DNA of 63,961 bases, the filler included, from Octopus bimaculoides (taxonomy: Eukaryota), in assembly GCF_001194135.2 (NCBI RefSeq). It is 7 parts of 7 records of this genome, joined end to end, with 100 filler letters (N's around TTAATTAATTAA, not from the genome) between each part and the next. Parts side by side here need not be neighbours in the genome. Positions count along the whole stretch, not along the records: positions 15,396 to 34,906 come from NC_068981.1; 6 more parts are not named here. One strand, written 5' to 3'. The position numbers and the translations under genes were made by a program. Shown piece by piece: positions 1 through 63,961 of this stretch (within the stretch, counting starts at the first letter, position 1; each line of letters starts with the position of its first letter). The notes below the pieces were generated by a model. That model was not told the DNA's origin and did no database searches. It saw only the letters and a list, made by a program, of their open reading frames with translations.

Positions 1-27483: not shown

Positions 27484-27868
27484 TGTGGAGGCGCAATGGC
27501 CCAGTGGTTAGGGCAGCGGATTCGCGGTCATAGGATCGCGGTTTCGATTCCCAGACCAGGAGTCGTGAGTGTTTATTGGGCGAAAACACCTAAAGCTCCA
27601 CGAAGCTCCGACAGGGGATGATGGCCATCCCTACTGTACTCTTTCACTACAACTATCTCACACTCTTACTTCCTGTTTCTGTTGTGCCTGTAATTCAAAG
27701 GGCCAGCCTTGTCACACTGTGTCACGTTGAATATCCCCGAGAACTACGTTAAGGGTACACGTGTCTGGGGAGTGCTCAGCCACATGCACGTTAATTTCAC
27801 GAGCAGGCTGTTCCGTTGATCGGATCAACTGGAACTCTCGACGTCGTAAGCTACGGAGTGCCAGCAAC
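27484..27868 (+). mobile_element. tRNA-headed SINE family B, full length, with a 10-bp target-site duplication
   Basis: TGGCCCAGTGG A box, GGTTTCGATTCC B box; AGTGCTAAAC at 27470-27479 and 27872-27881. Confidence 0.9.
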
Positions 27869-28959
27869 AGCAGTGCTAAACAAGTACTTATTTTATCGAG
27901 TGTGAAAGTATGAATGGCAAAGTCAACCTCGGCAGAATTTGAACTCGGAACGCAAAGATGGACGAAATGCCATTAAAACATTTTTGCCAAGCTCGTTGAA
28001 TTAGATCAGCTAGAAACAATAGCTGAGCTTTGTGAAACACAGTGAAACACACTGGCTCAATGACTTCATGCCTGAATAAAAATAACGAAGTACGCGTTTC
28101 TAAAACATGTGACTCTGGGAACAATAGACAACGATATACGCACATACTAGAAATTATTGATGTAATATCTGTCATCGATTTGTAAACCCATTACAATAAC
28201 ATTTTTGTTTACAACCAAATATAATTACAGCTTTCCTATATTAAATTTCATACTGACAATGTTTGTGCACTTCAAACTAATGCTGTAGCAAGTAATGTTA
28301 ACTCAAGTAAATATTTTTTTTATTTATTTGTATTTATTGTGGTCGGTGGTGGTGAATTGCTTTCAAATTCATTTAGGTTAACATTAAGAAATAAGTTGAA
28401 AAATATTTTGTGTACATTTTAGAAAAAAATCTTACGAAAGTTATGTTATGTAAATGTTTATGTAATTAAAATATGGCTAATATTTCTTCTCTTTCACTGT
28501 CTACTAAGATTATTAACTCAAAGCAAGTTATTCTTATAGGAATTTTAGTAGAACTGTTCTGAAATACCGATTATTAGACACTTAGAATTAAGTATAAAAT
28601 TAGTTCCAATGTAATCAATCTGTCATTGTTTAGTGTATATGACCGCTCAAGTGGGTACTACTAAATACATATATTGAGAGAGTTTCATTGAGCAGAAAGA
28701 GCAGCCAGTTTTTTATTACTTGTGATATATCAACATTGTTCTAAAACTTCAAACAATTATTTCCTTGTGTTTTGTGTAAGGATATGTGTAACGTTGTATA
28801 GCGTTTTGTATAACGATCTACTAGATCTAAAGACATCAACATAACCACACAGACTATAAGAAATAGCAGCCAAATCCCTCTCAGTTACCATAAAGTAGCA
28901 TTAGAAAAGTATAAATACAGACAGGAGAATAAACGTGCTTCATATGTTCTTAATGCGTT

Positions 28960-29375
28960 AAGGAGCCTGCTTCCTAACCACATGGTTCCGAGTGCAGTCC
29001 CACTGCGTGGTACATTCATTCAGTGTCCTCTACTATAGCCTGGGGCCGAGCAAAGGCTTGCGAGTGGATTTCTTAGACGAAAACTAAAAGAAGCCCGTCG
29101 TCTGTATATGTGTGTGTGTATGTGTCTCTGTGTGCATGCGTGTGTGCGTGTGTGTGAGTGTCTTTGCATCTGCATTTGTCCCCCAAATGACGCTTGTGAA
29201 CCGGTGTTGGTGCGCTTATGTCCCCGTCACTTAGCGGTTTGGCAAAACAGGCCGATTGGCTAAGTACTTGGCTTTAAGATATAAGATCTGGCGTCGATTT
29301 ATTAGAATAAACAATTGAACAATTGCTCCAGCATGGCTGTAGTTAATTGAGTGAAAGAAGTAAAAGCATAAAAGG
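28960..29375 (+). mobile_element. Diverged SINE family A
   Basis: cctgcttcctaaccacatggttccgagtgcagtccc...gctccagcatggctgtag. Confidence 0.75.
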
Positions 29376-30396
29376 AGAAAGGAACGATATGTTTGTTACC
29401 TCCCCATTTCTTTCTCTTTGTATCTCTCTTTATCTATATATACATGCATACATACACACACACACACACAAACACAGACACACAAACATATACACATACA
29501 TANNNNNNNNNNNNNNNNNNNNNNNNNNNNNNNNNNNNNNNNNNNNNNNNNNNNNNNNNNNNNNNNNNNNNNNNNNNNNNNNNNNNNNNNNNNNNNNNNN
29601 NNNNNNNNNNNNNNNNNNNNNNNNNNNNNNNNNNNNNNNNNNNNNNNNNNNNNNNNNNNNNNNNNNNNNNNNNNNNNNNNNNNNNNNNNNNNNNNNNNNN
29701 NNNNNNNNNNNNNNNNNNNNNNNNNNNNNNNNNNNNNNNNNNNNNNNNNNNNNNNNNNNNNNNNNNNNNNNNNNNNNNNNNNNNNNNNNNNNNNNNNNNN
29801 NNNNNNNNNNNNNNNNNNNNNNNNNNNNNNNNNNNNNNNNNNNNNNNNNNNNNNNNNNNNNNNNNNNNNNNNNNNNNNNNNNNNNNNNNNNNNNNNNNNN
29901 NNNNNNNNNNNNNNNNNNNNNNNNNNNNNNNNNNNNNNNNNNNNNNNNNNNNNNNNNNNNNNNNNNNNNNNNNNNNNNNNNNNNNNNNNNNNNNNNNNNN
30001 NNNNNNNNNNNNNNNNNNNNNNNNNNNNNNNNNNNNNNNNNNNNNNNNNNNNNNNNNNNNNNNNNNNNNNNNNNNNNNNNNNNNNNNNNNNNNNNNNNNN
30101 NNNNNNNNNNNNNNNNNNNNNNNNNNNNNNNNNNNNNNNNNNNNNNNNNNNNNNNNNNNNNNNNNNNNNNNNNNNNNNNNNNNNNNNNNNNNNNNNNNNN
30201 NNNNNNNNNNNNNNNNNNNNNNNNNNNNNNNNNNNNNNNNNNNNNNNNNNNNNNNNNNNNNNNNNNNNNNNNNNNNNNNNNNNNNNNNNNNNNNNNNNNN
30301 NNNNNNNNNNNNNNNNNNNNNNNNNNNNNNNNNNNNNNNNNNNNNNNNNNNNNNNNNNNNNNNNNNNNNNNNNNNNNNNNNNNNNNNNNNNNNNNN

Positions 30397-30458
<62 letters not shown>

Positions 30459-30639
30459 GTATGCAACTATATATACATATATATACAAGTATATATACAT
30501 ATATATTTGCATATATAAGATATATACATACATATATTTGCTTACATATTATATACACACATGCACATATTTATATATGCATACATTTGTACGCCATGAT
30601 GTAAGATATAATGATATTGTGTAACGCCTGTTAGAAAAC

Positions 30640-31850
30640 CAGAGCAATACCAGAGGACTTGACAAGGAGTATCATAGCGAAGCTAGCAAAGCAAAGTAGT
30701 CTCAGTGATTGCAGCATCGTGCATGCTATTGTCTGATACTCGGTACCAGTCATGTTTTTTTATTCACTCCTGGTACAACGTTTGAAAGAGGCGTTGAATG
30801 AAAGATTCAGAGAAGTGCAGGCAGGATCCTGGGCAGTTAAATCGTGCTCTGTACCGATCTTTTAGTGCAGAATATTGTGGAACGTAGAATTCCAGGAACA
30901 ACTAGTCATCAGCATTATCGATTAAAAAGAAAAGAAAGGTTTGATTGGTTTCAGAAAGAAATACTGTGGTGCTGTACCAATGAATATTATTTCCCAGAGG
31001 AAGATATCGTCAACTTCAAGGGTCTGTATTCCGACTGATGTTGCTATGTAACAAGTGAAAGCGACAACATAGAATCCTTAGACGCCGTTACAATTGTGAG
31101 TCAGGGTTGTCTCCTGTCACATCTGCTGTTTTTTCTGCTTGTCGATTTAGTCATGAGGAGAGCCATAAATGGGTCAACTGCCGGAATACTGTGGACTGTA
31201 GGTAGACACCAAGTTGATTGGGACTACGTAGATTACGTTGTGCTCCCGGCTGAATCCGCTCAGGGCTCCAGCAATTCTGAGGAAGGAGCGATGCCAATTC
31301 CTGTGAATTAAAAAGATCCGTTGAAGACACCACCAATTTCATCTACCTGAGTAGCATCAATACCACAGAAGTGAAATGTTAATTAGGTAATTGTCAACGC
31401 TAGAATCGGGCGTGCAGCGGCAGTGTTCAGAAAAATAACCAAGATCTGGGTTAATTCTTCGATTAGCAACGGTTTGCCTATCCTGCTATATCAGAACATT
31501 GACCTCTCAAGATTCTACGCAGCGGAGACTTGGAAAATGACTGTCGAAATTACTCATCGGCTAGATTCAGCCCACCAACCGAGTCTTTACAGCATACTCA
31601 AAATCAACTACACGGTGCACTTGAGTATTCTTACGAATTGTAAGGCCCTAACAAGAGACAATCTACGATGCTTGTAGGAGATTTTAGCAGAAATACAGTG
31701 AGACGTTCAGGTCGTGTTTTTTAACAACCAAAAGAATCAACATTCAAGACAAGTATACAATCGATAGCACCAGTGGGAAGAAGAAAGTGGAGACACAAGA
31801 CGTTACGGTTGACACCTTCAAAGAAAATCTGAGGGAACTTAAGATCACCT
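30640..31850 (+). mobile_element. Heavily decayed RTE-type LINE (RT domain to C-terminal region)
   Basis: Fragments QRLKEALNERFREVQAG, VSQGCLLSHLLFFLLVDLVMRRA, DWDYVDY (degenerate YADD), YAAETWKMT; many frameshifts. Confidence 0.8.
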
Positions 31851-32214
31851 GAGAAGATGCAGGTGACTATGATTAAAACCAGATTCATTTGGGATGTCTT
31901 GATACCTGATGTAGAGATCAGCTCTACGGGGGAAGCAAATACTGTGATAGTTCGGAATATAGAACTCTACAGTTATTTCAATCTCTATCAGAACGCAGCT
32001 CACAATACACAAAATAATGGTACTATGAGTGGTAGAATGCAAAATTCTTTTAGTACACCATATCAGAATCATCCTGGGAATTAATATATTAGAAGAGTTT
32101 CTATGTGATATGGCAAATGTTGGCAACGGAAGACAAATACATCCTATTTATTCAAAACATATTGAAATATTAAAGATTGTAGTTCCTAATCCATAAAATT
32201 TTACTAGTTGGTAA

Positions 32215-32620
32215 AAACTGGGTCAGCGACTGTGAAACACGTGGTTTGCACTTGCGGATAGCCACATCCGCCCCAATAGCTCATAGAGAGACATGGTCTA
32301 AGGGCTGAGAATACAGGCGTTCTCCACTGCCACAGTCTTGACAATTAACCTGTCAGCGATCGACCGTTACTGAGACAGGTTCTATTTCTTAGTTTGGGGA
32401 GCTTCGGAGCTTGGTCTGCTTGCTGAAATATTTTCAATATACAAGGAAATCACAGAAATCAAGAAGAGGTTATGCAGAATGTTAAAATGCCAGGATAAAA
32501 TATAATCGGTTATGGAAAGGTAGGCTTCGAAACCGCGCGCATTCTCTCCAGAGGACCCCATTTTCTGGCTTCCGGTATGCGGAGCTCTCGACTGTTAGGA
32601 CTTCCATGTGCAAGTTTGCA
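32215..32620 (-). mobile_element. Possible decayed L1/Tx1-like LINE C-terminal remnant
   Basis: Higher-GC island; minus strand CQDCGSGE...DH zinc-knuckle-like peptide; weak. Confidence 0.25.
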
Positions 32621-32972
32621 AAACATCAGTTTGGTATTAAAACTTGAACTAACCCCATAAACTGTGGAGAAACACAGGAAAAATAAAAAACCTAAAACGG
32701 CTACATTATTACATGTTGGTAGCTGAATATTTAGGTCAACTAAAAATAAATTTAAAATATCGCTGAAGACAACAACGTGGAATAAAGCAATATCTTTAAG
32801 ATGAATTTATAGTCATACGGCAACGATATAAAAAAGTAAATTTCTATATTAGATAAATTAAATTGACACACACACAGAAATAAAAACAAATAAAAATACT
32901 GAGAACAAAATAAAAGAATCAATACATATACATATGTAAATACATACATACACACACGCAGACACACACACG

Positions 32973-33038
<66 letters not shown>

Positions 33039-33241
33039 NNNNNNNNNNNNNNNNNNNNNNNNNNNNNNNNNNNNNNNNNNNNNNNNNNNNNNNNNNNNNN
33101 NNNNNNNNNNNNNNNNNNNNNNNNNNNNNNNNNNNNNNNNNNNNNNNNNNNNNNNNNNNNNNNNNNNNNNNNNNNNNNNNNNNNNNNNNNNNNNNNNNNN
33201 NNNNNNNNNNNNNNNNNNNNNNNNNNNNNNNNNNNNNNNNN

Positions 33242-33269
<28 letters not shown>

Positions 33270-33281
<12 letters not shown>

Positions 33282-33497
33282 TGTGTGTCTGTGTTTGTCC
33301 CCACCCCCATCATCGATTGACAACCGGTAGTGGTGTGTTTCCGTTCCCGTAACTTAGCGGTTCGGCAAAAGATTACGGTAGAATAAGTACGAAGCTTCCA
33401 AAGAATAAATCCTGGGGTCGATTTACTCGACTAAAAGGCGGTGCTCCAGCATGGACGCAGTCAAATAACTGAAACAAGTAAACTAGAAATAAAAGAG
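33270..33497 (+). mobile_element. SINE family A, 3' half
   Basis: gtttgtccc...ggcggtgctccagcatgg...gaaacaagta; follows a (TA)n run and a gap. Confidence 0.85.
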
Positions 33498-33503
33498 AAT
33501 TAA

Positions 33504-33669
33504 ATAGGCGCAGGAGTGGCTGTGTGTTAAGTTTACTGCTTACCAACCACATGGTCCAGACTTTAGTCCCACTGCGTGGCACCTTGGGCAGGTGTCCTCT
33601 ACTGGTGCCTTTAGCCGACCAAAGAATTCTGAGTGGATTTGGTAGACGGAAACTGGAAGAAGCCCGTCG

Positions 33670-33700
<31 letters not shown>

Positions 33701-33915
33701 GTTTGTGTATATTTTTGTGCGTTTGCTTATCCCCCCAACATCGCTTGAGAAGCGAGGCTGGTGTGTTTGCGTACCCGGAACTTAGCGGTTCAGCAAAAGT
33801 GACCGATAGAATAAGTACTAGGCTTACAAAGAATAAGCTCTGGTGTCGATTTGCTCGACTATAAAGGCGGTGCTCCAGCATGGCCGCAGTCAAATGACTG
33901 AAACAAGTAAAAGGG
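33504..33915 (+). mobile_element. SINE family A, full length
   Basis: Same head, microsatellite and tail; preceded by another 3' half at ~33270-33497. Confidence 0.9.
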
Positions 33916-33916
33916 T

Positions 33917-34149
33917 ATCATTTATATGTTACGGATATTTGTCCTCATCTTGTTTGTTGTTAACACAACGTTTCGGCTGGTATACCCTCCAGCCTTCTTC
34001 AAGTGTCTTGGAGAAATTTCGGACCAGGGTTCTCATTCGTAAGATATGTTCTGATATCATTATTATTATTATTATTATTCAGGTCACTGCCTGGAATCGA
34101 ACTCCGAATCTTAGTGTTAGTAGCCCGTGCTCTTAACCCCTAAGCCATA
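33917..34149 (-). mobile_element. Full-length tRNA-headed, hammerhead-bearing SINE-like element (family H)
   Basis: Minus strand reads: A-box-like TGGCTTAGGGG, B box GAGTTCGATTCC (34093-34104), (AAT)n, body, hammerhead motif, tail AACAACAAACAAGATGAGGACAAATATCCG. Confidence 0.85.
33962..34007 (-). ncRNA. Minimal type-I hammerhead ribozyme motif (C3U variant)
   Basis: GACAC-TTGAAGA-A-GGCTGG(agggtata)CCAGCC-GAA-ACGT-T-GTGTT: 5-bp stem I, 6-bp stem II, palindromic ACGT stem III. Confidence 0.7.
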
Positions 34150-34906
34150 AAGAACTGAATGAAAGAAAGTTTAGGTTTAGCTGTAGGATGTAGATGTAGT
34201 CCAGTAGTTCTTGCATACTATTGGTTTACTTTAGTTCAGGCTACCTCCTGGTCTCAGTAGGCAAAATGGAAAATGCATTGTCGTGGAGGGTGTCGAGGAA
34301 GATGAGCTGGAACAGCCCGATTGTGGTGAACTGAATTGTAGTACCGGAGCTGATAACACCGGGAGTCTACACTGCCACAGGATCGCTCATGAACCTATCA
34401 GAGAGCAACTGATACTTTGACAGTTTGCATTTGTCAGCTTGACTAGTAGCGGACTGGGCTGAGAGATGAACACTGATATCCCAGATGAGGGGCGTACCGC
34501 AACGGACCGCAAAAATTGTCATATCCCATTAAAATTGATTGAATTTGCTATTCAGAAAAATGAAAGATTGAAAACAAGAAGAAAAATGAAAAATGAAATA
34601 CTAAGAAAGAAACAAAATACATTCCTTATATATTTCATATTTGAACCCAAGTAATACCCCGGAAAGAGCGCGGGGTGGATACAGGTAAGTTCCCCCAAAA
34701 TTTGTATATCATTCTGTCAAAGGTTCCGGATGAACCTACTTCGCGGCGCGATTTCTAAATGAAGGCAGCAACACCAAACACCCTCGTTCATTATAAGCAA
34801 TATATTAGAGGAGGTTTTCAAGTAATGGAAACGGAGCAAAACTAACGGCAGTGCACCAGAAATGTGAACCAATAAAAGAGTGGATGATATATCTATATAT
34901 CAATAT

Positions 34907-35006
34907 NNNNNNNNNNNNNNNNNNNNNNNNNNNNNNNNNNNNNNNNNNNNTTAATTAATTAANNNNNNNNNNNNNNNNNNNNNNNNNNNNNNNNNNNNNN
35001 NNNNNN
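34907..35006. other. Artificial scaffold-joining linker
   Basis: Same 100-bp pattern. Confidence 0.95.
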
Positions 35007-35285
35007 AACCTGATCTAACAGCTTGATGCCTCTGTAATTATTTGTATCTAAAGCGTCACCTTTACCTTTGTAGCAGTTGACTATGATGCTGCTACACCAG
35101 TCATTGGGTATGACTCCTTCGTGTATCACCTGGTTCGTAATACGGGTGACTAGGCTATAGCCAACACTGCCAGATATTTTGAGCATTTCTGCAGTGATTC
35201 CTGATGGGCAGGGGGCTTTCCCGGTCTTCATACTCTTAATTGCTTTATCTACCCCAGTACTATCAACTCGGATAGCTGGTCCCTC
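35007..35285 (-). mobile_element. RTE-clade LINE ORF2 fragment (N-terminal part of the reverse transcriptase)
   Basis: MKTGKAPCPSGITAEMLK...IPNDWCSSIIVNCYKGKGDALDTNNYRGIKLLDQV; cut by the scaffold edge. Confidence 0.9.
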
Positions 35286-35353
35286 TATTGGGTCGACATA
35301 CGGCAGGCTCTCTTCCTCCCATATATATATGTGTGTGTGATATATTTTTTCAG

Positions 35354-35468
35354 GAACAGCGACGTGTTGGAAGAGCTTCTCTAGTGACTATGTTCCGTAG
35401 TGATGATCTCCACAAAGCTTTGATGGCATGTAGTGCAGAAGTAATCCTGATGACTTACAATGTTTCCT
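35354..35468 (+). CDS. RB1: RB1-like pocket protein, exon (A box; equivalent to human RB1 exons 15+16): EQRRVGRASLVTMFRSDDLHKALMACSAEVILMTYNVS
   Basis: ttttttcag acceptor; GTAGGT donor in phase 1; aligns with RB1 [35 protein letters not shown]. An alternative donor a few nt away cannot be excluded. Confidence 0.85.
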
Positions 35469-35749
35469 GTAGGTATTCTTCTCTGTTAAACTCATTTGAA
35501 CTTTCAGTTAATGCTTTAACTGTGAAATTAAATTTCATGATTATTTCACTAATGATGTTAAATACCGACCAAAAAATAGAATTGTTATTTTCTGCAAGTC
35601 ACATTAGCTCATAATAAACTTATATATTTCAACAAAAAGTAGTTTTTGAATATGATATTCCTGCTGTTAAGGGTAACGAAATTTTGAGCAGATATACCTG
35701 ATTTCTGCAGCAAAGCGTTAAGATTATTTTAACGCTTTCAGTGTCAAGT

Positions 35750-36135
35750 AGTTATTATTAGACTGCAGCCATGCTGGGGCACCACCTTGAAGAATTTTAG
35801 TTGAATGAATCAACCTCAGTACTTCTTTTTTTAAGCTTAGAATTCATTGTATCAGTTTCTTTTGCCGAACTGCTGTTACGGGGATGTAAACAAACCAACA
35901 TCAGTTGTCAAGCGGTGGTGTGGACAAACAAACATAAAGACATGCATGCGTGCACACACACATACACACATGACAGGCTTCTTTCAGTTTTTCCATTACT
36001 AAATCCACTCTCAAAGATTTGCTCGGCCTGAGACTATAGTAGAAGATACTTGCCCAAGGTGCAATGCAGTGGGACTGAACCTGGAGCCATGTGGTTCAGA
36101 AGCATACTTTATACCACACAGCCACACCTGTGCCT
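35750..36135 (-). mobile_element. SINE family A in the RB1-like intron
   Basis: Reverse complement of the consensus. Confidence 0.8.
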
Positions 36136-36439
36136 GTAGTCAATGTCAATCTTTTATTCTCCACTTTTTGTATACTTGAACACATTCTACTGAATTTTAG
36201 TAAAATATTGTAGCTTCATAGTAATTCAGTAAAATTCACAGACAACATCTGCTGTAAACAAAGACTTACATATTTATTCTTAATCTGTTCCAGCAAATTT
36301 GAATGTGTTATGAACAAATTGACTTAAAATTGAATGTTTGGTTGATGTTATCAATAATGATTTAGACTTTTTTTCCCCTTATAATTATTAGTGGCCTTGG
36401 TTGATATTATCAATAATGTTTCATTTTGAATTTGTCTAG

Positions 36440-36585
36440 TGAACAACGTTGAATCTCAGAACATCCAGCCTGATTTTGTCTTCCCTTGGGTATTGAAAGT
36501 GTTTGATCTAGAGGCATTTTGTTTATTTTTGGTGCTTGAATCTGTCTTAAAATTAGAAAATAAACTACCAGGAGAAATTTGCAGG
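36440..36585 (+). CDS. RB1: RB1-like exon (A box): (L)NNVESQNIQPDFVFPWVLKVFDLEAFCLFLVLESVLKLENKLPGEICR
   Basis: tttgtctag acceptor, GTAAGT donor; gapless match to RB1 [35 protein letters not shown]. Confidence 0.92.
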
Positions 36586-37025
36586 GTAAGTTTTGCTATC
36601 TACTTGTGGATATGTTTCAGTTGCTGTGTGTTGACTTTTAGTTTTCAATGTGTAAGAATATATCTCTGCTATGCACATATTCTAGATGAAATCAGACAAA
36701 AGATTCACTCTCTAGTATAATAAGCCAAACTATTTCATCTACTGTGTCCTCTCTATATATCTCCTATCACTACTACAAATATATGTGTTTTTTTTCTGTT
36801 TGCCAGATATAGATACTCTCTTGTCATATACATACAAAGTATACATGATCCTTCTATCAATCCTTAGATCTTTACTAAATACTTTTTCAGTATCACATAT
36901 CATTGGAGTTCTATCAATGGTCAAGTTGGAAAGCAAACTTCTTACTGCACAGCCATGCCTACACCTATATCTGTATTTAAAAAAAAAAATATTTAAGTTT
37001 TATTAACAGTTAATAAGTTTTATTA

Positions 37026-37419
37026 ACAGGCGTAGGAGTGGCTGTGTGGTAAGTAGCTTGCTTACCAACCACATGGTCCCGGGTTCAGTCCCACTGCGTG
37101 GCATCTTGGGCAAGTGTCTTCTACTATAACCTCGGGCCGACCAATGCCTTGTGAGTAGATTTGGTAGATGGAAACTGAAAGAAGCCTGTCGTATATATAT
37201 ATGTATGTGTTTGTATGTCTGTGTTTGTCCCCCCAACATCGCTTGACAACCAATGCTGGTGTGTTTATGTCTCTGTAACTTAGCGGTTCGGCAAAAGAGA
37301 CCGAAAGAATAAGTACTAGGCTTCCAAAGAATAAGTCCTGGGGTCGATTTGCTCGACTAAAGGCGGTGCTCCAGCATGGCCACAGTCAAAAGACTGAAAC
37401 AAGTAAAAGAGTAAAAGAG
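37026..37419 (+). mobile_element. tRNA-headed SINE family A, full length
   Basis: A box TGGCTGTGTGG, B box GGTTCAGTCC, internal (TA/TG)n, 3' CAGTC-AAAA-GACTG hairpin and (AGTAAAAG)n tail. Confidence 0.9.
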
Positions 37420-37724
37420 TTATCTTTTGCTTCTCCAGATAATGCATTGTTAATCTTCAGTGAAGCATTTTGCAATGGTCTTTTATTTACTCCCCATTTT
37501 TGTGACCAGAGATGTTTAAATATTTTGGATAGCAACCTTAACTGATTAATTTCTTAACCTACACAGCTACACCAGAGCAACCACTGTTTCAGAATTAATT
37601 TAGGAATGGTTGGCTAATAAATAACCAGCTTATCCCTTATGTTCATTCTATTGATTGTTTATCTATGATACATCAAAGATTTAGCAAGTCTGTCAAAACC
37701 ATACCAGCATGGAAAGTGAACATA

Positions 37725-38205
37725 TCATCATCACCATCATCAACATTCAGCATCCGTTTTCCACACATGGGTTGGATGGCTTGACAGGAACTGGCAAGGC
37801 CAGAAACCGCATTAGGTTTCATAGTCTGTTTTGGCTTGGTTTCTACAACCGGATGCCCTTTCTAATGCCAACCACGTTATAGAGTGTGCTGGGTGCCTTT
37901 TACATGGCATCAACACCAATGCTTTTTACATGACACCAGCACCAGTGCTATTACGTAACACCTTGGTTTTAGGATCCCAATTCTGTTGTGGTGGGTAAGT
38001 CTTCTCCAGCACAATAATGCATAACATACCTTGGTCCTCTGTCATCTCCTTTGTAAGGCTCAGTGTTTTGAGATTGGCCTTCAATACTTCGTCCCATGTC
38101 TCTTTGGGTCGCCCTCTTCCTCAACTTTCCTCCGCTTTAAGTGAGTGGCACTTCTTTATGCAATTGTCCTCATCCATCCGTATCACATGACCAAACTAGT
38201 GCAGT
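37725..38205 (-). mobile_element. RTE LINE 3' fragment in the RB1-like intron
   Basis: Minus strand FGHVIRMDEDNCIKKCHSL...GRGRPKETWDEVLKANLKTLSLTKEMTEDQ plus the same 3' tail family. Confidence 0.85.
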
Positions 38206-38504
38206 TAAGATGGCTGTGGCAAGGTGGATTGGGCCATTTGAGAATTAAGTGCCTTGACTACAGATACAATACAATGCAGGTGACAAGATATGAACTTTTG
38301 ACCTCTTGATTATGTTGTCCTTTACCCACTTGGTCATTCTTGTAATAGAAAATACCAAATCACCAGATTCTCCATTCTCCAATTTTAATCAACCTTCTGG
38401 TTAAAAGGAACAGGGAAGGTTTAATGCTTTGTTTATAATTCTGCATACCATCATTACACTTGTTTATCAATATTTTGTTAAATTAAGGTTACAAGTTGAA
38501 AGAA

Positions 38505-38690
38505 TCATTATCACACTGGGCAACATGCTTAGGGGCATTTCATCTATCTTCACGTTCTGAATTCCATTTCTGCTGATGTTGACTTTGCCTTTCATCATTT
38601 CGGGGCCTATAAAATAAGTACCAGTTGAACACTGGGATTGGTGTAATTGATTTACCACCTGGCCTGAACTTGCTGACCTTGTAATCAGTA
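38505..38690 (-). mobile_element. Family C fragment(s) in the RB1-like intron
   Basis: ggcatttcatctatc...gactttgcctttcatc...aaataagtaccagttgaacactgg. Confidence 0.55.
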
Positions 38691-38755
38691 TTTTGTTAAA
38701 TTTATTATTTGATTTGTAATATCTTTAGTTTGAAATTTGTTTGTCTTCTTTGCAG

Positions 38756-38806
38756 CATATTCAGAAAATAGAGCAGGATATTTTGGATTGCCATGCATGG
38801 AAGGAA
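38756..38806 (+). CDS. RB1: RB1-like exon (end of A box): HIQKIEQDILDCHAWKE
   Basis: tctttgcag acceptor, GTAAGT donor, 51 nt; matches RB1 HLERCEHRIMESLAWLS including W563. Confidence 0.92.
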
Positions 38807-38987
38807 GTAAGTGTTACACTGTTAACATTAACATTTAGACCTGTGTGTGCGTGTGTATGCATGCCTGTGAGTGTGTATGCATGTGCATATGCATATGTGT
38901 GCATGTGTATGTTTCTGGGTATGTACATTAGTGGAACCTCTCTCAGTTCACTCCTGATTTATATATACTTTGTCTTATTTATTCCAG

Positions 38988-39070
38988 GGCAGGTCAGTGT
39001 TTGAGATCTCAAATGAGGATCTGGAGAACCTCTTAGAAGCAAAAAATGGTGAAAATGCAACAAATCTAAT
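38988..39070 (+). CDS. RB1: RB1-like exon (spacer start): GRSVFEISNEDLENLLEAKNGENATNL(M)
   Basis: tattccag acceptor, GTAAGT donor; ends AT|G splitting a Met codon, as human exon 18 does at M605. Confidence 0.85.
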
Positions 39071-39268
39071 GTAAGTCTAGTTACTTAACATTATCATCAT
39101 TTAGATACAAAGTTATTACCAGTTCATATATGCTTGGGGCATATTCAAACCTGCAAGAAAGTCATTCACTGTGTTTTGTCATGGAGAAAATTTCTTGCTG
39201 TTGATAAATGATGTAAATACACCTAAAATCAGCTCGCAGAGCCACCTATCCAGACTGTGAAACACATG

Positions 39269-40202
39269 TGTAACGACCGTGCGACCAGGAGATGGTAACG
39301 AGGAATGGCTCCTTTAGCGCATCGCACGGTCGACACAAATAAAAAAACATGAAACGAGGTTAAATGTGTATAAGTGCCAAAAGCAAAAGAGAGACACAAC
39401 CGGTAAAAGATTTAAGAGAAAGGTTTTATTGAATGTCAACTTATATGTCTGTGTGTGTGTGAGTGCGACATAATAAACACAATAATAGACATGCCGTCAT
39501 ATAAACTGGATGTATGTGTATACAAACATGTGTATGTGTGTGCGAGAAATACAGAGCATAGAAAAGGACGTTAGAAGAAAGTCCAGGCACAAGGATGGGA
39601 AATACCAGTTTGTATCCAATGGTACACTGTAGTTGAAGTGCTGTACCAAGAAGTTGTGGCGGCAAGGCAGAGCCGAAGAGACACATGTCGTGAGAAGTTG
39701 AGGCTTCAATGCTGCGGCCGGTTACTTGGTACAGGAGTTCTTGCAGGTTGTATTCACTGTTAACCATGGTGAAGCATTTCACAAACAGCGTGGAGAAAGC
39801 TGTGTGAGTGTTGCTGGTTGGTGTGTACATAGAGAAGTTGGTGTAGACACTGGCGGTGGCGATGAAGGAGTTTGCTGTAAGCTGTTGAACGAAGTGTTGG
39901 ATCTCCATGAAGCGTCGCTGGAACTGGCTGTGTGCTCTGTGGTCAGCAGCTAGACCTCAGAAGGTCTAGAGCCAGAATGACAAACGGAATGATGGAAAGC
40001 TAGATTTTATACCATACTATCGGCTCAACTGGGGTTCAGAAAAACTGTCCCACGCGACCTTATCTGAAGGCGGCGATTGGTTGAATTGCACCCTGGCGCG
40101 AGATAGAACAAGAGACAAAAAATACGCCAATACCAACCAATCAGCATGGTGAACACAACAGGGTCCAAAGATGCGGCCGAAGGCTAGCTGTTATCCACTA
40201 CA
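39269..40202. mobile_element. Unclassified higher-GC insertion, possible solo LTR
   Basis: Starts TGTAAC and ends CCACTACA, with an AATAAA on the minus strand; no target-site duplication seen. Confidence 0.3.
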
Positions 40203-40419
40203 TCCGCACTCATGTATATATAACAGAGAGAGAGAGAGAGAAGAACACTACACATGCATTTCAGAGTGGTTATCTCTTCTTCAGTCACAGAAACTGGACA
40301 CAGTGCACTGTGAGATTGTCTCCATGATATTCTTCTCATTATACAATAACTGGTAGTGCTAATTACAGGGTGGCAGTGCTAAGCAGTGATACATATAAAT
40401 ACAAGGTTATCATCATCAT

Positions 40420-40850
40420 TGTTTAATGTCCATATTCCATACTGGCTTAGATTGGACAGCTTAACAGGATTTGATGAGCCAGAGGGCTGCATTGAATTCC
40501 AATGTCTGCTTCGGTGTGGTTCCTGCAGCTTGATGCCCTTACTAACACCAACCATTTTACAGTGTATTAGGTGCTTTTTTTTTTTTTTGTGGTACTGACA
40601 CTAGTGAGCTCATCAAGTAACTTGCCAAGATAAGACCCCCTTGATAGAGTGAGGTTACAGTATGGAGGTTGGAGTAGTTTTGTGCTAGGTGTTGTGAGAC
40701 TAAAGTATGATAGAGGGACAAGAATAAGTGTTTTGCTGTAGAGGAGATACAGGGTTACTTCAGCAAGAAAGGGAGAAAAGAAATGATGAAGATGAGGTGC
40801 CAGGGTGTGTACTCTAGATACAAGAAGGTGGGAAAAGAGAGAAGAGAGAA
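40420..40850 (-). mobile_element. RTE-type 3' tail/UTR fragment
   Basis: catcatcattgtttaatgtcc...gatgcccttactaacaccaacc matches the same tail family. Confidence 0.6.
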
Positions 40851-40852
40851 TT

Positions 40853-41163
40853 ACCTGGCACTCCGTCGGTTACAACAATGAGGGTTCCAGTTGATCTGAT
40901 CAATGGAACAGCCTGCTTGTGAAATTAACATGCAAGTGGCTGAGCACTCCACAAACATGTGTACCTTTAATGTAGTTCTCAGGAAGAATCAGTGTGACAA
41001 AGCTGACCCTTTGAAATATAGGTACTACAGATTTTTACCAGCTGAGTGGACTGGAGCAACATGAAATAAAGTGTCTTGCTCAAAGACACATGTTGCTGGG
41101 AATAATACTTACGACCTTATGTTCATGAGCCAAATACCCTAACCACTAAGTCATGCGCCTTCA
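40853..41163 (-). mobile_element. SINE family D (different middle, family-B-type 3' tail)
   Basis: Tail as in family B; middle cagctgagtggactggagcaac...gtgtcttgctcaa. Confidence 0.75.
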
Positions 41164-41359
41164 CTAAAAGAGAGAATAGGGACTGGAAATCAAGGATAGC
41201 TGGATGGTTAGATTTGTGAGAGTGCAAAAGAAGAGTGACAGATGTGTGTGTGACTGTCTTTATCAACACCAACTGAGCAAAATTGTTGACAATGTTTATG
41301 TTCTGTAGTAAACAAACTCCCATAATTCATTCATTTTCAACATGTGACCAGTGGAATGA

Positions 41360-41500
41360 AAAAAAAAACAAAAAAGAAATGCCTTACTTGAAAAACAAGT
41401 TGGGTTAGGAACAGGAAGAGCATCCAGTTGTAGAAACTCTGCCTCAATAAGTTTTGTGTAATCCATGCTAGCATGGAAAAATGGAAATAACCAAGATGAG
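41360..41500 (+). mobile_element. RTE-type 3' tail fragment
   Basis: ggaagagcatccagttgtagaaactctgcc...ccatgctagcatggaaa. Confidence 0.6.
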
Positions 41501-41766
41501 GATAATACTGCAGGCACAGGGACTCATATTTGTTTATATGTATATGCCTGTCTTAACGCAAAACCCTCGACTATAAAGTGGTTGGTAGTAGTAATAGGTA
41601 TTAACCTTAGACAGAACACAGCACACATAATACTGTTTATGTAGTAGTATTCCAACATTTTATAATTTCTAACATTTCAAAACAAAAAAACTTGGTTATT
41701 TTTTATTAATAAAATTAATATGATAAATTAGGGAACATTTAATAAGAATTTATATCTAACTTTCAG

Positions 41767-41942
41767 GATGACACCAACGAAAAATAATCCAAACAACAGT
41801 TGCTTTTATCATTATTATTACACAACACCTGAAAAAATGCCCATGAACTCTGAGTCAAATGGTCAAACAGTGGTGGTGCCAAGCAGTCCAAATTCATCAA
41901 ATACTCAAAGATCACGAGCAATTAAACAGTTCTTCACAAAAG
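41767..41942 (+). CDS. RB1: RB1-like exon (spacer to start of B box): MTPTKNNPNNSCFYHYYYTTPEKMPMNSESNGQTVVVPSSPNSSNTQRSRAIKQFFTK(V)
   Basis: ctttcag acceptor, GTATT donor; phase 2/phase 1 ends fit the flanking exons; CDK consensus TPTK and TPEK; ends FFTK|V like RB1 FYKK|V654. Confidence 0.88.
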
Positions 41943-42197
41943 GTATTCCAAATTTCATACTTTTAATCAGATCTTTTAACATTCTGATTATTGTCAAGCA
42001 TGATGTTTATTCAAATTGTTTTGAATTAATCATGCTTCTAGATTTTTTAGAATGACATTGTATGATAGGTTTGAGAGGCCAAATTTTGGTGTTCGATGAG
42101 AAAAATTACCATTTATGCACTGAGAAATTGCTTCAATTGATTATACTTTTCCTTTATTTCAATGTAAGAAATAAGTATTTTTTTTTCATATTTTCAG

Positions 42198-42262
42198 TTT
42201 GCCATCTTGCTTTCAAAAGACTTAGCCGATTATGTGAATCATTGGAAGTTTCTCCAGAGCTG
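42198..42262 (+). CDS. RB1: RB1-like exon (B box): (V)CHLAFKRLSRLCESLEVSPEL
   Basis: ttttcag acceptor, GTTTGT donor; matches VYRLAYLRLNTLCERL with R661 conserved. Confidence 0.92.
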
Positions 42263-42864
42263 GTTTGTATTTCTAACTTTAATGTTCTAATAAAATCTTT
42301 TTTCTAGACATTCAGATTTCTTTTATATTTTAATAGAGTGATTCCTTTAATTCTAGCATAGTTCTTAAAATAGGATGTATTGAGACCATTCTGGAGCACT
42401 GTATCTAGCATTTAACTGTGGCTTGTATAATACTTATATCAAAAAATGTTTTAAATTGCTACAAAAACTAACATCTGAGATTACCTGCGTTCAGTATTTT
42501 GTTATTAGAATTTCAAGTAAAAGGGATTAGTGGTGGTTATATGAAGGGAAAGGAAAAAGAAAAATACAGACTCATTGCTCCCTTTCCATATTATTGTTGC
42601 TGCTGCTGCTGATGATGATGATGAGTTTCATCTAACCTGGATTTTTTAATTTTTTTTTTTACATTTAAAACATTAAAACAGCTTAATTATATAATGAAAT
42701 TATACATATTACTAATGAATCATGTCTGAAAACCAATATGAAAATTCTATAAGCCCTAGTCAGATTATGCAAGAACTGAGGCATAAGGCAAAAACATTGA
42801 GCAATTTTATCACACATTGAAAGGAAAAATGATCAATTCACTAAAAATAATTCACAACATTTTG

Positions 42865-42975
42865 AGTAAGTGCCTTCTACTGAAGCCTCGAGCTGACCAA
42901 AGGCTTTGCGAGTGGATCTGGTAGATGGAAACTGTATGGAAGCCAGTCATTTGAGTCATTTTTGTAACTTTACTG

Positions 42976-43028
<53 letters not shown>

Positions 43029-43260
43029 ACATATATATATATGTATGTATATTTGTGTGTCTGTGTTTGTCCCTCCACCATCGCTTGTTGGTGTGTTTAT
43101 GCCCCCATAACTTAGCATTTTGGCAAGAGACCAATAGAATAAGTACTAGGCTTACAAAAAATAAATCATGGGGCCGGTTTCTTTGACTAAAACTCTTTAA
43201 GGCAGTGCTCCAGCATGGCTACTGTCAAATGACTGAAACATGTAATAGAGTAAAAGAATA
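42865..43260 (+). mobile_element. SINE family A, 5'-truncated, in the RB1-like intron
   Basis: Core, microsatellite and tail match. Confidence 0.8.
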
Positions 43261-43611
43261 TATATTATGTATGTATGTATATAAATGTATATACAACCAA
43301 CACCAACACACCAAATTCTGATACTTGTTAGTGTTCATAGCTATTTAAGTTCAATATTTTGGGTGGGAAAGAAAAGATGTAAATTATCACAAGTTACATT
43401 AAACCTTCATGTACAGGAAACCAGCAGAAAAGTAAGCATCAGGGACTATTGTAGTGGTAGCAGTGGTGATTATATCAGCATTGGTCTTTTTTTTTTTAAG
43501 TGGAAGCATTTTATTCTCATCATCAGTTTTCCATTTGCTAAACGAAATAAGTCATTTTAGTCTTTCTTCTCTATAACTTTAAAAAAATTTTTATTTTCCT
43601 CTCCCTACCAG

Positions 43612-43689
43612 ACTCAGAAAGTTTGGACTTGTCTTGTCCATTGTATCATACACAATCGTGAATTACTACGAAACAGACATCTTGACCAG
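43612..43689 (+). CDS. RB1: RB1-like exon (B box): TQKVWTCLVHCIIHNRELLRNRHLDQ
   Basis: ccctaccag acceptor, GTATGT donor; hallmark WT...RHLDQ motif; 78 nt. Confidence 0.95.
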
Positions 43690-44129
43690 GTATGTAACAT
43701 TGTAGGATGTGGTTACTTTTTATGTTTTAAAATTTATCTTTTCTTTGAATAACCGGGCAAGTTGACCTCTCAACTATATAGTTGACATATCCATATTTTT
43801 GGCTTGTTGCTCTTGAGATTACTAAAGCAATATCAAAAAACAGATGTTAGTTCTGCAAATTTCTAGAGAAGTCTGTCTTATTGATGATTCAACTAGAATA
43901 AAGGTTTAATGGAAATACTATGGAAATATGTTTGGCAAATCATAATTGGACATTTTGGAAATCTGGAGTTGAGTTAAAAATAATTGTTATCTTCAGTGAA
44001 GATAGACATTGAGACTATTTAGAAGGAGTGGGTGAGGGTTAGATTGAGCGTTACAAATAACATGACAAAATAATGAAATACAGAAAGAGACAAATTCTGT
44101 TGTAGAACTGTTGAATCGATATCAGGGTA

Positions 44130-44640
44130 TCATCATTATCATCATCATCATTTACAGGGGGCACTGAAAAGTTCCTGGCTTTGGGTAAAAGAAAATACAA
44201 GAGAATCAGTTAATTATGATTTTACTCAACATATTCCACTCTCAGATTCATACACTTCAATTTTTCTAAGTCCTGTAAAAAAACTCAGAAAGTCGGGTCT
44301 CCAACCAGGCCTTTCGCAATACCCTTAAAGCCAGGAACTTTTCAGCATCCCCTTGTAGCATCTGTTTTCCATGCTGGCACAAGTTGGATGGTTTGACAGT
44401 AACTGGTGAGTTAGAGGACTGTGCTAAACCCAACATCTGTTTTGGCATGGTTTCTATAGCTAGATGCCTTTCCTTATACCAGCCACTTTACAGAGTGTAC
44501 TGAATGCTTTTCATATGACAAGGGGATATAGAATTGTAGGAGGAGACTTTATAAGAAGTGATGAAAGTTTAAAGTATGATAGAGGGACAAGAACATGTGT
44601 CTTGTAGAAGAGATGCATAGCTACCCCAGTTAAATGGATA
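44130..44640 (-). mobile_element. RTE-type 3' tail interrupted by a mariner MITE
   Basis: (CAT)n, then after the MITE catctgttttccatgctggcacaagttggatgg...gatgcctttccttataccagccac. Confidence 0.6.
44153..44357. mobile_element. Tc1/mariner-type MITE
   Basis: TA-CAGGGGGCACTGAAAAGTTCCTGGCTTT ... AAAGCCAGGAACTTTTCAGCATCCCCTTG-TA: ~28-bp imperfect TIRs flanked by TA. Confidence 0.85.
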
Positions 44641-45237
44641 TTAACCCTTAGGAGACAACAGGGCCAATTTATTGGCTGAAAAGTTGAATGACGAAGAAAA
44701 TTGTATTAATTCATTCAATTTCCTACAAGAATATATATAGTTTTATATATGTAAAGTAATTACTTTATTTTTTATAATTGTTTTTGAAAAATAATCGCAT
44801 GCCCTCTGTAGGGCTTGTGAAAAGAGATCTGTCTTCTTGGCATTGAAACTCTAAATGAGAGATTCCATCTCCAAAGGGTTAAAATGTAATTGGTGAAAAA
44901 CAACTAGAATGAGAATGTACCTTCATCATCTTTGCCCTCATTGCCATATGCATTTTTAATAAATGAGTGGCAGGAATGATAATGTATTGGATTAAATATT
45001 TTTTTGTGTTTGGAGTTCAAACTATGCCAGTATTGACCATGAGTTTCATCCTTCTGGAGTTATAAAGTTGAGTGATTCCTGTTTCTTTATATACTTCTTC
45101 TTTATTAATTTATGGCTTTGTTAATAATTAATAACTCAATATATAAGTATTTATTGATTATTTTAAAATCTGTTTCAGAAAATTGTTAATATCTGCTTTT
45201 AAAAATCATTTATTGCTCTCAAATTTCCATTTTGAAG

Positions 45238-45342
45238 ATTATGGTATGCTGTCTGTATGGTATCTGCCGAGTAGTACACCAAGAGATTAAATTCAAATCT
45301 ATTGTAAATGTATCTAAGGAAATCTCACTTGCTCAACAAGAA
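45238..45342 (+). CDS. RB1: RB1-like exon (B box, LxCxE cleft): IMVCCLYGICRVVHQEIKFKSIVNVSKEISLAQQE
   Basis: ttttgaag acceptor, GTAAGT donor; 105 nt, same length and boundaries as human exon 21 (IMMCSMYGICKV...AVQE). Confidence 0.95.
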
Positions 45343-45464
45343 GTAAGTATTTTATTTATTACACAGTATTTGTTTTATTCTCACATATTTATGAATTTAA
45401 TTTTTTTTTTGTAATTTTGTTTGAGTAGTCCTTGCCCCCTATTATTTATATTATAGTCCTCTCT

Positions 45465-45539
45465 TATTTACATTATTTATATTTGACGGATATTTGTCCG
45501 CATCTTGTTTGTTGTTAACACAAAGTTTCGGCTGATATA
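45465..45539 (-). mobile_element. 5'-truncated family H tail in the RB1-like intron
   Basis: gacggatatttgtccgcatcttgtttgttgttaacacaaagtttcggctgatat matches the family H 3' end up to loop II. Confidence 0.75.
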
Positions 45540-45578
45540 ATATTAAATATTATTAGGTATTATATAAAAGGAAGTTGC

Positions 45579-45735
45579 TATAGGTGCAGGCGTGGGTGTA
45601 TGGTTAGCAACTTGCTTCCCAACAACATTGCTCGGTCCTACTTTGTGGCACTGTGGGCAAGTGTCTTCTATAGTGTCAGGCCAACCAAAGCTTTGTGAGT
45701 GGATTTGGTAGACAGAAACTGAAAGAAGCCTGTTA

Positions 45736-45790
<55 letters not shown>
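45579..45790 (+). mobile_element. SINE family A, 5' half, cut by the scaffold end
   Basis: ataggtgcaggcgtgggtgtatgg...actgaaagaagcctg then (TA)n. Confidence 0.8.
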
Positions 45791-45890
45791 NNNNNNNNNN
45801 NNNNNNNNNNNNNNNNNNNNNNNNNNNNNNNNNNTTAATTAATTAANNNNNNNNNNNNNNNNNNNNNNNNNNNNNNNNNNNNNNNNNNNN
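45791..45890. other. Artificial scaffold-joining linker
   Basis: Same 100-bp pattern. Confidence 0.95.
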
Positions 45891-45916
45891 TACACATACA
45901 TACATATACACATACA

Positions 45917-45960
45917 TACTTGGTCTGATCAATAAGTATTTGGACTATTGCCATAGTAAT
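45917..45960 (+). mobile_element. Mariner-like TIR remnant
   Basis: tacttggtctgatcaataagtatttggact resembles a mariner terminus. Confidence 0.35.
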
Positions 45961-46425
45961 GAAGCTAAATGGGAAGAGCATTTTTAGTAAAAAAATTTTT
46001 TTTAATTGTCAATATTTTCAGAGGGAAAAGTGAGTGATTTAAGGGCGATTTGGCTGTTGTTTGTAGCATATCCAAAGACAACCCTCCTCATCTCTTTATA
46101 ACTCTCGCATGTATTAATGTTTTTCAATATTTTCCCCCCATAAATACATTTATATGCTATAAAAAAAGAAAATTTGAGAAATTATGAATTTTTTACAACT
46201 CCACTCCCTGCCCCCAATTGTTTCTGTTCAGAAATTAAAATATTGGACAGCCTGAAAAGGTCATTGCTGGCATTTATCCACTGATTTAAAAAAATTAAGG
46301 AGATGTACTTGCATAGCAAGTGACTTAGTCTGAGATCGTGTGCTTTTTATTTCAATAAAAAGCAATTGCAGCATGGAAGATGTTTGTAAGCCATTCAAGA
46401 ACACACAAAAACTATTAGTTTCACA

Positions 46426-46614
46426 GCACTACCTAAATACAGAGGTCCTGCTTAGATACAGAGGTTCCAAGCATCTACATAACAATATGAAGGGGAGGGT
46501 TAGTTTTTAGGGTTAGGTGTCATTACACGTCCACACTGTACATTTAAAATGTTTTGTATGTAACACTTGTATTTAAGTAGAAACGATTAAGGGACCTCTG
46601 TATTTAAGTAGTAC
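46426..46614. mobile_element. Small MITE-like inverted repeat with an internal TTAGGG motif
   Basis: gcactacctaaatacagaggtcct vs gggacctctgtatttaagtagtac (24-bp imperfect arms); centre agggttagtttttagggttagg. Confidence 0.6.
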
Positions 46615-47080
46615 CAGTTTCACTTCAACATTAAAATTTCATTTGTGTCAAAATATCTTCGTTGCTTTAAAACCATGTGTTCACTGACAAAACTTCACAA
46701 AAGTGATGCAGCACAAAGTTTTCTCAGTGAACAGCACACACACATATGCACATTCATTGCCTTTCATTTGTGTGTATGGTATCTATGTGTATGCGTGAGT
46801 GTGTATTGGTATGTGTGTGTCACTGTTGAAGTCACTCGTGCAACTTGTTTGTGTGTATATTGGCTTAGTGGTACAGAGTATTTGGAAACTGTGAATAAGG
46901 TGCAAGTCTCAAGTACTTGTCAGTACCTTTTTTTTTCTCCTCGTCTTCTAATAGTAATTACCCAACTTTCTAGGCTCTTCTCACAGCTATTCAAAAATTA
47001 TATGGGTATTTAAAAAAATTTTCATTCAATAAATAATGTTTTTACATTACATATATACTAATAGAATAAACTGTTGAATT

Positions 47081-47900
47081 CACTGTGCAACAAATTTCAG
47101 GTTTAAAAAAAGTACAAGTTAGGTAAGACTTGTTTTTGGGTCAAAAATTGTCCTGATTCTGATTCTGACCTTTATTTCTCCAGATTAGGTACCGTTTTCC
47201 TGTACCATGAACCATAGGCTTTATAATATATTGCATAATATGGTGTATTGAACACAACATTACAAATACTGATAGTTACAAAAAACAAAACAAAAATTTA
47301 GTTGGTATAACAAAGCATATATTGGTTATGAATTAAAAACACACCTGTCAGTTTAAACAACTTTTGTTCTTCTAAGTCTCTTACGCGGAGTGTGATCTTT
47401 TTTTTATAGCCCAGCAGTAGTCTGCCAACATGCCAGGGTTCCATTTTCCTTTGAATTATCACTGAAATATCCTGATGGAATCTTTCGCCATGTTCATCAC
47501 TCACATCACCAAGATTTTCTGCAAAAAAATCCAAATGAGAGTGAGGCACATGAACTTTTAGAGAATGTTACATCCTATATCATGATAATGACTTGGCAGA
47601 TCATTCACAATTTTCTGAACGATGGTTGCCCAGGAAGTTATCGCAAACTTTCTTGAATGACTCAAAGGCAAGCTTCTCTTTTTTCTTGAGATATGTTATG
47701 AAGGTTTCATCAAGTACAAGTTTTCGAATTTGGAGACCTATGAAGAAACCTTCTTTAATTTTAGCTTGACTCAGGGAATGGAACTTTTCTGCAAGATATG
47801 AAAATGTGGAGGATTCCTTGTCCAAGGCTTTCACAAATTGCTTAAACAAACCAAGTTTAATATACAAAGGTGGTAAAAAAAATTCTATCACTTTTCACAA
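47081..47900 (-). pseudogene. Chapaev/Transib-like (CMC-type) DDE transposase fossil, C-terminal half
   Basis: LPPLYIKLGLFKQFVKALDKE...KIKEGFFIGLQIRKL and HSHLDFFAENLGDVSDEHGERFHQDISVI; candidate terminus CACTGTGCAACAAAT at 47081. The superfamily assignment is from memory of the motifs. Confidence 0.7.
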
Positions 47901-48173
47901 GTGGTTTGTGCATGATGTGGTTTCCTTGCTCAATTTCATCTCGGATCAGCCAATCCTTGTGTACATAATGTTCAGCTCTTGCTCTGGAATTCCATAAGCA
48001 CAGGAAGCAGCAAATTTAGCTCAGCTTAGCATGAAATGTAAAAATTCATGCATACACGCATGCATAAATACACACACATATAATTAATTATTTAAGCAAT
48101 GAGTATGTACTTAGTGAAGCATGTTCACTGCCCTATGACTACCTCAGGAATTCCTCAGTGTTTGTTGAATATC

Positions 48174-48633
48174 TAACAAATGGTAGAGATAGAAAATGGA
48201 ATATATGAGGACTTTATTGTTCACAATAATTGTTTCAACCCATCCTGCATCAATCCTTTGTGTGTGGGATACTGTACAACTGGTTGTGGTGCATCCCTCA
48301 GTGCAGAAGCAACTTGTCAAATGATTTTACAAGGAGTGTCTTGTCAAATAAATCTGTTTCACTCAGTTTAATACCACATGTTGTTAGTGACCATAGATTT
48401 AAGCTGTTGGGCAGGAATGGCAAAAGTCTGATTCAATTGCAATATTATAGACATTTGTATACATGTATTTAGTAGTAAATCAATGACAGGGATTAAATAA
48501 GAAAAATAGGGATACACCACAACCAGTTGTACAGTATCTCACCTTTAAGGGGTCAATGCAAGATGAGTCGAAACAATCGTTGTGAGCAATAAAATTTCTT
48601 GTATATTCCATTTTCCATCTCTACTATTTGTTA
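48174..48633. repeat. Inverted repeat element, arms ~48174-48298 and ~48508-48633 (fold-back/MITE-like or Penelope-derived)
   Basis: taacaaatggtagagatagaaaatggaatata...gtggtgcatccct is mirrored by agggatacaccac...tattccattttccatctctactatttgtta. Confidence 0.8.
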
Positions 48634-48908
48634 TATATATATTTATATAACAATTTAGCTAGGTGTTAAATAACCACTTAAGAGATATTAAATATCCAAA
48701 GAATTTACTGGGTTTTTTTTTACCTATATCAATAACAATGTTATGAACTATCACTCTTAACAAATAGGTAAACAAATAAAATAAACATACAGTTTATCAA
48801 TATATAAATATAAATTAGAAATGGAAATCAAAACAATAAGTTGAGCAATTAAATAATTTAATCATTAAATGATAAATTCACTTCAATTTAATTATTTTAT
48901 ACAAACAA

Positions 48909-49943
48909 CTGACACATCTCATAAATTACAGCTGTTTCCATTAATAAAACCAAGTTTTTTAAGAATAATAAAATATCGTTTAAATATAATGAGGTTTCAT
49001 CAGATTGACATATCTTCTCAAATATTTCATGAAAAATAGCAACTGAAAATTTTTATAACTGTTAATACTTTTAAAAAAAAAAACGCTTTATGAGAGCAAG
49101 CTTACTCATAAATAAATAATCTAACTGAAATTACATAAATTCCTAAATTTAAATCTATTTGTACNNNNNNNNNNNACATTCATATAGATATATTTATATA
49201 CATAGGCGTGGGAGTGGCTGTGTGGTAAGTAGCTTGCTTACCAACCACATGGTTCCGGGTTCAGTCCCACTGTGTGGCACCTTGGGCAAGTACTTTCTAC
49301 TATAGCCTCGGGCCAACCAAAGCCTTGTGAGTGGATTTGGTAGATGGAAACTGAAAAGAAGCCCGTCGTATATATGTATATATATATATATGTATGTATG
49401 TGTGTGTATATGTTTGTGTGTCTGTGTTTGTCCCCCCAACATCGCTTGACAACCAATTCTGGTGTGTTTACGTCCCTATAACTTCATGGTTCGGCAAAAG
49501 AGACTGATGGAATAAGTACTAGGCTTCCAAAGAATAAGTCCTGGGGTCGATCTGCTCGACTAAAGGCGGTGCTCTAGCATGGCCACAGTCAAATGACTGA
49601 AACAAATAAAAGTGTAAAAGAGTATATGTTTATATATACATAAGTACATCTATAAATATATATCAATATATATATAAATATATATATATGAATGTGTGTA
49701 TTATGCAACAAAATCAGTTATAGAACTAGATACTAATAGATTTAAATTTAGGAATTTACATAATTTCAGTTTTTTTTAAGTGTTAGCAGTTATAAAGATT
49801 TTCAGTTGCTATTTTCCGTAAAATATTTAAGAAGATATGTCGATCTGATGAGACTTCATTATATTTAAATGGTATTTTATTATTCTCGAAAAACTTGGTT
49901 TTATTATTGAAGTGGAAACAGCTGTAATTTATGAGATGTGTCA
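48909..49943. repeat. Long inverted repeat (arms ~48909-49164 and ~49725-49943) enclosing a SINE; each arm has a hammerhead-like motif
   Basis: Arms are visibly reverse complements. Right arm: CTGATGA (49845-49851) ... GAA-ACAGCTGT-A (49915-49926). The left arm has the same motif on the minus strand. Confidence 0.8.
49202..49623 (+). mobile_element. SINE family A, full length, inside the long inverted repeat
   Basis: Near-identical to 37026-37419. Confidence 0.9.
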
Positions 49944-49944
49944 T

Positions 49945-62935: not shown

Positions 62936-63871
62936 TAGGAGGTGGTGGGGCACAATGAAAAGTTTTTTATACTGCATTTTTGACTTTGAGAAGAAATATA
63001 TTTTTTACAAATGTTTACTACCTTACATAAACTATATCAGCTAAGTAAATGATCTTCTCTAAATGCATTAACAGCATTATAACATAATCTGAAAACTATT
63101 TCAGAAAATTATCACTGTTCTCTTCGAGTATGTAAAAGACAAATTTAGCTAGGGCAAAATGCGTAAGACAAAATAGAAAAAAATTACCTCTTCAATTCTC
63201 CGGAATTACATTTGGAAACAGATTCGTACATATCAATATTCATCCTTAGACATCAGAAAGATCAGCAATGCAAGAAAAACTTAATATTGCTAGGTCAAAT
63301 GAAAGAGAATCATAGAAAATGGCACATGATATGACATTAACGAAACTTGACTAAATATAAAAAAGAAAAGCTCGGCATTAAATATTCTCTATAACTTCAC
63401 GATCTGGTGGAGTGGCTTTTTTCCCGATATATTTACACATCTTGCAGTTAAAGAGAAAAAAAATTATTGAAATTAGTCATTTTGTCCCAATTTAGACATT
63501 ATTATTTGAAAGTTGAAAATTATTAAATTAGATATTAGTGTGAGGAAAAAATGTCTTGGAATCCAACAGAGAAAAGAATATTGATTGTTAAACATCAAAC
63601 ATTATCCAGATACTTTATTAGCAACCTCAATTACAATCGGATCAAAGTTGAGCAAAAAGTTCTTGAAAAAAAAACAACCTGTTACCTGATTGTGTTCCAA
63701 ACTCTCTCAAATTCAATAACGACAACTATGCTGACCAATTTTTACTCCTAATGATTATGCAACAGTAGAATATGAGGATGGAATACTTACAATGTAATGA
63801 TTTCAAACAGGTAGGGAGAAAAATAAATTACTCATTTTTACTGCGGTTATTTAATTTACGCCCCACCCATA
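62936..63871 (+). mobile_element. Internally deleted Tc1/mariner-like element
   Basis: Imperfect TIRs GGTGGGGCACAAT / ATTTACGCCCCACCC-ATA next to TA; short decayed ORF MSWNPTEKRILIVKH. Confidence 0.45.
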
Positions 63872-63898
63872 TAATATAATATAATATAATATAATATG

Positions 63899-63940
<42 letters not shown>

Positions 63941-63961
63941 CATATGATATATATATATATA

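What the first reader, a model, noticed from the sequence alone, without database searches (positions are those of the whole stretch)
33917..34149. A tRNA-headed (Pol III) SINE carrying a Penelope-type dimeric hammerhead ribozyme
Seen: a ~230-bp element recurs at 19341-19715 (+), 25259-25489 (+), 25124-25258 (-, 3' half), 33917-34149 (-) and 45465-45539 (-, tail). Its order is tRNA-like head with A/B boxes, (AAT)n, body, then consensus GACAC-CUGAUGA-A-GGCUGG(agggtata)YCAGCC-GAA-ACGU-U^-GUGUY, then a ~50-nt tail. This folds into a type-I hammerhead: 5-bp stem I (GACAC/GUGUY), full CUGAUGA and GAAA cores, 5-6-bp stem II, a GUU cleavage triplet, and a loopless palindromic ACGU stem III that can only pair between two molecules. 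Established: minimal type-I hammerheads with palindromic stem III acting as dimers are characteristic of Penelope-like elements and metazoan retrozymes. An extra A between A9 and G10.1 occurs in the active CChMVd viroid hammerhead. Schistosoma Sm-alpha is a precedent for a tRNA-promoter repeat with a hammerhead. Inference: this is a non-autonomous, self-cleaving retroelement that uses Pol III for transcription and a Penelope reverse transcriptase for mobility. It may produce abundant cleaved or circular small RNAs. I cannot check whether it is already described in cephalopods.
Basis: partly seen in the sequence, partly recalled or inferred. Interest (0 to 1): 0.9.

Follow-up and report, generated by a model that had tools for sequence, protein, structure and literature searches.

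The report
Octopus tRNA-headed SINE with Penelope-type hammerhead
This is an old, decayed family of short mobile DNA in an octopus-type genome that joins a tRNA-like promoter head to the minimal, pair-requiring hammerhead ribozyme typical of Penelope retrotransposons; one insertion looks as if Penelope machinery pasted it in, which makes the family a moderately interesting new variant of known elements.

Summary
Four copies of a ~230-bp element lie in the piece, 76-85% identical pairwise. They are A 19326-19715 (+), B 25257-25482 (+), C 25086-25256 (-, 5'-truncated) and D 33917-34149 (-). Each full copy has a head with A and B boxes at exact tRNA spacing, then (AAT)n, a body, a 46-nt hammerhead motif and a tail.

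The consensus hammerhead is complete: 12/12 core positions, 5-bp helix I, 6-bp helix II, a bulged A after A9, and a loopless palindromic ACGU helix III. That is the published Penelope 'min-HHR' architecture. Only B and C keep the full core. The index copy D has C3U and A has G12A. No shuffle reproduced either motif.

New evidence favours Penelope-type mobilisation. C is an inverted, 5'-truncated twin abutting B's 5' end. The pair sits inside one 12-bp target duplication, and only C carries a ~48-nt 3' extension.

A translated copy matches an Octopus bimaculoides 'uncharacterized protein'. No further copies and no Penelope partner could be retrieved, so covariation, tail sharing, Pol III transcription and cleavage remain untested.

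Schistosome Sm-alpha and animal retrozymes are precedents. Verdict: a real feature and a new variant of a known kind, with moderate interest.

The parts
33917..34149 (-). Copy D (index copy): full-length element with the short 3' end
   Evidence: Its 3' end abuts the 3' end of a different SINE at 33916/33917.
34137..34147 (-). Copy D A box, TGGCTTAGGGG (1 mismatch to TRGCNNAGTGG)
34093..34103 (-). Copy D B box, AGTTCGATTCC, 33 nt after the A box (tRNA spacing)
34058..34079 (-). Copy D internal (AAT)n microsatellite
33962..34007 (-). Copy D hammerhead motif: GACAC UUGAAGA A GGCUGG AGGGUAUA CCAGCC GAA ACGU U GUGUU. Core 11/12 (C3U), helix I 5/5, helix II 6/6. Predicted cleavage lies between 33967 and 33966.
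   Evidence: The helix I + II fold is the MFE, z = -3.8.
34150..34161 (-). Tentative: 12 nt directly upstream of D's 5' end that resemble the reverse complement of the end of the long 3' extension (13/16 including the junction). Possibly a very short inverted arm.
   Evidence: a match of >=11/13 occurs in 0.2% of random 40-nt windows. This was found post hoc and carries low weight.
25257..25482 (+). Copy B: full-length element with the short 3' end
25259..25269 (+). Copy B A box, TGGCGTAGTGG (0 mismatches)
25303..25313 (+). Copy B B box, AGTTCTATTCC (2 mismatches), 33 nt after the A box
25327..25368 (+). Copy B internal (AAT)n, which has replaced the first ~20 nt of the body
25390..25435 (+). 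Copy B hammerhead motif: core 12/12, helix I 4/5, helix II 5/6. Predicted cleavage lies after 25430.
25086..25256 (-). Copy C: inverted, 5'-truncated copy that starts within the body and abuts B's 5' end head-to-head
25179..25224 (-). Copy C hammerhead motif: core 12/12, helix I 5/5, helix II 4/6
25086..25133 (-). ~48-nt 3' extension ('long tail') present on C but absent from B and D
   Evidence: Its translation NNLHDSSPLKYRTV matches the C-terminus of the O. bimaculoides ORF, NNVHNSSSLKYRTI (10/14, E = 3e-4).
25074..25085 (+). Left target-site duplication, ATAAAATTAGTT, flanking the C+B composite
25483..25494 (+). Right target-site duplication, ATAAAATTAGTT, directly after B's 3' end
19326..19715 (+). 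Copy A. Head (A box destroyed) 19326-19396; (AAT)n 19397-19437; unrelated 70 bp 19438-19507; (TAA)n 19508-19573; body, hammerhead and tail 19574-19715.
19625..19670 (+). Copy A hammerhead motif: core 11/12 (G12A), helix I 4/5, helix II 4/6

Best explanation
This is a decayed family of a composite, non-autonomous retroelement in an octopus genome. Each copy differs from the consensus by about 7-13%.

Its 5' module is a tRNA-derived head (tRNA positions ~6-73) that keeps the internal Pol III A and B boxes. [quoted passage not shown] An (AAT)n tract joins the two.

Shown here: the anatomy, the copy structure, and one insertion with PLE-type architecture.

Inferred:
1. The head drives Pol III transcription.
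2. The 3' module is what a PLE reverse transcriptase/GIY-YIG nuclease recognises. Insertion would proceed by target-primed reverse transcription from both ends of a staggered break. That would give a full copy plus an inverted truncated twin inside one target duplication.
3. The hammerhead can only form helix III, and in fact also helix I, between two RNAs. Any cleavage at GUU^G would therefore be concentration-dependent and in trans.
4. Full-length copies must descend from uncleaved RNA. The motif is therefore more likely kept as part of the RT-recognition and processing module inherited from the PLE than as an obligatory step for the SINE.
5. A likely origin is insertion of a short PLE-derived 3' fragment into the (AAT)n tail of a tRNA SINE, since PLEs prefer microsatellites.
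For: - Four copies with the same module order.
- Head divergence (81-84%) equals body/tail divergence (76-85%). Head and 3' module therefore spread as one unit in one burst.
- A/B boxes at the exact tRNA spacing of 33 nt in B and D, with 0 hits in 60 shuffles.
- No run of four or more T in the 270-nt sense consensus.
- Consensus hammerhead has 12/12 core positions, helix I 5/5, helix II 6/6 and a CG palindrome. There were 0 hits in 100 shuffles at thresholds that recover all four copies.
- The features that Cervera & de la Pena list as independent hallmarks of PLE min-HHRs are present. These are a nucleotide between A9 and 10.1 (4/4 copies), G10.1-C11.1 (3/4), palindromic 15.2-16.2 with no loop 3 (4/4) and helix I of 4-5 bp.
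- C is an inverted 5'-truncated copy immediately adjacent to B's 5' end.
- A 12-bp direct repeat flanks the composite, not B alone. A repeat of >=12 nt arose in 0.4% of flank shuffles and in 1.8% of equally spaced window pairs.
- The 48-nt extension is on one arm only and is homologous to a second copy in O. bimaculoides.
- This matches the published PLE insertion pattern: an inverted 5'-truncated copy at the 5' end, a 30-40-bp one-sided tail, variable TSD, and a hammerhead near the 3' end. Dual min-HHRs 100-700 bp apart on opposite strands were also reported in schistosomes.
- The family exists in O. bimaculoides (UniRef A0A0L8FV75, 85% identity, E = 3e-15).
Against: - No PLE RT or GIY-YIG sequence is in the piece, and none could be fetched. 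Tail sharing, the defining SINE-partner test, is untested.
- There are only four copies: 0 compensatory changes, and the hammerhead as a whole is no better conserved than its flanks (81.5% against ~80%).
- The head is not recognised as a tRNA by ARAGORN or Rfam.
- Both full copies start 2 nt upstream of box A. Pol III normally starts ~10 nt upstream, so the fixed 5' end is unexplained.
- Nearest-neighbour energies do not favour the double hammerhead (-28.5 kcal/mol) over two misfolded monomers (-31.4 kcal/mol). Published min-HHRs cleave poorly in vitro.
- The TSD is AT-rich, and the same 12-mer occurs once more by chance at 28594.
- The PLE-type architecture rests on one clear insertion plus one tentative case.
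Confidence: 0.6

Rival explanations
1. This is an ordinary LINE-mobilised tRNA SINE whose body happens to include a captured fragment of a Penelope pseudo-LTR. On this view the hammerhead is a dead passenger and PLE enzymes play no part in spreading the family.
For: SINE bodies are often mosaics (general knowledge). The piece holds other SINE families and an RT-like LINE remnant that is recognised only from recalled motifs. Most copies carry damaged hammerheads. No PLE was found nearby.
Against: Both arms of the C+B composite contain the same 3' region and share one TSD. L1-type twin priming does not produce this, whereas it is described for PLEs. The 3' ends have no poly(A) and no microsatellite. 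The element shows no similarity to the RT-like remnant at 31039-31674.
Confidence: 0.15
2. These are two independent elements seen side by side. One is a short tRNA SINE ending in (AAT)n. The other is a promoter-less Penelope-derived short element (retrozyme-like) that repeatedly targets such microsatellites.
For: PLEs show an insertion bias for microsatellites. Animal retrozymes are reported to lack promoters. Copy A has 70 bp of unrelated DNA between two (AAT)n tracts.
Against: All three head-bearing copies have the same order and orientation. Head and body show the same divergence. The 12-bp TSD encloses head plus body of B together with C. No solo head and no head-less full body occurs in the piece.
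Confidence: 0.08
3. This is a genuine metazoan non-LTR retrozyme. It would be propagated from tandem arrays through hammerhead-cleaved, ligated circular RNAs, and the dispersed copies seen here would be by-products.
For: It has a type-I hammerhead and a unit size of 230-280 nt, within the published 170-400 nt range. The long extension ends in ...TATG and the head starts with TATGG, a 4-nt overlap that could hint at a tandem or circular master.
Against: No tandem copies were found (TRF found no ~230-bp period). Copy ends do not coincide with the cleavage site. The hammerhead lacks loop 1 and the loop-loop contacts of retrozyme hammerheads. Rfam Hammerhead_1 does not match.
Confidence: 0.07
4. 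The hammerhead-like motif is a chance resemblance in a repeat.
For: No Rfam hit, no covariation, and no activity data.
Against: The consensus has 12/12 core positions plus 11 of 11 stem pairs, the palindrome and the bulged nucleotide. There were 0 hits in 100 shuffles even at relaxed thresholds. Features not needed to define the motif agree with the published family.
Confidence: 0.01

Closest known systems
Minimal type-I hammerheads (min-HHR) of Penelope-like elements (Cervera & de la Pena 2014, PMC4209133; Lunse, Weinberg & Breaker 2017, not readable here)
   Same: CUGANGA and GAAA core; short helix I (5 bp) without a defined loop 1; an unpaired nucleotide between A9 and 10.1; a G10.1-C11.1 pair; palindromic 15.2-16.2 with no loop 3, so that helix III forms only in a dimer. 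The motifs occur dispersed and as pairs on opposite strands a few hundred bp apart. In copies B and D the cleavage site lies about 50 nt from the 3' end.
   Different: Here the motif sits behind a tRNA-like Pol III head in a 230-bp unit, not in the pseudo-LTR of a 3-kb RT/EN element. Helix II is 6 bp, against 7-8 bp in the schistosome families. Association with an actual PLE is not shown.
Sm-alpha / Sj-alpha SINE-like retroposons of Schistosoma (Ferbeyre et al. 1998; Laha et al. 2000; as summarised in PMC6765202)
   Same: A short non-coding repeat with a Pol III-type promoter and a type-I hammerhead. Cleavage can act in cis or trans on multimers.
   Different: Sm-alpha carries a canonical hammerhead with loop-loop contacts and a short looped helix III, and it is typically found in tandem. 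The octopus element has the loopless PLE-type minimal motif, is dispersed, and shows an inverted-twin insertion. Sequence homology was not tested because no Sm-alpha sequence was on hand.
Metazoan non-LTR retrozymes (Cervera & de la Pena 2020, PMC7229834; Li et al. 2026 preprint, 10.64898/2026.07.22.740005)
   Same: Small non-autonomous elements with type-I hammerheads, thought to depend on PLE enzymes. Some need dimers to cleave.
   Different: Retrozymes are tandem arrays without promoters of their own and are expressed as circular RNAs. This element is dispersed, not tandem, and carries A/B boxes.
tRNA-derived SINEs (SINE2), including the octopus OK, OR1 and OR2 families (Ohshima & Okada 1994)
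   Same: A tRNA-derived head with A/B boxes, ~230-280 bp, non-coding, dispersed, with a TSD.
   Different: The head lacks tRNA positions 1-5. The 3' end has neither poly(A) nor a LINE-type tail. It carries a ribozyme motif and a PLE-type insertion architecture. Whether it is already filed in Repbase or Dfam under another name could not be checked.
Non-autonomous PLE derivatives such as MRC1 of Chlamydomonas (Craig et al. 2021, PMC8557442)
   Same: Short elements that copy the insertion habits of PLEs and share 3' ends with autonomous families.
   Different: Those elements lack a small-RNA-gene head and canonical hammerheads.

Membership tests
PLE-type minimal hammerhead (min-HHR) | Conserved core: C3 U4 G5 A6 N7 G8 A9 ... 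G12 A13 A14, A15.1-U16.1, H17 | tested here: met
   12/12 in the consensus and in copies B and C. 11/12 in D (C3U) and in A (G12A).
PLE-type minimal hammerhead (min-HHR) | Short helix I (4-5 bp) and a stable helix II closed by G10.1-C11.1 | tested here: met
   Consensus helix I 5/5 and helix II 6/6. G10.1-C11.1 is present in 3 of 4 copies. The D fold has z = -3.8.
PLE-type minimal hammerhead (min-HHR) | [quoted passage not shown] | tested here: met
   An A in all four copies. In the O. bimaculoides copy an E-to-D change implies a pyrimidine at this position.
PLE-type minimal hammerhead (min-HHR) | No loop 3 and palindromic 15.2-16.2, so helix III forms only between two copies | tested here: met
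   ACGU is invariant in 4 of 4 copies. A nested double-hammerhead pairing is possible, at -28.5 kcal/mol.
PLE-type minimal hammerhead (min-HHR) | Covariation and compensatory changes within a genomic family | tested here: inconclusive
   0 pairs changed on both sides among 4 copies. No further copies were retrievable.
PLE-type minimal hammerhead (min-HHR) | Location in the pseudo-LTR or 3' end of an RT + GIY-YIG element | not testable with these tools
   No PLE coding sequence is in the piece, and no cephalopod genome is in the searchable collections.
PLE-type minimal hammerhead (min-HHR) | Self-cleavage as a dimer | not testable with these tools
   This needs a bench test. Thermodynamics is neutral.
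PLE-mobilised insertion | Inverted 5'-truncated copy adjacent to the 5' end of a full copy, a one-sided 30-40-bp tail, and a TSD around the whole unit | tested here: met
   The C+B composite has a 12-bp TSD and a 48-nt one-sided extension. D offers a tentative second case. This is one clear case only.
tRNA-derived SINE (SINE2) | Head derived from a tRNA, with A and B boxes | tested here: inconclusive
   Boxes are present at the exact 33-nt tRNA spacing in B and D, with 0 hits in 60 shuffles. No cloverleaf was found by ARAGORN or the Rfam tRNA model, and tRNA positions 1-5 are missing.
tRNA-derived SINE (SINE2) | Short, non-coding, dispersed, multi-copy, flanked by TSDs | tested here: met
   Four copies in 19.5 kb plus one in O. 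bimaculoides. A TSD was found for one insertion.
tRNA-derived SINE (SINE2) | 3' tail shared with an autonomous partner | not testable with these tools
   No partner sequence is available. There is no similarity to the RT-like remnant in the piece.
tRNA-derived SINE (SINE2) | Transcription by RNA polymerase III | not testable with these tools
   Only sequence hints are available: the boxes and the absence of T4 runs in the sense consensus. The 5' end lies 2 nt from box A, which is atypical.
Metazoan non-LTR retrozyme | Tandem head-to-tail repeats of the unit | tested here: not met
   TRF finds no ~230-bp period. The copies are dispersed or inverted.
Metazoan non-LTR retrozyme | Canonical type-I hammerhead with loop 1 / loop 2 contacts (Rfam Hammerhead_1) | tested here: not met
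   No Rfam hammerhead match even at E <= 10 on a 401-nt stretch. Helix I is open, with no loop 1.
Sm-alpha-like SINE | Pol III promoter plus hammerhead in one short repeat | tested here: met
   Met by sequence motifs only.
Sm-alpha-like SINE | Sequence homology to Sm-alpha / Sj-alpha | not tested

The most novel reading that the evidence does not exclude
This is a promoter-bearing SINE that parasitises Penelope reverse transcriptase through a min-HHR 3' module. On this reading it is the missing link between classical Pol III SINEs, promoter-less animal retrozymes and PLE pseudo-LTRs. It would explain part of the thousands of 'orphan' dispersed min-HHRs in animal genomes. Abundant Pol III transcripts would dimerise through ACGU and helix I and cleave one another, giving a concentration-gated pool of small 5'-OH / 2',3'-cyclic-phosphate or circular RNAs in octopus tissues.
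Probability: 0.25. Interest if true: 0.65.

Novelty: new variant of a known kind. Interest (0 to 1): 0.45.

Why it matters
Minimal hammerheads are very numerous in animal genomes. Their carriers, their transcription and their in vivo role are still open questions: reviews state that retrozymes seem to have no promoters of their own and that the role of PLE min-HHRs is unknown.

A family that couples such a motif to a recognisable Pol III head would give a defined, short, easily expressed substrate. It also shows the peculiar two-armed PLE insertion pattern on a 230-nt template. With it one could test what PLE reverse transcriptase recognises, whether dimeric cleavage happens in cells, and how the inverted or tandem PLE structures arise.

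It would also add PLEs to the list of SINE partners, which is usually limited to LINEs. Nothing here bears on health or safety.

Tried and rejected
- **Rfam cmscan.** I ran it at E <= 10 on the whole piece and on a 401-nt stretch. It gave no hammerhead and no tRNA; only microsatellite-driven miRNA noise appeared.
- **ARAGORN.** It found 0 tRNAs.
- **More copies, DNA route.** Pattern scans of the viral, metagenome and bacterial/archaeal genome collections gave only two unrelated chance hits.
- **More copies, protein route.** The sense-frame peptide found one O. bimaculoides ORF, whose DNA is not on record. The antisense peptide spanning head and body found nothing.
- **PLE partner in the piece.** Six-frame ORFs and Pfam found no RT, GIY-YIG or any other family. 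The RT-like remnant gave no significant hit in the large protein search.
- **Thermodynamic support for the dimer.** The result was neutral, so I do not use it as evidence either way.
- **Covariation.** It is uninformative with four copies.
- **Excess conservation.** The hammerhead as a whole shows none. The 14 core and helix III positions are 93% identical against ~80% elsewhere, but the pairs are not independent, so I treat this as a hint only.
- **Coding potential.** The sense frame is open for 40-90 codons in three copies and is annotated as a protein in O. bimaculoides. I rejected this as an annotation artefact: the frame runs through the microsatellite, copy B has a stop in it, and no family matches.
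- **Extension as a duplicate.** The 48-nt extension is not a duplicated part of the element.
- **TSDs for copies A and D.** None was convincing.
- **Literature.** Searches found no description of this family or of hammerheads in octopus SINEs. Repbase and Dfam could not be consulted.
Full report
**1. What is in the sequence**

Four related stretches exist:
- A, 19326-19715 (+)
- B, 25257-25482 (+)
- C, 25086-25256 (-)
- D, 33917-34149 (-)

A self-comparison of the piece finds no further members. Pairwise identity over the shared body, hammerhead and tail is 76-85%, and each copy is 87-93% identical to the four-copy consensus. The three heads are 81-84% identical to one another. Head and 3' part are therefore equally old. 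The pattern looks like a single burst followed by neutral decay.

- a ~70-nt head
- an (AAT)n tract of variable length
- a ~45-nt body
- a 46-nt hammerhead-like segment
- a ~47-nt tail

Copy A has about 70 bp of unrelated AT-rich DNA between two (AAT)n tracts, and its A box is ruined. In B the microsatellite has replaced the start of the body.

**2. The head**

ARAGORN finds no tRNA. The Rfam tRNA model does not match even when only 401 nt are searched at E <= 10. As a cloverleaf the head is degenerate.

A scan for TRGCNNAGTGG, a gap of 28-39 nt, then GGTTCGANNCC with at most two mismatches finds B (25259) and D (34147, - strand). Both have a gap of exactly 33 nt, which is the tRNA spacing. 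Sixty dinucleotide shuffles gave no hit. The third real hit, at 27497, is the head of an unrelated SINE with a complete acceptor stem.

In the element studied here, box A starts at the third base. The head thus corresponds to tRNA positions ~6-73, and both full-length copies begin at the same base. A Pol III start some 10 nt upstream of box A would lie in flanking DNA. The fixed 5' end is therefore not what a plain Pol III SINE predicts, and I leave it unexplained.

The 270-nt sense consensus contains no run of four T. That is compatible with Pol III read-through but is not significant on its own.

**3. The hammerhead**

I scored every position of the piece on both strands with a fixed-geometry descriptor. 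Its layout was: 5-nt helix I strand, CUGANGA, one bulged base, 6+8+6 hairpin, GAAA, a two-base palindrome, U, H, and a 5-nt helix I strand.

| Sequence | Core (of 12) | Helix I | Helix II | Note |
|---|---|---|---|---|
| Consensus | 12 | 5/5 | 6/6 | CG palindrome |
| B | 12 | 4/5 | 5/6 | |
| C | 12 | 5/5 | 4/6 | |
| D | 11 | 5/5 | 6/6 | C3 to U; its U7 to A is tolerated because position 7 is N |
| A | 11 | 4/5 | 4/6 | G12 to A |

At thresholds that recover all four copies there were no hits in 100 shuffles. The four copies are one evolutionary event, but the motif is plainly not chance.

The index copy folds into helices I and II as its minimum-energy structure (z = -3.8). The consensus monomer prefers a fold that sequesters part of the core.

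The sequence A15.1-C15.2-G16.2-U16.1 has no loop, so helix III cannot form within one molecule. In a symmetric dimer the four bases pair with their counterparts, and helix I also becomes intermolecular. Each RNA would then be cut by the core of the other.

The nearest-neighbour energy of that nested double hammerhead is -28.5 kcal/mol, against -31.4 for two separately misfolded monomers. This neither supports nor excludes the dimer, because the model ignores the tertiary core.

Rfam's hammerhead families do not match, which a missing helix III hairpin would explain.

**4. Comparison with the published Penelope motif**

Cervera and de la Pena (PMC4209133) describe the min-HHRs of Penelope-like elements as follows:
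- a long helix II
- no helix III loop, so that they should act as dimers
- low activity in vitro

[quoted passage not shown] Three of these four are met here. Covariation cannot be judged from four copies: there are 0 compensatory pairs, and 84% of cells are paired against 32-52% for slid partners.

The 14 core and helix III positions are 93% identical between copies, against ~80% elsewhere. The stems are less conserved (74%), and the motif as a whole is not distinguished from its flanks. I give this little weight.

**5. New evidence on how it moved**

C is inverted, begins inside the body, and abuts the first base of B. A 12-bp direct repeat, ATAAAATTAGTT, lies at 25074-25085 and at 25483-25494. 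It brackets C plus B together, whereas B alone has no duplication.

An exact repeat of at least 12 nt arose in 0.4% of shuffles of these AT-rich flanks and in 1.8% of equally spaced window pairs of the piece. The same word occurs once more by chance at 28594. The repeat is therefore good but not overwhelming evidence. Its placement exactly at the two outer ends adds weight.

C also carries about 48 nt beyond the point where B and D end. That extension is not flanking DNA. Translated, it matches the C-terminus of the one related sequence I could find elsewhere, an Octopus bimaculoides 'uncharacterized protein' that is simply a translated copy of this element (10 of 14 residues).

Craig et al. 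(PMC8557442) describe PLE insertions as follows:
- frequent 5' truncation
- a 30-40-bp tail at one end only
- target duplications of variable length
- hammerheads near the 3' end

Cervera and de la Pena also noted pairs of min-HHRs 100-700 bp apart on opposite strands. The C+B unit fits all of this. It does not fit L1-type twin priming, which does not duplicate the 3' region.

A second, tentative case exists. The 12 nt directly upstream of D resemble the reverse complement of the very end of the long extension (13 of 16 including the junction). A match of at least 11/13 is seen in 0.2% of random 40-nt windows. I found this after the fact and count it only as a hint.

**6. What could not be done**

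No cephalopod DNA is reachable with these tools.
- Pattern scans of the viral, metagenome and prokaryote genome collections gave nothing related.
- The DNA of the O. bimaculoides ORF is not on record.
- An antisense peptide query that would have tested head-body linkage in other copies found nothing.
- The piece holds no recognisable Penelope RT or GIY-YIG sequence.
- An RT-like remnant at 31039-31674 looks LINE-like to me from recalled motifs, but neither Pfam nor the large protein search confirmed it. It shares nothing with the element's tail.

The decisive SINE-partner test, a PLE with the same 3' end, therefore remains open. So do transcription, cleavage and circular RNAs.

**7. Most likely mechanism**

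Shown: a composite repeat with a tRNA-derived, box-bearing head and a Penelope-type minimal hammerhead module. It spread as one unit, and at least one insertion has PLE-type architecture.

Inferred:
- The head provides Pol III transcription.
- The 3' module is the handle by which a PLE reverse transcriptase/GIY-YIG nuclease copies the RNA into a staggered break, priming from both DNA ends. This yields one full and one aborted, inverted arm within a single duplication.
- Cleavage at GUU^G would detach the ~50-100-nt tail from the promoter-bearing part, so all copies seen here must come from uncleaved RNA. For this SINE the hammerhead is thus more plausibly a retained part of the PLE recognition and processing module than a required step.
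- If it cleaves at all, it would do so in trans between abundant transcripts.
- A plausible origin is the insertion of a short PLE 3' fragment into the (AAT)n tail of a tRNA SINE, given the microsatellite preference of PLEs.

I put 0.6 on this overall picture. The anatomy is near certain, PLE mobilisation is about two in three, and in vivo cleavage is below even odds.

**8. Rivals**

- A LINE-mobilised SINE with a captured dead PLE fragment (0.15). The two-armed insertion and the absence of a LINE-type tail argue against it.
- Two separate elements that merely sit together at microsatellites (0.08). Equal divergence of head and body, constant order, and the TSD enclosing both argue against it.
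- A true tandem or circular retrozyme (0.07). The lack of tandem copies, ends that do not match the cleavage site, and the lack of loop 1 argue against it.
- Chance (0.01).

**9. Known or new**

The parts are known.
- Min-HHRs of PLEs are described as massive and widespread, and mostly dispersed.
- Schistosome Sm-alpha/Sj-alpha are SINE-like, apparently Pol III-transcribed repeats with hammerheads.
- A 2026 preprint argues that animal retrozymes are non-autonomous PLE derivatives and likens the pair to SINEs and LINEs.
- Octopus tRNA-derived SINEs have been known since 1994.
- Rfam-type hammerheads have been counted in the giant squid genome.

I found no description of a tRNA-headed SINE carrying the loopless PLE-type motif, of such a SINE with PLE insertion architecture, or of this octopus family. 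Reviews state that retrozymes seem to lack promoters of their own. Repbase and Dfam could not be consulted, so the repeat itself may well be catalogued without its ribozyme being noticed.

I class it as a new variant of a known kind, with interest 0.45.

Noticed in passing
window 23742-24175, 28954-29379, 33248-33482, 33523-33916: A second, more abundant repeat of ~400 bp with an internal (TA)n tract (often an assembly gap). Read on the opposite strand it starts with a tRNA-like head (GGCGCAGGAGTGGCTGTGTGGTAAG...GGTTCCGGGTTCAGTCCC), followed by a segment that I recall as MIR/CORE-like. It is probably the octopus CORE-SINE of Ohshima & Okada; this was not tested. One copy meets hammerhead-SINE copy D tail-to-tail at 33916/33917.
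   Followed up: partly
window 27487-27560 (+); also 22251-22373 ~ 27744-27867: A third tRNA-derived head with a full acceptor stem and near-perfect A/B boxes (TGGCCCAGTGG ... GTTTCGATTCC, gap 33). A 120-bp repeat is shared between 22.3 kb and 27.8 kb. This is a different SINE family, and it has no hammerhead.
   Followed up: partly
window 31039-31308 and 31387-31674 (+): Decayed open frames with motifs I recall from LINE (RTE/CR1-type) reverse transcriptases: SQGCLLSHLLF, DWDYVDYVVL, ARIGRAAAVFRKITKIW...ETW. Pfam and the large protein search gave no significant hit, so this remains unverified.
   Followed up: partly
window 19438-19507: About 70 bp of AT-rich DNA unrelated to the family lies between two (AAT)n/(TAA)n tracts inside copy A. 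It could be a later insertion or rearrangement in the microsatellite, or a sign that head and body can sit apart.
   Followed up: no
window 25086-25089 and 25257-25261; 34145-34149: The long 3' extension ends in ...ACTGTATG and the head starts with TATGG. This 4-nt overlap could reflect a tandem or circular master, or microhomology at junctions, or it could be chance. Both full copies start at the same base, only 2 nt before box A.
   Followed up: partly
window 18299-18567, 23976-24014, 29503-30396, 33039-33241: Four runs of N (assembly gaps), each flanked by dinucleotide microsatellites ((TA)n, (GT)n, (AC)n). Rfam's weak miRNA 'hits' in the piece all fall on such microsatellites and are noise.
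   Followed up: yes
UniRef A0A0L8FV75_OCTBM (protein P0001): A 51-aa 'uncharacterized protein' of Octopus bimaculoides is a translation of this repeat, running from the body through the hammerhead and tail. It is an annotation artefact. It also places the window in an octopus or a close relative.
   Followed up: yes
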